Shown here: positions 1 to 64,000 of the stretch, one piece after another | Layout of the letters: each line of letters opens with the position of its first letter | How positions within the stretch are numbered: position 1 is the first letter of the stretch | NCBI GenBank assembly: GCA_964613715.1 | Contig: CAZTJK010000004.1 | Coordinates: 3,834 to 67,833 of the forward strand | From: an uncultured Candidatus Saccharibacteria bacterium | GTDB lineage: Bacteria > Patescibacteriota > Minisyncoccia > Phycocordibacterales > GWA1-40-21 | Length of the DNA: 64,000 nucleotides | Direction: 5' to 3' | Made by a program: the position numbers and the translations under genes | Notes under the pieces: model-generated | Seen by the model: the letters and a program-made list of their open reading frames with translations, nothing else | Told to the model about the DNA's origin: nothing | The model's database searches: none

Positions 1-492
1 CATCTTTTGCTGCGCCAGGCAGCGATACTTCGAAGAGTGTCATGCGGAGCGCCTTTAGTACCGGGCCTTTTTCTGCGCTGCTGCCAGAACGAAAACCAGC
101 CTTTACATATTGCACGAGGAAACGGTGGAAATCATCCTCAAGATGGGGATCCTTCAGCTTATCGACAATCTCAAGCGTGTTGAGCACGCCCTTCTCTTGA
201 AGGATCGTGACAAGCTCCGCCATCTGCTCATCATGTGGCTCGGGTGCGAGATCGAGGACGATCGATTCTGATTCTTGCCTAGAAAGCGCGAAATCAGGAT
301 GGAGCATGTCTTCTTTTCTCCGCGACGCATGCTCCGTCACCTGATGGGCGATGACTTCCTCATGGAGCGGTGTTTCCTTGCGATCGGCAAGCGCCTGCTC
401 ATGACGTGCCACTTCGCTTCTCAAGAATCGCAGCTCTTCCTCGGGCGATTTGAACTTCTGCTCTATTTTTTCAGGACCAAACTGCTCTGCCA
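1..492 (-). CDS. hypothetical protein, partial (3' end beyond window start)
   Basis: Read by eye on the minus strand from the ATG at 492..490: MAEQFGPEKIEQKFKSPEEELRFLRSEVARHEQALADRKE..., open to position 1. It is absent from the ORF track only because it is truncated. It lies antisense to the weak plus-strand ORF 275..502. Confidence 0.4.
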
Positions 493-569
493 TGGCTCAT
501 AGTATACCATAGGCGCCCGATGCTATCGGTAAAATTGTCCGAATCCGCGGCTCCTGCTAGAATAGGGCC

Positions 570-1589
570 ATGATGTCTTGGAAAAAATATCTGCGCTCTG
601 GCATAGCTGCACTACTCTTGATTGGAATCGGTTATGGTGCCGGCTACTTGCATACCGACGAATATACGAAAAATCTCATCAAGAATATAAAGCCGGTGCG
701 AGAAAACAATTTTAATTACAAGTTCATCTTCCCCCTCTTGCGCTATGATTTCGGCAATGCGCGAACCTATCTTGAGGACAAGACATTGGAACAGAAATTG
801 AATACCTATGTCGAAAACGAATACAGCAATAAGGCAGCTGGCAGCATTTCCATCTATGTTTCCGATTTGCTCGATAATTCATGGGCAGGCGTGAATCAGG
901 ATATCCAATATCATCCGGGCAGCATGATGAAAGTCATGATCATGATGGCGTATTTCCGCGAGTCGCAGCTTGATCCCCGCATCATGACGCAGTATCTGAC
1001 CTATACCAAGCAAGTAAGCGACGCAGTGAAGATGATCAATTATTCGACCCCGTCGAATCTGACGATCGGTGGAAGCTATACGATACAGAATCTCGTCGAG
1101 AATATGATCGAGAATTCCGACAATGGTGCCGAAACCCTCCTTGTCGCGAATGCGAACCAGAAAATCCTCAATGATATCTACCATGACCTCAATATCCGCG
1201 TCCCGACCGAAGTCCCGGATTTCACAATCTCGACGCGAAGCTATTCGGCATTCATACGCATTCTCTACAACTCAACCTATCTTATCGAAACAAATTCAGA
1301 AGAGGCATTATCCATTTTGAGTAAAACAAGCTTCAAAAGCGCCCTCGTTGCCGGCGTACCGTCCGATATTGTCGTCGCGCATAAGTACGGCGAGCGCGTC
1401 GACACGGATGCAAACGGAACCGTGACTGCAGTTGAATTGCATGATTGCGGTATCGTCTATGCCGAAAATCCATACCAGATTTGCGTGATGACGCGCGGAT
1501 CAAGCGAAAAGAGCCAGCAAGACCTCGCCGCAGTGATCAAGGATATCTCAACGATCGCGTATAATTACGCCAACAGCAAGTCGCAATAA
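570..1589 (+). CDS. class A beta-lactamase-like serine hydrolase domain protein, N-terminal membrane anchor
   Basis: Motifs S-M-M-K (SxxK), E-N-S-D-N (SDN) and a KYG box with class-A-like spacing. N-terminal hydrophobic segment IAALLLIGIGYGAGYL. Confidence 0.55.
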   Translation: MMSWKKYLRSGIAALLLIGIGYGAGYLHTDEYTKNLIKNIKPVRENNFNYKFIFPLLRYDFGNARTYLEDKTLEQKLNTYVENEYSNKAAGSISIYVSDLLDNSWAGVNQDIQYHPGSMMKVMIMMAYFRESQLDPRIMTQYLTYTKQVSDAVKMINYSTPSNLTIGGSYTIQNLVENMIENSDNGAETLLVANANQKILNDIYHDLNIRVPTEVPDFTISTRSYSAFIRILYNSTYLIETNSEEALSILSKTSFKSALVAGVPSDIVVAHKYGERVDTDANGTVTAVELHDCGIVYAENPYQICVMTRGSSEKSQQDLAAVIKDISTIAYNYANSKSQ

Positions 1590-1591
1590 GC

Positions 1592-1903
1592 CTAGAGCAC
1601 TTCGAGCGCTTTTCTTAATTTTTCACGGACCGAAATCAATATCGGCGTGTATTTGATGAATTCGCTTTTTACGATATCGTCCATGGTGATGGTCTCCGCC
1701 TGGGCAATGACCGCATCGAGCTCTTCCTCTGTGATGCCAGCCTTGTTGAGCAATATGGCAAACGGCAGTTTCGTATCAAAAATGTTTGAGCTGGCGAACA
1801 GCTCAGGATATACGTTTACGACCGATACGCGGGCGTACAGCTCTTCTTCCTCATTGCGGAATGCCAGATCATCATGATGTGAACCGTCAAAATTTTCTAC
1901 CAT
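1592..1903 (-). CDS. hypothetical protein (103 aa), co-transcribed downstream of map
   Basis: The ATG lies 3 nt after the map stop. It sits where infA normally sits but has no S1/OB-fold similarity by eye. Confidence 0.35.
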   Translation of the reverse strand: MVENFDGSHHDDLAFRNEEEELYARVSVVNVYPELFASSNIFDTKLPFAILLNKAGITEEELDAVIAQAETITMDDIVKSEFIKYTPILISVREKLRKALEVL

Positions 1904-1906
1904 GAA

Positions 1907-2680
1907 TTATAAGGATTTCGTGAGTATTTCAGGCTCGCCATTCGTGATGAGAATCGTGTGCTCGAAATGCGCGCTGCGCTTGCCGTCTCTTGTTTTGTAG
2001 GTATAGCCGTCTTTGTCCAAATAGACATCTTTCGATCCTTCGTTCAGCATCGGCTCTATCGCAAGGACCATGCCAGGCTTCAGCTTGTCGCCTGCGCCAC
2101 GGTCGCCATAATTTGGCACATAAGGATCTTCGTGGATCTTATAGCCGACGCCGTGCCCGCAGAGATCCTCAACAACCGAAAGACCTGCTGCTTTCGCTGT
2201 GCGGCTGACCGCAAAGCCGATATCGCCGGTATGTTTGCCGCCTTTTGCTGCCTTGATGCCGGCATAGAGCGATTCTTCCGTGACCGCGAGCATTTTCTTC
2301 CCGACTGCATCGCCGGTGCCGGCAATGACCGTGCGCGCGGAATCCACGATAAGACCCTCGTGCGTCAGGCACATGTCGAGCGACACCATATCCCCATCCT
2401 TGATTATTTTCGGCGATTCGTTCGGAATGCCGTGCACCACCTCGTCATTTATTGAAATGCATATCGATGCGGGATACGGCCGCTTGGATCCTTTCGGCTT
2501 ATAGTTCAAGGTGGACGGATAATCGCCGAGATCGCGAGCCAGCTGGTCAGCAAGGTTGTTGAGCTCGAGAGTCGAGACTCCCGGCTTCACGGCAAGCGCA
2601 ACCGCCTGCAAAATAGAAGCAAGGCGGCGCCCTCCTTCGCGCATGATTGCTATGTCCTCTTTCGTTTTGATGGTAATCAT
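1907..2680 (-). CDS. map: methionine aminopeptidase type I
   Basis: MetAP-1 metal-binding pattern: DMCLTHEG, HGVGYKIHE, LAIEPML, FEHTILIT. It follows adk as in canonical spc-alpha clusters. Confidence 0.9.
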   Translation of the reverse strand: MITIKTKEDIAIMREGGRRLASILQAVALAVKPGVSTLELNNLADQLARDLGDYPSTLNYKPKGSKRPYPASICISINDEVVHGIPNESPKIIKDGDMVSLDMCLTHEGLIVDSARTVIAGTGDAVGKKMLAVTEESLYAGIKAAKGGKHTGDIGFAVSRTAKAAGLSVVEDLCGHGVGYKIHEDPYVPNYGDRGAGDKLKPGMVLAIEPMLNEGSKDVYLDKDGYTYKTRDGKRSAHFEHTILITNGEPEILTKSL

Positions 2681-3267
2681 GTGATGAGATGCGTTTTGCG
2701 CATGATCTCTTCGTGAATCGCCTCAACCGATTGTTCACCGTTGATATCGAGCACGATGCAGTCCTTATTGGTGCGGAAAAACTGGATAGCCGGCACGACA
2801 TCCTTCTCGAACCAGTTCATGCGATGCTCGATAGCCTCCGTATTGTCATCGCCCCGAGCGCGGGAAAGCAAACGCATGGTCGCCGATTCCCGGGAAACAT
2901 CGATATGCAGGATCTTGTATTTGCTGATATTCAAAAAGCGCATCGTATTGGCAAGAAATACTGCCTCGACGAGCTTTCGCGGAGCGCCATCGAAAATAAG
3001 CTGTTCAGTGCCCGTGAAGCGACTGGCCAGATAATTGATCCAGGTGCCGACAACGATCGGGTCAGGCGCAAGCTCGCCGGCCGTCATCATGTTTTTGACG
3101 ATTTTCTGGATATACGAATCCCCTTTCGCGTATTCACGAAGCAATGCACCGGTCTCAATATGCAAATACTTCACCTGCGCCGCCTCGAACGCTTTTTTCA
3201 GGAGTTCTACCTGCGTCCCTTTGCCACAGCCGGACCTGCCGATAAAGACATAGGCGGATGGCTCCAT
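2677..3267 (-). CDS. adk: adenylate kinase
   Basis: P-loop GRSGCGKGTQ and NMP-binding/LID regions. I place the start at the ATG at 3267 (MEPSAYVFIG). The longer track ORF begins with a GTG inside the terminator hairpin at 3375 and has an odd hydrophobic N-terminus. Confidence 0.85.
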   Translation of the reverse strand: MEPSAYVFIGRSGCGKGTQVELLKKAFEAAQVKYLHIETGALLREYAKGDSYIQKIVKNMMTAGELAPDPIVVGTWINYLASRFTGTEQLIFDGAPRKLVEAVFLANTMRFLNISKYKILHIDVSRESATMRLLSRARGDDNTEAIEHRMNWFEKDVVPAIQFFRTNKDCIVLDINGEQSVEAIHEEIMRKTHLIT

Positions 3268-3316
3268 GGGAACGTAGTTTTGGGAGCTTTTTGTGAAGAA
3301 ATTGAACATCACAGAG

Positions 3317-3344
3317 AGTATAGCAAAGCAGGCGAAAAAGCCAA
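3317..3344 (-). promoter_or_regulatory. sigma70-like promoter for adk-map (minus-strand TTGGCT, 16-nt spacer, TATACT)
   Basis: RC of plus 3339..3344 is TTGGCT and RC of 3317..3322 is TATACT. It lies immediately downstream of the secY terminator hairpin. Confidence 0.4.
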
Positions 3345-3350
3345 ATAAAA

Positions 3351-3375
3351 GTGGCGCGCCCGCTGGGCGCGCCAC
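3351..3375 (-). terminator. intrinsic-terminator-like hairpin between secY and adk
   Basis: GTGGCGCGCCC-gct-GGGCGCGCCAC: a perfect 11-bp GC stem with a 3-nt loop, followed on the minus strand by TTTTATTTGG. Confidence 0.55.
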
Positions 3376-3392
3376 TTTCGGATGAACGAGGA

Positions 3393-4664
3393 TTAATATT
3401 CCCGCATCGTGACCTGCGCCTCGATTTTCTTGATGAGATCAATGACGACGGAGACGACAATGAGAAGCGCGGTACCGCCAAGCGCGATCGAGGTAATACC
3501 TGAAAGCGATCGGACTACGAGCGGCAAGACAGCGACAATGCCGAGAAAGAGCGCGCCGACGAGCGTAATGCGGGTCAACACTTTGGCAAGATACTCGGAA
3601 GTCGCCTGGCCTGGGCGGACGCCGGGAATGAATGCGCCCGATTGCTGCAAGTTCTTCGCGATCTGATCGGGATCAAATGTAACGGCGGTATAGAAATACG
3701 TGAAGATGAAGACGAAGACGAAGTAGAGCGCCATATAGATCCACTGATTCGAGATGAAGTCATTCAGCGTCGTCGCAATGGACTTGAGAACCGGATTGGT
3801 CGCGACCTGGGCAACGAACTTGAAAATCATCTGCGGGAACAAGAGAATCGACATACCAAAGATTATCGGAATAACGCCTGACTGGTTCACGCGCAGCGGC
3901 AGATAGGTCGAGACACCGCCAGAGACCGTGCCGCCGCGTACCGTTTTGGCATAGGTGACCGGAATCGGCCGTTCTGCTTCAGAAACAAATACCACGCCAT
4001 AAATGACCGCGATTGCAATCACGAGAAAGAGCACATAGGTCGGGATCTGCGACACATCGAAAATGAGTCCGAACTGCTTGATATGCGTCGGCAAGTTTGC
4101 CACGATGCCGGCGAAAATGAGCATGGATGTGCCGTTACCGATACCGAATTCAGTCATAAGCTCTCCAAGCCACATCATCAAGAGCGAACCTGCGACAATG
4201 ATAATGATATTGACGATCATGGCCGTCAGGCCGAGATTCGAAAGCACGCCCGCCTTTGCAAGGATCGTAAGAAATGCAAAGCCCTGGATGCAAGCAATCG
4301 GCACCGTGATCAGGCGCGAAACCTGGTTGAATTTCCTGCGGCCGATCTCCCCTTCCTCCTGATACATGGCCTTGAGCTTCTTCGAAAGAAGCGTGAGCAC
4401 CTGCATGACGATAGACGCCGTGATATACGGACCGACGCCAAGCATCACGATCGAGAGCTTGCTCATGCCGCCGCCCGAGAAAATATTCAAAAAGCTGAAA
4501 AATTCGCTGCCAGAAAAGAATTCAGCGAGCTTTGCCGGATTGATGCCCGGGATCGGAATGACTGCAAGTACGCGGGAAATACAGAGTCCGAAGAGGACAA
4601 AGAGGATCCGACCCCGCAAAGTGCGGTCTTTGAATACTGTCGTTATTTTTTCCCAAAAGTTCAT
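3393..4664 (-). CDS. secY: preprotein translocase subunit SecY
   Basis: 423 aa, 10-TM profile, SecY signature regions. Immediately downstream of rplO. Confidence 0.92.
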   Translation of the reverse strand: MNFWEKITTVFKDRTLRGRILFVLFGLCISRVLAVIPIPGINPAKLAEFFSGSEFFSFLNIFSGGGMSKLSIVMLGVGPYITASIVMQVLTLLSKKLKAMYQEEGEIGRRKFNQVSRLITVPIACIQGFAFLTILAKAGVLSNLGLTAMIVNIIIIVAGSLLMMWLGELMTEFGIGNGTSMLIFAGIVANLPTHIKQFGLIFDVSQIPTYVLFLVIAIAVIYGVVFVSEAERPIPVTYAKTVRGGTVSGGVSTYLPLRVNQSGVIPIIFGMSILLFPQMIFKFVAQVATNPVLKSIATTLNDFISNQWIYMALYFVFVFIFTYFYTAVTFDPDQIAKNLQQSGAFIPGVRPGQATSEYLAKVLTRITLVGALFLGIVAVLPLVVRSLSGITSIALGGTALLIVVSVVIDLIKKIEAQVTMREY

Positions 4665-4668
4665 AGGG

Positions 4669-5100
4669 TTATTTCACCGTGCCTCCTGCCTTCTCTATCT
4701 TGGCTTTCGCTTCGGCCGATACGAGGCAACCCGTCACGACGAGCTTTTTCGAGAGATCGCCAGTCGCAAGGATCTTCACGATCGGATTTGTGCCGCCGAA
4801 AAGCTCGATAGCACCTTTCTCCACGAGTGTTTTCGGGCTGACGGTTGCGCCCGCCACAAAGAGTGAGTCAAGTGCCGCGATATTCACCGCAACCGGCTTT
4901 TCATTCTTGCTATTGAACGCGTAGCCGCGAAGCTTCGGCATACGCTTGATGATATCGCGCATTTCCGGGCGAGCTTTGTGTCCGGCGCGGGCAGTCTGGC
5001 CCTTGCCGCCGCGGCCCGAGGTCTTGCCGCGCTTGCCGCCGCGGCCAATGAGCGGATATTTCTTGTTCTTCGTCTTTCGCTTGAGTTCGTGTATTTTCAT
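4669..5100 (-). CDS. rplO: 50S ribosomal protein L15
   Basis: Gly/Arg-rich N-terminus (GRGGKRGKTSGRGGKGQTARAGHK) typical of L15. Confidence 0.92.
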   Translation of the reverse strand: MKIHELKRKTKNKKYPLIGRGGKRGKTSGRGGKGQTARAGHKARPEMRDIIKRMPKLRGYAFNSKNEKPVAVNIAALDSLFVAGATVSPKTLVEKGAIELFGGTNPIVKILATGDLSKKLVVTGCLVSAEAKAKIEKAGGTVK

Positions 5101-5111
5101 GGTCGTATGCG

Positions 5112-5750
5112 TTATTGCGCTGTCGCTTCCGTTTTCTCTGATGCCGGCTTTTCCGAAACTGCTGATTTCTTGTTGAATGCCGAGAGGGCAAGCAGGGTCG
5201 CGCGGGCGATATTGAGCTTGTTCTTGGATGGCGAGATGATCTTGCCGGTAATATCATGAATGCCTGCAAGCTCGATCACGTTCTGAAGAGCGCTGCCGGC
5301 GGATACACCCCTGCCCTTTGCCGGCATGAGGACGATGCGGCCGCTCGAGTATTTGGCGCTCACCTGATGCGGAATAGACATGGTCTTGGTCAGCTGCAAA
5401 TGCATCAGGTTCTTTTTGGCGCTGCGATATGCCTTGTCGATCGCTGCCGAAGTGTCATTGGCCTTTCCGGTGCCGACGCCGACAGCGCCTTTCTTATTGC
5501 CGATAACGACGGCGATGGAGAAATTCATGCGCTTGCCGCCCTTGGTCACACGGGTAACGCGGCGGATGGTAAGGATTTTCTGATCGAACTCCGGCTTGAC
5601 GCGCTCGCCGCGCGGGCCGCCGCCCCTGCGCGGATTTTTCATGCGATCATCCCGTCCTGAGCGCTTGCCAAACGGCGCATGCGCTTTCGGCGCCATGGCT
5701 GCTGCCGGTGCTGCTGTCGTATTCGTAGGTTGTGATGTGGTGGTGTCCAT
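5112..5750 (-). CDS. rpsE: 30S ribosomal protein S5 (extended N-terminus)
   Basis: The S5 core (ILTIRRVTRVTKGGKRMNFSIAVVIGNKKGAVGVGTGKAND) preceded by a low-complexity N-terminal extension. Its stop is 11 nt from the rplO start, so there is no room for an L30 gene. Confidence 0.9.
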   Translation of the reverse strand: MDTTTSQPTNTTAAPAAAMAPKAHAPFGKRSGRDDRMKNPRRGGGPRGERVKPEFDQKILTIRRVTRVTKGGKRMNFSIAVVIGNKKGAVGVGTGKANDTSAAIDKAYRSAKKNLMHLQLTKTMSIPHQVSAKYSSGRIVLMPAKGRGVSAGSALQNVIELAGIHDITGKIISPSKNKLNIARATLLALSAFNKKSAVSEKPASEKTEATAQ

Positions 5751-5758
5751 AAATGAAT

Positions 5759-6109
5759 TTAAAATTGCAAGCCCCCTTCGCGCGCGCCATCGGCGAATGC
5801 CTTGATCTTGCCGGTATAGATGAAGCCGCCGCGATCGAACACGACTTTCTTCACGCCTTTGGCGAGCGCGAGCTTGGCGATTTCCTTGCCGGCATTCTTC
5901 GATTTCTCGAGGGTGCTCTTGCCGGTGGCCTTGTCTGTTGAATAGGCAACGAGCGTTGCGCCGAGCGCATCATTGACGAGCTGGCCATAGACTGCGGTAT
6001 TCGATTTGTATACCGAAAGGCGCGGACGCTCTGCGGTGCCCGAGACCTTTGCGCGGATGCGCGCATGGCGGACTTTGATCTTTGCTGCTTTGGTGACTGC
6101 GGTATTCAT
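5759..6109 (-). CDS. rplR: 50S ribosomal protein L18
   Basis: 116 aa with L18 family conservation (RLSVYKSN...YGQLV...AKGVKKVVFDRGG). Confidence 0.9.
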   Translation of the reverse strand: MNTAVTKAAKIKVRHARIRAKVSGTAERPRLSVYKSNTAVYGQLVNDALGATLVAYSTDKATGKSTLEKSKNAGKEIAKLALAKGVKKVVFDRGGFIYTGKIKAFADGAREGGLQF

Positions 6110-6118
6110 ATGCGTGTA

Positions 6119-6652
6119 TTAGGCTGTTTTCTTGCCCTCCTTGCGACGGACTACTTCGTTTTCGAAGCGGATGCCTTTGCCCTTGTATGGCTCCGGCTTT
6201 TTGATGGCGCGCAGGCTTGCGGCAAAGCTTGAAACAAGCTCCTTGTCGATGCCGCTGATAACGAGAACGCCTTTATCGGAAGCAACTTTGATGCCCTTCG
6301 GAATCGCGACCTTGACCGGGTGCGAGAAGCCGAGCTTCATATTGATTTCAGCTGGCGTCACGTCTGCCTTGTAGCCGATACCTTCAACAACCATGCGCTC
6401 AGTGAACTCCTTGTTCACACCCGCAATCATATTTTTGATATGAGATGCATAGGTGCCCCAGAGTGCCTTGTTCTCAAGGGTTTCCTTGGCTGGCACGAGC
6501 GATACCATATTACCTTCGACGGCAATCGCGATATTCGATTTGAACGGGCGTGAGAGCTCGCCGAGCGGGCCTTTCACGGACACCGAACCGCTACCAACCT
6601 TCACCTCGGTCTTTTCGGGAATCGCTATTCCTTTTTTCGCAATGCGTGACAT
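6119..6652 (-). CDS. rplF: 50S ribosomal protein L6
   Basis: 177 aa; N-terminus MSRIAKKGIAIPEKTEVKV... is typical of L6. Confidence 0.9.
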   Translation of the reverse strand: MSRIAKKGIAIPEKTEVKVGSGSVSVKGPLGELSRPFKSNIAIAVEGNMVSLVPAKETLENKALWGTYASHIKNMIAGVNKEFTERMVVEGIGYKADVTPAEINMKLGFSHPVKVAIPKGIKVASDKGVLVISGIDKELVSSFAASLRAIKKPEPYKGKGIRFENEVVRRKEGKKTA

Positions 6653-6664
6653 GAATATGAATGA

Positions 6665-7057
6665 TTACCAGATGCGGAACATTTCCTCGCCGCCGACTTT
6701 CTGCTTCACGGCTTCCTTATCGATCAGGATGCCTTTCGGGGTCGAGAAAATAGTAGCGCCGAAACCGTTCTTGAACGGCTTGATATCGGCAGCAGCCTTG
6801 TAGATGCGGCGGGACGGCTTTGAGACGCGGGCGACATCAGTAACTTTCGGCATTTTGTCCGCGGTATATGCGAGGCCAAGTTCGAGCGTCTTGCCATCAT
6901 TCGTCTTCGATACAGACGTAAGAAATCCGGCACGCATCAGGGCGTGAGCGACCGCTTCTTTGAGCAGGGATGCCGGAACAGCCGCCGATGCCTTGCCGAC
7001 GCGGTTGGCATTCTTGATGCGGATAATGAGATCGCCGATTTTGTCAGTGACTACCAT
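6665..7057 (-). CDS. rpsH: 30S ribosomal protein S8
   Basis: 130 aa; [14 protein letters not shown]... is typical of S8. Confidence 0.9.
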
Positions 7058-7236
7058 GATGATTTCTTGATACCTGGAATTTTTCCGTCATTGGCAAATT
7101 CGCGGAAGCAGATTCTGCAAAGATCAAAATCCCGCATATAGCCGTGCTTGCGGCCGCAGCGGAAACAGCGTCTCACCACGCGTGAGGCGAATTTTGGCTT
7201 CCGTTTTGAGCGGTCAATGACTGATTTTTTTGCCAT
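7051..7236 (-). CDS. rpsN: 30S ribosomal protein S14 type Z (zinc-binding)
   Basis: [16 protein letters not shown]...[23 protein letters not shown] with four Zn-ligand Cys. The true start is the ATG at 7236; the track ORF begins at an upstream TTG. Confidence 0.88.
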
Positions 7237-7272
7237 GTCCAAATAAAAAAGCTCGAAAAAGCTTGTCAGAGC

Positions 7273-7301
7273 ATACTAGCAAGGACAGATAGCAAAGTCA
7301 A
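7273..7301 (-). promoter_or_regulatory. sigma70-like promoter (TTGACT, 17 nt, TAGTAT) upstream of rpsN
   Basis: The minus strand reads TTGACT (7301..7296), then 17 nt, then TAGTAT (7278..7273). A short hairpin AAGCT-TTTTCG-AGCTT followed by a U-tract lies in the leader (7253..7268). Confidence 0.45.
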
Positions 7302-7330
7302 TGGTGAATCCGCCTGCCTGGGCAAGAAAA

Positions 7331-7361
7331 AACCCGAATGGAACGGTCCATTCGGGTTTTT
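7331..7361 (-). terminator. intrinsic terminator after the membrane-protein gene
   Basis: AACCCGAATGG-aacggt-CCATTCGGGTT: a perfect 11-bp stem flanked by A-run and T-run, so it can act bidirectionally. It starts 3 nt after the stop of the 7364..7762 gene. Confidence 0.6.
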
Positions 7362-7363
7362 GG

Positions 7364-7762
7364 TCAGTGGCGAAAAAATGATACATAGCAGCGCACGGCA
7401 CCGGCAACACAGAGCCAGGTAGGCACAAGCCTCGCCACAATCGGCCACCATGCTTGCTTGACGGTCAATTGCACCGTATAGAGCGATGCGAGCATGAAGA
7501 AAGCCCATATCGGCAATGCTTTGGAATCGGCAACAATATGGCAGCCTACCGCTACCCCGATCCCGCTATTTATGCAAATGCCGATAAGCGGATCCCGGGA
7601 TGCTTCACCAGCGAAATACAGCGCGAGGATAACCGTGACCACTACAATACCCACGAGTATCGGCATGGTATCCTTCTGCGGTATCGCGGATAGGATGAAA
7701 ACAATAGTTACTACTAGACCCCAAAAAGCCCCTACTTTCGAACAAATATCAAGCTGCTGCAT
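7364..7762 (-). CDS. small polytopic membrane protein (132 aa, 4 predicted TM) inserted between rplE and rpsN
   Basis: ATG start with a strong SD (AGGGGAGGA, 6 nt upstream). Four hydrophobic helices. It has its own promoter and terminator. Confidence 0.6.
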   Translation of the reverse strand: MQQLDICSKVGAFWGLVVTIVFILSAIPQKDTMPILVGIVVVTVILALYFAGEASRDPLIGICINSGIGVAVGCHIVADSKALPIWAFFMLASLYTVQLTVKQAWWPIVARLVPTWLCVAGAVRCYVSFFRH

Positions 7763-7797
7763 GATCGTCCTCCCCTGTCAAAATAGCATCTGCAGTA

Positions 7798-7826
7798 TAT
7801 ATACAGGGAGCTGAATGCGGAGTCAA
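7798..7826 (-). promoter_or_regulatory. sigma70-like promoter (TTGACT, 17 nt, TATATA) for the membrane-protein cassette
   Basis: The minus strand reads TTGACT (RC of 7821..7826), a 17-nt spacer, then TATATA(TACT) (RC of 7798..7803), directly after the rplE terminator. Confidence 0.5.
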
Positions 7827-7831
7827 GAAAA

Positions 7832-7856
7832 ATCCCCGCGAGCGCGGGGATTTTTT
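7832..7856 (-). terminator. intrinsic terminator immediately after the rplE stop
   Basis: ATCCCCGC-gagc-GCGGGGAT: an 8-bp GC stem with a 4-nt loop. A-run and T-run on either side overlap the rplE stop codon. Confidence 0.55.
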
Positions 7857-8421
7857 ATTTTTTGCCTTTTTTGCCTTCGTCTTCCTTCTTGAATGGGAAG
7901 CCGAGATATTCGAGAAATGCGCGGGCTGATTTCTTATCCTTCGTGCTCATAACGATGGTCACACCCATGCCAAAGACATCCTTGAGCTCTTCGTCGGCAG
8001 ATTCTGGAAACACTGTGTTCTCCTTGATCGCGATGGTGAAGTTACCCATGCTGTCGATCGCATTGGCTGAAAGGCCGCGGAAGTCCTTGGTGCGTGGAAA
8101 AACGACTGCAACGAGCTTATTGAGGAAATCAAACATGTGTGGGCCGCGCAGCGTCACCTGATAGCCGACTGGATCACCCTGTCGCACCTTGAAGGTTGCC
8201 ACTGATTTCTTCGCGACGCGGAGGACCGGCTTCTGGCCGGTGATTTTCTTCAAGCGGTCTTCAACGATTTTCTGCTTGTTCTTGTCCTTGAACGAGCCGA
8301 CGCCGACATTGATCGACACCTTCTCTATTTTCGGAGACTGCATCTTGTTTGTGATGCCGAGCTTCTCATGCAAAGCAGCAAATGCCTTATTCTGTTTTTC
8401 TTTGAGTGATATCATGGTCAT
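7855..8421 (-). CDS. rplE: 50S ribosomal protein L5
   Basis: 188 aa with L5 core (ITGQKPVLRVAKKSVATFKVRQGDPVG...). Confidence 0.9.
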   Translation of the reverse strand: MTMISLKEKQNKAFAALHEKLGITNKMQSPKIEKVSINVGVGSFKDKNKQKIVEDRLKKITGQKPVLRVAKKSVATFKVRQGDPVGYQVTLRGPHMFDFLNKLVAVVFPRTKDFRGLSANAIDSMGNFTIAIKENTVFPESADEELKDVFGMGVTIVMSTKDKKSARAFLEYLGFPFKKEDEGKKGKK

Positions 8422-8424
8422 TAT

Positions 8425-8724
8425 TTAAATCTCCTGGCCGTTCTTCTTGTTGATGCGGACATATGTTCCGCCGATCGCCTTCTTCCCGACGCGCGCGCCC
8501 TTGCCGCCATGATTGATCATGACATTCGAAACATGGACCGGCATGGCTTTTTCAATCACCTGCCCTTTGGCACCCGAACGGCCGGCGCGCTGATGCTTTT
8601 TATGCATATTCACGCCCTCGACGAGCACGAGGTCCTGCTTGGGAAAAGCAGCGACGACTTTGCCCGTCTTTCCCTTGTCCTTGCCGGCGATCACTATGAC
8701 ATTGTCTCCTGTTTTGATTTTCAT
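8425..8724 (-). CDS. rplX: 50S ribosomal protein L24
   Basis: KOW-like motif MKIKTGDNVIVIAGKDKGKTGKV. Confidence 0.9.
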   Translation of the reverse strand: MKIKTGDNVIVIAGKDKGKTGKVVAAFPKQDLVLVEGVNMHKKHQRAGRSGAKGQVIEKAMPVHVSNVMINHGGKGARVGKKAIGGTYVRINKKNGQEI

Positions 8725-8729
8725 GATGG

Positions 8730-9101
8730 TTATACTATTTCAGGGGCAAGAGACGCGATTTTCTTGAATCCGAGATCAGCGATTTCGCGCGGAATCGGGC
8801 CGAAAATGCGGCCGGCGATCGGCTCATGCTTTACCTTTTCGATAATGACGACGGCATTTTCGTCGAAGCGGATATAGGATCCGTCCGCGCGGCGGAACGG
8901 TTTTCTCTGGCGCACGATGACGCCGTACAAAATATCCTTTTTCTTGACCTGCTTGCGAGGCTCTGCCTTCTGCACGGACAGGACGACAATTTCGCCGATT
9001 TCCGCCCAGCGCTTCTTCGAGCTGCCGAGCACCTTGAAGATGCGTCCGATTTTTGCTCCGGAATTGTCAGTGACGTTTACGAGTGATCGATCTTGTATCA
9101 T
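8730..9101 (-). CDS. rplN: 50S ribosomal protein L14
   Basis: MIQDRSLVNVTDNSGAK...; 123 aa. Confidence 0.92.
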   Translation of the reverse strand: MIQDRSLVNVTDNSGAKIGRIFKVLGSSKKRWAEIGEIVVLSVQKAEPRKQVKKKDILYGVIVRQRKPFRRADGSYIRFDENAVVIIEKVKHEPIAGRIFGPIPREIADLGFKKIASLAPEIV

Positions 9102-9112
9102 GGCAGTGTCTA

Positions 9113-9370
9113 TTACTTGGTTTCAAGCACCATAAAATGCTTGTTTTTTGAAATCGGCTTGGTCTCGACAATCGTGACCACCTCGCCTTCCTTGTGCTTG
9201 TTGCCGAGGTCATGCGCCATAATCTTGTTCTGGCGCTTGATGAACTTGCCGTATTTCGGATGCTTCTTGAACGAATCGACGGATACCACGACCGTATCTT
9301 TCATTTTGGTCGATACGATAGTGCCGGTGATTTTCTTGCCTGTATGCTGTTGTGTCTGTTTGGTAACCAT
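9113..9370 (-). CDS. rpsQ: 30S ribosomal protein S17
   Basis: 85 aa; GTIVSTKMKDTVVVSV OB-fold pattern. Confidence 0.9.
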   Translation of the reverse strand: MVTKQTQQHTGKKITGTIVSTKMKDTVVVSVDSFKKHPKYGKFIKRQNKIMAHDLGNKHKEGEVVTIVETKPISKNKHFMVLETK

Positions 9371-9378
9371 GGTTGTTG

Positions 9379-9567
9379 TTATGCCTTCATTTCGCGGATA
9401 ACCGTGCGGATCTGGGCAATCTCCTTTCTCAGGTTGCGGGACATTTTAGTATTCTTATTCTTGCTGCCCGCATTGCCAAATGCGATATCGACAAGTGCCT
9501 TGGTCTTGTCGGCAAGATCCTTGCCCAATTCGCCCATATTCTTTTTTCGGATATCCTTGGTATTCAT
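9379..9567 (-). CDS. rpmC: 50S ribosomal protein L29
   Basis: I place the start at the ATG at 9567 (MNTKDIRKKNMGELGKDLADKTKAL...), 4 nt after the rplP stop. The longer track ORF overlaps rplP. Confidence 0.8.
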   Translation of the reverse strand: MNTKDIRKKNMGELGKDLADKTKALVDIAFGNAGSKNKNTKMSRNLRKEIAQIRTVIREMKA

Positions 9568-9571
9568 AGTA

Positions 9572-9988
9572 TTAGCGGGCGATGATTTTCGTGCGGACCG
9601 GAAGCTTCGTGCCACCCTTGCGAAGCATTTCGCGCGCTGCATCTTCTCCGACGCCGTCGACTTCAAAGACAACGCGGCCGGGCTTCACGATCGCCACATA
9701 GCCCTGGAGCTCTCCTTTGCCCTTGCCCATTTTCACTTCGGCAGGCTTCTGGGTATACGGATGATCAGGGAAAATACGCGTCCAGATCTTGCCGGACTTC
9801 GGCATGGAATGCGCGATCGCCTTGCGGGCAGACTCGATTTGATTCGATTTGATGCGGCCGCCATCGAGCGCTTTCAGGCCGAAAGAGCCGAACGACACTT
9901 TCGTGCCGCGGGATTCCACACCGACCTTCCCCTGGTTTTCCCGGAAGGAGTGCATTTTTCTGAATTTTACTTTTTTTGGTACCAACAT
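9572..9988 (-). CDS. rplP: 50S ribosomal protein L16
   Basis: MLVPKKVKFRKMHS...GKGKGELQGYVAIVKPGRV. Confidence 0.92.
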   Translation of the reverse strand: MLVPKKVKFRKMHSFRENQGKVGVESRGTKVSFGSFGLKALDGGRIKSNQIESARKAIAHSMPKSGKIWTRIFPDHPYTQKPAEVKMGKGKGELQGYVAIVKPGRVVFEVDGVGEDAAREMLRKGGTKLPVRTKIIAR

Positions 9989-9999
9989 GGCCGTGATGA

Positions 10000-10665
10000 T
10001 TATTTCCTATCCTTGCTGAAAATGTCGCCGCGGTAAATCCACACCTGGATGCCGATGTCGCCGTAGGTCATATGCGCCTTTTCCTGGGCATAATCAATAT
10101 CGGCGCGGAGGGTCTGGAGCGGAATGCGTCCCTTTTTCAATTCCTCGGAGCGGGCGATTTCTGCGCCGCCCAAGCGACCACCGCAATAGACGCGGACGCC
10201 TTTGACGTCGCGGTTTGCCATGACTTTCTCGATCGTCTGTTTCATGACGCGGCGGAACGGCAAGCGTTTCTCCAGACCTTCGGCAACCATCTGTGCGACG
10301 AGTGCTGCATTTGATTCCGGCGACTTGATTTCCTCGATATCGAGCTTGAAATCGGCAGGAATAGCAAGCGTGCGCTTTGCGGCAAATTTCAAAATATCAT
10401 TGCGGAGCTTGACCGATCCTTCCCCATTGCGGCCGATGACAATGCCCGGGCGTGATGTTTTCAGGATGAGGCGGAATGTCTTGTCATTGCGCTCCATTTC
10501 AATGGATGCAATATACTGGCCGCGCATCTTTTTTTCGAGATATTCGCGCAGCGTCACGTCCGCCTTGAGGAAATCCTTGTATTTCGTGCCCGAGGAGAAC
10601 CAGCGGGATTTCCAGTCCCGAATGACGCCAAGTCTATGTGAATATGGATGGACGGTTTTTGACAT
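10000..10665 (-). CDS. rpsC: 30S ribosomal protein S3
   Basis: 221 aa; KH domain and the S3 C-terminal domain (GIVIGRNGEGSVKL..., VRVYCGGRLGGAEIAR). Confidence 0.92.
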   Translation of the reverse strand: MSKTVHPYSHRLGVIRDWKSRWFSSGTKYKDFLKADVTLREYLEKKMRGQYIASIEMERNDKTFRLILKTSRPGIVIGRNGEGSVKLRNDILKFAAKRTLAIPADFKLDIEEIKSPESNAALVAQMVAEGLEKRLPFRRVMKQTIEKVMANRDVKGVRVYCGGRLGGAEIARSEELKKGRIPLQTLRADIDYAQEKAHMTYGDIGIQVWIYRGDIFSKDRK

Positions 10666-10669
10666 GGAA

Positions 10670-11047
10670 TTATTTTTTGGTGCCTGACGCGGCTGCCTTC
10701 TTCTTCGTCTTCATGGTATCAACCGTATCGAGCTCGATGAATACATGGCTCGTGCGCTTGTTGATCGGATATGCCATGCCGCGAGCGCGCGGGCGACGGC
10801 GCTTGAGCACCATGCCTTCGTCAACGCGGAAATTCTTGACGAAAAGCTTGTCGCTCTCGATATTGAAATTGTGCTTCGCATTCGCGACCGCTGAATCCAG
10901 GAGATCGGCAAGCGGCTTTGCGGCGCGCTTGACCAAAAACTGCAAAGTGTTCTTCGCGTCGGCGACCGTCTTGCCTTTGACCAGATGCGCCACCAGGCGG
11001 ACCTTGCGCGGAGACTGCCTATAATCCTGTAATTTCGCGGTAATCAT
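10670..11047 (-). CDS. rplV: 50S ribosomal protein L22
   Basis: 125 aa; MITAKLQDYRQSPRKVRLVA... Confidence 0.9.
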   Translation of the reverse strand: MITAKLQDYRQSPRKVRLVAHLVKGKTVADAKNTLQFLVKRAAKPLADLLDSAVANAKHNFNIESDKLFVKNFRVDEGMVLKRRRPRARGMAYPINKRTSHVFIELDTVDTMKTKKKAAASGTKK

Positions 11048-11053
11048 AGTCGT

Positions 11054-11395
11054 TTATTTCTTCGCTTCGGTTGCGGCTTTCGCCGTCTTTGCTGCTGCGA
11101 TTTCAGACTCCTTGGCTGCTGCATCGATATCCTTCTGCATCTTACCGCCATGGCGGACAAATTTTCTCGTATGGGAGAATTCACCCAAGCGGTGGCCGAC
11201 CATGTCTTCGGTCACCAGGACCTCGAGATGCGTCTTGCCATTGTGCACGCCGAAGACAAATCCAACCATTTCCGGAGCAATCTGGCTGCGGCGTGACCAT
11301 GTCTTAATGACACCGGTCTCGATCGGCTTTTTCCCTTCTATCTTTTTTAGAAGTTTTTCGTCGATATATGGTCCCTTTTTGACTGATCGTGCCAT
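11054..11395 (-). CDS. rpsS: 30S ribosomal protein S19 (C-terminal Ala/Lys-rich extension)
   Basis: [20 protein letters not shown]...HNGKTH...GHRLGEF. Confidence 0.92.
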
Positions 11396-11421
11396 AGAGT
11401 CGTTGAGAAATGCAAAATAAT

Positions 11422-11437
11422 AAGCTCACGTGAGCTT
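11422..11437. promoter_or_regulatory. perfect 16-bp palindrome AAGCTCACGTGAGCTT upstream of rpsS
   Basis: Located 27-42 nt upstream of the rpsS ATG at the 5' boundary of the ribosomal cluster. It could be an operator, or a 6-bp stem with an ACGT loop followed on the minus strand by ATTATTTTG. Confidence 0.35.
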
Positions 11438-11489
11438 GAGCCCCCATAGTAGCAAAATGGACGGGAATGTCAACACGGGAAACAGGCCG

Positions 11490-11630
11490 CTATTGGCCGG
11501 CTGCCTGGGTATTTTCGGACCCTGCCCCAGTCGCTGTATGCGCACCGCCGGCGATATTCATGGCAAGAAAGCTGATGCCGATGATGAGGAGAAACGCTAT
11601 GAGAAATTTGAAAAATGTCGTATCAAACAT
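11490..11630 (-). CDS. candidate small membrane peptide (46 aa)
   Basis: ATG-initiated ORF MFDTTFFKFLIAFLLIIGISFLAMNIAGGAHTATGAGSENTQAAGQ with one TM helix, below the ORF track's 60-aa cutoff. A TATACT -10-like hexamer lies 13 nt upstream. It is antisense to the weak plus ORF 11430..11654. Confidence 0.25.
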   Translation of the reverse strand: MFDTTFFKFLIAFLLIIGISFLAMNIAGGAHTATGAGSENTQAAGQ

Positions 11631-11657
11631 GGCGATGCAAAGAGTATAGCATAGAGG

Positions 11658-13124
11658 TTATAAATGGTGGAAGAGACCGAGGATGCCGCCGAAAACTCGA
11701 GTGAAAAAGCCGGTGCTTGAGCTTGCAGGTACGCCAGTCAAGACGCTCGCTGATTGAGGTATATCGGTAGATGCCGGTTCTTCACGAGACGTGTCGATAG
11801 GAAGCTCGGCAGGAGCAGTATGGGATTCCGCCGATTGGGTTCTCCGATCAGCGGCACGCGCACGAATGAGCGCGAGCACGTGCTCTGCCTCTGCAACGCT
11901 CATGCCGAGATCCGCTTCAATATTTGAAGATATCGCAGAAGGCTGCGCTATGTTCTCGTTGCCGCGGATTGATACGACATTTGTAGCGGAAGGATTAGCG
12001 AGGAATATATCCTGGAATCTGAGAGGCCAGGCCATATCTTCCCGGGAAAGGGTGATGGTACCTTCGGGAGCAAGGATGGTGTTACGGGGAAATGAAAACT
12101 GACCCGCATCTGATTGCAATTTCCAGCCGCCGAGATTTATTTCGCTGCTACCTCGATTCGTTACCTCGATCGCAGCATCAGCTGAAATGGCAAGCGACAG
12201 GTTTGGCACGAGCACCTTGACGGCAGTGCGGGCAGTCGCCGACATATCTCCGCAATGCGCGCTCAAAATCACCGCGTATATGCCCGGATGCTTGTAGGTA
12301 TGAGATACTTCCCCGCTGTTTGCGCTGAAGCCGTCACCGAATGACCAGGATACATCGCATGAACTCCAAGGAAAGCTCGCAAGAGCCTTATGCTTTGCGG
12401 AAAAAAGAACGGGTACGCCGACATAGGAGAGCCGCTCGCGGCCGGCTGAAATGGAAAGTGAATTCGCGCCGTCATCATAGGCGCTGATATCCTCGGGACT
12501 ATCATGGGCGGAAAGATAGACATTGTGGATGATGACTGTCGTTGTCGCTGCTGCTGTTTCAGTAGTACTTGCTGTTTGGGAGGAAGGCGTGGCATCAGCA
12601 GCGGTTGTGGTCGCGGATGAGGAAGATACCGGCGCGGATACATTCGCCTTGCCCGGCGTCGGTAAAGCAGCGCCCCAACCCTCATTTATATATTGAAGCG
12701 AGTTTCCATCCCCTCCCGCGCCGATAGATGGATCATACGTGATACTTGCAAGCGTATTGAGACTGCCATCCCGGATTTCAAGCGGCTCACCCGTATTTGA
12801 AAGCGAAAAGCTGCTATCGAACAAGAGCCCCGCATAATCCGGATTGTCTGCCGTAAACTTTGCGGGCGTATCGGCGATCACCGCATATTGATATGGGTCA
12901 AGCGTCGCGGATGCCCCGGCAGGAGTGATGCTGTGATTCGTACTTGCTTCGAACAGCTTCAATTTTGAGACATCGATGCTTGCCGCATCAGGATTATAGA
13001 TCTCGATCCACTCCCTGCCAGTATCGGTACCGGGAAGATCGTACATGATTTCCGTTATCTGCACTGCGGCAAAAGACAGCATCGGCAGGAGAAACAGAGA
13101 AAGAGCGACAAGAAATTTCTTCAT
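11658..13124 (-). CDS. secreted lamin-tail-domain (LTD) protein with PKD-like segment
   Basis: Signal peptide, then LTD signature (ITEIMYDLPGTDTGREWIEIYN...SNTGEPLEIRDG) and a second LTD-like block (GGWKLQSDAGQFSFPRNTILAPEGTITL). A Thr/Ala-rich linker and a hydrophobic C-terminus are also present. Confidence 0.65.
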   Translation of the reverse strand: MKKFLVALSLFLLPMLSFAAVQITEIMYDLPGTDTGREWIEIYNPDAASIDVSKLKLFEASTNHSITPAGASATLDPYQYAVIADTPAKFTADNPDYAGLLFDSSFSLSNTGEPLEIRDGSLNTLASITYDPSIGAGGDGNSLQYINEGWGAALPTPGKANVSAPVSSSSATTTAADATPSSQTASTTETAAATTTVIIHNVYLSAHDSPEDISAYDDGANSLSISAGRERLSYVGVPVLFSAKHKALASFPWSSCDVSWSFGDGFSANSGEVSHTYKHPGIYAVILSAHCGDMSATARTAVKVLVPNLSLAISADAAIEVTNRGSSEINLGGWKLQSDAGQFSFPRNTILAPEGTITLSREDMAWPLRFQDIFLANPSATNVVSIRGNENIAQPSAISSNIEADLGMSVAEAEHVLALIRARAADRRTQSAESHTAPAELPIDTSREEPASTDIPQSASVLTGVPASSSTGFFTRVFGGILGLFHHL

Positions 13125-13181
13125 ACTACCGCACAGTGTAGTACAAAATATCAGACAGGGCGAGAAAATCCTGTGGATAAG

Positions 13182-13778
13182 TTAGTTGAGCGTCAGATAA
13201 AAATCAAATGCGCGCGGCTTTGCGCCGTTTGGCTGCTCGACTTCGGTAAACGTGATCTTGATCGGCGTGCCCGAGTAAATGCCGACGGTCGTCGTCCAGG
13301 CATTCAGTGTCACTGAGAATTTCGAAGATGAAGCGACAGAAGCGACAAGGCCGTTATTCGTGACTGCGACTGGAACGCCAGATGGCTGCCAGCCAGCGGA
13401 TTTCGAATAGAAATAGAGCTGTGCGGTGCCGGCCCGGGAGGCGGTCTTCTCCCATAAGCAGCCGAGGGCGTCGGCTTTCGTATTGTCGATCGTACCGGAT
13501 ACGATGAGCGGGAATGTCACCCGGGCATTTGCGGCAGGGCTCGTTACTCTGAAGCCGCAGGTGCCGTAGCTTGTCGTTACTGGTTTTGGCAAAACAGTAC
13601 CACTCGTTGATTGCGATGAATGCGAAGAGGCTGGTACATTTGTCGTTGAAGAGGTATTCGTCGTGCTATTCCCCGGCATCTCTGCGCTCGGTCCCTTTGC
13701 AAGAAGCGCATAGAGCCCCCCTCCAAGGATGACAAGGATGATGATTCCGAGCGTTATTTTATTTTTCATGGATTCCAT
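13182..13778 (-). CDS. membrane-anchored secreted hypothetical protein
   Basis: N-terminal TM helix (ITLGIIILVILGGGLYALL), a Ser/Thr-rich linker, then a ~120-aa beta-rich domain. Confidence 0.5.
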   Translation of the reverse strand: MESMKNKITLGIIILVILGGGLYALLAKGPSAEMPGNSTTNTSSTTNVPASSHSSQSTSGTVLPKPVTTSYGTCGFRVTSPAANARVTFPLIVSGTIDNTKADALGCLWEKTASRAGTAQLYFYSKSAGWQPSGVPVAVTNNGLVASVASSSKFSVTLNAWTTTVGIYSGTPIKITFTEVEQPNGAKPRAFDFYLTLN

Positions 13779-13790
13779 ATGCGTAATTTG

Positions 13791-14801
13791 TTATTCCCCG
13801 TAAACCTCTATTAACTTCGCCTTGGTGCGTGGTCCTACCTGACCGTATCCGGCATCTCCCTGTTTGGCAATGCCGTATTTTTCCTGGAAGCGCCCGACTG
13901 CTTTCCTCGTGAGGGATCCGAAATAGCTGGTGATCAGGCCTTCGGGATACATGCTCGCATCTTTTGAAAGAACAAGCTGTATCAATCGTACATCGGCGCC
14001 GGATGCGCCGAGCATAAGCTGGCGCTTCACAGTGTCTGCAATGCCAGAAACTTTAATGACAATGATCGGCGGCTCGGTAGTGACAGGTGTTGACGGTGGT
14101 GTCGATGATGCGATAGGCGTTGTCGTAGCAGCAGTCGTTTGGGTTGTCGAAGCTGTGGTTGTAGCTGTTGCGGCGGGCGCGCCATTTGAATAGTTGTTAT
14201 GGGTACGATCGACATCGATAGCGCGAGAGAGAGCTGTGCTGTTGCCTGCAGCATCGGTTGCCGTATACGTCAGATAATAGCGGTCGACATGGGTTGGGTT
14301 CAGATTGCCTGACACCACGACGGAAATCGGGGTGCCATTTTCATCGAATGCAGTGGCTCCTGGATCGATACATGGAAAATAAATGCTGCAGCTCATCGGA
14401 TTGTAGCCGACAAGCGACAAGGACGGCATACGGGTCATCAGTACCGCTGATGTGATGACCGGAGCGCTTATGCTGTTTGTTCCCGATTGGGAGTAGACGG
14501 TAATACTAAGGGTACCATCAACAAATCCGGCCCGGATGGCGTTGATCGCGAGATCGAAGCCGCTGCCGTAAAGCGTGGATGAGGTCGTAGCCGCATGTCC
14601 GGCCGCATCAGCAATCGCGAGCGTTACGGTTGCACCAGCATCTGCAGTGCCGACAACATGAATCGCAAGTGCTTCAGTCGCATTCACATAGCTATCCCCT
14701 GCTACTGAAGCAATCGTTGGGCTTGCCGTCATACCGGCATATGCAACTGGCACAAAGACAAACGCGGAGAAAATGCTGATAATTGAGTAGTATTTTTTCA
14801 T
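13791..14801 (-). CDS. secreted protein with Ig-like domain and C-terminal PG_binding_1 domain
   Basis: Signal peptide, Ig-like repeat, Thr-rich linker, and a C-terminal DVRLIQLVLSKDASMYPEGLITSYFGSLTRKAVGRFQEKYGI...GPRTKAKL segment typical of the putative peptidoglycan-binding domain. Confidence 0.6.
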   Translation of the reverse strand: MKKYYSIISIFSAFVFVPVAYAGMTASPTIASVAGDSYVNATEALAIHVVGTADAGATVTLAIADAAGHAATTSSTLYGSGFDLAINAIRAGFVDGTLSITVYSQSGTNSISAPVITSAVLMTRMPSLSLVGYNPMSCSIYFPCIDPGATAFDENGTPISVVVSGNLNPTHVDRYYLTYTATDAAGNSTALSRAIDVDRTHNNYSNGAPAATATTTASTTQTTAATTTPIASSTPPSTPVTTEPPIIVIKVSGIADTVKRQLMLGASGADVRLIQLVLSKDASMYPEGLITSYFGSLTRKAVGRFQEKYGIAKQGDAGYGQVGPRTKAKLIEVYGE

Positions 14802-14866
14802 AGATAATCACTTAGTACTATTACCTAGTTATTATACTACAAATGGGACAGCAAATAAAAAGAAAT

Positions 14867-14895
14867 GAAAAAACCGCCATATATTGGCGGTTTTT
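14867..14895 (-). terminator. intrinsic terminator (first of a tandem pair) after the giant surface-protein gene
   Basis: ACCGCCA-tatat-TGGCGGT stem-loop flanked by A6 and T5. Confidence 0.5.
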
Positions 14896-14901
14896 CCATA
14901 C

Positions 14902-14931
14902 AAAAAGCCGGCCCTTTCGGGCCGGCTTTTT
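14902..14931 (-). terminator. intrinsic terminator (second of the tandem pair)
   Basis: GCCGGCCC-tttc-GGGCCGGC: an 8-bp GC stem flanked by A5 and T5. Confidence 0.55.
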
Positions 14932-14973
14932 GAACCATTCTCAAGCCGTGCGGCTCAAGAATCACAAGTGGTC

Positions 14974-17900
14974 TTAGTTCGTCAAGTTCTGAGAATCCGT
15001 TGGGATATTCTTGATCAACACGTCATTGTTCCAATCCGGCGAAGTCGTCGAATGTGGGCTGAATGATTCATCAGACCAGACAAACGATGCGTTTGTACCA
15101 GCACCTGATGAGGTGGTTGACTGAATATGACCAGCAGTACCCGCAGCAATCTTTGTCGTGACAGCATCGTTTGTTGCGATGGTGCCGCCGACAACCGCCT
15201 TCAACTTGTAGGTCTTAGACGTGCCTGCTGCGATTTCCTCTGGGTTCGTCGGGGTGAATGTGATCACGCCTGACGTAACACCTGACTGTGAAAGGTCGCC
15301 GGTTGATGATGCGAATGAACCTGGGATTGCCACGTCATTTACATCAGTGAGCGTCCAGCCAGTCTGAAGGGTGCTTGCCGTCGCCAAGGTGTTTGCAGAA
15401 GCCTTGGTGATGGTGAATGCAACCTTTGACCACTGAACTGCGCCAGCTGCATCAGCTGCAACCTGGATCTTGTCGAGGGTCTTCGTACCAGCCTGCAAGA
15501 GAGTATCCGTCAAAGCAACGTTCGTGATTGTCGGAACTGACTTGAAGACATACTGGACGTTACCCGTCGAACCAACGTTACCCACGAGGGTCTGAACGCC
15601 GGTTGATGACTGCTTTCTGTAACCAGTGAGCGTGTACAAGACATTGGAGCTTGACGTTGCGCCACCTGGAGTACCGATTGAAGCAAGATTCAAGTATGCA
15701 TCAACGATGACACCTGAAGTGTTGTTCGCAGGAACAACGATGTTCAAACCAGTCGTGGTTGCCATTGCATTGGTACCATCTGAGGTATCAATTGGCGTAC
15801 CAGAACCGTTGAGCACGGTTGAACCGATCTTGTAAACAACGCTTGCGACGTTACCAGCTGAAGCAAATGGGATGAAGCCCATGAGCTGATCAACCGTGTA
15901 GGTGTCGCCCGTAGCAACAAACTTGAATGAGCCAGCCTTGACTGTGTTGTTTGCAACGACAGTCGTGCTTGCTGCCAAGTTGTATGCTGCCAAGTTCAAC
16001 GAGCCTACTGTGATGCTAAACGTCTGACCAGTCGTGTAGGTTGAGCCTGAAGGGACCGTAACAGTCTGATTTGACTGTGAGGTCTGACCTGCAATCTGCA
16101 ACTTCGTGACGATCACGTCTGCACCGCCGAGTCCTGAACCGAGAGTACCATACACTGAGACGTCAATTGTCTGACCAGCAGGCAATGTGTAGTTCACCGC
16201 GTATGAGTTGTCTCCGGAAACAATCGTCGACTTGTTGCTTGAAGTCTTGTTGCCATACACAACGTAGACATCCGTGATGGATGAGGTAGCAGTCGTAGAC
16301 GCACCTGATCCGAGGAAGTTAACGGTGATGGTGTTCAAGTTCAAGTTTTCAGTCGTACCAGCAGTAAGCGTGTAGTCGCCGAGCTTGACCGCAGTCTGCG
16401 GAGCAATCATTGACTGGTTTGCATATGCCGTGTACTTCGAAAGGGACAATGAGCCCTGAGAAACCGTCAACTGGTTTGCAGTGACAGCACCCGTGCTGAT
16501 ATTGCCGCCTGACTTCGTGAGGTCTGCGTTTGCAGAACCTGCAACGAGAGAAACAGTAACCGTGTTGCCATTTACGAGCTGAGCTCCGCTTGACGTGTAG
16601 ATATCGCTGCGTACTTCAAGAGTAACTGGCGAACCTGGAACGACAGTGAAGTTCAAGCTGTTGTACTGCGTTGCGGTCGTTGAACCGATATCCGCAGTGC
16701 TGCCAACCTGGGAACCATTGACGAACAATGCGCCATTGCGCAATGGGCCAACGTTTGAGCCAGCATATGACACTTTCAAGTTTTCAATCTTGATAGGTTC
16801 ACCTGCTGCCTTGATCTGGAAGCGAGCGAGAGCAACACCTGATGCAGACAACGTAACGTTACCTGAAGGTGAATCGGTCGTCTTCGTGATGGTCAAGGTA
16901 CCAGAGTTGACTGACTGAACGCCCGTCGTGAATGGGAATGTGTAGCCCGAGTTCGTCGTGGCCAACACGTTCACGTTGAGCTGTGAGTCAACAAGGTTGA
17001 GATCTGAAGCCTGTCTCAACTGGAACGAGAAGTTCTTCGTCGAGCCGCCGATGATGTCACCAACGAGTTTGATCGTGTGTGAACCAGTCGTGAGCTTCAA
17101 TGGGTTTCCTGACAAATCAAAGGTCAAGTAATTGTTGACATCATATGCGCTGAGCGCTGAGCCAACCTGATTACCGTCGATGAAGAGGCGGAAATTACCC
17201 AAGTCTCCCGTTGCAACAGAACCAACCTGGCGAAGAGCGATTGCCTTCATCCAGACATCGTTCGTGCTCACGCTTGCCGTGCCGTACCACATGGTGTAAT
17301 CCGTCTGTGGGTCGACTGACGTCGTTGAGACTGACGATGATGAGATGATCACTGATGCGAGCGTCGCTGACGAAACCGTCTGCGAAGCTGCTGAGATCGG
17401 GTACACTGCCGTCACCGGAACATTCGACGTAACGCCCGTGAGGGAGACTACGAAGATCTGACCGTTGTAGGTCGTGCCTGACGTGATGTCAGCGCGAACG
17501 GCGATCGTCATCGATGAGCCTGCAGGAATCGTGAAGAGACCTGAAGGAGCATTGAAGGTGATCTTGCCGGTCGAAACTGATGCTGAGTCAGTCAATCTCG
17601 TCACACCGCTGTAGAGGTAGACGTTTGACAATGCTGCATCGTTTGAAACACCGCCTCTCTGGAGAGTGACGTTCGTCACAACTGCCGGAGCTGCTGAGGT
17701 GTTCGTAAACGTGTATTCAGCGAGGTCAGCGATTGACTGTCCTGCAACGACTGCGCCGGAAACCGGTGAAGTTGCTGCGAGAGATACCTTGAGGTCAGTG
17801 CCTGAAGGGACCACCGTTGAACCGGTACCTGATGACATCGAGCCTGAGCTCAACATCGAGCGGGTCTTCGGACCAACATAACCAGCTGCTGGCGTGATGC

Positions 17901-18246
17901 CGTTTGCAAGCTGATATTTGATGACGGCTGCTTTCGTCAATGAACCGAAGTAACCGGTCGCTGGCGAAATGCCGAGCATGGTCTGCAATGCGGTGACATC
18001 TGCACCCTTGCTACCGACGGTGAGGTCGACAGAGAAGGTGTGGCCTGACGTCGTCGATGAAGATGACGTGAGTCCGAGGGATGCCTTGACTGCAGCTGCT
18101 TTGCTTGCATCAACGAGACCAAGCGCAACGAGCATGTCGATCTCGTATGCCGTCTTCTGCTTGAAAAAAAAAACTGCAACCAATGAGAAGACGACGTCCA
18201 AGCCGGCGACCAGTCCAAACATTGATGAAAAACTATTTCTTTTCAT
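14974..18246 (-). CDS. giant Ser/Thr-rich cell-surface protein (1090 aa) with N-terminal PG_binding_1 domain; 5' end contains adapter-derived sequence
   Basis: After residues 1-36 it has a PG_binding_1 block (GADVTALQTML...GYFGSLTKAAVIKYQLANGITPAAGYVGPKTRSML) and about 900 aa of repeated beta-sandwich-like Ser/Thr/Gly/Val-rich segments. Codons 26-36 (FFFKQKTAYEI) are encoded by an Illumina P7 adapter plus poly-A, so the true N-terminus and start are uncertain. Confidence 0.65.
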   Translation of the reverse strand: MKRNSFSSMFGLVAGLDVVFSLVAVFFFKQKTAYEIDMLVALGLVDASKAAAVKASLGLTSSSSTTSGHTFSVDLTVGSKGADVTALQTMLGISPATGYFGSLTKAAVIKYQLANGITPAAGYVGPKTRSMLSSGSMSSGTGSTVVPSGTDLKVSLAATSPVSGAVVAGQSIADLAEYTFTNTSAAPAVVTNVTLQRGGVSNDAALSNVYLYSGVTRLTDSASVSTGKITFNAPSGLFTIPAGSSMTIAVRADITSGTTYNGQIFVVSLTGVTSNVPVTAVYPISAASQTVSSATLASVIISSSSVSTTSVDPQTDYTMWYGTASVSTNDVWMKAIALRQVGSVATGDLGNFRLFIDGNQVGSALSAYDVNNYLTFDLSGNPLKLTTGSHTIKLVGDIIGGSTKNFSFQLRQASDLNLVDSQLNVNVLATTNSGYTFPFTTGVQSVNSGTLTITKTTDSPSGNVTLSASGVALARFQIKAAGEPIKIENLKVSYAGSNVGPLRNGALFVNGSQVGSTADIGSTTATQYNSLNFTVVPGSPVTLEVRSDIYTSSGAQLVNGNTVTVSLVAGSANADLTKSGGNISTGAVTANQLTVSQGSLSLSKYTAYANQSMIAPQTAVKLGDYTLTAGTTENLNLNTITVNFLGSGASTTATSSITDVYVVYGNKTSSNKSTIVSGDNSYAVNYTLPAGQTIDVSVYGTLGSGLGGADVIVTKLQIAGQTSQSNQTVTVPSGSTYTTGQTFSITVGSLNLAAYNLAASTTVVANNTVKAGSFKFVATGDTYTVDQLMGFIPFASAGNVASVVYKIGSTVLNGSGTPIDTSDGTNAMATTTGLNIVVPANNTSGVIVDAYLNLASIGTPGGATSSSNVLYTLTGYRKQSSTGVQTLVGNVGSTGNVQYVFKSVPTITNVALTDTLLQAGTKTLDKIQVAADAAGAVQWSKVAFTITKASANTLATASTLQTGWTLTDVNDVAIPGSFASSTGDLSQSGVTSGVITFTPTNPEEIAAGTSKTYKLKAVVGGTIATNDAVTTKIAAGTAGHIQSTTSSGAGTNASFVWSDESFSPHSTTSPDWNNDVLIKNIPTDSQNLTN
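18140..18173. other. Illumina P7 adapter (ATCTCGTATGCCGTCTTCTGCTTG) followed by A10: sequencing/assembly artifact
   Basis: Exact 24-nt match to the reverse complement of the P7 flow-cell primer CAAGCAGAAGACGGCATACGAGAT on the plus strand, followed by ten A's. This is the signature of adapter read-through. Confidence 0.9.
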
Positions 18247-18957
18247 AAATGAATTCTAATTGTTACATTACGGAAACCGTATTCCTCGACTACTACTAAA
18301 TTAATAATTGGGAATCCGATCTCCTTGCTCACCAATAGACCGCGAAGCGGCAAGAGAATGGATTTCGACTAAAAACCCATTCTCTTTGAAATTGGCAAGT
18401 GCCTCGATCCCGATACCATAGAATGACCATCCATAGAGCATCGGGTACATGCGGCCGGCGTACTGCGCGCATGACACATTTCTACTATTCCCCTCTCTCA
18501 TATTCTTCACAGCATCTTGCGATGCATGCGGAGTTCGACACGAGAAAGCGGATTAGCTGACATGAACAAAACTGACTTTCTGTATTTTTTCTGCCTATTC
18601 AATTGTCAAAGTTCTCGACCACTGACAATGGGGCTTGAGCGAGCCCGACTTCAGCATTTCTGAAATGGTGGCTCTTGAGACCACCCAAACTAGACAAGCT
18701 GAAAACCTGTCTAGCCGCAAAAGATGGGAAAAGCACTTTCGCAAATGCAACTCACACCTTTGCTACCATTATATATCGTGCCTGGACCCAGGCAAAATAT
18801 ATTCTTGTGGATAACTGAATATAGGCTAAAAACCGGCCATTTTCGAGCTTTCGAAAAAGCGCAAAAACGGATCCGGGCAATAGCCTACAACTCTAGTATC
18901 TCCACATGGAGGCCATACTTACATATATTAGTATGAAAAACAAGTGCAAAAAATAAA

Positions 18958-18989
18958 CAAAAAGAGATGGGCACGCCCATCTCTTTTTG
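18958..18989 (-). terminator. intrinsic terminator after the HTH-protein gene
   Basis: CAAAAAGAGATGGG-cacg-CCCATCTCTTTTTG: a 14-bp stem with A/T-rich flanks, 50 nt after the stop at 19040. Confidence 0.6.
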
Positions 18990-19039
18990 TTTATTTTGAT
19001 CCTATTACATTCCTAAGAAGAGAAAGTAATAGATGTCCT

Positions 19040-19870
19040 TTATGCTAAGAAGTATTTTGACCAGCGGCGTTCGCCTTCTTTCTTCAATACTCCCTTAGCA
19101 ACCATGGCGATCAATTCCCTCTGAATAGTCTTGTCGCTGCAGCCTTTTATGTTCTTTGCAAAATCCTTGATGGTCAGCTTTGCACCGCCTTTGAGCATGG
19201 CAAGAATAATTTCCTGTCTGTTATTTTTGTCTTTGATCGGCTTATTTTCTTTTGATACTTTTATTTCAGACATTTCAGCAGGCAATTCAATTTTCTGATT
19301 GTCTTTAATAGGATTTTGTCCTTGAAAAAAGGCGGGCTGTTCTGCGATTACTGGCTTGATAGTGTCTGCTTTCTTGATCTGGTAAATATCGGTCGGAGCA
19401 AAATTGTAGTCTCCTTCAAAAAAGTTCTGGGGTACGGCAATCTTTGCTGAAGAATAATTCGCTGAGGATTCCAAGAGGAAATTCGTCAGTTTCTTCAACT
19501 CATCAGTGATGATCTGATGATTCATTGTTGAGATCATCTGGGCTGTCAGCGCCACATCAAAAAGCACGGTCATCTCGCAGAGCGCGTTCGACAGATTCTT
19601 CTGAAACAGGTCTTCGCCCCAGACTCTATCGGACATCGAGAGAGCAGTCGAAAGCATGTCAGTTGCGATCGCACGAAGCTTCCCTTTCATCGGTTCTGCA
19701 TCAGCCATGACGCCAGTCAAAAGATAGATGGCGGTGACCAGCCTTTCAGTCTTCTTAAAGACAAAAAGACCGTATGAATCTCCGGAAAACAATACGTCGA
19801 TATTAAGCTTGTTTTGCTGGATATTCTTGCTATCAGCACTCACCATATTGTTTTGATTTTGGCCTTCCAT
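19040..19870 (-). CDS. hypothetical protein with C-terminal winged-helix (DeoR-like) HTH, in an AT-rich island
   Basis: C-terminal QEIILAMLKGGAKLTIKDFAKNIKGCSDKTIQRELIAMVAKGVLKKEGERRWSKY resembles a DeoR-type wHTH. The N-terminal ~200 aa have no recognised domain. GC content is clearly lower than in neighbouring genes. Confidence 0.55.
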   Translation of the reverse strand: MEGQNQNNMVSADSKNIQQNKLNIDVLFSGDSYGLFVFKKTERLVTAIYLLTGVMADAEPMKGKLRAIATDMLSTALSMSDRVWGEDLFQKNLSNALCEMTVLFDVALTAQMISTMNHQIITDELKKLTNFLLESSANYSSAKIAVPQNFFEGDYNFAPTDIYQIKKADTIKPVIAEQPAFFQGQNPIKDNQKIELPAEMSEIKVSKENKPIKDKNNRQEIILAMLKGGAKLTIKDFAKNIKGCSDKTIQRELIAMVAKGVLKKEGERRWSKYFLA

Positions 19871-20177
19871 AGATGATATTGGTTATTAAACGTCTTTTAA
19901 AACTAGCTTGGAAAATATATGTCTTTTTTAATTTGTCTTTAAGAGATAAAAGGACAGTACTGTTGTATGTTTGCTATTATAATATGTCCTATAGAATTTG
20001 TAAAGTCCTTAAAAATAGTCCGAAATAGGCTGATACAATCGGCAATAGAGATGAAAAAAGAAGGTTTGAAAATAAGTATAAAAAGAGCAGCATTTTCAAG
20101 ATGGTATACAGGCATGCAAGAATGTTGTTTGATTCAAAAAGACAAAACGAATTTTGGGGAAATTATCCACAGCATTT

Positions 20178-20186
20178 GCTATAATG
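20178..20186 (+). promoter_or_regulatory. extended -10 element TGcTATAAT immediately upstream of ftsK
   Basis: A perfect TATAAT with a TGn extension ends 10 nt before the ftsK ATG at 20197, which would make the mRNA leaderless. No clear -35. Confidence 0.3.
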
Positions 20187-20196
20187 AAGCTCATCT

Positions 20197-22476
20197 ATGG
20201 CGTCAAAACAAAAAGAAAAACCGGCAAAAAGAGGGTCGGAATCAACGGTATGGGAAAGCATCAAGAGCGAGACGAAACAGGCGATCATTGCAGTCGTTTT
20301 TTTCGTTTTTTTCATCATATTCCTTCTCGCTTCCTTTCATAAGGCAGGGTTCGTCGGGGACGAGATCTTCTACTGGCTTTCGGTGCTCCTCGGTATCGGA
20401 TACTTCCTGATTCCCCTCTTTTTCCTGATGCTCGCAATCTCCTTCTTTAAAGCAGAAGAAAAGGAATTCAATCGCATTAAGATCTTCGGCGGCATGCTCT
20501 TTTTCGTTTCCGGTCTCGGCATGATCGATCTCGTCTCGCGGACGTATTTCACGCCGGAAGGAGGCAAGCTCGGCTGGGTGATTTCGACGCCACTCTTGAA
20601 GCTCTTTGGTTTCGCGGCAAGCGCGATCATCCTGCTTGCCGTCATCGTCATTTCCTGTCTCGTCATCTTTGAAACGAAGCTCACGGTCGAGTCGCTTCTC
20701 TTCTGGAAGAAATCGAAGAAAAAGAAAGAACGCGATGAAGAGCCAGTGCGGAATCTCAAGATCATCGCGCCGCCAGAAGCGCCGGAACGCCCGCTTGAAG
20801 CAAAAAAAATCACCGAAGAAAAGACACCGGAAGAAAAAGAGAAAAAACCTGCGAAGAATACAGCGAATGGAAAGGAAGAGGGTGGTGAATTGAAAATGGC
20901 GAAGCGCTATGTGCTGGCAACCAATTACGTGCCGCCGCCGCTCTCGCTTCTTGAAGATGACCGCGGCAAATCAGTGAGCGGCGATATCAAGGCGAATGCG
21001 AATATCATCAAACGCACGCTTCAGAACTTTGGCATTGATGTGGAAATGGATGAGGTATCCATCGGCCCGTCGGTGACCCGCTATGCGCTGAAGCCTGCGG
21101 AGGGCGTGAAGATCTCGCGCATCCTCGGATTACAAAACGATCTTGCGCTTGCCCTTGCCGCACATCCGCTCCGCATCGAAGCACCCATCCCGGGCAAATC
21201 GCTCGTCGGCATCGAAATTCCAAATGCTACAAAATCCACGGTCGGCCTCGGTTCCCTGCTCTCAGCTGATGAATTCCAGAAATCGGAGAAGCCGCTTCTC
21301 GTTGCGCTCGGCCGTGGCATTTCCGGCATGACCCATTTCGCCAATATCGCGAAAATGCCACATGTACTCGTCGCAGGCGCTACCGGCTCCGGAAAATCGG
21401 TAACGATCCATGCAATCATCACTTCCCTCCTGTACCGCAATTCGCCGGAAAATCTGCGCTTCATTATGGTGGACCCGAAGCGTGTCGAGCTGACCCTCTA
21501 TAATAAGATCCCGCACCTCCTCACGCCGGTCATCACTGATGCGAAAAAAACCATCCTTGCCCTGAAATGGGCCACCAAGGAAATGGATCGCCGCTATGAT
21601 GTCCTCGAGTCGAATGCAGTAAAAGATATAGATTCCTACCATAAGAATGTCTATGCTCCGGCAGCGAAGAAGATCGAGGAACTCAAGAAAGCTGGAAAAT
21701 ACAAGGAGGATAAGGATGCATTGCCGGAACCGATGCCATATATCGTCATCGTTATCGACGAGCTTGCCGATATCATGATGGCCTATCCTCGCGAGCTTGA
21801 GGCTGGCATTGTGCGCCTCGCGCAGATGTCCCGTGCGGTCGGCATCCACCTCATGCTCTCCACGCAGCGCCCGTCGGTGAACGTCATCACTGGCATCATC
21901 AAGGCGAATATCCCAGCGAGAATCGCCTTGCAGGTGGTTTCTCAGATCGATTCCCGCACAATTCTCGACACGCCGGGCGCGGAAAAACTCCTCGGCGCAG
22001 GCGACATGCTCTATATCGGTGGCGAAATGTCGAAGCCGGTGCGCATCCAATCGGCATTCGTTTCCGAAAAGGAAGTGAAGGATGTAGCAAAATATCTGGC
22101 CAATGCCTATAAAGACGAGCTGATCGGCAGCGAGATCGACCTTGGCGGCAGCGAAACGGGAGGCAATACAAGCGACCTCGGCGGCGTATCACTCGATGAC
22201 GATGACAATGACGAATTATACGAGCAGGCAAAGGACGAGGTGCTGAAAGCCGGCAAAGCATCGACCTCGTATCTGCAGCGCAAGCTTCGCGTCGGCTATG
22301 CCCGCGCGGCGCGGCTCATCGATCTCTTGGAACAGAAAGGCGTCATCGGCCCGGGAGACGGCGCAAAACCGCGCGAAGTCATCGGCGGCGCCAAACCTGC
22401 TGACGAATCCGACGACATTGATCCGGTCGCCAAAAAGCAGCTCGATGAGATGCGAAGTGACGGCGACTATCTCTAA
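20197..22476 (+). CDS. ftsK: DNA translocase FtsK/SpoIIIE
   Basis: N-terminal TM helices, a Lys/Glu-rich linker, an FtsK motor domain (Walker A GATGSGKS, VIVIDELADIMM) and a C-terminal gamma winged-helix (TSYLQRKLRVGYARAARLIDLLEQKGVIGP). Confidence 0.92.
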   Translation: MASKQKEKPAKRGSESTVWESIKSETKQAIIAVVFFVFFIIFLLASFHKAGFVGDEIFYWLSVLLGIGYFLIPLFFLMLAISFFKAEEKEFNRIKIFGGMLFFVSGLGMIDLVSRTYFTPEGGKLGWVISTPLLKLFGFAASAIILLAVIVISCLVIFETKLTVESLLFWKKSKKKKERDEEPVRNLKIIAPPEAPERPLEAKKITEEKTPEEKEKKPAKNTANGKEEGGELKMAKRYVLATNYVPPPLSLLEDDRGKSVSGDIKANANIIKRTLQNFGIDVEMDEVSIGPSVTRYALKPAEGVKISRILGLQNDLALALAAHPLRIEAPIPGKSLVGIEIPNATKSTVGLGSLLSADEFQKSEKPLLVALGRGISGMTHFANIAKMPHVLVAGATGSGKSVTIHAIITSLLYRNSPENLRFIMVDPKRVELTLYNKIPHLLTPVITDAKKTILALKWATKEMDRRYDVLESNAVKDIDSYHKNVYAPAAKKIEELKKAGKYKEDKDALPEPMPYIVIVIDELADIMMAYPRELEAGIVRLAQMSRAVGIHLMLSTQRPSVNVITGIIKANIPARIALQVVSQIDSRTILDTPGAEKLLGAGDMLYIGGEMSKPVRIQSAFVSEKEVKDVAKYLANAYKDELIGSEIDLGGSETGGNTSDLGGVSLDDDDNDELYEQAKDEVLKAGKASTSYLQRKLRVGYARAARLIDLLEQKGVIGPGDGAKPREVIGGAKPADESDDIDPVAKKQLDEMRSDGDYL

Positions 22477-22493
22477 ACGCGCATTCCCGAGGC

Positions 22494-22856
22494 ATGACTG
22501 AACGCTACAAGACCAGAAAGCATCTCGCGATCATCATAACGCTCTTCCTCCTGCTCCTCGTCGGTGGCTACACTGCCTATGAGGTGCAGAAGGTGGTATC
22601 GGGACCGCAAATTATGCTCCTTTCCCCCGAGGATGGCGCATTCGTTTCGACATCAAGCATCATGATTTCCGGCACTGCGACAAATGTGAGCGTAATCAGC
22701 CTCGATGATCGCAAGATTTTCATTGATGAGGCGGGCAATTTCAAAGAGGAGATGCTGCTCTCCCCCGGATATAATATCTTCAAGCTTGATGCGAGCGACA
22801 AATTCGGCAGCACGATAGAAAAAACCGTCGAGGTGATCTATAAGCCTGTGCTATAA
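22494..22856 (+). CDS. small membrane-anchored protein with beta-sandwich (Ig-like) ectodomain
   Basis: N-terminal TM ([19 protein letters not shown]) followed by ~90 aa of beta-rich sequence. Confidence 0.45.
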
Positions 22857-22867
22857 TCAGCATATAT

Positions 22868-23911
22868 ATGAAAAAGAAACAGAAAAAAGAGGAAGGCGAA
22901 GTCGCAATGGAAACGGCTCGAAGCGAAGAAAAAAGCATCAAGTCAGTCGAAAGCGCCATGAAGGCGATACAGACCAAATTCGGCGACGAAGCGATCATGA
23001 TGCTTGGCGAGAAGCCAAAGGTGAACGTGAATGTCATCCCGACCGGCTCGATCGGTCTCGACGCTGCGCTTGGCGTCGGCGGATATCCGCGCGGCAGGAT
23101 CATCGAGATATTCGGCCCCGAATCATCCGGCAAGACCACGCTTGCCCTCCATGCAGTCGCGGAAGCGCAGTCTATGGGCGGCATCTGCGCATATATAGAT
23201 GCAGAGCATGCGATGGACCCAGAATACGCAAAGAAGCTCGGCGTCAAAATCGACCAGCTGCTCATTTCTCAACCGGATACCGGCGAACAAGCGCTTGATA
23301 TCGTCGACTCTCTCGTGCGCAGCGGCAATATCGATGTCATCATCGTCGACTCGGTGGCAGCGCTTACTCCAAAAGACGAGATCGAGGGCGATATGGGCGC
23401 ATACCATGTGGGCAAGCAGGCCCGCCTCATGTCCCAGGCGCTCCGCAAGCTCACCTCCATCGTCGCAAAATCAAAGACGGTGGTCATCTTCATCAACCAG
23501 ATCCGCATGCAGATCGGCGTCATGTTCGGCAACCCGGAAACGACTCCGGGCGGCAAGGCACTCAAGTTCTATACCTCCGTGCGCCTCGATATCCGCCGCA
23601 TCGCGCAAATCAAGAAGGGTGAAGAAATCATGGGCGGCCGCGTGCGCGTGAAAGTGGTGAAGAATAAAGTCGCGGCGCCGTTCAAGCAGACCGAATTCGA
23701 TCTCATGTACAATGAAGGCATCTCGCGTGAAGGCGAAATCCTCGCACTCGGCGAAAAAATGATGCTGATCAAGAAATCCGGCTCGTCTTACGAATACGGC
23801 GAGACCAAGCTCGGCCGCGGCTATGACGCAGCGCGCACGTTCCTGAAAGAAAATATGAAGATCGAGAACGAGATCTTGAAACAGATACGCGCGAAGCTGA
23901 AAGAATCATAA
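22868..23911 (+). CDS. recA: recombinase RecA
   Basis: Walker [13 protein letters not shown], the L1/L2 loop regions and the RecA signature [14 protein letters not shown]. Confidence 0.95.
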
Positions 23912-23915
23912 CCAT

Positions 23916-24062
23916 ATGGCGAACATACACTGGTTTATCCTGATTGTGCTTGGTGCGGCAATGATGTATGTGCCAAGACTGAATATCACCTTCAGTATAT
24001 CGCTTGGCTTGGTGCTCCTCATTCTCGGCATATTCGGCCTGATACGAGGGCTCTTCAAATAA
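23916..24062 (+). CDS. candidate small two-TM membrane protein (48 aa)
   Basis: ATG ORF MANIHWFILIVLGAAMMYVPRLNITFSISLGLVLLILGIFGLIRGLFK ending at the shared bidirectional terminator. It is below the track's size cutoff. Confidence 0.3.
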   Translation: MANIHWFILIVLGAAMMYVPRLNITFSISLGLVLLILGIFGLIRGLFK

Positions 24063-24063
24063 A

Positions 24064-24090
24064 CAAAAACCGCCTTCCGGCGGTTTTTGT
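24064..24090. terminator. bidirectional intrinsic terminator between the small ORF/recA unit and efp
   Basis: AAAAACCGCC-ttcc-GGCGGTTTTT. Confidence 0.6.
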
Positions 24091-24095
24091 TTGTC

Positions 24096-24671
24096 TTATT
24101 TGGTTACGCGGCCGACATACTCCCCTGTCTCGGTATTCACGATCGCAATATCTTTTTCGGTGATGAAGAGCGGAGCATTGATGATGGCGCCGGACTCGAG
24201 CGTCACTTGCTTCGTGGCATTCGTCGAGGTATCGCCTTTGACTGCTGGCGGCGCTTCGACGACTTTCAGCTCGACTTTGATTGGCAGATGCACGCCGATG
24301 ATCTTCTCGTCGAAAATCGCAGTCTCGATGATCGAATTCGGCTTCATGAATTTTGCCGGCGTGCCGATGGCCGCTTCGGAAAGGTTGAAGCGATTCTTCG
24401 GATCATTCGGATCGGAGAACCAGTAGAGATTCTTGTTATCCTTGTACATGAACTTTGCATCCTTGTAGGTGATTTCCGCTTCCGCGACGCGCTCGGACTG
24501 ATGGAATGTGATTTCCACGACCTTGCCGCTTACCATATGCTTGAGCTTGGCGACATTCACTGCTTTATAGCCGCCTTTGGAGCCGATCTGGCTGGCTACC
24601 ACCTCGTATGGTTCGCCATCATAGAGGATGGTCGTTCTCGGCTTTATTTCATTGTAATTCAGAAGCGCCAT
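24096..24671 (-). CDS. efp: elongation factor P
   Basis: 191 aa with three OB-like domains and a conserved GSKGG loop lysine. Confidence 0.9.
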   Translation of the reverse strand: MALLNYNEIKPRTTILYDGEPYEVVASQIGSKGGYKAVNVAKLKHMVSGKVVEITFHQSERVAEAEITYKDAKFMYKDNKNLYWFSDPNDPKNRFNLSEAAIGTPAKFMKPNSIIETAIFDEKIIGVHLPIKVELKVVEAPPAVKGDTSTNATKQVTLESGAIINAPLFITEKDIAIVNTETGEYVGRVTK

Positions 24672-24722
24672 GTGTTTTTATGTTTATTGCAGGACTGATT
24701 CTATCGGATTTTTGCGGAAAAA

Positions 24723-24757
24723 CAAGGGGCCGGGCCGCAAAGCGGCCCGGCCCCTTG
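24723..24757 (-). terminator. strong GC hairpin terminator after rpsR
   Basis: CAAGGGGCCGGGCCGC-aaa-GCGGCCCGGCCCCTTG: a perfect 16-bp stem. Confidence 0.55.
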
Positions 24758-24766
24758 CATGAACCG

Positions 24767-24967
24767 TTATTTCGCGACAAATGGCAGGAGAGCCATGAAG
24801 CGGGCGCGCTTCACTGCCTCGGCGAGCTGGCGCTGGCTCTTGGCATTCACGAAGGTCTTCTTCTTGCCCATGAGGCGTGCATGCGGATTCAGGAACTTCT
24901 TCAGGAGCTCCACATCCTTGTAATCGACGTATTTGATATTATTCTGCGAAAAAAAGCACTGTTTCAT
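24767..24967 (-). CDS. rpsR: 30S ribosomal protein S18
   Basis: 66 aa; YVDYKDVELLKKFLNPHARLMGKKKT. Confidence 0.88.
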   Translation of the reverse strand: MKQCFFSQNNIKYVDYKDVELLKKFLNPHARLMGKKKTFVNAKSQRQLAEAVKRARFMALLPFVAK

Positions 24968-25005
24968 AGAAAATGGATAGTACTATAGTTTATAGTTTTC
25001 TGCAA

Positions 25006-25455
25006 CTAGAACGGAATATCGTCTGGGTTGATCTCTTCGGACGGATACTCGATAGTATCCATCTCGGGCATCTTCGACTTCGGCGCGCTTGGCGCATCTG
25101 ACGCTTGAGCGCTGCCGCCCATAGCGCCCGACGGGCCGAACTGGAAATTCTCGACGACAATCTCGGTGCGATATTTCTTTGAACCGTCGTTCTTATCATC
25201 CCAGCTTCTCGTCTCGATGCGTCCTTCGACAAAAAGCGATCGGCCTTTCTTCATATACTGGGCAATGAGCTCGGCTGGTTTGCCATACGCGACGATATTG
25301 TGAAAGGTGGAGGAATCCTTCTTCACGCCGTTTGCATCCTTCCAGCTGCGATTCGTCGCCAAGCCGAAATTCGCCACCTTCATACCCGACGGCAAGGATT
25401 TCAATTCCGGATCGCGGGTCAGATTGCCGAACAGGAATGCCTTGTTGATATTCAT
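25006..25455 (-). CDS. ssb: single-stranded DNA-binding protein
   Basis: OB-fold (MNINKAFLFGNLTRDPELK...) and the acidic C-terminal tail DDIPF. Confidence 0.92.
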   Translation of the reverse strand: MNINKAFLFGNLTRDPELKSLPSGMKVANFGLATNRSWKDANGVKKDSSTFHNIVAYGKPAELIAQYMKKGRSLFVEGRIETRSWDDKNDGSKKYRTEIVVENFQFGPSGAMGGSAQASDAPSAPKSKMPEMDTIEYPSEEINPDDIPF

Positions 25456-25467
25456 GAGAACAGTATA

Positions 25468-26010
25468 CTATATTCCCACTTCCTGCGATACGAACTGGTC
25501 GATAGACTTGTCGATTTCCTCAATCGAGGCAGATTTTTCCTCAGCCTTTCCTGATGTGCTCTTCGGTGCGAAATTCGTCTTGATCTTGCCTTCCTTGTCG
25601 GAAAAAACCGTGATCTTCGGAGAGTACATGGTATTTTCACGGACCGTCTTCACGATGAGATAGCGCAGGACATTCTCATTCCCTTTGAGCGCAGCATCGA
25701 TCGCTGCGATATCGCCAGCTTCCGGCAGCTCGAACTTCACGAAGCCGAAATATGCCGTATCGAATGTCTTATACAGGCCGCCGAATGCTTTCTTGATAGC
25801 GTATGCAAGCGGGCGGAGCTTTGGCGCCTCTTCGGCGATGACGATCGCCTTTTCCTTTGCCAATACTGCCGCGATCTTCGCCGCTTCGGCCGGAATATTT
25901 TCCTCCGCAATGGAAGAAATAAGGTGGTAGCCCACCTCGTAGATCCGTTCACCGCTTATTTTCGGTGCTTTCTCCTTTTTACTCATAGGACAAGACAATA
26001 GCACACTCAA
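25468..26010 (-). CDS. rpsF: 30S ribosomal protein S6 (with N- and C-terminal extensions)
   Basis: The S6 core (YEVGYHLI...PKLRPLAYAIKK...VLRYLIVKT) sits in the conserved rpsF-ssb-rpsR arrangement. Confidence 0.7.
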   Translation of the reverse strand: MSVLLSCPMSKKEKAPKISGERIYEVGYHLISSIAEENIPAEAAKIAAVLAKEKAIVIAEEAPKLRPLAYAIKKAFGGLYKTFDTAYFGFVKFELPEAGDIAAIDAALKGNENVLRYLIVKTVRENTMYSPKITVFSDKEGKIKTNFAPKSTSGKAEEKSASIEEIDKSIDQFVSQEVGI

Positions 26011-26032
26011 GAGGCCATTGCAAACGGTTTTG

Positions 26033-27301
26033 CTAGAATTTCAAGACATCCGAAAACTCCTTTTTATCCTTGAATTTCCCCACAACGGCGAGATTGAGCC
26101 CTTCGTTCTTGAAGATACGCTCGGCGACGAATTTCACGTCCGCAGCCGTCACTGCCTTCACTTCCTTGATAAGCTCATCGGCAGTCTTCAGTTTTTCATT
26201 GAGCACCTCCTGCATGCCGAAGAATTCAGCGAGCGAATCAGACGATTCAAGACCGAGGTTCTGGGTACCGATGAGATAGCGCTTTGCCTTTTCAAGCTCA
26301 TCGGCAGAAATCACCTCGGTTTTCAGGCGGCGAAGCTCGCCGACAATCGCACTCACCCCTTCTTTGACCCGCTTGCTGTCGACACCGGACGAGACGGCAA
26401 AGACGCCGTGATCGGTAAATGAATCGTTGTCCGCATGCACGCTGTAGCAGATGCCGAGCTCTTCGCGCATTTTCATAAAGAGGCGCGAGCTGAAACCACC
26501 AGACAGGATACTGCGAATGACGCGTAGCACCGGAGCATATTTACTATGTACATTGAATGAGCGCACGCCGACGATGATATGCGTCTGATCAGTATCTTTG
26601 TAATAGACTGTCGCAGCCGGCGACCCTTGGAACTCGGCGACTTTCTGCTTGTCCCCTTTCTTCCAGGTGCCCGCCTTCTGGAACAGCTTCATCACTTTTT
26701 TCTGTACGTCCTTTTCGCTGATCTTTCCGGCCACAATGACCGTCGTTGCCGGGGCAACATAGTGCTTGCCGCGATAGTCGATGAAATCGGCACGCTTGGT
26801 CTTCAGGATATTCTCCTTGGGCCCAAGTATTTTCCAGCCAGCCGGCTGATCCCCATACAAGAGCTTATAGAATTCATCTGCAGCGATTGAGGACGGCAAA
26901 TCCATGTGGCGGTTGATCTCCTCGATGATGACGCCCTTTTCCTTTTCTATTTCTGCTTCTGGAAAGGTCGGGTTCAGATAGATATCGGAGACGACATCGA
27001 GCACCGTGTCGAGATTCTTATAATCCGCCTTGGCATAATAGCCGGTATATTCGTGGCCGGTGAATGCATTGTAGATCGCGCCGATGCCGTCGAGCTCTTT
27101 GGAAATATCCTTGGATGTCGGGCGATTCGTCGTACCCTTGAAGCACATATGCTCGAGAAAATGCGAGATGCCATTATTGTCCTTGTGCTCGTATTTGGAG
27201 CCAGTCTCGACGAGGATGAGCACGGTGACCGTCGGATTCGACTTCATCGGCACCGTGATGACCCGCAGGCCGTTCTTCAAAATTTTTTTCGTATATTGCA
27301 T
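26033..27301 (-). CDS. M16 family zinc peptidase (insulinase-like)
   Basis: Inverted zinc motif HFLEHM...E. I place the start at the ATG at 27301 (MQYTKKILKNGLRV); the longer track ORF runs through the glyQS terminator. Confidence 0.8.
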   Translation of the reverse strand: MQYTKKILKNGLRVITVPMKSNPTVTVLILVETGSKYEHKDNNGISHFLEHMCFKGTTNRPTSKDISKELDGIGAIYNAFTGHEYTGYYAKADYKNLDTVLDVVSDIYLNPTFPEAEIEKEKGVIIEEINRHMDLPSSIAADEFYKLLYGDQPAGWKILGPKENILKTKRADFIDYRGKHYVAPATTVIVAGKISEKDVQKKVMKLFQKAGTWKKGDKQKVAEFQGSPAATVYYKDTDQTHIIVGVRSFNVHSKYAPVLRVIRSILSGGFSSRLFMKMREELGICYSVHADNDSFTDHGVFAVSSGVDSKRVKEGVSAIVGELRRLKTEVISADELEKAKRYLIGTQNLGLESSDSLAEFFGMQEVLNEKLKTADELIKEVKAVTAADVKFVAERIFKNEGLNLAVVGKFKDKKEFSDVLKF

Positions 27302-27317
27302 AAGAAGAATATAGCAT

Positions 27318-27355
27318 AAAAAAATACGCCTGCCGACAGGCAGGCGTATTTTTTT
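27318..27355 (-). terminator. intrinsic terminator after glyQS
   Basis: A7-TACGCCTGCC-gaca-GGCAGGCGTA-T7. Confidence 0.65.
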
Positions 27356-28679
27356 ATGCAAGCATTTTTTTCAAATGGTCTTGCAGAGCGGAAATTTTTA
27401 TTCTCTCCTGCTTACCGGTATCGCGGTCGCGGACGGTCACGCAATCATCTTTTTCGAGCGTCTCGAAGTCGACAGTCACGCAGTACGGCGTGCCGATCTC
27501 GTCCTGGCGGCGATAGCGCTTTCCGATATTGCCATTATCATCGAACATCACTGCGCCAAATTCTTTTTTCAAGGCAGCGTATACTTCGCGTGCTTTCTTC
27601 ACGAGCTCCGGCTTGTTCTTCAGAAGCGGAAAAACGGCGATCTTCACTGGCGCAAGCGCAGGCTTGAAGCGCATGAAAATGCGCTTCTCCCCGCCGAGAT
27701 CGTCTTCGGTATAGGCCTCGGCAATGACCGCAAGGATGCTGCGATCGACACCGAAGGTCGGCTCGACGCAATGCGGCGTAAATTTCTGTTTGGCCTCTTC
27801 ATCCATGTATTCGAGGCTGACGCCCGAGGCATTGGAGTGGTTCTTCAGATCAAAATCGGTGCGGTATGCGAGGCCGTAGAGCTCGTTGACGCCAAACGGG
27901 AAATCGTATTCGAAATCGATCGTGCGCTTGGAATAATGTGCGAGCTTCTCCTTTGGCACTTCGAGCTCGTGAATATGATCTTTCGAAAGGCCAAGGGTCT
28001 CCGTCATCCATTTCCACATTTCTCCTCTCCAGTATTCAAACACTTTCTCCCAGTCCTCCCCTTTTAGGAAATACTCGATCTCCATCTGCTCGAATTCGCG
28101 GGAGCGGAAGGTGAAATCGCGCGGCGCGATCTCGTTCCTGAACGCTTTGCCGATCTGCGCGAGGCCAAATGGCAGCTTCGGGTGGAACGAATCGACAACA
28201 TTCTTATAATTGACGAACATGCCCTGGGCAGTTTCCGGGCGCAGATATGAGACAGATTCATCATTCTGCACGGGACCGACATTCGTCTTGAACATCATAT
28301 TGAACTGGCGCGCTTCGCCGAGCTCGCCGCCGCATTCCGGGCATTTCTTCTGGTCTTCGAGCTGGTCGGCGCGGAAGCGCTTCTTGCATTTCTTGCATTC
28401 GACGAGCGGATCGGAAAAGGTGGCGACATGGCCGGACGCACGCCACACATTCTGATTCATGAGAATTGCCGCATCAACACCGTACATGTCTTCGCGGTCG
28501 GTCACGAACGTCTTCCACCAGAGATTCCTGATATTATTTTTCAGCGTAATACCGAGCGGACCATAGTCCCAGGTACCGGCGAGGCCGCCATAGATTTCCG
28601 ATCCCTGATAGATAAAGCCGCGGCGCTTGGCGAGCGAGATGATGTCCTCCATGCGTGCGTTTGATTCCTTTTTCGCCAT
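27354..28679 (-). CDS. glyQS: glycine--tRNA ligase (alpha2, archaeal/eukaryotic-like type)
   Basis: N-terminal RRGFIYQGSEIYGGLAGTWDYGPLG and class II motifs. There is a Cys cluster (CKKCKK...CPECGGE). Confidence 0.85.
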   Translation of the reverse strand: MAKKESNARMEDIISLAKRRGFIYQGSEIYGGLAGTWDYGPLGITLKNNIRNLWWKTFVTDREDMYGVDAAILMNQNVWRASGHVATFSDPLVECKKCKKRFRADQLEDQKKCPECGGELGEARQFNMMFKTNVGPVQNDESVSYLRPETAQGMFVNYKNVVDSFHPKLPFGLAQIGKAFRNEIAPRDFTFRSREFEQMEIEYFLKGEDWEKVFEYWRGEMWKWMTETLGLSKDHIHELEVPKEKLAHYSKRTIDFEYDFPFGVNELYGLAYRTDFDLKNHSNASGVSLEYMDEEAKQKFTPHCVEPTFGVDRSILAVIAEAYTEDDLGGEKRIFMRFKPALAPVKIAVFPLLKNKPELVKKAREVYAALKKEFGAVMFDDNGNIGKRYRRQDEIGTPYCVTVDFETLEKDDCVTVRDRDTGKQERIKISALQDHLKKMLA

Positions 28680-28721
28680 ATTTTCGTACTGTATCCTAAA
28701 AGTAGGTCTTTTGCCAGCCAG

Positions 28722-30650
28722 TTATCTGCCGACCTTGCCGATGCCCGGGACGTATTGCGGGTCGTTCACCACATCGGTCGTGACTGCTGGGCGGTTCTCG
28801 GACAGCGTCTCGCCCGAATAGGAATCGGTGCCGGTGATCGTCGCGGCGTTAACGAGCGGCACATCGAAACCGAGTTGTGTGATCGACGGCGTAACAGACA
28901 CCTGGAATGAAACTTCTTTGGGCGGATACGTGGTGCCGGTGCCCGACTGCATGGCGCCAATAGTCCAGAGTACCTGCCGGGTAGCATCATTGTACGAGAC
29001 ATTTTCAGTTGTCGGACTCGTGAAGCCAGCCCATTTTACATTTGGCGGCAACGTCGCTGCGACGCTCACATTATTCGTGTTATTAAATGAATCGCTTGCA
29101 GTCCAGGTGACGGTGTATGTCGTTTCTTGATCGACTTTCGGCGGAAACGGCCCTGAATTCTCGAACGGGCCGATGGTGCGGAAACTGCGCGACAAGAGGC
29201 CAAGCCCCGAGGAGAGCTTCAGCGTTTTCTTGCCGCTATAAAGAAGCTCCGAGCTGTTGCCGCCGCTCGTGCGGCTGCCGGTGATCGTCGTCGTCATGGT
29301 TATCGCAGCATTGGCGAACTGCACATTGGTCGCTACCGACGGCAAAAGCGTCGCAAGGGTAAAATTCGCCGTCCCCTGATCGGAAGGAGCGAGAGTTTCA
29401 AGGTCGCCGAGGGTCGTCTTATCGAACGTGATGGTATTGTCCTTCGAGCTGTAGAAGCCGTTATCCACGCCGACCTGGGTCTTGTCGAGAATCTGCCCTG
29501 AGAGCTTTGTCACGACGCTTACATTGTAGATTTTTTCCGGCAAATTGTTCTGCCAGGTGAGGTTCGCGGTGATCTTGTCCCCGGCCGAAATCGGCACCGA
29601 GTCATCGGCGCTCTGATTGACGAGCATCGTAAGGCTCACCGATGCTTTTTGAATCGTGATGTCATCCATAGCAAGGGCAAGCGGCGTATCGATGGTGTTC
29701 TTGTCGGTCGATTTCGGCGTACCAACAGTGAATTTCAGCACCCGCTCCTCGCCATCCTGCCCATTGATCATACCCGTGATGATAATGGTGCGCTCCTGGC
29801 CTGGCGCGAGATCGCCGATCGTAAAAACGCTCTGATCGAGATTCGCCGGCTTGGTATTCGCGGATACGAAATCGAAACCAAACGGATAGTCAGCTTTCAG
29901 GATGAGATTGGTCAGGGCCGAGAGCGTATTCGATTTTATTTTTATCGTCATCTGCGTTTGCTGTCCGGCATTGACTTGGTTGTCGCCCGCTATCGTCAGC
30001 GTAACCGGAGAGGAGCTCAAGAGCACCGTATAATCCTTTTCCTTGCTGAAGACGGCGTTTGATCCGGGAATGCGGTATTCGACGGTGATCTTCACGGTTT
30101 CTTGCGTATTCTCCTGTCCGAAGAGTACCGCTTTGACCAGGCGCTCCTGGCTTTTGCCGACCGGCATGTCGCCGATGAGTAGGCTTTCGCGCGGCAAATC
30201 CTTTGATGAGGCATCGGCGGTTTTCGTGCCGCTCGGATACTCGATGCGAAGATCGACGGTATTAAGCACCGTCTGATTATTATTCGTCACCGTGATATCA
30301 AGCGGTAGCACTTCCCCGCCTGCGACCGACACCGGGCCGTTGACGGCAATGCCGATATTGTTTGCAGACACGGTATTCGACCCCGCTAAAAACGTATAGG
30401 CTGCAAAAGCGACGGCAAGGGCGAAAAAGACGAACGCGCCAAAGAGTATCTGGGGATAGGTCAGGCGGAAGCGGGATTCGGCTTTTACATCGTCCTGCCA
30501 AGCGGCTGGCGCTTCCGTACGCATATCGGCAGGAGAAATACCGTGGCGCTTCTTGGCGAAAATGCCGTCAGTATTCCTCGAGTAGAGGACGTCTTTGACG
30601 CTGTCGATCTTGCTTTTTTTCTCTTCGCCCTCGAACATATTCGAAGCCAA
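28722..30650 (-). CDS. single-pass membrane protein with large multi-domain ectodomain (lineage-specific, function unknown)
   Basis: ~75-aa cytoplasmic N-terminus, a TM helix (ILFGAFVFFALAVAFAAYTFLAG), then ~560 aa of repeated beta-rich segments. Confidence 0.45.
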   Translation of the reverse strand: MASNMFEGEEKKSKIDSVKDVLYSRNTDGIFAKKRHGISPADMRTEAPAAWQDDVKAESRFRLTYPQILFGAFVFFALAVAFAAYTFLAGSNTVSANNIGIAVNGPVSVAGGEVLPLDITVTNNNQTVLNTVDLRIEYPSGTKTADASSKDLPRESLLIGDMPVGKSQERLVKAVLFGQENTQETVKITVEYRIPGSNAVFSKEKDYTVLLSSSPVTLTIAGDNQVNAGQQTQMTIKIKSNTLSALTNLILKADYPFGFDFVSANTKPANLDQSVFTIGDLAPGQERTIIITGMINGQDGEERVLKFTVGTPKSTDKNTIDTPLALAMDDITIQKASVSLTMLVNQSADDSVPISAGDKITANLTWQNNLPEKIYNVSVVTKLSGQILDKTQVGVDNGFYSSKDNTITFDKTTLGDLETLAPSDQGTANFTLATLLPSVATNVQFANAAITMTTTITGSRTSGGNSSELLYSGKKTLKLSSGLGLLSRSFRTIGPFENSGPFPPKVDQETTYTVTWTASDSFNNTNNVSVAATLPPNVKWAGFTSPTTENVSYNDATRQVLWTIGAMQSGTGTTYPPKEVSFQVSVTPSITQLGFDVPLVNAATITGTDSYSGETLSENRPAVTTDVVNDPQYVPGIGKVGR

Positions 30651-30666
30651 TTATACCATGAAAATC

Positions 30667-31251
30667 CTACAGGCTGGTCTCTTTCAGCGCATCGTTGATG
30701 TCGCGGATCGCAGCGGAGCGAAGAGGCAGGAATGCGGCAAGCGAAGCATCCGAGATAGCAGTATCCCCGCTGAATGGCAGATATGCTGCGGAAGACTTGA
30801 AATAGCCGAGCACTGATAGGATGCGCAGGACCGTGAGGGTCTCCAGGCTTTTGAGCTCATCGCCATGAAGGTCATGCTGCGAAAGAAATGCGGCAAAATC
30901 GACAATACAGGAAAAAAGAGCTTCGTTCTTTTCTTCGCCATGCACAAGCCGCAAAAGAAGCGACAGGATATTCTGCATGACAGCGCGCTTGTCCGGCAAA
31001 GCAAGAAGATCGAACTGGGACCGGGCCTCAGCGCTCGTAATGCGCCAAAACTCCTTCCCTTTCACTACTGATAGAGAAATGAGCGAGAGCTCTTCGAGAT
31101 GGCCTTTGAGCTTCGATTTGCCGAGGCGGACACCCTGTGCGATAGCTCGGATAAATCCGAGGTCTTTGGTCAATAAAAAATACATGCGATTCGCCTCGCC
31201 CCGCGGGAGGCTTTTGACGATGATCGCGTCTGTCGTATAGATATGGTGCAC
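30667..31251 (-). CDS. recO: DNA repair protein RecO
   Basis: N-terminal OB-fold pattern AIIVKSLPRGEANRMYFLLTKDLGFIRAIAQGVRLGKSKLKGHLEELS matches the RecO family. Confidence 0.6.
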   Translation of the reverse strand: MHHIYTTDAIIVKSLPRGEANRMYFLLTKDLGFIRAIAQGVRLGKSKLKGHLEELSLISLSVVKGKEFWRITSAEARSQFDLLALPDKRAVMQNILSLLLRLVHGEEKNEALFSCIVDFAAFLSQHDLHGDELKSLETLTVLRILSVLGYFKSSAAYLPFSGDTAISDASLAAFLPLRSAAIRDINDALKETSL

Positions 31252-31258
31252 GGAACGC

Positions 31259-31759
31259 TTAGCTTGCTTTTGCGAGTACCGGCTCAGCTTCAGCGAGATT
31301 CGCAGCGAGCGTCGTCATTTCTTTTGCAAGGTCGATCTGATCCTGATACGCCTCCTTCAGAGCAGCAGCATTTGCAAACGGTTCTATGCCAAGGACCGTC
31401 TTCGCACGGAATGCTTTGATGCCATCTTCAAGCTCGAGTACTTTCGCCCGAAGGTCTTCTATGCCGGCAAGGGCGGATTTTTTCTGCTTCTTCTGCTCCT
31501 CGCACAGCTTCAATATTTCAGAGATATGCGGCACGAGGCTTGAGAATTTGATCTTATTCGTCACGTCGGCATCGGTAAATTGATCGATGAGCTTCACGCC
31601 AAGATCGAGGCGGCCTGCAATCGCACCCGCAGCGCGTACCGCATCCTGCTTCTCAATGCGGGCTCGATTCTTCTGGATCTCCGCCTGCTTTTCCTGATTG
31701 ATCCAGCCCTGCTCGATATGCAGATTCTCCTCGCCGCCAAATTGTTCGAATGATGTCAT
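31259..31759 (-). CDS. hypothetical coiled-coil protein
   Basis: 166 aa, Ala/Glu/Lys-rich with heptad-like periodicity and no recognised domain. Confidence 0.4.
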   Translation of the reverse strand: MTSFEQFGGEENLHIEQGWINQEKQAEIQKNRARIEKQDAVRAAGAIAGRLDLGVKLIDQFTDADVTNKIKFSSLVPHISEILKLCEEQKKQKKSALAGIEDLRAKVLELEDGIKAFRAKTVLGIEPFANAAALKEAYQDQIDLAKEMTTLAANLAEAEPVLAKAS

Positions 31760-31774
31760 GTGCCTAGTATAGCA

Positions 31775-34700
31775 TTATTTGAGCGCAAGCTTGAATGACA
31801 TACCGTCGGCATCAAGCGTCTCTCCCCCGGATACAGCCTCAAATGAGACTTTTTTCAGGCTCGTTGCCTTCATGATCTCGGCTTCAAAAGCTGCTATAAG
31901 CGCCTTGCCTGCTTTATCCGTTTCCACGGAAAGCATTGCCGGATCGCCCGGATTGAGTTTCGCTGCTTTACGGAGCTCCTGGACAGCGCGCATGATCTCG
32001 CGCACGATTCCCTCTTCTTTCAGTTCTTTCGTAAGCGTTGTGTCGAGCTCGAGGTCAGTTGCAAGCGACACATCAAAGCTAATTGCTTTGACATTGAGCT
32101 CATCTTTCACAAGATCGAAATATGCCGGGCTATCTTTGAGCAGAGCCGATTTGATGCGGACAGATGCAAGCGGCTGGCGCACTTTGATGCCTGATTTTGC
32201 GCGCGCCTCGAGGCCGAGAGAAACGATTCGGCGGGTTTCATGCATAAGCTCGAGCGTTTGCACTTCTCTCTCCGAAAGCGTGCCGACAAACTGCTCCGGC
32301 CAGCTTTCCAGATGTACGCTTTCCTTTTGCATGCCGCCCGTAATCTTTAGATAAAGGTCTTCCGCAAGAAACGGCAGAGACGGCGCGATGAGCTTGGCGA
32401 ATTCCATGAGCACGGCTTTCGTGGTGAGCATGGCAGCATTACGATCATTCGCATCGTCCGACTTGAAGCGGTCGCGCGAACGACGCAAATACCAGGTTGA
32501 AAGATCGTCGACGAAATCCGCAACTGGCCGCGTGGCGCGATCGAGCTCGTATGCATCAGTTGCACGGGTCATCTCGCTTGCGGTTTCCTTGAGGCGCGCG
32601 ACAATCCAACGATCGAGAATATTGTCAGACACACTCGTGTTCATATCTGCATCGAATCCGCCATACATCTCGAAAAAGGAATAGACATTCTGGACGCGCA
32701 TGATGATTTTCTTCCCGACATCATCGACGCCCTTGTTGGCGAATTTCAAATCCTCGGCTTTCACCACGGGCGATGACAAAAGGTAATAGCGCAGCGCATC
32801 AGCACTGTATTCTGACACGAGCTCGAGCGGATCGGAATAATTATGCAAATGCTTCGACATTTTCTGGCCGTCTTCGGCAAGGACAATGCCATTTACCACG
32901 ACGTTCTTGTAGGATGATTCCCCGAACAGCGCGACGGAGAGAATGAGCATCGTGTAGAACCAGCCGCGCGTCTGATCGAGGCCTTCGGCGATGAAATCGG
33001 CCGGAAAGCGCTTGTGGGCCTTCGGATCGAAGAGTTTGCCGTTCTCAAACGGATAATGCATCTCGCCATACGGCATCGAGCCCGATTCAAACCAGCAGTC
33101 GAAAACTTCCGACACGCGTTTCATCCGCCCGCCGCACGCGCAGGGCAAGACCACTTCGTCGATGAAGGGACGATGCATGTCGAGCTCGTAATTGCGATTG
33201 TGCGGAATCGGTGCAAATGGCAATTCACGTATCTCGGAATTCCCGATGAAATCGATCTGGGTGCGCGTCTTCACAAGCTCGGTCGGATGCATGCCTGCCG
33301 CGCCGCCGAAAAGAAGCCATATCGGCGTATTATGCGAGACGATGAGCACTGTCTTGCCAACATGCTTGGCATCGATATCGTACAGAAACTCAGTAATGCG
33401 ATTCTTCACCTGCGTGTAATTCTCGCCGCCTTCCGGTGTCTTCGAGAATTTTTCAAAGCGGGAGCCAAAAAATGCCTGATATTCTGCATCCGGTCTGCCG
33501 TCGAGCACTCCCACATATATTTCGTGCAGACGCTCGTCGAAAACGATCTTGTCTTTCGGATAGCCGATGGTCTCAGCGATGATTTCGGCAGTCTCGCGCG
33601 TGCGCATGAATGGAGACGCATAGATGATATCTACCTTTTCCGTTGCAAGTTTCTTCCCTGCCTCCGCTGCCTGATGCCGGCCATTTTGTGTCAGATGATT
33701 GACTGTTTTCGGATTGGAGCTCAAGGTCCGCGTCAGATTGCTTTCCGCTTCGCCATGGCGTGCGACCAGGAAGCGATTGCCCTTGTTCGTCTTCGCTTTG
33801 ATATCAGCAACTGAACCGATAAAATGGGTTTCCTTGCATTTCTCGCAGCGCCAGACTGGCAGCGGCGCGCCCCAGAAGCGCGATCGGGAAATCGCCCAGT
33901 CGCGCGCGCCCTCGAGCCATTTGCCGAAGCGGCCCTCGCCTACCTCGTGCGGTACCCAGGAAATATGCTTGTTCGCCTCGATGAGCTTGTCCTTGAATTT
34001 CGTCACTTCCACGAACCAGGAGCTCGTCGCATAATTCAAAAGCGGCGTATCGCAGCGATAGCAATGCGGATATGAGTGGGTGAATTTCTCTTTAGCGAAC
34101 AGCTTCCCCTTGCCCGCAAGGAATTTGATGACTTCGATATCGGCAAGCTGCGAATTCTCGATCGGCTTCACTTTCTGTCCGGCGAATTCTTTCACCTCCG
34201 GCTTGAAACGGCCGTCCATGCCGACATGCTGGATGAAGGGCAATTTGTTCGTATTACCGAGATTGAGGTCATCCTCACCGAATGCCGGCGCGATATGCAC
34301 AATGCCGGTGCCGTCTTCGGTAGTGACGAATGCTGCACCATATACTTTCCAGCCATTCTCGCGATTTTTCAGATCCGGCTTGTCATAATAATCGAAAAGC
34401 GGCGTGTATGGCATGCCGACAAGCGCAGAGCCTGGAATTTTCTCGAGCAATTCGTATGTTTCTTTGATGACCGGCAAACGCGGCTCGGCAAGGATGAATT
34501 TTTCCGCGCCGATCTGGATCTTCGCATAATCGATATCGGGATTCACCGCGAGCGCGACATTGCCCGGCAAGGTCCATGGCGTCGTCGTCCAGGCCAGGAA
34601 AAATGTTCCCGGTTCGTCTTTCGATTCGAATTTCGCAATGACTGAAATATCGGTAATGTCCTTGTAGCCTTGGCTCACCTCGAAATTCGAGAGTGTCGTG

Positions 34701-35278
34701 CCGCAATGCGGGCACAGATGCATGGATTTGAAACCTTCATAGACGAGGCCTTTGTCGTGAAGCTGTTTGAATACCCACCAGACGCTTTCGGTGAATGATG
34801 GATTGATCGTGCGGTAGTCGTTTTCCATATCGACGAAGCGGCCCATGCGCGGGATGATCTTCTTCCAGTCCTCGACATAGGTAAAGACTTTGCTTTTCGC
34901 GATGTCATTGAATTTCTCGAGGCCGAATTCCTCGATATCCTTTTTCGACTTCAGACCGATCTCCTTTTCGACGATATTCTCGATCGGCAAGCCGTGGCAG
35001 TCCCAGCCCCAGCGGCGCGGCACATGGTAGCCGCGCATAGTCTGATAGCGGCCGACATAATCCTTGATTGTGCCGGCAAGCAAATTGCCATAATGTGGCA
35101 AGCCGGTCGCAAACGGCGGACCGTCGTAAAAGACGAATTCCCCTCGTGGAGATTCCTTCGCGAGCGTTTTTGCGAAGATATTCTTTTCCTGCCAAAAGGC
35201 GAGTATTTCCTCTTCCCGTTCGGCAATTTTACTCTTGGCGACCGGCGCTTTCGGTTTTTCGTCTTTATTTTGAGCCAT
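31775..35278 (-). CDS. ileS: isoleucine--tRNA ligase (type 2) carrying an in-frame histidine-phosphatase (PGAM-like) domain insertion
   Basis: HYGN (HIGH) and KMSKH (KMSKS) class I motifs, a CP1 editing domain and a Zn knuckle WRCEKCKETH. About 190 aa containing RHGEAESN, SPFMRTRETAEI and LIVSHN are inserted between ...HFIGS and HRPFIDEVVLPCACGG.... Confidence 0.9.
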   Translation of the reverse strand: MAQNKDEKPKAPVAKSKIAEREEEILAFWQEKNIFAKTLAKESPRGEFVFYDGPPFATGLPHYGNLLAGTIKDYVGRYQTMRGYHVPRRWGWDCHGLPIENIVEKEIGLKSKKDIEEFGLEKFNDIAKSKVFTYVEDWKKIIPRMGRFVDMENDYRTINPSFTESVWWVFKQLHDKGLVYEGFKSMHLCPHCGTTLSNFEVSQGYKDITDISVIAKFESKDEPGTFFLAWTTTPWTLPGNVALAVNPDIDYAKIQIGAEKFILAEPRLPVIKETYELLEKIPGSALVGMPYTPLFDYYDKPDLKNRENGWKVYGAAFVTTEDGTGIVHIAPAFGEDDLNLGNTNKLPFIQHVGMDGRFKPEVKEFAGQKVKPIENSQLADIEVIKFLAGKGKLFAKEKFTHSYPHCYRCDTPLLNYATSSWFVEVTKFKDKLIEANKHISWVPHEVGEGRFGKWLEGARDWAISRSRFWGAPLPVWRCEKCKETHFIGSVADIKAKTNKGNRFLVARHGEAESNLTRTLSSNPKTVNHLTQNGRHQAAEAGKKLATEKVDIIYASPFMRTRETAEIIAETIGYPKDKIVFDERLHEIYVGVLDGRPDAEYQAFFGSRFEKFSKTPEGGENYTQVKNRITEFLYDIDAKHVGKTVLIVSHNTPIWLLFGGAAGMHPTELVKTRTQIDFIGNSEIRELPFAPIPHNRNYELDMHRPFIDEVVLPCACGGRMKRVSEVFDCWFESGSMPYGEMHYPFENGKLFDPKAHKRFPADFIAEGLDQTRGWFYTMLILSVALFGESSYKNVVVNGIVLAEDGQKMSKHLHNYSDPLELVSEYSADALRYYLLSSPVVKAEDLKFANKGVDDVGKKIIMRVQNVYSFFEMYGGFDADMNTSVSDNILDRWIVARLKETASEMTRATDAYELDRATRPVADFVDDLSTWYLRRSRDRFKSDDANDRNAAMLTTKAVLMEFAKLIAPSLPFLAEDLYLKITGGMQKESVHLESWPEQFVGTLSEREVQTLELMHETRRIVSLGLEARAKSGIKVRQPLASVRIKSALLKDSPAYFDLVKDELNVKAISFDVSLATDLELDTTLTKELKEEGIVREIMRAVQELRKAAKLNPGDPAMLSVETDKAGKALIAAFEAEIMKATSLKKVSFEAVSGGETLDADGMSFKLALK

Positions 35279-35317
35279 AGTTCAGATAGAAATCCATTGT
35301 AGCAGCTTTTTGCCAAA

Positions 35318-35349
35318 GAAAAAGGGCGGTCATTTTGTACCACCCTTCT
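35318..35349 (-). terminator. intrinsic terminator after the small Zn-ribbon gene
   Basis: On the minus strand AAGGGUGGU-acaaaaug-ACCGCCCUU (with one G-U pair), then UUUUCUUUGG. Confidence 0.5.
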
Positions 35350-35655
35350 TTATTCTGTCCAACTCAAATCAAAAAGTTCCCTGACTGCTTTCTTAATTTT
35401 ATGAACCTCTCCATTCTTAAGAATATTGTACAATGCGGAAATTCTTAGCATCGCATGCTCTATCCAAGCTAACCGACTCATATTAGAGACTGTTAATTCA
35501 GCTATCTGCTTTTTCAAATCAGCAATCTCTTTAAATGGTCCCTCAGCAAGCTTGTGTGGAAGATCGATATCACACTGTACACCCCCGCATGTCACACCAT
35601 TCTTTGAATCTATCATTGATGGTGTTTTGCATACAAAACAATGGCCTAATCGCAT
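35350..35655 (-). CDS. hypothetical small protein with N-terminal Cys4 zinc-ribbon-like motif, AT-rich gene
   Basis: Strong SD (GAGGAGGTG, 6 nt from the ATG), a CxxC...CxxxxC motif, and its own terminator. GC is about 38% against ~55% in the flanks. Confidence 0.5.
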   Translation of the reverse strand: MRLGHCFVCKTPSMIDSKNGVTCGGVQCDIDLPHKLAEGPFKEIADLKKQIAELTVSNMSRLAWIEHAMLRISALYNILKNGEVHKIKKAVRELFDLSWTE

Positions 35656-35703
35656 GAAAACACCTCCTCAAAAAATAGAGAGACAATTTCTACAAAAAAC
35701 ATA

Positions 35704-37518
35704 TCACATCCGCTCTGGCGCAGCAATGCCGAGCAGATTCAAGCCGTTTTTAAGCACGATTGAAAACGCATCGGTGAGCGCCACCTTGTATGGCGAGGTC
35801 AGGTCTGCATCATCCACGATCTTGTTCTTCGCATAAAAGCTATTGAACGAGGACGCGAGCTCGATGAGATAGAACGTAATATAGTGCGGCGAATACTCTG
35901 CGCCAGCGCGCGCGACGACTTCCGGAAATCGATAGAGCATTTTCTCAAGCTCGCTGACTTCTCCCGTCCCCTTTTTCGGGCTCGGCTTTACCTTGGCGCT
36001 TTTGGCCTTGCGGATGATCGACCGCGCACGCGCATATGAATACTGCAGATAAGGCCCGGAATCTCCCTCGAATGAGAGCGATTTTTCGAAATCGAAAATG
36101 ATGTCCTTGCCGGTCACTTGGCGAAGGATTGCATACTTGAGCGCGCCAACTGCCACCTGTTCTATCACTATCTGCCGCTCTTTCTCGCTCATCTCGCGAT
36201 CCGTCATCTTTGCGGCGACTTTTTCCTTCACGTCTGAAAGCAATGACATGAACGTAATCACGTCTCCGGTACGCGAGGACATTTTGCCGCTCGGCAAGCG
36301 CAGCATGCCATGGGAGACATGCGAGGTCTTTGCAGCAAGATCCGGAAATACGAGACTCATCGCTTTCAGGAGCACTTTAAAATACTCATTGATCTCATTG
36401 CCCGTCACGATAATAGACTTGTCGTATTTCGTCTTGTCGTATTTTATCTTTGAAAGGCCGAGCTCTTTCGCTTCATAGGTCGGCAAGCCCTCGTTGTTTA
36501 TGAACACGCGCGTATGTAGGCCGTATTTCTCCCCGGGGAAAATGATCGAGCCCTTCTCGCCTTTCTCGAATACCGGGCCGATATTCTTTTCCACAATTTC
36601 CTTGCCGAACGGCCCTGTCTTGCTCTCGAAGAAATAGACAGCGAATTTCGTGCCGAGAATTTTGTAGATGGATTCGAAATAATCTAGAGAGATCTTCCGG
36701 CCCCAGTCATAAAGCTTGTTTATCGCCTTGTCTGATCGGTCATAAATTATCTTGTTCAGTTCGGCAAGTCCTGCCTTATACTTCTCCTGGCCAAATTCTG
36801 GTTCCTGAGCACCGGTAGCATATGCTTTTCCTAAAAATACCGCCTTCGCTTCGAGTGATTCCTTTTCGGGAAGCATGATCCCTTTATCAAGCGCAAGGAG
36901 CCTCATGCCATATATTGCCTTCGCTACATGCAACCCCACATCGCCCTGATAACAGGCGCGCTTCACCTTCGCACCATTCGCTTCCACGATGCGCGAGATG
37001 GACTCGCCGATCGAGTTCGACATGAGATGGCCGATATGGAATTCCTTGAATGGATTCGGATCAGTGTACTCGACGACCGTCTTCGCACCTTTCAAATCTT
37101 TGCTGGTTCCGAATTTATTTCCAGCTTTTATAATATCTGCTGTCGCGCTCGCAAAAAACTGTGGCGACAGGGTGAAATTGATGAAGCCCGGACCGGCAAC
37201 CTCTACCTTCTCTACTTCCTTCGGCTTGCTCTTGAGGATTTCTGCGACGATTTTTTCTGCAAAAGCACGAGGATTATGAAAATTTTTTGTTTCATTTACT
37301 GGCCTATATGTAGTCCAGACACCATGTTTTTCATTATGAATAACCTTCGAGGTCGGTCCGAAATATTTTAATGCAATAGTTGTTGTGTAATCGCCATGAG
37401 AAAGCTCGGCTGGATGCTCGAGCACGATTGCCCCATCTGCCGGCAGGCCGAGGCTTTTCAGACTATTCTGTATGGCTTTTTCCAATGCAGAGCGAATCAT
37501 ATTCTGAAAGCTTATCAC
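35704..37518 (-). CDS. argS: arginine--tRNA ligase
   Basis: HIGH motif (FHIGHLMSN), a KMSK-like SGKMSSRTG, and the C-terminal DALR anticodon-binding segment (YLQYSYARARSIIRKA). Confidence 0.92.
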   Translation of the reverse strand: MISFQNMIRSALEKAIQNSLKSLGLPADGAIVLEHPAELSHGDYTTTIALKYFGPTSKVIHNEKHGVWTTYRPVNETKNFHNPRAFAEKIVAEILKSKPKEVEKVEVAGPGFINFTLSPQFFASATADIIKAGNKFGTSKDLKGAKTVVEYTDPNPFKEFHIGHLMSNSIGESISRIVEANGAKVKRACYQGDVGLHVAKAIYGMRLLALDKGIMLPEKESLEAKAVFLGKAYATGAQEPEFGQEKYKAGLAELNKIIYDRSDKAINKLYDWGRKISLDYFESIYKILGTKFAVYFFESKTGPFGKEIVEKNIGPVFEKGEKGSIIFPGEKYGLHTRVFINNEGLPTYEAKELGLSKIKYDKTKYDKSIIVTGNEINEYFKVLLKAMSLVFPDLAAKTSHVSHGMLRLPSGKMSSRTGDVITFMSLLSDVKEKVAAKMTDREMSEKERQIVIEQVAVGALKYAILRQVTGKDIIFDFEKSLSFEGDSGPYLQYSYARARSIIRKAKSAKVKPSPKKGTGEVSELEKMLYRFPEVVARAGAEYSPHYITFYLIELASSFNSFYAKNKIVDDADLTSPYKVALTDAFSIVLKNGLNLLGIAAPERM

Positions 37519-37573
37519 AGAACGAGAGAGGAAAAAATGCTATACTACGAGCATTAACAATCATATTCGTACT

Positions 37574-38503
37574 ATGGAAAAAACAAAAACAACCGCAAAA
37601 GATTTCTTCCTCTGTCTTGGCATCGGCATCGGCCTCTATACGAGTACGATCAGTTTTCTCGTGCTCGCCTTCCAGATCACCGACTATCTTTTTCCGCTTT
37701 CAGGCGAATACCTTTCAGTGGATGGCATGATTCGGAGCTCGATCGCCGCGCTCGTCATCTTCTTCCCTGTCTTCCTGTATCTCCTGAAGCTTGGCAATGA
37801 CGACCTGGCCGCGCATCCGGAAAAGAAAGACATCTGGGTCCGGCGCTGGATGATCTATCTCACCCTCTTTCTCGCCGGCCTTGCCATGGCGATAGACCTC
37901 GTTACGCTCGTGTACCGCTTCCTCGGTGCCGAAGACCTGACCCTGCGCTTTTTCCTGAAAGTCGCGCTCGTCTTCGTGACGGCGCTCGTCGTCTTCCGCT
38001 CAATGCTCGCCGATCTGCGCCGCACGGCATTCGCCGTCACGCGGTGGATGAAAGTTGAGACGATCATCACTGCAGTTGTCCTGCTTGCAGCGGTTGTCGG
38101 CGGCGTATGCATCATCGGCTCCCCTGCCGCGCAGCATGCAAAGCAGCTTGATGCGACACGTGTGAGTGATCTCGCAAGCATTCAGAATCAGATCGTGTAT
38201 ACACAATGGACAAACAAAGGCATGGTGCCAGAGACGCTCGACGCGCTGAAAGACCCGATCTCAGGCTATACGCTGCCGACCGATCCTGAGACGCATGCAG
38301 CCTACGAATACGCGAAGCTCTCAAAGAACAGCTTCGAGCTCTGCGCCACCTTCTCGACAGCAAGCGATGCAGTAGCAAATGGCAGCACGCGCGCCGCCTA
38401 TCCGAACATGCCGGAAAATGAGAATTGGCAGCACCCGGCCGGCCATGCCTGCTTTACGAGAACGATAGACCCGACACTCTATAAGGTAGCGCCAGTGAAA
38501 TAG
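37574..38503 (+). CDS. DUF5671-like polytopic membrane protein with C-terminal extracytoplasmic domain
   Basis: Multiple TM helices in the first ~190 aa with the architecture common to DUF5671 proteins. An upstream TGcTATACT extended -10 lies at ~37545..37553. Confidence 0.5.
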   Translation: MEKTKTTAKDFFLCLGIGIGLYTSTISFLVLAFQITDYLFPLSGEYLSVDGMIRSSIAALVIFFPVFLYLLKLGNDDLAAHPEKKDIWVRRWMIYLTLFLAGLAMAIDLVTLVYRFLGAEDLTLRFFLKVALVFVTALVVFRSMLADLRRTAFAVTRWMKVETIITAVVLLAAVVGGVCIIGSPAAQHAKQLDATRVSDLASIQNQIVYTQWTNKGMVPETLDALKDPISGYTLPTDPETHAAYEYAKLSKNSFELCATFSTASDAVANGSTRAAYPNMPENENWQHPAGHACFTRTIDPTLYKVAPVK

Positions 38504-38509
38504 GAAAAT

Positions 38510-38543
38510 AAAAAGCCGGGCCGCTCTGCGGCCCGGCTTTTTA
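38510..38543. terminator. bidirectional intrinsic terminator
   Basis: AAAAAGCCGGGCCGC-tctg-GCGGCCCGGCTTTTT. Confidence 0.65.
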
Positions 38544-38551
38544 TTGTTCGC

Positions 38552-38803
38552 TTACGAGAGGTGCTTAGAGACGAGCTTCGTCATCTCGAACATGTTCACC
38601 GTATCCTTGCCGAAAATGACTTTGAGATTCGCATCGGCATTGATATTGCGCTTGTTCTTCGCGTCCTGAAGACCGTTCTTCTTGATGTATGCCCAGAGCG
38701 CCTTCACCACTTCCGAGCGAGGCATTGGGCCCTTGCCGACGATCTTTGCGAGATCGGCGCTGACATTGAGGGGCTTCATAAACGCTGAACCTTTTGCTGC
38801 CAT
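38552..38803 (-). CDS. SWIB/MDM2 domain protein
   Basis: PLNVSADLAKIVGKGPMPRSEVVKALWAYIKKNGLQDAKNKRNINADANLKVIFG matches the SWIB/MDM2 fold consensus. I place the start at the ATG at 38803 (MAAKGS...); the upstream extension of the track ORF overlaps dut. Confidence 0.65.
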   Translation of the reverse strand: MAAKGSAFMKPLNVSADLAKIVGKGPMPRSEVVKALWAYIKKNGLQDAKNKRNINADANLKVIFGKDTVNMFEMTKLVSKHLS

Positions 38804-38891
38804 ATAGTTTTGCTTAAATAAGATTACTGCTAATAAGTACCCTCTAAGGCTAGCATGGAATGCCTCTTTTGGGTATAGGCGGCTTGAGAGG

Positions 38892-39314
38892 CTATTTTCC
38901 GCTGCTGCCAAAGCCTGCTGCTCCCCGCTTCGTATCGGAAAGCTCTGCAACCTCCTGAAATTCAGCTGTTTCCTTTTTCTGAATGAGCATCTGCGCCACC
39001 TTATGCCCTTTTGCAAAGGTATATACTTTTTCGCTCAGGTTCACCAGCCCGATGAGCAACTCGCCGCGATAGCTCGAGTCCACGACTCCGCCGATCGTCT
39101 TCACTCCTTCCTTGATACCAATACCGCTTTTGTCCCACACGAGGCCGACATATCCTTCGGGAATCTCGAGTGCAATGCCGGTCTTTACCGCTTTTCGCTC
39201 GCCCGGCTGCAATGTCGTATCCTCTATCGCAAGAAGGTCAAATCCCGCATCATCATGATGCGCATAGCTCGGCATTTTTGCATCCGGATGCAGCTTTTTA
39301 ATTTTTAAAATCAT
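38892..39314 (-). CDS. dut: dUTP diphosphatase
   Basis: dUTPase motifs (AGFDL, GERKAVKTGIALEIP, GLVWDKSG, RGAAGFGSSG). I place the start at the ATG at 39314 (MILKIKK), which overlaps the glyA stop as ATGA. Confidence 0.85.
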   Translation of the reverse strand: MILKIKKLHPDAKMPSYAHHDDAGFDLLAIEDTTLQPGERKAVKTGIALEIPEGYVGLVWDKSGIGIKEGVKTIGGVVDSSYRGELLIGLVNLSEKVYTFAKGHKVAQMLIQKKETAEFQEVAELSDTKRGAAGFGSSGK

Positions 39315-40483
39315 TTCCGAAGAATCTGATCGATTTTCTTCGCGAGTTTTACCATATCCTTCTCTTTCGCGCCACGAGTGGTCTCGCCGGCCGTGCCGAG
39401 GCGGATGCCAGATGGATCGAAAGCGCTTCGCGTCTCGTTCGGAATAGTATTCTTGTTGACGATAATGCCGGCTTTCTCGAGCTTCACGCTCGCCTCTTCG
39501 CCCGACATGCCTTTCCCGTCCATCCACGTATCAACGAGGATGAGATGGCTGTCCGTACCGCCGGAGACGATCTTCCAGCCAAGCTTCTTGAGCTCCTCCG
39601 CGAGCACTTTCGCGTTCTTCACCACCTGTTGTGCGTACTTCTTGAATGCCGGGCTTGCCGCTTCCTTGAGCGCCACGGCCACTGCTGCAATCTGATTCAT
39701 ATGCGGCCCGCCCTGAAGCCCCGGGAATACCGCCTTGTCTATCTTCGCACCGAGTTCGCGGCTATCTACTTTTGAGAAAATGAGCGCGCTTCGCGGGCCA
39801 CGCAAAGTCTTGTGCACCGTCGTCGTCACGATATCAGCATATGGAAATGGCGATGGGTATGCACCGCCGGCAACAAGCCCGGCGAAATGCGACATGTCCA
39901 CCATCAAGAGCGCGCCGCATGCGTCCGCGATCTCGCGGAATTTCTTGAACTCGACGACACGCGGATAGGCTGTAAATCCCGCGATAATCATATTCGGCTT
40001 CTCGGCAATCGCGAGTTTTTTTATTTCTTCGTAGTCGATACGCTCGGTATTCTTGTCGACGCCGAATGGTACCTGGGTCCAGATCTTTCCTGTTGCAGAT
40101 ACTTTATGACCATGCGTCAGATGCCCGCCATGAGAAAGGGTCATGCCCATCACTTTTCCACCTGGCGGCACGAGCGCGAGATACACGGCAAGATTCGCCG
40201 GCGAACCTGAAAGCGGCTGCACATTCACATACCACTCTCCTGCTTTCAGGCCAAATGCTTTGAGTGCGCGAGCTTGCGCAAGCTTCTCGAGCTTGTCAGT
40301 GAATGTCTGGCCTTTATAGTAGCGCTTGTCCGGATAGCCTTCCGAATACTTGTTCGTGAATTTCGAGCCGAGCGCTTCAAGCACATCGTCCGAGACATAG
40401 TTTTCCGAGGCGATGAGCGATATCGTCTTTTTCTGCCGTGCCTCCTCGGCCTTGATGAGCTTTTTTATTTCTGCATCTTTCAT
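39311..40483 (-). CDS. glyA: serine hydroxymethyltransferase
   Basis: PLP-binding region TTTVHKTLRGPRSALIF and SHMT N-terminal conservation. Confidence 0.92.
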   Translation of the reverse strand: MKDAEIKKLIKAEEARQKKTISLIASENYVSDDVLEALGSKFTNKYSEGYPDKRYYKGQTFTDKLEKLAQARALKAFGLKAGEWYVNVQPLSGSPANLAVYLALVPPGGKVMGMTLSHGGHLTHGHKVSATGKIWTQVPFGVDKNTERIDYEEIKKLAIAEKPNMIIAGFTAYPRVVEFKKFREIADACGALLMVDMSHFAGLVAGGAYPSPFPYADIVTTTVHKTLRGPRSALIFSKVDSRELGAKIDKAVFPGLQGGPHMNQIAAVAVALKEAASPAFKKYAQQVVKNAKVLAEELKKLGWKIVSGGTDSHLILVDTWMDGKGMSGEEASVKLEKAGIIVNKNTIPNETRSAFDPSGIRLGTAGETTRGAKEKDMVKLAKKIDQILRK

Positions 40484-40550
40484 GAATATCAGGTATTCAA
40501 ATTAGGATAGCACTAAATGTACAGGCCTGCACGCCGGATAAGAAAATGCT

Positions 40551-41498
40551 ATGATGAAAATAATACCTATGGAAGATACTGCCCGCATGAAGCCAGTGAC
40601 TGACCGAATACCTGATACTCAGTATCAGGATTTGCTCAAGCGCATTCTTAAGGAAGGAACCCGAACAAATACCCAACAGGAAACGGATGCAATAACCCTG
40701 ATAGGGCCAGGCTCAATGCATTTCAAGCTTGAAAACGGCTTTCCGATAATTACCGAGCGAAATATGAGCCCGAAAGAATCGGACAAGTTGCCGGTCACGA
40801 TCTGGAAACAGGCTATCGGTGAAATATTCGCATTCATAAATGGCGCCCGCACGCTCAAAGAACTTGAGGACTTCGGCTGCAGTTGGTGGGCGCCGTGGGG
40901 TACGGAAGAAAAATGCAAAAAGCGTGGACTAGAGACTGGCGATCTTGGTCCAGGATCATATGGCGCGGCATTCCATGATTTCCCGATGATAGACGGGGGT
41001 ACGTACAATCAATTCAAGAATATCGTGGAGCAGATCAAGGAGCAGCCACATCTGCGAACGCATTTCATCAGCCCATGGATTCCGCAATACACGATCCGCG
41101 GCAAAGGCAAGCAGCAAAAAGTGGTTGTCGCTCCCTGCCACGGCTGGATACATATCCGCATCATCGATAATAAGCTTACCTTGCATATGATGCAGCGTTC
41201 CGGCGACGTGCCAGTCGGCGTGCCGTCAAACATGGTGCAATACGCAGCACTGACCATGGCGCTCGCGCAGGTGACTGATACCATCCCTTATGAATACGTA
41301 CATACGATTTCCGACGCGCATATCTATGTCGATCAAGTACCAGCAGTGGAAATAATGCTTGCGCGAGAGCCACGGGCATTCCCGACCATGAAAATCAATC
41401 CGGAGAAAAAAGATATATTCGATTTTAGAAAAGACGATTTCGAGCTTTCTGATTACAATCCGCATCCGGGCATCAAAGCAATACCAGTCGCTATATAA
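40551..41498 (+). CDS. thyA: thymidylate synthase (ThyA family, extended form)
   Basis: Catalytic region VVAPCHGWIHIRI... and MQRSGDVPVGVPSNMVQYAALT. The start is ambiguous (ATGATG...ATGGAA). Confidence 0.8.
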   Translation: MMKIIPMEDTARMKPVTDRIPDTQYQDLLKRILKEGTRTNTQQETDAITLIGPGSMHFKLENGFPIITERNMSPKESDKLPVTIWKQAIGEIFAFINGARTLKELEDFGCSWWAPWGTEEKCKKRGLETGDLGPGSYGAAFHDFPMIDGGTYNQFKNIVEQIKEQPHLRTHFISPWIPQYTIRGKGKQQKVVVAPCHGWIHIRIIDNKLTLHMMQRSGDVPVGVPSNMVQYAALTMALAQVTDTIPYEYVHTISDAHIYVDQVPAVEIMLAREPRAFPTMKINPEKKDIFDFRKDDFELSDYNPHPGIKAIPVAI

Positions 41499-41500
41499 TC

Positions 41501-41977
41501 ATGCCAAAGAAAGCATTCATCGTGTCTGACAATGTGCGTCCGGAAAATAAGAAAGTCTATGATACCATAGCCAAAAAAGGCCATTGCCCGTTCTGTCCAG
41601 AAAACCTATTCGCCTATCACAAAAAGCCAGTCATCGCTGAAGGAACATACTGGGTTCTGACGGACAATCAATGGCCCTACGACAAGATCAAGCATCAACT
41701 GCTGGCGATCCATAAGAAGCATATCGAGCACATCGAAGAGATGGATCCGGATGCAGCGCGAGAGCTTATCGAGCTTTTTCAGGCAGAAGCAAAAAAAAGA
41801 AGGATCCCGGGCGGGGGCATTGCCATACGATTCGGCTCAAATCCTCAACACGGCAGTTATGGCAATTCTGTCCTGCACCTGCATGCGCATCTCATAGAGC
41901 CGGATCTGGAGGCCTTGCTCCCCGATGAGGCATGGCGATTCAAATTCGGCCAGGGAAAAAACAACAAAAAAGACTGA
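41501..41977 (+). CDS. HIT (histidine triad) family hydrolase
   Basis: Histidine triad HLHAHLI near the C-terminus and an N-terminal CPFC zinc motif. Confidence 0.7.
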   Translation: MPKKAFIVSDNVRPENKKVYDTIAKKGHCPFCPENLFAYHKKPVIAEGTYWVLTDNQWPYDKIKHQLLAIHKKHIEHIEEMDPDAARELIELFQAEAKKRRIPGGGIAIRFGSNPQHGSYGNSVLHLHAHLIEPDLEALLPDEAWRFKFGQGKNNKKD

Positions 41978-41982
41978 TACGA

Positions 41983-42822
41983 TCAGTCTTTTTTGACGAA
42001 AATAATTTCAATCCCTTTATTCCGCATGATGGTTTCTCCGTCGAGCACGCCATACCCTTCGCAATAATAAATTTTCTTGATGCCGGAATATGCGATCTGC
42101 TTAGCACAGGGTGGGCATGGGAATGTGGTTACATAGATCTCCGCACCATCAAGCGCAATACCCCTGCGTGCAGCTTCTGCGATAAGTCCTGCTTCAGCAT
42201 GCATGGCAGTCGAAAGTTCCAAATATTCACCCTTATGGAATGCGTTGCGCGGATCACCGTTGGCATAAGGTATATGTTCTGAAGGCACGTGTTTATTGTA
42301 TCCCGCAAGAATGACTTCCCTGCCTTTTATGATCACCGCACCCACATGCCGCCACCAATCTGAGCTCCGTTCGGACTGCTTTTCTGCAAGTGCCATAATC
42401 TTTTTTGAAAATACGTCTGCGGTCATCGTCTGATCGGCAGGCACTTTGTCAGTCTTTACTGCATTCGTCCGATCCCATCGCAGAAAAATTGGAGAAAATG
42501 ATACATGGACTTTGGGAAGATATCGTTCCGCAAATACGTGCGAAATATCGTCATCCGGCATCACAATCTCGCCAGGATATGCAGCAACCCGAGAAATAAT
42601 ATTTGACTCGAGAACTTCAACAGGCATCCCGAAATGCCAGGCATCGAGCGATGCCTTCACGAGCGCTGGATCGAGCGCACGTATCTCTTTGGAAAGATAG
42701 TCGGATTCGGCAATCAGATCCTTCCCCCAGACATAGACCTTTTCCACATCACGATTCGCATTAAGCAATTTTCGATAGCCTTCGTGCAGGACAGGGATGT
42801 ACGCAATAAGGATTTTTGCCAT
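41983..42822 (-). CDS. dCMP/cytidine deaminase domain protein fused to an uncharacterised N-terminal domain
   Basis: The C-terminal ~150 aa carry HAEAGLI...PCPPCAKQI zinc-deaminase motifs. The N-terminal ~130 aa are unassigned. Confidence 0.75.
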   Translation of the reverse strand: MAKILIAYIPVLHEGYRKLLNANRDVEKVYVWGKDLIAESDYLSKEIRALDPALVKASLDAWHFGMPVEVLESNIISRVAAYPGEIVMPDDDISHVFAERYLPKVHVSFSPIFLRWDRTNAVKTDKVPADQTMTADVFSKKIMALAEKQSERSSDWWRHVGAVIIKGREVILAGYNKHVPSEHIPYANGDPRNAFHKGEYLELSTAMHAEAGLIAEAARRGIALDGAEIYVTTFPCPPCAKQIAYSGIKKIYYCEGYGVLDGETIMRNKGIEIIFVKKD

Positions 42823-42824
42823 GG

Positions 42825-43448
42825 CTACTTGGCTTTCCGCTTGCCATCTTGTGCGCTGCCGAGCACTTCTTCGAGCAAGCCGAGGATTTTCGGCGTAAGC
42901 GATTGGCCAAGGCTTTTCGCCGTGCTGATCTGCAGTTTGCGGATCTTCGCGCTTGTCGACGTCGTGGCCTGCGGCTCAAGGACGATGACTTCTCCGGAGT
43001 ATTTTTTCAAGTCAGCGAGTTCCTTCTTGCTGTAGGTTTCTTTCGTAGCGATAAGCACATCAGGTTGGATAGTCTTAATCAGGTGCCATTTCGGATGATC
43101 GAGTTCCTTGAGAACAACAATATCGACCGGCCGCATATGGGCAACCATTTCAAGGCGCTCTTCCTGGGGCACGATCGGACGCTCAGGGCCTTTCCGCGAG
43201 CGGATCTTCTCATCACTATCGACGCCGATGACGAGTATATCGCCGTGGCGCTTGGCTTCCTCAAAATAGCGGGCGTGGCCGATATGCAACATATCGAAAC
43301 TCCCCTGTGTCAGCACGACTCTCATGCCGAGACCTTTGCAGTGGGCAATGATATCCTTCAATTTCTGATAGTCGGATATATGGCGTTTATTGAAATTCGA
43401 CTCCTGGCCGAAGATAGCATTCTCGATAGGAAGCAGGCGTTTTGTCAT
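42825..43448 (-). CDS. cytidylyltransferase-like (RfaE domain II-like, HxGH) nucleotidyltransferase
   Basis: GSFDMLHIGHARYFEEAKRHGDILVIGVDSDEKIRSRKGPERPIVPQEERLEMVAHMRPVDIVV matches the (H/T)xGH nucleotidyltransferase fold. I place the start at the ATG at 43448; the upstream extension of the track ORF is antisense to folA. Confidence 0.6.
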   Translation of the reverse strand: MTKRLLPIENAIFGQESNFNKRHISDYQKLKDIIAHCKGLGMRVVLTQGSFDMLHIGHARYFEEAKRHGDILVIGVDSDEKIRSRKGPERPIVPQEERLEMVAHMRPVDIVVLKELDHPKWHLIKTIQPDVLIATKETYSKKELADLKKYSGEVIVLEPQATTSTSAKIRKLQISTAKSLGQSLTPKILGLLEEVLGSAQDGKRKAK

Positions 43449-43539
43449 GCTGAATATAGTACCCCTTGGAAGAATAAAATCAAGAAAGTGCTCAGCCTCG
43501 GAAAAATTAAAAAGATGTAGTATCCTAAGCCTACGAACT

Positions 43540-44031
43540 ATGGCACGCATCAACCTCATCGCAGCGATAGACAGAAAGCGGGTCATCGGCAAGGACAATG
43601 ACCTTGCCTGGAAAGGCGTACCGGGCGATATGAAGCGCTTCAAGGAGCTGACCACCGGCCACCCGGTCGTGATGGGCAGGAAGACGCTCGACTCCATGGG
43701 CAGCAAGCCACTTGTGAACCGCACGAATATCATAATCACCCGGCAAGCAGGCTTTGCACTGGCAGGCTGCATCATTGCCCACTCGGCAGATGAGGCACTT
43801 GCGATTGCAGCAAAGCTCGACAGCGAGATATTCGTGATCGGTGGCGGCGAAATATATGCGGAAATGATCGGCAAAGCAGACCGGCTCTATCTGACCGAGA
43901 TCGATGCAGAGTCGGATGGCAATATCTTCTTCCCGGATTACAGCGATTTCACGAAAATCGTTTCAAAAGAAGAAATGCCCGCAAGCGAGAAATTCCCGCA
44001 TCCGTATCGATTCCTCGTTTTGGAACGATAA
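43540..44031 (+). CDS. folA: dihydrofolate reductase
   Basis: MARINLIAAIDRKRVIGKDNDLAWK...PVVMGRKTLDS...IGGGEIY. I place the start at the ATG at 43540. Confidence 0.8.
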   Translation: MARINLIAAIDRKRVIGKDNDLAWKGVPGDMKRFKELTTGHPVVMGRKTLDSMGSKPLVNRTNIIITRQAGFALAGCIIAHSADEALAIAAKLDSEIFVIGGGEIYAEMIGKADRLYLTEIDAESDGNIFFPDYSDFTKIVSKEEMPASEKFPHPYRFLVLER

Positions 44032-44037
44032 GGCTGT

Positions 44038-44066
44038 TTGACAAGGACGCACAGGAGCGCAATACT
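44038..44066 (+). promoter_or_regulatory. candidate promoter TTGACA, 17 nt, AATACT
   Basis: A perfect -35 TTGACA at 44038..44043 and a 4/6 -10 hexamer, 35 nt upstream of the small Cys-rich gene. Confidence 0.3.
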
Positions 44067-44100
44067 TCATTTAGAAGCATAACTCCCAAGGAGGTAGAAC

Positions 44101-44295
44101 ATGGCTCACCCGTTAATTGAAAAGCTGGTGAAGAAGCCGCAGGGCGCCCCGAAACTCTGCGGCGACCCGAATCAGTTCCAACACTGCAGAGGCTGCGGGG
44201 TGGAAACGAATCTCGTGAAGCCCGGACATTGCCACGTGGTGGAAGGAGACAAGGCACTGAAACCGCCTTTGCCGAAAGGGAAAACGACAAGCTGA
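44101..44295 (+). CDS. small Cys/His-rich protein (64 aa), probable metal-binding
   Basis: Strong SD AAGGAGGT 6 nt from the ATG and its own terminator. C20, C30, C33 and C44-H45 form a CxnCxxC...CH pattern. Confidence 0.5.
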   Translation: MAHPLIEKLVKKPQGAPKLCGDPNQFQHCRGCGVETNLVKPGHCHVVEGDKALKPPLPKGKTTS

Positions 44296-44313
44296 TGCTT
44301 GTCGTTTTTTTTC
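44281..44313 (+). terminator. intrinsic terminator after the small Cys-rich gene
   Basis: ACGACAAGC-tgat-GCTTGTCGT followed by T9. Confidence 0.6.
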
Positions 44314-44322
44314 TATACTGCG

Positions 44323-44880
44323 TTATGAATCGAGCAGCTTCGTAAGAAGCGAATCAACCTGCCGTTCAAGGTCAGCGCGAGAACCGTTATTGTCGATGGA
44401 AAGGGTCGCCGATGTCATGACGGTCGGAATATCGCGGTCGGCTTCGCTTTCGTGATCTGCCATGAATTCGTCATATGTTTTTTCGGCATCACCCTTGTTT
44501 TCATTCCGCAGGACCTGGCGGTCGAAGCGCAGCCGCGAGTCGGCATCGATCTTGATCAGGAAGAAATTCGGCAAGGCGGAAAGATGCTTGATATCCGCAA
44601 GGCGGCGCACGCCGTCGACGATGACGATATCGCCATCAAGCGACAGCGCATCATGTGCGATCATGCGTGCAAGCAGGTCCTCGCCGAAGGCGCTGCGCAG
44701 GATGGTAGAAAGCGTGGAGAGATGCTCGCGGCTTTCCGGTATGCTAATGCGGTGCAGTACATCCCGCAGCGGTGTGGAAAAGCGGCAATCTTTGGCCTGA
44801 TAGCGCTCGACCACGTATTTCTTGACAGTCCCCTTGCCGCTTGCGAGCGGGCCCGTCAGGCCGATGATGATTTTTGCCAT
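44323..44880 (-). CDS. P-loop nucleotide kinase (dephospho-CoA kinase/dNMP-kinase-like)
   Basis: Walker A GLTGPLASGKGT and a lid-like IDADSRLRFDRQVLR. It is preceded by TTGGTATACT 9 nt upstream of the ATG. Confidence 0.5.
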   Translation of the reverse strand: MAKIIIGLTGPLASGKGTVKKYVVERYQAKDCRFSTPLRDVLHRISIPESREHLSTLSTILRSAFGEDLLARMIAHDALSLDGDIVIVDGVRRLADIKHLSALPNFFLIKIDADSRLRFDRQVLRNENKGDAEKTYDEFMADHESEADRDIPTVMTSATLSIDNNGSRADLERQVDSLLTKLLDS

Positions 44881-44897
44881 ATGTTTTGCAGTATACC

Positions 44898-44921
44898 AAA
44901 AAGACGCCCGAGGGCGTCTTT
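44898..44921 (-). terminator. intrinsic terminator directly after rplK
   Basis: AAGACGCC-cgag-GGCGTCTT followed on the minus strand by TTTTTGG. No L1 gene follows. Confidence 0.55.
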
Positions 44922-44931
44922 GCTTTGGATC

Positions 44932-45354
44932 TTATTTGACGTCGACTCCCATTGAGCGAGCGGCGCCTTCAACCATTTTCATGGCAGCGTCGAGGTCATT
45001 GGCATTCATGTCGACGAGCTTGCGCTCCGCGATTTCCTTGACCTGTGCCTTGGTGATGGTGCCGATCTTTTTCGTGTTCGGCTTGCCAGAACCCTTTTCC
45101 TGGCCGAGCGCCTTCAGGATGAGCTTGGCAGTTGGCGGGGTCTTGAGGACGAAATCATATGAGCGGTCCTCGTAGACGGTGATGACCACTGGCAGCGTAT
45201 CGCCGATCATGGCTTTCGTCGCCGTGTTGAACTTGTTGATGAAGTCACCAATATTGATGCCGGCCTGGCCGAGCACCGGACCGACTGGCGGCGCTGGAAC
45301 GGCCTTGCCTGCCGGGATCTGGAGCTTCAATTTTTTCATTATTTTCTTCGCCAT
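44932..45354 (-). CDS. rplK: 50S ribosomal protein L11
   Basis: [25 protein letters not shown]...; 140 aa. Confidence 0.92.
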
Positions 45355-45418
45355 AGTGTATATGTGTTAGGTTGTCCGAGGCCTCGATACGGTATCAAAG
45401 AAGGCCCGGAAAGTAAAG

Positions 45419-45964
45419 CTAGAGCTTGCGGATCTGCAGGAGATCAAGCTCGACCGACGTCTCGCGGCCGAACATGAGCACCATGACGCGCGCCTTGCCC
45501 TTTTCGGAATCGATCTCGCTGATCTTGCCCTCGAGATCCTTGAACGGGCCATCGATAATCTTGACCGGATCGCCAAGCGCGAAATCCACGGCGTGCGTAA
45601 CCGCCTGATTGTTCATGCGGCCGAGCAGGAAGTCGATCTCCTTCTGCGAAAGCGGCACCGGATAGACGCCTGCGCCGACGAATCCCGTTACGCGCGGCGT
45701 ATTGCGCACGACGAACCACGATTCATCCGTCACGACCATGTCAACGAGGATATAGCCCGGGTATATCTTCTCTTCTTCCTCGATGCGCTTATTACCCTTG
45801 ATCTTGATCTTCTTCTCGGTCGGCACGACGACAGCAAAAATCTTGTCGTTCATATTGAGCGAATCGATGCGCTGCTTCAGGTTGCGGGCAACGGCGTTCT
45901 CATACCCTGCATAGGTGTGGATCGCGTACCAGTGCCTGCCCTGCTCTATTGTTTGTTTTGCCAT
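45419..45964 (-). CDS. nusG: transcription termination/antitermination factor NusG
   Basis: NGN domain (WYAIHTYAGYENAV) and a C-terminal KOW domain (GDPVKIIDGPFKDLEGKI). Confidence 0.9.
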   Translation of the reverse strand: MAKQTIEQGRHWYAIHTYAGYENAVARNLKQRIDSLNMNDKIFAVVVPTEKKIKIKGNKRIEEEEKIYPGYILVDMVVTDESWFVVRNTPRVTGFVGAGVYPVPLSQKEIDFLLGRMNNQAVTHAVDFALGDPVKIIDGPFKDLEGKISEIDSEKGKARVMVLMFGRETSVELDLLQIRKL

Positions 45965-45982
45965 AGGTGAAAGTAAGTGGGG

Positions 45983-46165
45983 TTAGATGAGCGACTTGAG
46001 CCCGAGCGAAAAGACATAATCAAGGCCGCCGAGATATGCCGCAAGAACGAGAGAGATGAGCACGACGAGCGAGACAAATACGGTGGTCTGCGTGCGAGTC
46101 GGCCAAGAGACATGGGTCATTTCTTCCCGGGTTTCCTTGATGTAGTTTGCGAGGCGTGAAATCAT
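45983..46165 (-). CDS. secE: preprotein translocase subunit SecE
   Basis: 60 aa with a single C-terminal TM helix; conserved secE-nusG-rplK order. Confidence 0.75.
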   Translation of the reverse strand: MISRLANYIKETREEMTHVSWPTRTQTTVFVSLVVLISLVLAAYLGGLDYVFSLGLKSLI

Positions 46166-46233
46166 GTTTTTGTATTTTAAAACCCCCTGCGGGGGCTTAC
46201 ACCTTCAGAATACCAAGGATATGCAGGAAATGC

Positions 46234-46267
46234 AAGAGCGGGCGGCCCGAAGGGCCGCCCGCTCTTT
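46234..46267. repeat. perfect 15-bp GC-rich inverted repeat (AAGAGCGGGCGGCCC-gaa-GGGCCGCCCGCTCTT)
   Basis: It lies between the SIMPL-gene stop and the secE start with no clear U-tract, so it may be a terminator or processing hairpin. Confidence 0.45.
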
Positions 46268-46285
46268 TCCCCACTCAAAATCTGG

Positions 46286-47080
46286 TTAGCGGATTTCGTA
46301 GGTAATGGTGACGTTCGAAGTGATCTTGTCTTCACCGGTCGGCAATACCGCTTCAGATTTTGCCATGCCGCCCATATCGGCACTCATGGTCGCATAGTAC
46401 GGGCGCGGATAGTTTCCGCCCTCCGAATACGACATGATCTTGCCAAGGCTCACGCCGAGCGACTTCGCAAGGCTCTTGGCTTGCTCGCGGGCGTCGGCGA
46501 TAGCCTGGTCGCGGGCTTGCCTGACGAGATCATCATACTTATCCTCGGTGAAATTGAGGCCGCTCATATTCGTGACATTGAATACGGACAAATCGGTCAC
46601 GATCTTGCCCACTTTCGAAATATCGCGGATCTTCAGATCGATCGAATCGGTGACATCATAGCCGGCGAGGACTTGCTTGCCGCCGTACGGATAGTTCGGC
46701 GAATTCAGATAATTGTAGCGCGGAGTAATCGTATAGCCAGTCGTCTTGATATCCTTTTCATCGATACCGTCGGCTTTGAGCGCAGCGACGATCTTGCCGA
46801 TCTTTGTATTCACGGCATCCGAAGCTTTCGATACGTCGAGATCTTCTTCCATCACTGAGAATGATATGGTTGCGATATCCGGCTTCACGGCTATTTCGCC
46901 TTTGCCTGATACGACGATGCTATTCTGATCGGTACCCTTATGGCCGTATCCGACCCAGCCGAATGCTTTCGCCGCGAAAAATGCGACGAGAAGGATCAGG
47001 ATTATCTTGAAGAATTTCCTATGGCCGCCATGGTAATAGCCATTGCAGCAGCCGCACACATTATTTTTTTCCTTGTCCAT
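46286..47080 (-). CDS. SIMPL/DUF541 (BP26-like) domain protein with N-terminal Cys-rich motif and TM anchor
   Basis: SIMPL-like blocks (ISFSV...DAVNTKIGKIVAALKADGIDEKDIKTTGYTITPRY...QVLAGYDVTDSIDLKIRD...RDQAIADAREQAKSLAKSLG) and an N-terminal CGCCNGYYHGGH motif. Confidence 0.6.
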   Translation of the reverse strand: MDKEKNNVCGCCNGYYHGGHRKFFKIILILLVAFFAAKAFGWVGYGHKGTDQNSIVVSGKGEIAVKPDIATISFSVMEEDLDVSKASDAVNTKIGKIVAALKADGIDEKDIKTTGYTITPRYNYLNSPNYPYGGKQVLAGYDVTDSIDLKIRDISKVGKIVTDLSVFNVTNMSGLNFTEDKYDDLVRQARDQAIADAREQAKSLAKSLGVSLGKIMSYSEGGNYPRPYYATMSADMGGMAKSEAVLPTGEDKITSNVTITYEIR

Positions 47081-47105
47081 ATATTTTTTGTTTAGATGAG
47101 TAAAG

Positions 47106-47963
47106 CTATTCCAGACCTGTCTGCCTCTTATATGCTATCAAAAGATTCTGAAAAAGAGAAACAACGGTCATGGGCCCGACTCCGCCCGGTACGGGTGTAA
47201 TGGCAGAAACGAGAGGCGCCACCTCATCAAAATCAACATCGCCGGCGATTGTATGACCTACTTTCGTAATGCCGACATCGATCACGATCTGGCCTTCGCG
47301 AACGAAATCTTTCGTGACGAGCTTCGGCACACCCGCTGCGCTTATCAGGATATCTGCCTGCTTGGATTTTTCTGGAATATGCTCCGTACCCTTGTGGCAG
47401 ACCGTCACGACCGCTCCTCGATGCGCGCACGCAAGCGCGACCGGATGGCCTACAAGTACCGAGCGTCCGATCACCGTCACTTTTTTTCCGGAAAGAGAGA
47501 TATGATAAAAATCAAGGAGCGAAAGAATGCCTTTCGCGGTTGCTGGGATGAATCCGTCGTCTTGATTTTCTTCAAGTAGCTTGGCATTCGTCGAATGCAA
47601 ACCATCCACGTCTTTGGCCGGATCGATAGATTCAATAACCACAGTCTTATTGATATGCGATGGCAATGGCAGCTGCACAATGATGCCGTTTACTGCTTTA
47701 TCAGTATTCAGCTTTTGTATTTGGGCGCATAATTCTGATTCGGCTATCGAGGCGGCATATTGGATATGATCGACGGTCACGCCGATCTTCGCACCGAAAC
47801 GCTTTTTCTGTTCGACATATGCTGTCGAGCGCTCGTCAGCACCGACTTGAATAATGGCGAGCTTCGGCTTCGTGCCGAGAACTGCCAATTCCGATTGCAT
47901 ATTCGCCGCGAGCATGTCGCGGACTTTTTTTCCGTCAAGAATCTGCGTCATATTAGTTTGCAC
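47106..47963 (-). CDS. folD: bifunctional methylenetetrahydrofolate dehydrogenase/cyclohydrolase
   Basis: FolD signature regions (IIQVGADERSTAYV, GIIVQLPLP, VTVIGRSVLVGHPVA). Confidence 0.9.
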   Translation of the reverse strand: MQTNMTQILDGKKVRDMLAANMQSELAVLGTKPKLAIIQVGADERSTAYVEQKKRFGAKIGVTVDHIQYAASIAESELCAQIQKLNTDKAVNGIIVQLPLPSHINKTVVIESIDPAKDVDGLHSTNAKLLEENQDDGFIPATAKGILSLLDFYHISLSGKKVTVIGRSVLVGHPVALACAHRGAVVTVCHKGTEHIPEKSKQADILISAAGVPKLVTKDFVREGQIVIDVGITKVGHTIAGDVDFDEVAPLVSAITPVPGGVGPMTVVSLFQNLLIAYKRQTGLE

Positions 47964-48822
47964 ACCAACGTGTGAAAATGCCTGCCGGCAGAAGGCGCTT
48001 TCCGTTCGATTCCTCGATAGTCAGCTCGCCATATTCGAAAGCGCCGCCAAAGGTTTCAAGAAGCGGCTTGAGTAATTGATAATATGCGACGGCCGAATAT
48101 CCTGATGCATAGCCGTTCAAGATGAAAAAAAGCGGTTTTTCAGAAAGGATTTTTGAACAGTCTTCGAGCAGCTTCAGAAGATCAGCCTCTATATTCCATA
48201 TTTCTCCTTTGCCGCCGCGGCCGAATGCCGGCGGATCCATGATGATGGCATCATATTTCACTCCCCGCTTGATTTCGCGCATGACAAATTTCCGCGCATC
48301 ATCGATGAGCCAGCGCACCGGCTTCGCCGAAAGGCCTGATGCTGCGGCATTTTCCTTCGCCCAGCCGACAACGGCTTTTGATCCGTCGACATGGGTCACT
48401 TCGGCGCCGGCATAAAGAGCAGCAAGGGTAGCTGCGCCGGTATATCCGAAGAGATTGAGCACTTTGACCGGCCGACCGGCACGCGTGATGCGCTCGGCGA
48501 TCCATTTCCAATTCGAATCCTGCTCGGGGAAGATGCCAGTATGCTTGAATGCCGTCGGCTCCACATTGAGCGTAAGCGGCCCGAAGGACACCCGCCAGGC
48601 AGCCGGCATGGCGGCATTCTTCTTTTTCCACGATTTGCGATCGGCATCGAAGGTCGCATCTGCCGCTTTCCATTCAGATTCAGGAAGCGATTTTGTCCAA
48701 AGCGCCTGCGGATCTGGCCGGCGCAGGATGTACGCGCCCCAACGCTCGAGCTTTTCGCCCGCGCCGCTGTCAATGAGCTCGTAATCCTTGCCCGGCTTCG
48801 TAATGAGAGTTTTTGGTTCCAT
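47953..48822 (-). CDS. class I SAM-dependent RNA methyltransferase (RlmI/YccW-like)
   Basis: SAM-binding motif I (VLNLFGYTGAATLAALYAGA) and motif IV (IMDPPAF) with RlmI-like flanking conservation. Confidence 0.6.
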   Translation of the reverse strand: MEPKTLITKPGKDYELIDSGAGEKLERWGAYILRRPDPQALWTKSLPESEWKAADATFDADRKSWKKKNAAMPAAWRVSFGPLTLNVEPTAFKHTGIFPEQDSNWKWIAERITRAGRPVKVLNLFGYTGAATLAALYAGAEVTHVDGSKAVVGWAKENAAASGLSAKPVRWLIDDARKFVMREIKRGVKYDAIIMDPPAFGRGGKGEIWNIEADLLKLLEDCSKILSEKPLFFILNGYASGYSAVAYYQLLKPLLETFGGAFEYGELTIEESNGKRLLPAGIFTRWCAN

Positions 48823-48873
48823 CGCAAAAACTGTAGCACAGATCGCCCTATTTATAAACGATACGCTTCCGTG

Positions 48874-48902
48874 TTGACTTCAGAACGTGGCAGGCATAGA
48901 GT
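48874..48902 (+). promoter_or_regulatory. candidate promoter TTGACT, 17 nt, TAGAGT
   Basis: A near-consensus -35 with a 17-nt spacer. It overlaps the GTG-initiated 5' extension of track ORF 48887..49198, so I prefer the ATG at 48944. Confidence 0.35.
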
Positions 48903-48943
48903 ATGGGCAGGCAGCGTTGTTCAAAAAATCAAAGGAGGGTGCT

Positions 48944-49198
48944 ATGGCTCCCAAGCTTTCGGGCGCTCGGAAGACACTGTTTCCGAACGGTCCGTATATG
49001 AAAACAACATCCAAAGATGAAACGTTCTCGATGGTGCGCAAAGGGAAATATATCATCGCCATCTGGACATCAGCCGTGAAAAAAGCGGTGAGAGACGGCT
49101 GGAAAAAGGTCGGGAGCAAAAGGCTCGACCCGGATGATGCGATCAATGAAGCGAAAGGCTACGCAGCGGAAAATAGCCTGAAGTTTCTTCCGCAGTAG
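48944..49198 (+). CDS. hypothetical small basic protein (84 aa)
   Basis: ATG at 48944 preceded by the SD AAAGGAGGG at a 5-nt spacing, and followed by its own terminator. Confidence 0.5.
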   Translation: MAPKLSGARKTLFPNGPYMKTTSKDETFSMVRKGKYIIAIWTSAVKKAVRDGWKKVGSKRLDPDDAINEAKGYAAENSLKFLPQ

Positions 49199-49211
49199 GC
49201 AAAGTGCTAGG

Positions 49212-49244
49212 GCGCGCGTAGAAATACGTGCGCTTTTTTCTTTT
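49212..49244 (+). terminator. intrinsic terminator
   Basis: GCGCGCGTA-gaaa-TACGTGCGC (one G-U pair) followed by TTTTTTCTTTT. Confidence 0.55.
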
Positions 49245-50016
49245 ATCGGATGCCGAATACGCGACGAGCGTTCGCAAGCAGTTGTGTTCGTACTTTTTCC
49301 ATATCATCGCCGCGTAGCTCGGCAATTTTTTTCACTGTTTCGATGACATATGCCGGCTCATTACGCTTGCCGCGATATGGCTTCGGCGCTGCAAAAGGAG
49401 AATCCGTCTCGGCATGCATCATATCGAGCGGCGCATCTTTCACCGCTTCCTCGGTCTCTTTTGCAAAGGTGATAACGCCCGAAAATGAGACGGTGAGGCC
49501 GAGATCGTTGAACTTTGTGGCCCACTCGGCGCTCCCGGTGAAGAAATGCACGTTACCGCGAACTTTCTCGCCGTATGATTTTAGAATATCGTATGCATCC
49601 GCGTATGCATCGCGGATATGGAGCATGAGCGGCTTGTCGTACTTCACCGCAAACTCGATCTGCTTCACGAATTCTTTTTTCTGGCGCGCTTTTTCTGCTG
49701 CCAGATCGCCCACGAAGCGGAAATAATCGAGGCCGCATTCCCCTATCGCCACGACTTTCGGGCTTTTCACAAGCTCCGCGAAATCTTTTTCCTCGAACAC
49801 GAAATCTGCATTGTCCCGCGGATGCGCGCCGATGCAAGCCCACAGATTTTCATGCGCTTCCGCGAGCTTCACTGCTTCGCGCGAGGTCTCTAGATCAACA
49901 CCAACAACTATTGCTCCAACACCTGCTTCACGCATGCGCGCCATTACCGCTGCCTGATCTGCGCCATAATCGACAAAAGAGATATGCGAATGAATATCGA
50001 TATACTTTAATTCCAT
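49243..50016 (-). CDS. tatD: TatD family metal-dependent hydrolase
   Basis: IDIHSHISF, MLHIRDA, HFFTGS and DSP metal-binding motifs. The track ORF begins at a TTG at 50022; the first ATG is at 50016. Confidence 0.85.
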   Translation of the reverse strand: MELKYIDIHSHISFVDYGADQAAVMARMREAGVGAIVVGVDLETSREAVKLAEAHENLWACIGAHPRDNADFVFEEKDFAELVKSPKVVAIGECGLDYFRFVGDLAAEKARQKKEFVKQIEFAVKYDKPLMLHIRDAYADAYDILKSYGEKVRGNVHFFTGSAEWATKFNDLGLTVSFSGVITFAKETEEAVKDAPLDMMHAETDSPFAAPKPYRGKRNEPAYVIETVKKIAELRGDDMEKVRTQLLANARRVFGIR

Positions 50017-50034
50017 GAGCAAATACTAGCATAG

Positions 50035-50063
50035 AAAAACCCTCTGCTTTGAAACAGAGGGTT
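50035..50063 (-). terminator. intrinsic terminator
   Basis: AACCCTCTG-ctttgaaa-CAGAGGGTT with a U-tract on the minus strand; it overlaps the stop of the 50062..50586 gene. Confidence 0.5.
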
Positions 50064-50586
50064 ATCTTACTTCTCGGACTCCGACGAATGCTACGCCCAT
50101 CGGCTGGAATTGGCACATAAAGACATCGGCCATACATTCACCATTGAAACCATAGAGAACCGGAGCAAATTGGCCGTCATCTTGAGAATACACCGAACCA
50201 AGAGCGAACAATACCTCTCTCGATGCAATGATCTGCTCTCGGCATTGTACGGCATAGAACAGAAGCTCTTTCAGATTCGCCGGCCTGAAACCCGCCCGCT
50301 TCATTTGAGCACCGATCGCATCGACATGAAATCCGGACCGATCGTGCATCCGGCGCAATGCGATGATCGCCTGGTCTACTACGCTCGGTGCACCGACTGT
50401 TTTCGGATAGAATTCGCAAAACATGAGCGATTTCTTTCCCTGCTCGCACGATGCAAGATGCTCCTGTTTGAGCGACCAGGTATAGCGATAATGACCGAGT
50501 CGGGCCAGATCCTGTACAGAACAGCTATAATCTACCGTGAGCTTGACGCCTTTCCTCTTCTGCAACAGAAAGATAAGATCTCCCAT
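50062..50586 (-). CDS. hypothetical protein (174 aa), no recognisable domain
   Basis: Clean ORF with codon usage like its neighbours and a terminator directly after the stop. Confidence 0.45.
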   Translation of the reverse strand: MGDLIFLLQKRKGVKLTVDYSCSVQDLARLGHYRYTWSLKQEHLASCEQGKKSLMFCEFYPKTVGAPSVVDQAIIALRRMHDRSGFHVDAIGAQMKRAGFRPANLKELLFYAVQCREQIIASREVLFALGSVYSQDDGQFAPVLYGFNGECMADVFMCQFQPMGVAFVGVREVR

Positions 50587-50647
50587 CGCAGCCTCCTTTC
50601 AAGGCTCATCTCATGTAAACCTAGCACAGAATCTGCGAACAGTATAT

Positions 50648-52117
50648 TTAATCTTTCCTCGCAAAAAGCGGCGTTTCTGGCTTCTTGTTTTCTTTGATGA
50701 GTACAAGCATCTTTTCTGCGGTTTCTGCTAAAAACGGCTTGAGATTATAGGCGATTTCGGCAAGGCAGGCAATATATTCTTCGAGCAGTTTCTTGCCCGC
50801 CGCGGCATCGGTTTTCACCACTTTGAATACTTGCTCATCGGAAATTCTCTTGTCGAGCTTGCCAACGAGCGTCCAGACGAGCTCTGCAGCATGCTGAAGA
50901 TTGAAACTATCGAGCGCGCCCGCGACGAATGCATTCATCTCTTTCTTGCATTCGTCCTCTACAATCGCTGCGGCAACTTTCGTATCGATATATTTTTCTG
51001 ACAGCGTGAGAATGCGGCTCGTGAGGTTCCCGATACCGTTCGCAAGGCCAGCATTGTAAGCCTCTTTGAATGCTTCCATGGTAAACGGCGAATCTTCAAA
51101 TGAAGACACTTCGCGCAACAGATAATAGCGCAGCGCGTCTGTGCCGTATTCGGCGACGAGCGCGAGCGGGTCGGCGACATTGCCGAGCGATTTCGACATT
51201 TTCACGCCGCCTGCGCCCGTGATGAAGCCGTCGATCACAATCGTCTGGGAATTTGGCAGTCTTGCAGCCATGAGCATGGCCTGCCACATGGCGGACTGCT
51301 GGCGGAGATTGTCCTTGCCGCAATATTGCACCATGCCGCCACTCTCTACTTGCCATTTCTCGAAGCTTTTTGAGTCACTCGGCCAGCCGATGGTGGAAAT
51401 ATAATTGACGAGTGCGTCGAACCACACATACATCACCTGCTTTTCATCACCTGGCACCGGCACGCCCCAGGGCATCTTCTCGGCAAGGCGCGAAATGGAA
51501 AAATCTTGGAGGCCGCGCGAGACAAATGCCTTGATCTCATTGAAGCGAGTGTCGGGAATGACGAAATGCGGATGCTCGGCATAGAATTTCAAAAGCTTGT
51601 CCTGGAATGCCGACCATTTGAAGAAATAATTCTCTTCGTCGATGAGCTCGAGCTCGAGATTCGGATGATCCTTGCAGCGGCCGTTCTCAAGCTCAGATTC
51701 TGATTTCTCAAGCTCGCAGCCGACGCAGTATTTGACCTGGTAATTCTTCTTGTAGATATAGCCGTTTGTGTCGCAGACCTTCCAAAACTCCTGCGCTGCT
51801 GCGACATGATGCGCATCAGTAGTACGGATGAAATGCACGTCCTCCGAAATACCGAGCTCGGTAAGCGCCGCTTTGAATTTCGCCGCATATGAATCAACGT
51901 ACGCTTGGATATTCTTCCCCTCTTCGGTTGCCTTGCGATAGACCTTCTGGCCATGCTCGTCGGTGCCGGTATTGAAAAAGACATCGAAGCCTTGGAGCTT
52001 CTTATAGCGAGCGATTGTATCTGCGCGGACGAATTCAAGCGCGTGGCCAAGATGCGGCTCTGCGTTCACATACGGCAAAGTCGTCGTGATATAAAAAGGT
52101 TTCTTGTCTCCAGTCAT
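50648..52117 (-). CDS. metG: methionine--tRNA ligase (short form)
   Basis: HLGH (HIGH) and KMSKS motifs and a zinc knuckle (CVGC...C). Confidence 0.92.
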   Translation of the reverse strand: MTGDKKPFYITTTLPYVNAEPHLGHALEFVRADTIARYKKLQGFDVFFNTGTDEHGQKVYRKATEEGKNIQAYVDSYAAKFKAALTELGISEDVHFIRTTDAHHVAAAQEFWKVCDTNGYIYKKNYQVKYCVGCELEKSESELENGRCKDHPNLELELIDEENYFFKWSAFQDKLLKFYAEHPHFVIPDTRFNEIKAFVSRGLQDFSISRLAEKMPWGVPVPGDEKQVMYVWFDALVNYISTIGWPSDSKSFEKWQVESGGMVQYCGKDNLRQQSAMWQAMLMAARLPNSQTIVIDGFITGAGGVKMSKSLGNVADPLALVAEYGTDALRYYLLREVSSFEDSPFTMEAFKEAYNAGLANGIGNLTSRILTLSEKYIDTKVAAAIVEDECKKEMNAFVAGALDSFNLQHAAELVWTLVGKLDKRISDEQVFKVVKTDAAAGKKLLEEYIACLAEIAYNLKPFLAETAEKMLVLIKENKKPETPLFARKD

Positions 52118-52120
52118 AGA

Positions 52121-53287
52121 TCAGATTTTCTCGAGTTCTTCAGCCTTTTTCCAGAACAAGGTCTTGCGCTTCTCGATGTCCTCGATGAATTCCATGAGCG
52201 CCGAGACCATCGGCACGGAGAGGACGATGCCGAGGAATCCGGCAAGCTTTGCGCCGACAATGAGCGCGAGGATGACGATGATCGGCGAAACGCCGACGAT
52301 CTTACGCACCACGAGCGGATAGATGAGATGGCTCTCGAACTGCTGCACGATTACATACAAACCGACGACCAAGAGGCCCGCTGTCACGCCGCCGCCGACA
52401 AAAGCCATGATGATCGCTGGAATGGATGCAAGGATCGGTCCGAAAACGGGAATGATCTCAAGGAGGCCCGAGATGACGGCAAGCATGAGTGCATTATCGA
52501 CGCCAAGAATGACGAGACCAAGATACAAAAGCACGCCGACGAGAATGCCGAGGAGAAGCTGTCCCTGCATCCACTGGCCGATTTTCCGCTGCGAGCGGCG
52601 CCAGAGGTCGACGACGTATTTCTCCTGTTTGACCGGCGTGACGAGGCCGAGGAATTTCGCGACGCCGTCTTCCTGCACCACGAGATAAAACGAGAGCACG
52701 ACGATGAGGATGAAGGAGAGGAGGCCGCCGAACACCGCGCTGACAATTTTCACGAAGCCGTTCGTGACATTCGCCGTAATATCCTGAATGCTCTGAATGA
52801 GATCGCCGATGCCAAACGATGCACCAGTAACAGGAAGCTTCTGGCTTGAAATATCTTTCACAAGCTGCGTCGGATTATTGACTCCTTCGGAAAGGCTCTG
52901 CACCACTTTCTGCGGCGTTGCGATGTCGGAGCTTGTCACTCCGAGCGGATTCCAGAGTGTCGTCGAGTCGATATATTTCGGCAATGCCGCCAGAAATGCG
53001 GAAGTTTCATTCAAGACCGCCGGCACGAAGAAAAAGAGCAGGCCGAAGCAGATGCCGACAAGGCCGAGATACGAAATGATCGCGGCAGGCAGGCGATGCA
53101 CTTTGAATTTCCTGAACCAGAGTATCAGGGGCTCGATGCCGCTTGCGATGACGACGGCCGTCAGCACGACGAGCACGATATCCTTGATGAAAAAGAGAAA
53201 CCAGAAAAGCAAGAGGAGGAGAATCCCCTTCAGGAATGATGCAGGAGTGATATTGACGACGATTTTCGGAGTATCTTTTGATTCCAT
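52121..53287 (-). CDS. AI-2E family transporter (UPF0118/PerM-like)
   Basis: 8 TM helices and the family signature LEIIPVFGPILASIPAIIMAF. Confidence 0.75.
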   Translation of the reverse strand: MESKDTPKIVVNITPASFLKGILLLLLFWFLFFIKDIVLVVLTAVVIASGIEPLILWFRKFKVHRLPAAIISYLGLVGICFGLLFFFVPAVLNETSAFLAALPKYIDSTTLWNPLGVTSSDIATPQKVVQSLSEGVNNPTQLVKDISSQKLPVTGASFGIGDLIQSIQDITANVTNGFVKIVSAVFGGLLSFILIVVLSFYLVVQEDGVAKFLGLVTPVKQEKYVVDLWRRSQRKIGQWMQGQLLLGILVGVLLYLGLVILGVDNALMLAVISGLLEIIPVFGPILASIPAIIMAFVGGGVTAGLLVVGLYVIVQQFESHLIYPLVVRKIVGVSPIIVILALIVGAKLAGFLGIVLSVPMVSALMEFIEDIEKRKTLFWKKAEELEKI

Positions 53288-53325
53288 ACGCGCATCATAG
53301 CACTTCAGAGGGGTTTTTGAAAGGA

Positions 53326-53360
53326 AAACGGGGCGGCGGGCCTTCGGCCCGCCGCCCCGT
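53326..53360 (-). terminator. strong GC hairpin terminator after the pilus-associated large-protein gene
   Basis: AACGGGGCGGCGGGCC-ttcg-GCCCGCCGCCCCGTT: a 16-bp stem with a TTCG tetraloop. Confidence 0.6.
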
Positions 53361-53368
53361 TGAGAGCC

Positions 53369-55189
53369 CTAATTACTGAGTTCTTTCCAGGACGTGATAT
53401 TGAAGCTGCCGGATGGGCCGGACGAGAAATTCGGATTCGCCAAGCCGCTCTGATAGGTGATATTCGTCGCGCCACTCATGATGATCATATTTGCCGTCGC
53501 TTCATTGACATTCGAGCTGCCGGAAAAATTGATCGTGCCGTTTTGCGCATTAAGAATCACCGCGCCGGCTGCGCCGGAAATATCCATCGCATAGGCGCCG
53601 CTGCAGGTGCCGCCACCGGCGCAGCTTGAGGTCGTCACAAGCATGATATAGCTGCCTGATGTGCCCGAGCCGGTCAGATTGCCGCTGCCACCGACAATCA
53701 CTTTTCCATCAGTGACAATGATGCCGCTATTGGCACCATACGAGGATGAAAGCTTTATTTTCCCAGCGCCGTCAACGGTCACATTGCCTGTCACGTAGAG
53801 CGTGCCGGTAAGCGTGAGCGTCACCGAACCGCCGATGTGAAGATTACCGCTTATTTTTTTCGGCCCGAGCGTGAGACTTGATGCATCGCTGTAATCATAA
53901 TTGCCATTGATGACGCCACCGGCAGTCGCCTCATCTTTCCACGAGGTGATATTGCCGCTTGAAACCGGATATGACGATGGCGATGGGTCATCATAGCTCG
54001 TGCATGACTTGTTATTGAGCAGCTCGTTCTGGCAGCGCAATTCGCCGGTCGCGCTTGTGTATTGGATCGTATGCGCCCATGCCATGCCGCTGCCACCCGT
54101 GCCGACATGCAGCGGGTTATATTGGCTATCGCCCGAAATTTTTGAGAAAAAGTCGCCAAGATAGAGGCGGAAGTAGGCATCGTAGCCAGCGTTCGACCAT
54201 GAGCTGCCGAGCGATCCGGTTTTTGCAGTGCCGAGCGTATAGCTCGTATCAAGATTTGCACCGATGACATAATTATTCGAAGCGGAGCCAGTCGAGCCAT
54301 CGATGACGATCCAGTACGTATTGCCGACCGTAAGCGACGGGTTCGGAGAAAGCGCTACGTCGACCCAATCAAGGCTCGTCGTCACGAGAGAGGAATTGAG
54401 CGCGCCGCTCGCGACGACATCACCTGCGACGGTCGACGGGGAACCGCCGCTATCTTTGACGATTTTGACGGTCAGACTCGCCGGGCTGCCAGCCTTTTTC
54501 ACATAGAGCGATACTTGAGTGATAGCAGATGTCGTCGAGACCTGGAAACTTTGCGCCACGTCCTGGGTCGCCGCAGCATTGCCGAAGGTGATCGAATTCG
54601 GTGAGGAGGTCGGCGTGTCATTCGATTGGTCTTCTGTCATCGCCCCATTCGATACGATCGCTGACCCGGTGATATAGGCGCTCGAGCTACCGACGATGTC
54701 TCCGCTCGAAAACACATTACCGGTCACGCCGGAGCTTCCTGACATTGAAAAGCCGCCCTGCCCTACCTGCACCCCGTAAGTGAAGGAAACGCCGGCGCCC
54801 TCCTTCACTTTTGTCTCAATTTTCTTTTGATAGCCGGCATCATCGGAAAGCGTCGTGACCGTCATGCCGTCGACGCCGTTGATCGATCCGGAAAATGTCG
54901 TTGTCGCGCTGTAGCCGTTTAGCGTGATGGATTCGGTCGAGCCGACGTACTGGGTATAGGTCGCATCTTTCAGGCGATAGAGTACGTCTTCCGCACCGGC
55001 TTCCGAGAGGAAATAGCTTTGCTTAGCGCCCCAGATATCGCGCGACAGGAGTATTTGCTTCACGATCGGCGTCGTGAGGCCGAAGACAATGACGAAAGAA
55101 ACAAGCATGAAGATGACCGCGGTCACAAGCATTGCATATCCTTTTTTCTGTTGTGTCGGCATGATCGTCATAATATTAGTAGGATCCAC
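53369..55189 (-). CDS. large pilus-associated surface protein (606 aa) with N-terminal pilin-like TM helix
   Basis: N-terminal KKGYAMLVTAVIFMLVSFVIVFG followed by Gly/Ser/Thr-rich beta repeats. It is the last gene of the pilB-pilC-prepilin operon. Confidence 0.5.
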   Translation of the reverse strand: MDPTNIMTIMPTQQKKGYAMLVTAVIFMLVSFVIVFGLTTPIVKQILLSRDIWGAKQSYFLSEAGAEDVLYRLKDATYTQYVGSTESITLNGYSATTTFSGSINGVDGMTVTTLSDDAGYQKKIETKVKEGAGVSFTYGVQVGQGGFSMSGSSGVTGNVFSSGDIVGSSSAYITGSAIVSNGAMTEDQSNDTPTSSPNSITFGNAAATQDVAQSFQVSTTSAITQVSLYVKKAGSPASLTVKIVKDSGGSPSTVAGDVVASGALNSSLVTTSLDWVDVALSPNPSLTVGNTYWIVIDGSTGSASNNYVIGANLDTSYTLGTAKTGSLGSSWSNAGYDAYFRLYLGDFFSKISGDSQYNPLHVGTGGSGMAWAHTIQYTSATGELRCQNELLNNKSCTSYDDPSPSSYPVSSGNITSWKDEATAGGVINGNYDYSDASSLTLGPKKISGNLHIGGSVTLTLTGTLYVTGNVTVDGAGKIKLSSSYGANSGIIVTDGKVIVGGSGNLTGSGTSGSYIMLVTTSSCAGGGTCSGAYAMDISGAAGAVILNAQNGTINFSGSSNVNEATANMIIMSGATNITYQSGLANPNFSSGPSGSFNITSWKELSN

Positions 55190-55727
55190 GCAGTATCGCA
55201 GTGCTATAAAACCATTCCGTCGATGTCTGGCCGTTTGCCGTCGCCGAAAGATTCAGCTGAATGCGCACGGCCTGTGAATTCCCCGTCGAGATTTTCGTGA
55301 AGATGAGCTTATTGACTTTCGTGCCGTAAAGCGTCACTGGGCCAATAAGGGATGGTGTCGTCGAGCCGCCACTATAATTGAGCGTCTGTGAGCTTGATGT
55401 CGCAAATTTCACTACATACGGATTGCCGCTTGCATCGAGCTGATTAAGCTGTAATACTCCCGCTGCCGAAGGATACAGGGTGCTGTTTGCCGTATCGACC
55501 GATTGCGATGCGCGAATCTGCCGCTCCATCGCCTCGATCGCTGCATATGCGGAATTGCGCAGATTGGAATCCGCGAATGAACTGCGATTGGACTTGAATA
55601 CGACGACGAGTGACTGGATGAGTGCCGTGCCGATGATCGTGATGATGAGGACATAGATCAGCATTTCTATCATCGTAAAACCCTGCTGTGTGCCCCCTCT
55701 TCGTACTGTATGGAAAAATGATTTCAT
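55176..55727 (-). CDS. type IV prepilin-like protein (pseudopilin)
   Basis: Class III signal QQG|FTMIEMLIYVLIITIIG with Glu at +5. Confidence 0.7.
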   Translation of the reverse strand: MKSFFHTVRRGGTQQGFTMIEMLIYVLIITIIGTALIQSLVVVFKSNRSSFADSNLRNSAYAAIEAMERQIRASQSVDTANSTLYPSAAGVLQLNQLDASGNPYVVKFATSSSQTLNYSGGSTTPSLIGPVTLYGTKVNKLIFTKISTGNSQAVRIQLNLSATANGQTSTEWFYSTAILRGSY

Positions 55728-55728
55728 G

Positions 55729-56247
55729 TCAGTTACCGATAATATTGGTCAGATACGTCGCGATGGTTTTGACGGTCGTTGTCGCCTTGTATGGCCAGGA
55801 AACGGACACGGTCACTTTTCTGGTATTGGCATCGACGGTGCCGCCGCTTGATACGATCCTGCCATTGCTATCGCGCATGACCGTTGCGAGATTTATCTTG
55901 CGCGTCATGCTGTCGGTCGTTGTCGCAGTCGTCGTCGCCTTCCAGGCATAATTAGTTGATGAAGAATAATCGAACACGAGGTAATAGGTCGTGCTCGTGG
56001 AAAGCGCAGTGACATTGGTCCATGCTGCATCGCGGATAGTACGCATCGCCTCCACGCCTTCTTCGCCGAAATATGCCGCCTGGGCCGACTGCAAGCTATC
56101 CCCTGCGCCAGAAAGGTACAGATTGCTCGCATAAATGAGCGCGCCTAAAATGACAGAGAATACGAATACGCCGACAAGCACCTCGACAAGACCCATTCCT
56201 TTTTTGAGCGATATGCGCTGCATAGAAAGCGATTTAGTTGCGTTCAA
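55729..56247 (-). CDS. type IV prepilin-like protein
   Basis: KKG|MGLVEVLVGVFVFSVILG prepilin-type N-terminus. Confidence 0.65.
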   Translation of the reverse strand: MNATKSLSMQRISLKKGMGLVEVLVGVFVFSVILGALIYASNLYLSGAGDSLQSAQAAYFGEEGVEAMRTIRDAAWTNVTALSTSTTYYLVFDYSSSTNYAWKATTTATTTDSMTRKINLATVMRDSNGRIVSSGGTVDANTRKVTVSVSWPYKATTTVKTIATYLTNIIGN

Positions 56248-56686
56248 CCACGCCGGTTGAGAATACCCGTATTGTACTACTTTGCGACGGAGCGCTCAAA
56301 AGATAGAGCGTGATCGTGCCGCTTGCTGTCGTCTCGCCGGAGACATTCTGAAAAATGACATCGGTGCCGATGCCGGTCGACGTGGAAATGCCGACAAGCG
56401 TCGACAGGACGAAATCCTTGTTGCCTGTGCCGTAGCTGTCTTGGAACGACGTCACTTTCGTTTTTCCGATTCGAAGGCCGTAGTCGGCGGCATTCTTCGA
56501 AGAGATCGCAAGCGATCGCGCCTCATTCAAAAGCGACATAACGGAAAGCGTGGCCTTATCGAGCGTCTGCGCCGTGCCGAGGCTTGAAAATGAAAGTGTC
56601 ATGACTGCGGCGATGAGCGCAAGGATCACGACGACAGCCATCGTCTCAAGGAGCGTGAATCCCCGTTTGGAATTCGGCAATCGCAT
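56234..56686 (-). CDS. type IV prepilin-like protein
   Basis: KRG|FTLLETMAVVVILALIAAV is the canonical N-methylation/cleavage motif. Confidence 0.72.
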   Translation of the reverse strand: MRLPNSKRGFTLLETMAVVVILALIAAVMTLSFSSLGTAQTLDKATLSVMSLLNEARSLAISSKNAADYGLRIGKTKVTSFQDSYGTGNKDFVLSTLVGISTSTGIGTDVIFQNVSGETTASGTITLYLLSAPSQSSTIRVFSTGVVERN

Positions 56687-56689
56687 GGG

Positions 56690-57907
56690 CTAATTCAGTG
56701 TATCCATGACCGAATAAATCGGTTTGATCATGGCAAGCGCGAAAAAGCCAACGGCGACGCCGATGATCACCATGAGCACCGGCTCGATGATCGTCGACAT
56801 GTCCTTCGTCTTTTGATCGACCGAATTCTCGTAGAATTTCGCCACTTCCATGAGCATGGAGGGCATGCGACCCGTTTCCTCGCCGACCGCCATCATTTCG
56901 CCCACAAATACTGGGCAAAGATCGCTTTTGGCGAGGAAGACGCTCGAGATTGTCTCGCCTTTTTCCACCTTCAGGCTCGCTTCGGAAAGGATCGCGCGGA
57001 AATAGCTGTTCTGGATAACGTCGCCAGTGATGGAAACTGCCTTCGCAAACGGCACACCGGATGAAAGGAGTGAGGAAACCGTGCGCGTGATGCGCGCCGA
57101 ATTCGCTTCTTTGACAAGATCGCCGACAACAGGCGCATGGATCGATACGAAATCAAAGAGACGCCGCCCGCTTTTCGACAGTGAGAAGAAATAGCCGGCG
57201 ATGACAAGCGCAATAAGCAACAACAGTGACAGGATGATATTGTCCTTCAGGAAATTGCTCGAACTGATGAGCACCCGGGTCATGAATGGCAGCTCGACAT
57301 GCAGATCATTGAAGGTCGCGGTGATCGACGGCACGACAAAGACAAGCATGAGGATGCCGACGGTTGCCATGACGAAGAGAATCACGGACGGATAAATCAT
57401 GGCACCACGGATTTTCTTCTTGAGCTTGTACATGCCATCCATCTGCTCGCCGACGATCTGCAGTGATTCGGCAAGCTTGCCCGACTCTTCGCCCGCGCGC
57501 ACCATGGATACGAACAGGTTCGAAAATACGTTCGGGTATGCCGAAGCAGCCTGGGAAAGCGTTTGACCTTTGCGGATCTCAAGGCTGAGCGCAGCGATGA
57601 TCGTCTTGAATTTCTTATTTTTGATCTGCTTTTCGAGCACCGCAAGACTTTTCGCCACCGACAGGCCGGCATCGATCATATAGCCGAGATTTTTCGTGAA
57701 AATGATCTTTTGCAGCTCGGGCACGGCACTCAACAGATCGCTCACGAAGCCGGACCAATGCTTTTTCTCACCGACAAGCGACGCACTTACGAGCGTCGAT
57801 CCTTCAGCTTTCAGTTCCGCATAGAGGGAAAACTTGTCCGTCGATTCGCGGATGCCTTCGTATGTCTCCCCGCTCTTGCGTATCGCTTTGAATGCAAATT
57901 TTTCCAT
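56690..57907 (-). CDS. pilC: type IV pilus assembly platform protein PilC (GspF family)
   Basis: 405 aa; two GspF repeats with three TM helices. Confidence 0.85.
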   Translation of the reverse strand: MEKFAFKAIRKSGETYEGIRESTDKFSLYAELKAEGSTLVSASLVGEKKHWSGFVSDLLSAVPELQKIIFTKNLGYMIDAGLSVAKSLAVLEKQIKNKKFKTIIAALSLEIRKGQTLSQAASAYPNVFSNLFVSMVRAGEESGKLAESLQIVGEQMDGMYKLKKKIRGAMIYPSVILFVMATVGILMLVFVVPSITATFNDLHVELPFMTRVLISSSNFLKDNIILSLLLLIALVIAGYFFSLSKSGRRLFDFVSIHAPVVGDLVKEANSARITRTVSSLLSSGVPFAKAVSITGDVIQNSYFRAILSEASLKVEKGETISSVFLAKSDLCPVFVGEMMAVGEETGRMPSMLMEVAKFYENSVDQKTKDMSTIIEPVLMVIIGVAVGFFALAMIKPIYSVMDTLN

Positions 57908-57911
57908 GGCG

Positions 57912-59669
57912 TTATTCGGTAACTACACGCAGCACTTCTTCGATCGTCGTCAGGCCCTGCACGCATTTGAAAATGCCGTCTTCGAGCATGGTGATCATGC
58001 CCTCTTTCTTTGCCTGCAGCTCGATTTCCTGCGATGTCGCTCCTTTGATGACGAGATCGCGGATAGTCGGCGTCATTTCCATCACTTCATGGATGCCGAT
58101 GCGGCCCGCGAAGCCGTCTTTCGCTTCGGGCGTCTCGACCGGCTTGTAAAAACTGATCTTCGTCCAGTCATCACTCTTGCCAACGATGTTTTCCGCCCGT
58201 AAGGTGGCAAGCACTTTGTCGAGATCGACGATTTTCGCAAGCGAAGCAAGCTCCGTCTTCGACAATATATATGCCTTCTTCGACTTGGTCAGCTTGCGCA
58301 CCAAACGCTGGGCCATGACGATATTGATCGTAGAAACAAGAAGAAATGGCTCGATCTTCATATCGGAGAGGCGCGGAATGGTACCGGCAGCGCTATTGGT
58401 ATGAAGCGTGGAAAGCACGAGGTGTCCAGTCAACGCGGCATTCACGGCAAGAGAGGCCGTCTCATTGTCGCGGATTTCGCCGACCATGATGATGTCCGGG
58501 TCCTGGCGCACCAGAGAGCGCAAACCGTTTGAGAACGTAAAGCCTATATCCGGACGCACCTGCGTCTGGTTCACGCGAGGCATCTGATATTCGATCGGGT
58601 CTTCGATGGTCGCAATATTCACATCGACGGTATTCAAAAGCTCGAGAATCGTATAGAGTGTCGTCGTTTTTCCGGAGCCTGTCGGACCAGTGGTAAGAAT
58701 CATGCCATTGGCGCGCTTCATCGCCTCCTGGATGCGTTCGAGATTGATGCCGTGAAAGCCCATGGACTCGAGCGAGTAGTTGCCGACATTCTCGCGCAAA
58801 AGGCGCATGACGGTCTTTTCACCGAAATAGGTCGGGATGATGGAGACGCGAAAGGAAACGTTCTCGCCATTGAGCTCTATCTTGAAGCGCCCGTCCTGCG
58901 GCAGGCGCTTTTCATCAAGCTTCAAGTTCGCAAGCACTTTGATTCTTGCCGTAATCCCGGTCGCGGCTGATTTCGGCAGGACCATGGCATCATGTAAAAG
59001 ACCGTCGATACGGTAGCGGATCAGGAGATCGTTTTCCATCACTTCGATATGGATGTCGGACGCATTCTGGAGCACCGCATGCTTCAAGAGTGTATCGACG
59101 ACGCGCACGACGGGCAAATCTTCTGCCATTTTTTTCAGCGAATCTTCCGGCGCCTCATCAGCTCCGTTTGGCATATTTGTCTTGAGCGCGAGCAAATCCT
59201 TCTGGATCAGGTCACCGAACTCCGCTTTCAAACTTTTCTGATACTGGAGAATCGCGCTTTTGATCGATTCCGTATCGGTTAGGCGCGGCAGGATTTTCAG
59301 TCCGACTTTTTTCTTAATGAATTCGATTGAGGAGAGATCGTTCGTATCGAGCATCGCCACTTCGAGCGAGTCGATATTCTTGCGGAATGCGATGATATTG
59401 TTCTTGCGCGCGACAGGCTCCGGAATAAGCGAGAGCACGGCGAAATCTATTTTCTGGTTCTTCAAGTCGACGAACGGAATGCCGAAAATATATGCCTGTG
59501 CGCGACGCAGATCATCATCGGTGATCTTCCCGGAGCTCGTAAGCGCCTTCTCGATGCCGCCTTGGATTTTTCCAGCCTTGAGATCGGCCTCAATAGCATC
59601 GTATTCGGTCCGGTTGATGAGGCCGGAATCGACGAGGAATTCCTTCAGCTGTTTGGTATCAAGACGCAT
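57912..59669 (-). CDS. pilB: type IV pilus assembly ATPase PilB (GspE family)
   Basis: Walker A GPTGSGKTTTL, Asp/His boxes and a tetracysteine-like region. The first ATG is at 59669 (MRLDTKQ...); the track ORF starts at a TTG at 59690 inside a TTGGTATACT promoter-like motif. Confidence 0.88.
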   Translation of the reverse strand: MRLDTKQLKEFLVDSGLINRTEYDAIEADLKAGKIQGGIEKALTSSGKITDDDLRRAQAYIFGIPFVDLKNQKIDFAVLSLIPEPVARKNNIIAFRKNIDSLEVAMLDTNDLSSIEFIKKKVGLKILPRLTDTESIKSAILQYQKSLKAEFGDLIQKDLLALKTNMPNGADEAPEDSLKKMAEDLPVVRVVDTLLKHAVLQNASDIHIEVMENDLLIRYRIDGLLHDAMVLPKSAATGITARIKVLANLKLDEKRLPQDGRFKIELNGENVSFRVSIIPTYFGEKTVMRLLRENVGNYSLESMGFHGINLERIQEAMKRANGMILTTGPTGSGKTTTLYTILELLNTVDVNIATIEDPIEYQMPRVNQTQVRPDIGFTFSNGLRSLVRQDPDIIMVGEIRDNETASLAVNAALTGHLVLSTLHTNSAAGTIPRLSDMKIEPFLLVSTINIVMAQRLVRKLTKSKKAYILSKTELASLAKIVDLDKVLATLRAENIVGKSDDWTKISFYKPVETPEAKDGFAGRIGIHEVMEMTPTIRDLVIKGATSQEIELQAKKEGMITMLEDGIFKCVQGLTTIEEVLRVVTE

Positions 59670-59704
59670 AACTTTAGAAAAGTATACCAAGAAAGCGGAG
59701 CAAC

Positions 59705-59733
59705 AAAAAGCCCGCGCGTCGCCCGGGCTTTTT
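59705..59733 (-). terminator. intrinsic terminator between the giant secreted-protein gene and pilB
   Basis: AAAAAGCCCG-loop-CGGGCTTTTT. Confidence 0.5.
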
Positions 59734-59735
59734 GC

Positions 59736-60000
59736 TTAAATCTCGTGTATCTTCCCTTCATCGAGCTTCACCGTCGTCGTCGCCACACAGGTCGACGTAT
59801 ATATGGTGCCATTGGCGATCACCGTCGAGCTCGCGCTCACGCTTTTTATCCCGAGCGTCGTGTAAATCTTATTGAAAGTCAGTGAGCTCGTCGCGGCAGG
59901 CGGCAGATCGGTGCCGGCAATCGTAAGCGATGGATTACTGAATGGCCCTGAAATGCCTGGAAACGAGACAGTCCAGGAGACCTGCTTGTTCAGATAGACG
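59736..60000 (-). repeat. copy 1 of the ~260-bp imperfect direct repeat encoding the shared C-terminal domain
   Basis: Nucleotide similarity to 62835..63100 is visible (for example TAAATCTCGTG....ATCAAGCTTCACCGT and TAAATCTTATTGAAAGT versus TAGATCTTGTTGAATGT). Confidence 0.5.
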
Positions 60001-62813
60001 CTGTTTCCTCCCGGACCACCGATCTGCGTTGCACTGCAGGCAGAGGTCGTGGGGACAGCACAGGAAGCAAGTGGCGCTGATGTCGTAGAGACGCGCTGCG
60101 AAGATGCAGTAAAGAAGGTATTGTTCGGGCCATAATTCACCGCGGTCACGAAATAGGAATATTTCTTGCCGAGAATGACATCTGAATCGGCAAAGCTGTT
60201 GGCGCTCGTCGTGCCGATTTGCACAAACTGGTTGCCGCCGCCATTGCCGGATCTTCTCCATATCTGGTAATAATTCGCTGCATGCGAAGGAGACCAATCC
60301 ACTTCGATCGGCCAGACGCCACCGGCGCCACAGCTATTGGTGACACTCGTATTTGGTGAAGGTGGTTGGGCCCATGCAGTTGCAGTCGAACTTCCGGACC
60401 CGTATTGATTCGTGCAGGTAAGGATAAAGGTGGTGCTGACCAAGAGCGGCAAGCTGTCGACGGAGCTTGTTGCACTGTTTGATGGCTCGACAGTCCCCGG
60501 CCATAAGCCGTTATATGGAGTGGTTTGCGCGGAACAGGCATTCGCCGAGATGGTTCGCCATTGGATATTCGTCGTCGGTGGGGCAGCAACCACGGTCGGC
60601 GAGACAACAAGATTCACCGTAGGTGTCAAAGGGTTCGCCGTGATCTTCACGGCATCGGTCGCGACAAGGCTCATGCCGTTTTTCACGCAGGTCAGGGTGA
60701 ATGTCGTATCTTTTGCGAGATTCCCCGTCGAAGTGCTGCCGGAGGTCGATACTTGACCGAGATTATTACTGTTCCCGCTATTCCCACGACTGCTCAAAGA
60801 ACACGTATCCGCATAGCTCGATGACCAGGCAAGCGTGGTCGAGCTATTCATCGGAATGGATGTCGATGCTGCGGTGATGGAATCGGATGGCCCGACAAGG
60901 ATGGTGGTGCCTGCCTGGCCTGGATTGGTAATACCCGTGCCACTATACGGAATATAGTTACTGCCGCAGTAGACAGTGATGGAAGAATTATTTGTGATCG
61001 GCTTCGTCGATGCCGTACCCCAGACGCCTGCATTCTGATGGATCATGGCGCCGTCCTGCCAGATATCGCACCAATTCGCTCCGCGGGAATCCCAGGAAAT
61101 ATTTGCTGTCATGCCATACGCGGCCGCGCTCGGCGCTGACGTGATATACGCTCCGGGATTGAACTGCGATCCGCTGTTTTGAAAATACACTTTGCTGCAG
61201 TATTTGCCGCCATCATCGCAGACGTTGAGATAATTGCCGGACGCGAGCTGATTGGTATTCGGCCAGCCGATAAATCCCCCACCATAGCCATAATAGGATA
61301 CGGTGCGGCCGGTCCAATACATCGGGCAGCCGCCAGTCCAATTTGCAGAACAAGTGATCGGATCTTCAGTGCTTTCGCAGAAGAAATAGCCACTGTAGCC
61401 GTCCTTGTTCGCATCATTGCTATTCGGAAAACAGGAGATCGCGGATGCGTGCTTTGGCAGAGCAAGCGTTACCAGCGACATGATGATTAGGAACGCTGCC
61501 ATGCCGGGAAGCGTCGGCTTTTTTCGAAATAGTCTCATGCCAATCAAAAGTACGAGCACGCTCGCCAATACGAGAAACAGTGGCCAGAGCATGGCAATAG
61601 GCAGTCCGGTACGCCCGACATGTATGGCGAAATCCTTGGTATCTAAAACTTTTTCAGAACCATCTGCTACATGCGTTGACAGGACGACATGGAGTGATGG
61701 GTTGGCACACGCACGGGAAACCGGCAGGGCGAAAATAGTATCCGGATTTGCCGGAGATGTTTCCTGGGACATCGGTTGAGCGCATTGATTTCCTGCGCTG
61801 TCGCGAAGGGCCACCGAAAGCGTGCCGGCCGACACCGAGGCAATCTCGCCTACAGTATAAATAGCAGATACGATCCTCACTGCCGCAGTATCGCCGGCAT
61901 CATATGCGACCTTATCGAAAGCGACATTCGCGATATCGCCGGCGATTCCCTTGACGAAATACATGAATGAATCGGTATTTGAAATCACTGCGCCGCTTTT
62001 GTCGCGGAGAGATACGAGCGCATAATATTCCTGTGGCACTGTCTCATGCGGCACTGCAAAGATGACCGTTGTGTCCCCGCTTGCAAGCGAGAGCGGCTCG
62101 GCTGCGATGCTTGATGTAGCGATATCGCCATACGGATTATGATAATGGATTTCAAAATACGGATAGGCACTTGTGCTGCCGGAAAGCCGGCTGGTCAAGC
62201 GGCATTCTTCAAAAAGCTCGTCTTGTGCGGAAACGAAGAGCTGGCCCGTCGCATCTTTCTTCCCTTTCACGAAGGCATGGCAGGAATCATGATCGATTTC
62301 GATCGCCTGGCCAGCGCTCGCATGTAAAGCGAGAGGGCTAAAATCGAATAGCGCGATTGTCACGCCGTCCTTGTTGCCGATTTCAATAGAAACAATATAT
62401 GATCCAGCTGTTATTGCATTCGGAATTACATAGGAACGGGCCTGTGCCAGGTGTGATGACGGCTCAAGGGTGAAGGCATCAGCATACGGATGCTCATCGA
62501 CGATCTGAGCGGTAGTTGATGATGTCACCCGCTTGAGACGAACCATGGCTCGTAATTCCGGATATGCATCACGGGTATTATTGACGATATCGAATGAAAG
62601 CTTGAGATCGCGATTGCCGTTATCCGCCCCAGAAATCTGCGTCTGTTCAATCGCAATATCTGCAGGAATCTGGCTCTGCGCTGATGCAGCATGTACGTAC
62701 GTTGTCGGATGAGTCATCCCAACCGGCACTGGAGCGGCTTGCGGCGATGCGAGGTCTTGCGCAAGGGCGAGGAAGGGGAAAAGGAAGAAAAAGAGATAGA
62801 AAATTTTTTTCAT
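59736..62813 (-). CDS. giant secreted/membrane protein (1025 aa) with central TM hairpin and conserved C-terminal domain
   Basis: Signal peptide (MKKIFYLFFFLFPFLALA), ~580 aa of Ig-like sequence, two adjacent hydrophobic helices (LPIAMLWPLFLVLASVLVLLIGM / MAAFLIIMSLVTLAL), a Cys/Trp/Gly-rich region and a C-terminal ~90-aa domain ending TCVATTTVKLDEGKIHEI. Confidence 0.6.
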   Translation of the reverse strand: MKKIFYLFFFLFPFLALAQDLASPQAAPVPVGMTHPTTYVHAASAQSQIPADIAIEQTQISGADNGNRDLKLSFDIVNNTRDAYPELRAMVRLKRVTSSTTAQIVDEHPYADAFTLEPSSHLAQARSYVIPNAITAGSYIVSIEIGNKDGVTIALFDFSPLALHASAGQAIEIDHDSCHAFVKGKKDATGQLFVSAQDELFEECRLTSRLSGSTSAYPYFEIHYHNPYGDIATSSIAAEPLSLASGDTTVIFAVPHETVPQEYYALVSLRDKSGAVISNTDSFMYFVKGIAGDIANVAFDKVAYDAGDTAAVRIVSAIYTVGEIASVSAGTLSVALRDSAGNQCAQPMSQETSPANPDTIFALPVSRACANPSLHVVLSTHVADGSEKVLDTKDFAIHVGRTGLPIAMLWPLFLVLASVLVLLIGMRLFRKKPTLPGMAAFLIIMSLVTLALPKHASAISCFPNSNDANKDGYSGYFFCESTEDPITCSANWTGGCPMYWTGRTVSYYGYGGGFIGWPNTNQLASGNYLNVCDDGGKYCSKVYFQNSGSQFNPGAYITSAPSAAAYGMTANISWDSRGANWCDIWQDGAMIHQNAGVWGTASTKPITNNSSITVYCGSNYIPYSGTGITNPGQAGTTILVGPSDSITAASTSIPMNSSTTLAWSSSYADTCSLSSRGNSGNSNNLGQVSTSGSTSTGNLAKDTTFTLTCVKNGMSLVATDAVKITANPLTPTVNLVVSPTVVAAPPTTNIQWRTISANACSAQTTPYNGLWPGTVEPSNSATSSVDSLPLLVSTTFILTCTNQYGSGSSTATAWAQPPSPNTSVTNSCGAGGVWPIEVDWSPSHAANYYQIWRRSGNGGGNQFVQIGTTSANSFADSDVILGKKYSYFVTAVNYGPNNTFFTASSQRVSTTSAPLASCAVPTTSACSATQIGGPGGNSVYLNKQVSWTVSFPGISGPFSNPSLTIAGTDLPPAATSSLTFNKIYTTLGIKSVSASSTVIANGTIYTSTCVATTTVKLDEGKIHEI

Positions 62814-62834
62814 GTGAATAATGGCGAACAGAAC

Positions 62835-63100
62835 CTAAATCTCGTGGACGGTGCCCGGATCAAGCTTCACCGTGGTGGTTGCGGAGCATGTTGCCGTGTA
62901 TGTCTTCGGGCCAAGCTTGGCAAGCACGGTCGCCGTAATGCCTTTCTGGCCGATCGTCGTATAGATCTTGTTGAATGTTGTCGCATCCTTGCCTTCCGTC
63001 ATGATATTCGCGACATCATTGCCTTCCCAATTCACCTGGAGTGTGTCGAAAGCCTGATCAAGGAATGATGCGCCGCCGCGTATCGCGTCAGGTACGATTG
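62835..63100 (-). repeat. copy 2 of the direct repeat encoding the shared C-terminal domain
   Basis: See copy 1. Confidence 0.5.
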
Positions 63101-63746
63101 TCCATGATACCTGCTTGTTTGCATAAATAGTCGCGGAGCCGAGCTGGGTTGCGGAACAGACTGCATTGAGTACGATCGCATCGAGCGGTATGCCGCCATT
63201 GCCCCCGTTTCCAAAACCGCCAAATCCCCCGTTACCGTTGCCTTGCCCGTTGCCGTTATTACCCTGCCCCGGATGGCCAGGACCACGATTGCCGCCACCA
63301 TTATTGCCGCCGAAAATGCCCTGGCCATTGCCGTTGCCATTATTCTGGCTATTCGATCCGCCGCATGAGCCAACTGCCTGATCGCCGCCGCCAACGCCGG
63401 GAACATAGGTTGCATTGTCATTGCCAAGGCTGACCGGGGCTTTCGTCGCTTGGCTAAGCCGACATCCAGAATCATTGATCAGGCTATTCCCCAAATCAGT
63501 CAAGCCGGTATGAATACCAACAACATCAAGAGTAGCACCGACAGCATCTGCAGCTGCACCAATGATACCGCTGCCAACTGCGATAGAAGTATTCACGACA
63601 ACATTCACAACCGTCGTTGCAACGCTCACCACGGCAGTAACAACGCTTGCTACCGCATCCACGACGAACCCCGCCTGGCTTATTTGCGGTGTAACGATGA
63701 GAACCGCACCGAAGAGAAGCGAAAATGCCTTGAGATAGAGTTTCAT
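62835..63746 (-). CDS. secreted Gly/Asn-rich protein sharing the C-terminal domain of the upstream giant protein
   Basis: Signal peptide MKLYLKAFSLLFGAVLIVTPQISQA from the ATG at 63746, a long low-complexity GNG-repeat region, and a C-terminus (...NKQVSWTIV...FNKIYTTIGQKG...TCSATTTVKLDPGTVHEI) paralogous to 59736..~60000. Confidence 0.55.
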   Translation of the reverse strand: MKLYLKAFSLLFGAVLIVTPQISQAGFVVDAVASVVTAVVSVATTVVNVVVNTSIAVGSGIIGAAADAVGATLDVVGIHTGLTDLGNSLINDSGCRLSQATKAPVSLGNDNATYVPGVGGGDQAVGSCGGSNSQNNGNGNGQGIFGGNNGGGNRGPGHPGQGNNGNGQGNGNGGFGGFGNGGNGGIPLDAIVLNAVCSATQLGSATIYANKQVSWTIVPDAIRGGASFLDQAFDTLQVNWEGNDVANIMTEGKDATTFNKIYTTIGQKGITATVLAKLGPKTYTATCSATTTVKLDPGTVHEI

Positions 63747-63847
63747 GGATAAATGATGCTTATAAATAATAGTGCTTCTATTATAGCAGATATGCATGCG
63801 GTGCAAACCGGTCTGTGTATAAGCGATTGCATGCTATCATACACCGC

Positions 63848-64000
63848 ATGACGCCCGACACGGCAGAAAAAAGAGCGCAGTCGCGCTGGCTCGCCCTTGA
63901 TGCCGTCAAAACGGCCGGCTTGATCGGCACGCTGCTCGCCCACCCGATGATCTGGGTGCTCGGAACAGAAAAAATGCTCGACGGCCATCCGATTTACGAT
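63848..64000 (+). CDS. hypothetical membrane protein, partial (continues beyond window end)
   Basis: ATG at 63848, open to the window end (MTPDTAEKRAQSRWLALDAVKTAGLIGTLLAHPMIWVLGTEKMLDGHPIYD) with a hydrophobic segment. It is absent from the track because it is truncated. Confidence 0.35.
   Translation, partial: MTPDTAEKRAQSRWLALDAVKTAGLIGTLLAHPMIWVLGTEKMLDGHPIYD

Follow-up and report, generated by a model that had tools for sequence, protein, structure and literature searches.

Two neighbouring genes in the window (the whole 64-kb stretch of DNA analysed) lie upstream of a type IV pilus gene cluster and encode proteins of 1025 and 303 amino acids, and the question they raise is what a C-terminal domain common to both does there. 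The initial annotation described two giant secreted proteins sharing such a domain and likened it to a sorting or anchoring signal. The size holds for the 1025-aa protein but not for the 303-aa protein, i.e., only one is large. The common domain itself is borne out: by BLASTP, the last ~110 residues are the sole similarity between the two proteins, with residues 919-1025 of the big protein aligned to residues 190-303 of the small one (48/117 identical, 41%, E=6e-19), and the motifs NKQVSWT, FNKIYTT(L/I)G and TC(V/S)ATTTVKLD(E/P)G..HEI-stop are all found in the sequence. This domain of ~105 residues, hereafter CTD, has two copies only in the window, one per CTD protein (tblastn, whole window). 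The "~260-bp imperfect direct repeat" was overstated, as a repeat search and blastn give only patches of 20 nt and 15 nt. Codon-aligned nucleotide identity of the pair is 52% over 107 codons, against 26±3% for random in-frame pairs; read from the sequence, the likeness at the DNA level is protein-level constraint and not a recent repeat. The features of the locus are presented in Table 1.

Table 1. Features of the CTD genes and the adjoining pilus cluster (window positions; arrows mark putative cleavage sites).
Feature	Position	Strand	Basis
Strong intrinsic terminator, 16-bp stem, 14 GC pairs, T-run; ends pilus cluster	53327..53361	-	Sequence scan
p606, 606 aa, GspK/PilX-like, KKG↓YAMLV, large extra domain	53369..55189	-	Orthologue alignment
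mp183, prepilin, QQG↓FTMIE	55176..55727	-	Prepilin models; orthologue alignment
mp172, PilV-like prepilin, KKG↓MGLVE	55729..56247	-	TIGR02523; orthologue alignment
mp150, GspH-like prepilin, KRG↓FTLLE	56234..56686	-	TIGR01708, TIGR02532; orthologue alignment
pilC/GspF platform protein	56690..57907	-	TIGR02120, 1.8e-85
pilB, assembly ATPase	57912..59690	-	TIGR02538, 4.9e-157
Terminator-like hairpin, A5/GC stem/U5, between big-gene stop and pilB	59702..59736	-	dG -24.1 kcal/mol, z -3.16
Big CTD protein gene, 1025 aa	59736..62813	-	ORF
Big, residues 1017-1025, tail L-D-E-G-K-I-H-E-I-COOH	59739..59765	-	Column conservation; model coil
Big, residues 919-1025, CTD, PKD-like beta-sandwich, Cys926...Cys1009	59739..60059	-	BLASTP, HMM, AF2, PDB matches
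Big, residues 456-918, variable ectodomain	60060..61448	-	Sequence
Big, residues 402-455, TM hairpin: TM1, RKK loop, TM2	61449..61610	-	Hydropathy; model helices 406-430, 435-450
Big, residues 53-396, N-module, three beta-sandwich (FN3/macroglobulin-like) domains	61626..62657	-	Homologues, AF2, Foldseek
Big, residues 1-18, putative signal peptide ..FLALA↓QD	62760..62813	-	Hydropathy; model helix 2-17
Small CTD protein gene, 303 aa	62835..63746	-	ORF and translation; same product in public collections (P0001)
Small, residues 190-303, CTD, ending ..TTTVKLDPGTVHEI	62838..63179	-	BLASTP, tblastn, family HMM
Small, residues ~110-185, Gly/Asn-rich low-complexity spacer, G 41%, N 20%	63192..63419	-	Composition
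Small, residues 26-80, Val/Ala-rich hydrophobic segment	63507..63671	-	Hydropathy and composition
Small, residues 1-25, putative Sec-type signal peptide ..ISQA↓GF	63672..63746	-	Hydropathy
Promoter-like site, TTTGCA-16-TATAAT and extended TG, just 5' of small-gene ATG	63780..63807	-	Consensus scan

The small protein consists of a signal peptide, a V/A-rich hydrophobic segment, a G/N-rich spacer and the CTD. Position 63806, where the initial annotation ended the feature, is an in-frame TTG upstream of the ATG; the ATG is favoured as the start given the promoter-like site at 63807-63780, the best in the consensus scan (10/12 matches, a pattern match only), and the public 303-aa call P0001. The orthologue P0005 keeps ..THA↓GFVVDAV at the signal-peptide junction and also conserves the hydrophobic segment, whose composition (V18 A14 L10 G10 %) makes a membrane anchor or hairpin possible. 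The CTD scores 102.8 bits against the family HMM, with the envelope ending at the C-terminus. The protein is without a recognisable adhesin domain, and is essentially anchor, spacer and CTD.

The exact 1025-aa protein is also encoded on a Logan/NCBI contig. Its N-module, common to ~19 other family representatives (E<=1e-19), was modelled with a pLDDT of 85-93, and its Foldseek matches are RbmA, MG domains of alpha2-macroglobulin and complement, and adhesin extender repeats. TM2 of the hairpin ends ..HASA↓ISC and resembles a signal peptide placed internally; where a hairpin can be detected in other members of the N-module subfamily, it has the same order of TM1, basic loop, TM2 and AxA-like end. 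The ectodomain comprises a Cys-rich region, two Cys-bracketed Ig-like repeats ending TFxLTC and an FN3-like domain; it is partly conserved in homologues, which often have NHL beta-propeller repeats there instead. The CTD is terminal and scores 104.5 bits against the family HMM.

Structure prediction, which the initial annotation had proposed, yielded a PKD-like beta-sandwich of eight strands, bracketed by a predicted disulfide between two conserved cysteines (AlphaFold, pLDDT 93.7), outside which the conserved nine-residue tail L-D-x-G-x-x-x-E-I-COOH is modelled as a protruding coil (column conservation: L 77%, D 58%, G 79%, E 90%, I 89%). The top PDB matches are PKD domains (PF00801/PF18911), with ColG/ColH, KIAA0319, SorCS2 and polycystin-1 the best (TM 0.5-0.6), and the top viral matches are Hoc-type Ig domains. 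A T9SS "gliding motility-associated C-terminal domain" protein is among the weak structural neighbours, at rank 34. Sequence landmarks analogous to PKD are found (W-x-G-T-(N/D) and h-x-Y-x-x-x-G-x-K). No family member reaches a PKD HMM, and hhalign assigns a probability of 0.1 to the match with a bona fide PKD domain encoded elsewhere in the window. Unlike the CTD, PKD domains mostly occur inside proteins and as repeats, and they have neither a conserved terminal tail nor a bracketing disulfide. Sortase (LPXTG) and exosortase (PEP-CTERM) signals, with which the domain had been compared, also sit C-terminally on diverse secreted proteins, yet they are tripartite (short motif, TM helix, basic tail), while here the last 110 residues fold into a soluble domain and include no TM segment (hydropathy, model); this comparison fails. 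T9SS membership is not supported either: the families listed for 62 scanned members (NCBIfam) include no T9SS CTD, and the organisms are CPR.

A family-wide search for TTTVKLD.G..HEI-type endings had been recommended, and an exhaustive HMM search retrieved 69 genuine hits, each representing a 50%-identity cluster, of 74-2015 aa. In 69/69 representatives the CTD envelope reaches to within 0-2 residues of the C-terminus, and every complete terminal copy in the loci retrieved has the same placement, in agreement with the proposed strictly C-terminal module on otherwise unrelated or variable secreted proteins. Each protein has one copy (66-114 bits, versus 10-15 bits for internal Ig-like repeats). 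The terminal residues are EI in 54/69, with penultimate E in 61/69 and last I in 60/69. The N-terminal part of the small protein recurs in one representative only, and those of the remaining representatives differ from both window proteins; the passengers are NHL propellers, Ig/FN3 arrays or a spacer alone. A hydrophobic N-terminus is present in 45/57 full-length CTD proteins. The source genomes, among those named, are all CPR, and extra dispersed copies share genomes (L008 with L015, L012 with L013). No Pfam or NCBIfam model matches the CTD (62 members scanned against NCBIfam), in line with the earlier remark that no such domain was known to be defined for CPR. Hence, the CTD is a previously unnamed, family-wide, single-copy, strictly C-terminal module. 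The pair in the window is not a private duplication: a motif confined to two proteins similar over their full length would be a tandem duplication, and 69 representatives share the domain at the C-terminus only.

As initially described, the CTD genes are upstream of pilus genes, all on one strand, which encode PilB (true start probably the ATG at 59669), PilC, three prepilins and p606. With the models for GspE and GspF, PilB and PilC score almost as high as with their own, and the minor pilins of the cluster, GspH/I/J/K-like, make up a complete core set. The pilin-like N-terminus of p606 lacks Glu5, as in all 10 orthologues aligned, and its score on the choice-of-anchor R model is sub-threshold (27.3 bits, cut-off 30). 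The suggested co-occurrence with type IV pilus loci was assessed over 32 informative non-duplicate CTD loci, in 19 of which the CTD gene or genes precede pilB, in the same orientation, by no more than 500 bp (two tandem genes in 8/19, the window included, and a single one in 11/19). In three further loci pilB is 3.7-8.4 kb away, and in 10/32 the CTD genes are unlinked to pilB, amid housekeeping genes. The order pilB-pilC-mp150-mp172-mp183-p606 is conserved downstream across loci, and the window's upstream neighbour gene, in contrast, is otherwise found only in L039, a close relative. Hairpins equivalent to that preceding pilB follow the last CTD gene in 13/18 other pilB-linked loci; given these, co-transcription of the CTD genes with pilB is doubtful and expression may be uncoupled. 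This hairpin, together with the 10 unlinked copies, tempers the operon argument.

Given that dozens of differing CPR proteins have the module, always as their last domain and usually encoded beside pilus genes, we tentatively propose, as the likeliest reading, that the CTD is a common docking or retention module coupling interchangeable or variable adhesins to one particular type IV pilus apparatus, namely the pilB-pilC cluster with its GspH/I/J/K-like minor pilins. The products of both window genes would be exported by Sec and reside on the surface of a CPR bacterium (Paceibacteria/Minisyncoccota-type). We infer docking, partner, tail role and internal cleavage as follows: the CTD would be the functional counterpart, with a different fold, of the conserved C-terminal domain of PilY1/PilC; the exposed ...EI tail would add as a beta-strand to a pilin-like partner, p606 or mp183; and in the large subfamily signal peptidase probably cuts at the signal-peptide-like TM2, freeing the CTD-bearing half from a membrane-anchored N-terminal stalk. 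For PilY1, docking by beta-strand complementation with PilX has been predicted (PMC13190605). PilY1/PilC, the type IVa tip adhesins, are likewise large and secreted, with several paralogues per genome; their C-terminal domain is conserved, and the adhesion domains at the N-terminus vary greatly.

The docking reading is supported by the minor-pilin set with a Glu5-less GspK/PilX-like subunit, a setting that PilY1 genes share, and by the tail subtype, which co-varies with minor-pilin set composition (3 versus 8 loci, confounded by phylogeny). The dispersed extra copies in the same genomes fit a cargo family serving one system. The likeness to PilY1 has its bounds: the conserved domain of PilY1 is a ~550-aa seven-bladed propeller (PF05567, with no match here), PilY1 genes come after pilX and not upstream of pilB behind a terminator, and many CTD-family members have a TM hairpin, unlike PilY1. 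Were that hairpin uncleaved, the big protein would be membrane-anchored and unable to ride the pilus tip. This, the generic Ig/PKD sandwich, used for many pilus-unrelated purposes, and a small protein lacking a recognisable adhesin domain count against docking, as do the hairpin ahead of pilB and the 10 unlinked loci.

A cell-envelope anchor, in which the CTD binds wall, S-layer or a membrane-surface polymer non-covalently, like SLH and comparable wall-binding modules, is unlikely. Adhesins would be held on the cell independently of the pilus, with proximity to pilB reflecting the clustering of surface-structure genes. The strictly C-terminal position on Sec-exported proteins with variable passengers, the unlinked third or so of informative loci and the intervening terminator all agree with it, and a retention device would be required if TM2 is cleaved. 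It does not, however, predict adjacency to one specific pilB paralogue (19/32 loci) or a non-conserved upstream flank, and the CTD matches no wall-binding family in Pfam/NCBIfam. An invariant free ...EI carboxy-terminus is, to our knowledge, not a feature of wall-binding domains. That the CTD is an ordinary Ig-like domain of a paralogous surface-protein family, its position and pilB linkage being historical accidents, appears the least probable account. The fold is generic, distantly similar Cys-bracketed repeats occur inside the same proteins, and the functional evidence is all indirect; yet descent alone leaves unexplained a domain never internal and never repeated (69/69) despite shuffled N-terminal parts, the ~90% conservation of the last two residues, and a CTD-pilB junction that is kept while the upstream neighbour is not.

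Self-assembly is improbable. Here CTDs would bind each other, or the tail would supply a donor or edge strand to the CTD next to it, so that tandem-encoded proteins, the small one membrane-tethered, would form hetero-oligomers or a fibre, conceptually like Pam pili. Filaments of Ig-fold subunits joined by donor-strand exchange are known from CPR (10.64898/2026.03.03.709456), and the 8/19 tandem loci, the anchor-spacer-CTD small protein and the protruding tail would suit such a scheme. The Pam pilins PamA/PamB of Saccharimonadia/Microgenomatia are, like CTD proteins, CPR-specific, Sec-exported and Ig-fold with paired cysteines, but they are 38-55 kDa two-domain pilins whose incomplete Ig fold is completed by a linker strand, with a conserved strand mediating subunit-subunit binding and an own chaperone/usher-like operon (bioRxiv 10.64898/2026.03.03.709456). 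In contrast, the modelled CTD is a complete sandwich with no missing strand predicted, ends proteins of 0.3-2 kaa, and is encoded beside a type IV pilus cluster that has no chaperone- or usher-like genes, in other CPR classes and as a single gene in 11/19 linked loci. Just as improbable is a true export signal, the CTD and its tail being recognised by a T2SS-like PilB/PilC/pseudopilin machine that pushes tagged, Sec-exported cargo through wall or S-layer. The GspE/GspF scores, the pilin set and the rank-34 neighbour speak for it, as does the logic of T9SS CTDs (type A TIGR04183, type B TIGR04131), which are strictly C-terminal Ig-like beta-sandwiches of ~70-100 residues on very diverse, Sec-exported cargo encoded both near the machinery and dispersed. 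Those hosts are Bacteroidota, though, no T9SS genes were seen in the 64-kb window, the CPR named here presumably lack an outer membrane, and neither a cleavage site nor a sortase-like enzyme is evident in the pilus cluster. We know of no modular terminal signal on T2SS substrates, nor of a conserved ...EI-COOH terminus in T9SS.

If the docking reading is true, CPR bacteria would attach variable adhesins, via the CTD, to the pilus needed for host attachment.

The initial annotation had proposed that two adjacent secreted proteins share a C-terminal domain, and this is confirmed: residues 919-1025 of the 1025-aa (big) protein align with residues 190-303 of the 303-aa (small) protein, with 48 of 117 positions identical (BLASTP, E=6e-19) and no other similarity, and all of the motifs it quoted were found. 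The small-protein ORF starts at an ATG, with an in-frame TTG at 63806 that would give 323 aa, and is separated from the big-protein ORF by 21 nt. According to a six-frame search, these are the only two copies of the domain (CTD) in the 64-kb window. The claim of a repeat visible at the DNA level is retained in weaker form: once aligned by codon, the two copies agree at 52% of nucleotides across 107 codons (random in-frame pairs: 26+/-3%), but a repeat search and blastn recovered only patches of 20 nt and 15 nt. When Pfam and NCBIfam were searched with the two proteins, neither protein gave a match. Feature coordinates are presented in the table.

Coordinates of the features discussed, in the window unless another locus is named
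Feature	Coordinates	Strand
Best promoter-like site, just 5' of the small gene	63807-63780	
Small protein, 303 aa	62835..63746	-
Val/Ala-rich segment of the small protein (residues 26-80)	63507..63671	-
Big protein, 1025 aa	59736..62813	-
TM hairpin of the big protein (residues 402-455), its TM2 ending HASA↓ISC	61449..61610	-
CTD of the big protein	59739..60059	-
Terminator-like hairpin between big-gene stop and pilB	59702-59736	-
Alternative pilB starts (ATG at 59669, TTG at 59690)	59669..59690	-
Pilus cluster	53369..63806	
p606, GspK/PilX-like protein, 606 aa	53369..55189	-
Strongest terminator, 3' of p606	53361-53327	
DUF11 protein, 642 aa	28722..30650	-
PG_binding_1 protein, 1090 aa	14974..18246	-
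Lamin-tail + canonical PKD protein, 488 aa	11658..13124	-
Unlinked CTD protein of locus L008, 993 aa	7313..10309	
Fragmented region of locus L002 (JGI contig)	10472..12256	

The two CTDs belong to a wider family rather than being a duplication private to this locus. An exhaustive search of 1.84 billion representatives with a profile built from both CTDs yielded 70 matches at E<=1e-3. One of these, P0003 (2789 aa, 22 partial matches), was a spurious repeat-protein match and was dropped; the remaining 69 family representatives are 74 to 2015 aa long. In all 69, the CTD envelope ends 0-2 residues before the C-terminus. The terminal dipeptide is EI in 54/69, Glu is penultimate in 61/69, and the last residue is Ile in 60/69. 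The consensus is C..SQ...(I/V)Y(V/L)N(K/R)xxxWT...W(S/G)GT(N/D)I...KIYTT(V/I)GxKxIxA...C(S/T)xTT(T)V(K)LDxGxxxEI-COOH, where Cys14, Tyr72, Thr74, Gly76 and Lys78 are invariant, the second Cys is near-invariant, and the tail is conserved at L (77%), D (58%), G (79%), E (90%) and I (89%). The specific CTD is present as one copy per protein, the terminal copies scoring 66-114 bits. Internal or tandem occurrence was considered and rejected, since the internal Cys-bracketed Ig-like repeats of the same proteins score 10-15 bits and lack the tail. Judging by its sequence, the big-protein CTD is a slightly atypical member: alone among 62 aligned CTDs, it misses the 98%-conserved Trp of W(S/G)GT(N/D), and has LTIAGTDL.

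Comparison of 62 members with Pfam and NCBIfam (E<=1) gave no family matched by more than one member, the single matches being weak, and a profile search of PDB sequences gave no CTD match. In public records, members are called after the domain in their middle, as 'NHL repeat-containing protein' or 'SMP-30/gluconolactonase/LRE family protein', or else hypothetical. All source genomes with an organism name are CPR (Paceibacterota, Minisyncoccia, Parcubacteria group, some labelled Saccharibacteria). Literature searches on CPR pili, C-terminal sorting domains, Parcubacteria pilB, NHL repeats and pilus-tip adhesins turned up no account of the module. Word-indexed protein searches with the 2-sequence and 62-sequence profiles returned 0 and 2 proteins, respectively, this index being insensitive for the family; in a scan of genome collections, the 2-sequence alignment gave nothing and a 10-sequence core alignment gave matches.

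Downstream of the CTD genes, on the same strand, lie PilB (TIGR02538, 4.9e-157), PilC/GspF (1.8e-85), three prepilins (mp150, mp172 and mp183, with KRG↓FTLLE, KKG↓MGLVE and QQG↓FTMIE) and p606, whose pilin-like N-terminus lacks Glu5 (KKG↓YAMLV), as in GspK/PilX. The Glu5-less start G↓Y(A/V)ML(V/L)T is found in p606 and its orthologues in loci L005, L007, L010, L013, L015, L018, L024 and L026. Between lineages, mature p606 varies from ~120 to ~590 residues, the long forms having a sub-threshold 'choice-of-anchor R' match. The 64-kb window contains no pilD, pilM/N/O, pilT, further prepilin or obvious major pilin; hence, pilD, pilM/N/O, pilT and a major pilin are encoded elsewhere or absent. The remaining window genes are housekeeping genes and unrelated surface proteins, and no Rfam family was found in the window.

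Related loci (41) were fetched through exact look-ups, GTDB genomes and metagenomes, and the 32 informative, non-duplicate ones were counted. In 19/32 loci the CTD genes precede pilB in the same orientation at a distance of <=500 bp, and eight of these loci have two tandem CTD genes, as in the window; pilB is 3.7-8.4 kb downstream of the CTD gene in 3/32, and the two are unlinked in 10/32. Where contigs suffice, the gene order pilB-pilC-mp150-mp172-mp183-p606-(AI-2E permease)-metG is kept, and a same-strand GspH/I/J/K-like pilin cluster is found near the CTD genes in the window and at least ten other loci. The upstream neighbour of the window's CTD genes recurs only in a close relative (L039). 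These results indicate the CTD is a previously undescribed, strictly C-terminal family, restricted to CPR among named genomes, whose last two residues are nearly invariant and whose genes are strongly linked to a type IV pilus cluster. Whatever its function, the family merits its own Pfam/NCBIfam model.

Tails of the '...KLDxGxxxEI' type accompany clusters with mp150 and, wherever complete, a long p606 (8 loci: the window, L005, L007, L010, L018, L024, L026, L031), and '...NVILG(G/N)DxIKEI' tails accompany clusters without mp150 (3 loci: L013, L015, L038), p606 being visible in two of these and short in both. This covariation is suggestive but confounded by phylogeny, and could reflect co-evolution or simply lineage. 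At one unlinked locus, L008, the CTD gene stands between genes that, by their N-terminal sequences, look like fusA (EF-G) and tuf (EF-Tu), in the str/S10 ribosomal-protein region, an odd site for a surface-protein gene. At locus L002, pilB and polA are each in several pieces in differing reading frames, and P0043 (131 aa), the family protein of this locus, probably represents the end of an NHL-repeat gene that has been broken up; the fragmentation points to assembly errors or to decay of the locus, and away from recoding.

Between the big-gene stop and pilB lies an A5/GC-stem/U5 terminator-like hairpin (dG -24.1 kcal/mol, z -3.2), missed by a consensus scan because its loop exceeds 8 nt. Comparable hairpins (dG -13 to -33 kcal/mol) follow the last CTD gene in 13/18 other pilB-linked loci (L002, L004, L005, L009, L010, L013, L019, L024, L025, L028, L029, L033, L038), conserved in position and divergent in sequence. 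Given these hairpins before pilB and the promoter-like site upstream of the small gene, the CTD genes are a conserved neighbour of the pilus cluster, but their transcription is probably separate or attenuated. Abundantly expressed pilin genes ahead of pilB commonly show this arrangement. The listed start of pilB itself is a TTG at 59690. A more plausible one would seem to be the ATG at 59669 (MRLDTKQL...), which follows the extended -10-like TGGTATACT, and the leader would then be very short.

The big protein is composed of a signal peptide, a conserved N-module (residues ~53-396), a TM hairpin (402-455), a variable ectodomain and the CTD. The N-module is predicted to form three FN3/macroglobulin-like sandwiches (pLDDT 85-93), with matches to RbmA, MG domains and adhesin extenders. 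Together with the TM hairpin it is common to ~19 other family representatives at E<=1e-19, whose middles differ and are often NHL propellers. In these proteins, the second helix of the hairpin (TM2) resembles an internal Sec signal peptide, in which a hydrophobic core follows a basic loop and finishes in an AxA-type site (HASA↓I, PAAA↓I, ITHA↓C, VAYA↓N and TASA↓N, among others); besides the big protein, this applies to P0006, P0007, P0009, P0010, P0019 and other N-module subfamily members. From these sequence features, signal peptidase may cut at TM2, leaving a membrane-anchored N-terminal stalk and releasing the CTD-bearing half. The remaining members have a signal peptide or TM segment, a variable region and the CTD. 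The small protein consists of a signal peptide, a Val/Ala-rich hydrophobic segment, a Gly/Asn-rich spacer and the CTD, its N-terminal part being common to P0005/L039 only. The unusual ~55-residue Val/Ala-rich segment, which starts GFVVDAV after the predicted signal-peptide cut and is kept in P0005/L039, may form a hairpin in the membrane or act as an amphipathic element in assembly.

The CTD model (AlphaFold2, 62-sequence alignment) is an eight-strand beta-sandwich with pLDDT 93.7 and pTM 0.81, and the last ~9 residues (DEGKIHEI) are modelled as coil outside the sandwich, with dropping confidence. The top Foldseek PDB matches are PKD domains (4jrw, 4jgu, 2e7m, 4tn9, 1b4r; E~2e-3, TM 0.5-0.6), a modest similarity, the proteins matched being ColG, ColH, KIAA0319, SorCS2 and polycystin-1; among viral structures, Hoc-type Ig domains match best. 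A plain PKD domain was rejected by sequence and kept for the fold: none of the 62 members matches the PKD HMM (PF00801/PF18911), and hhalign against the window's own Pfam-PKD domain gave a probability of 0.1. Because of the structural matches, the lack of a PKD profile match, the Cys pair and the conserved tail, the CTD as modelled is a divergent Ig domain of PKD-like type, bracketed by a Cys pair and ending in a free tail that is conserved. Three more surface-type proteins of the window lack the CTD; given one of them is the Lamin-tail/PKD protein, the genome has bona fide PKD domains distinct from the CTD.

The initial interpretation is partly supported: a strictly C-terminal family module linked to pilus genes holds, and the likeness to LPXTG and PEP-CTERM signals and membership of the T9SS CTD are not supported. 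In LPXTG signals, a hydrophobic helix and then a basic tail come after the LPXTG-like motif, and PEP-CTERM/exosortase signals comprise a short motif, a TM helix and an Arg/Lys cluster at the extreme C-terminus, whereas the CTD has neither set: the big protein has no hydrophobic segment in its final ~570 residues, nor the small one in its final ~220, and the C-terminus is a beta-sandwich ending ...HEI. Because a TM helix and a basic tail are lacking at its end, the CTD is not a signal of either type, and the NCBIfam families listed for the 62 members and the window proteins include none for sorting signals. The T9SS CTD, a C-terminal beta-sandwich of ~70-100 aa, is alike in logic and gross fold, the CTD being modelled as a sandwich and terminal in 69/69. 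However, TIGR04183/TIGR04131 and their Pfam equivalents are absent among the families listed for the 62 members (E<=1), the CTD occurs in CPR, and no T9SS machinery of Bacteroidota-type diderms (PorU/PorV/SprA etc.) was seen in the window or in flanks of ~10 kb.

By analogy, the closest functional precedent is PilY1/PilC, which has a conserved C-terminal domain, variable N-terminal adhesion domains and several paralogues, is encoded with four core minor pilins, and is predicted to dock via beta-strand complementation with PilX (PMC13190605). A conserved C-terminal domain behind variable N-terminal domains is also true of the CTD family. PilY1/PilC ends, however, in a seven-bladed beta-propeller (PF05567), whereas the CTD is a 105-aa sandwich without a PF05567 match. 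Like PilY1/PilC, the CTD genes neighbour the core minor pilins, with the terminator and pilB-pilC in between. We would place the CTD proteins among pilus-associated modular adhesins. The CTD might be a common docking or retention module linking interchangeable adhesins to a pilus apparatus of the window's type, a reading we favour tentatively, at somewhat less than even chances; the strand inserted on docking to a putative pilin-side partner would be its free ...EI tail. The unlinked copies lie among housekeeping genes without a recurrent neighbour, and at least two belong to genomes in which another copy is linked to pilB; an envelope anchor independent of the pilus, which such copies would suit better than the frequent placement before pilB, is unlikely.

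CTD-CTD self-assembly, which we consider improbable, would conceptually resemble the Pam pili, built by donor-strand exchange, that were described recently from other CPR classes (10.64898/2026.03.03.709456). Donor-strand-exchange pilins (chaperone-usher, Pam) have an incomplete Ig fold, completed by a strand of the next subunit, and dedicated chaperone/usher-like genes. The CTD monomer is modelled as a complete sandwich with a free tail, and the window's pilus cluster has no chaperone/usher-like genes. A true export tag, the machine used being T2SS-like, would agree with the terminal position and is given a similarly small chance. That the CTD is an ordinary inherited Ig domain, as the PKD-like fold would allow, seems very improbable beside its conserved tail.

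A bolder proposal, to which we assign a very low probability, is that the CTD and its near-invariant ...E-I-COOH tail form a modular tag recognised by a type IV pilus/T2SS-like machine of monoderm CPR. A PilB/PilC/GspHIJK-like pseudopilus would carry tagged adhesins on its tip or piston them through the wall/S-layer, and the N-module/TM-hairpin proteins would replace PilMNOPQ, no components of which were seen in the window's pilus cluster. If true, this would be the first linear, transplantable targeting domain of the type IV filament superfamily, and a handle to find the host-contact 'cargo-ome' of uncultured CPR by sequence alone.

We know of no genetics at all in the Paceibacteria/Parcubacteria, a huge branch. 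A sequence-recognisable C-terminal tag would allow candidate host-contact proteins of any such genome to be listed, and would explain the swapping of highly variable adhesin domains on a constant platform. Cultivated CPR/Patescibacteria live host-attached, and type IV pili are reported to be needed for attachment in the few cases studied (PMC9894109, PMC12206443). As a sequence-searchable tag, the CTD yields directly testable hypotheses on host attachment in uncultured CPR.
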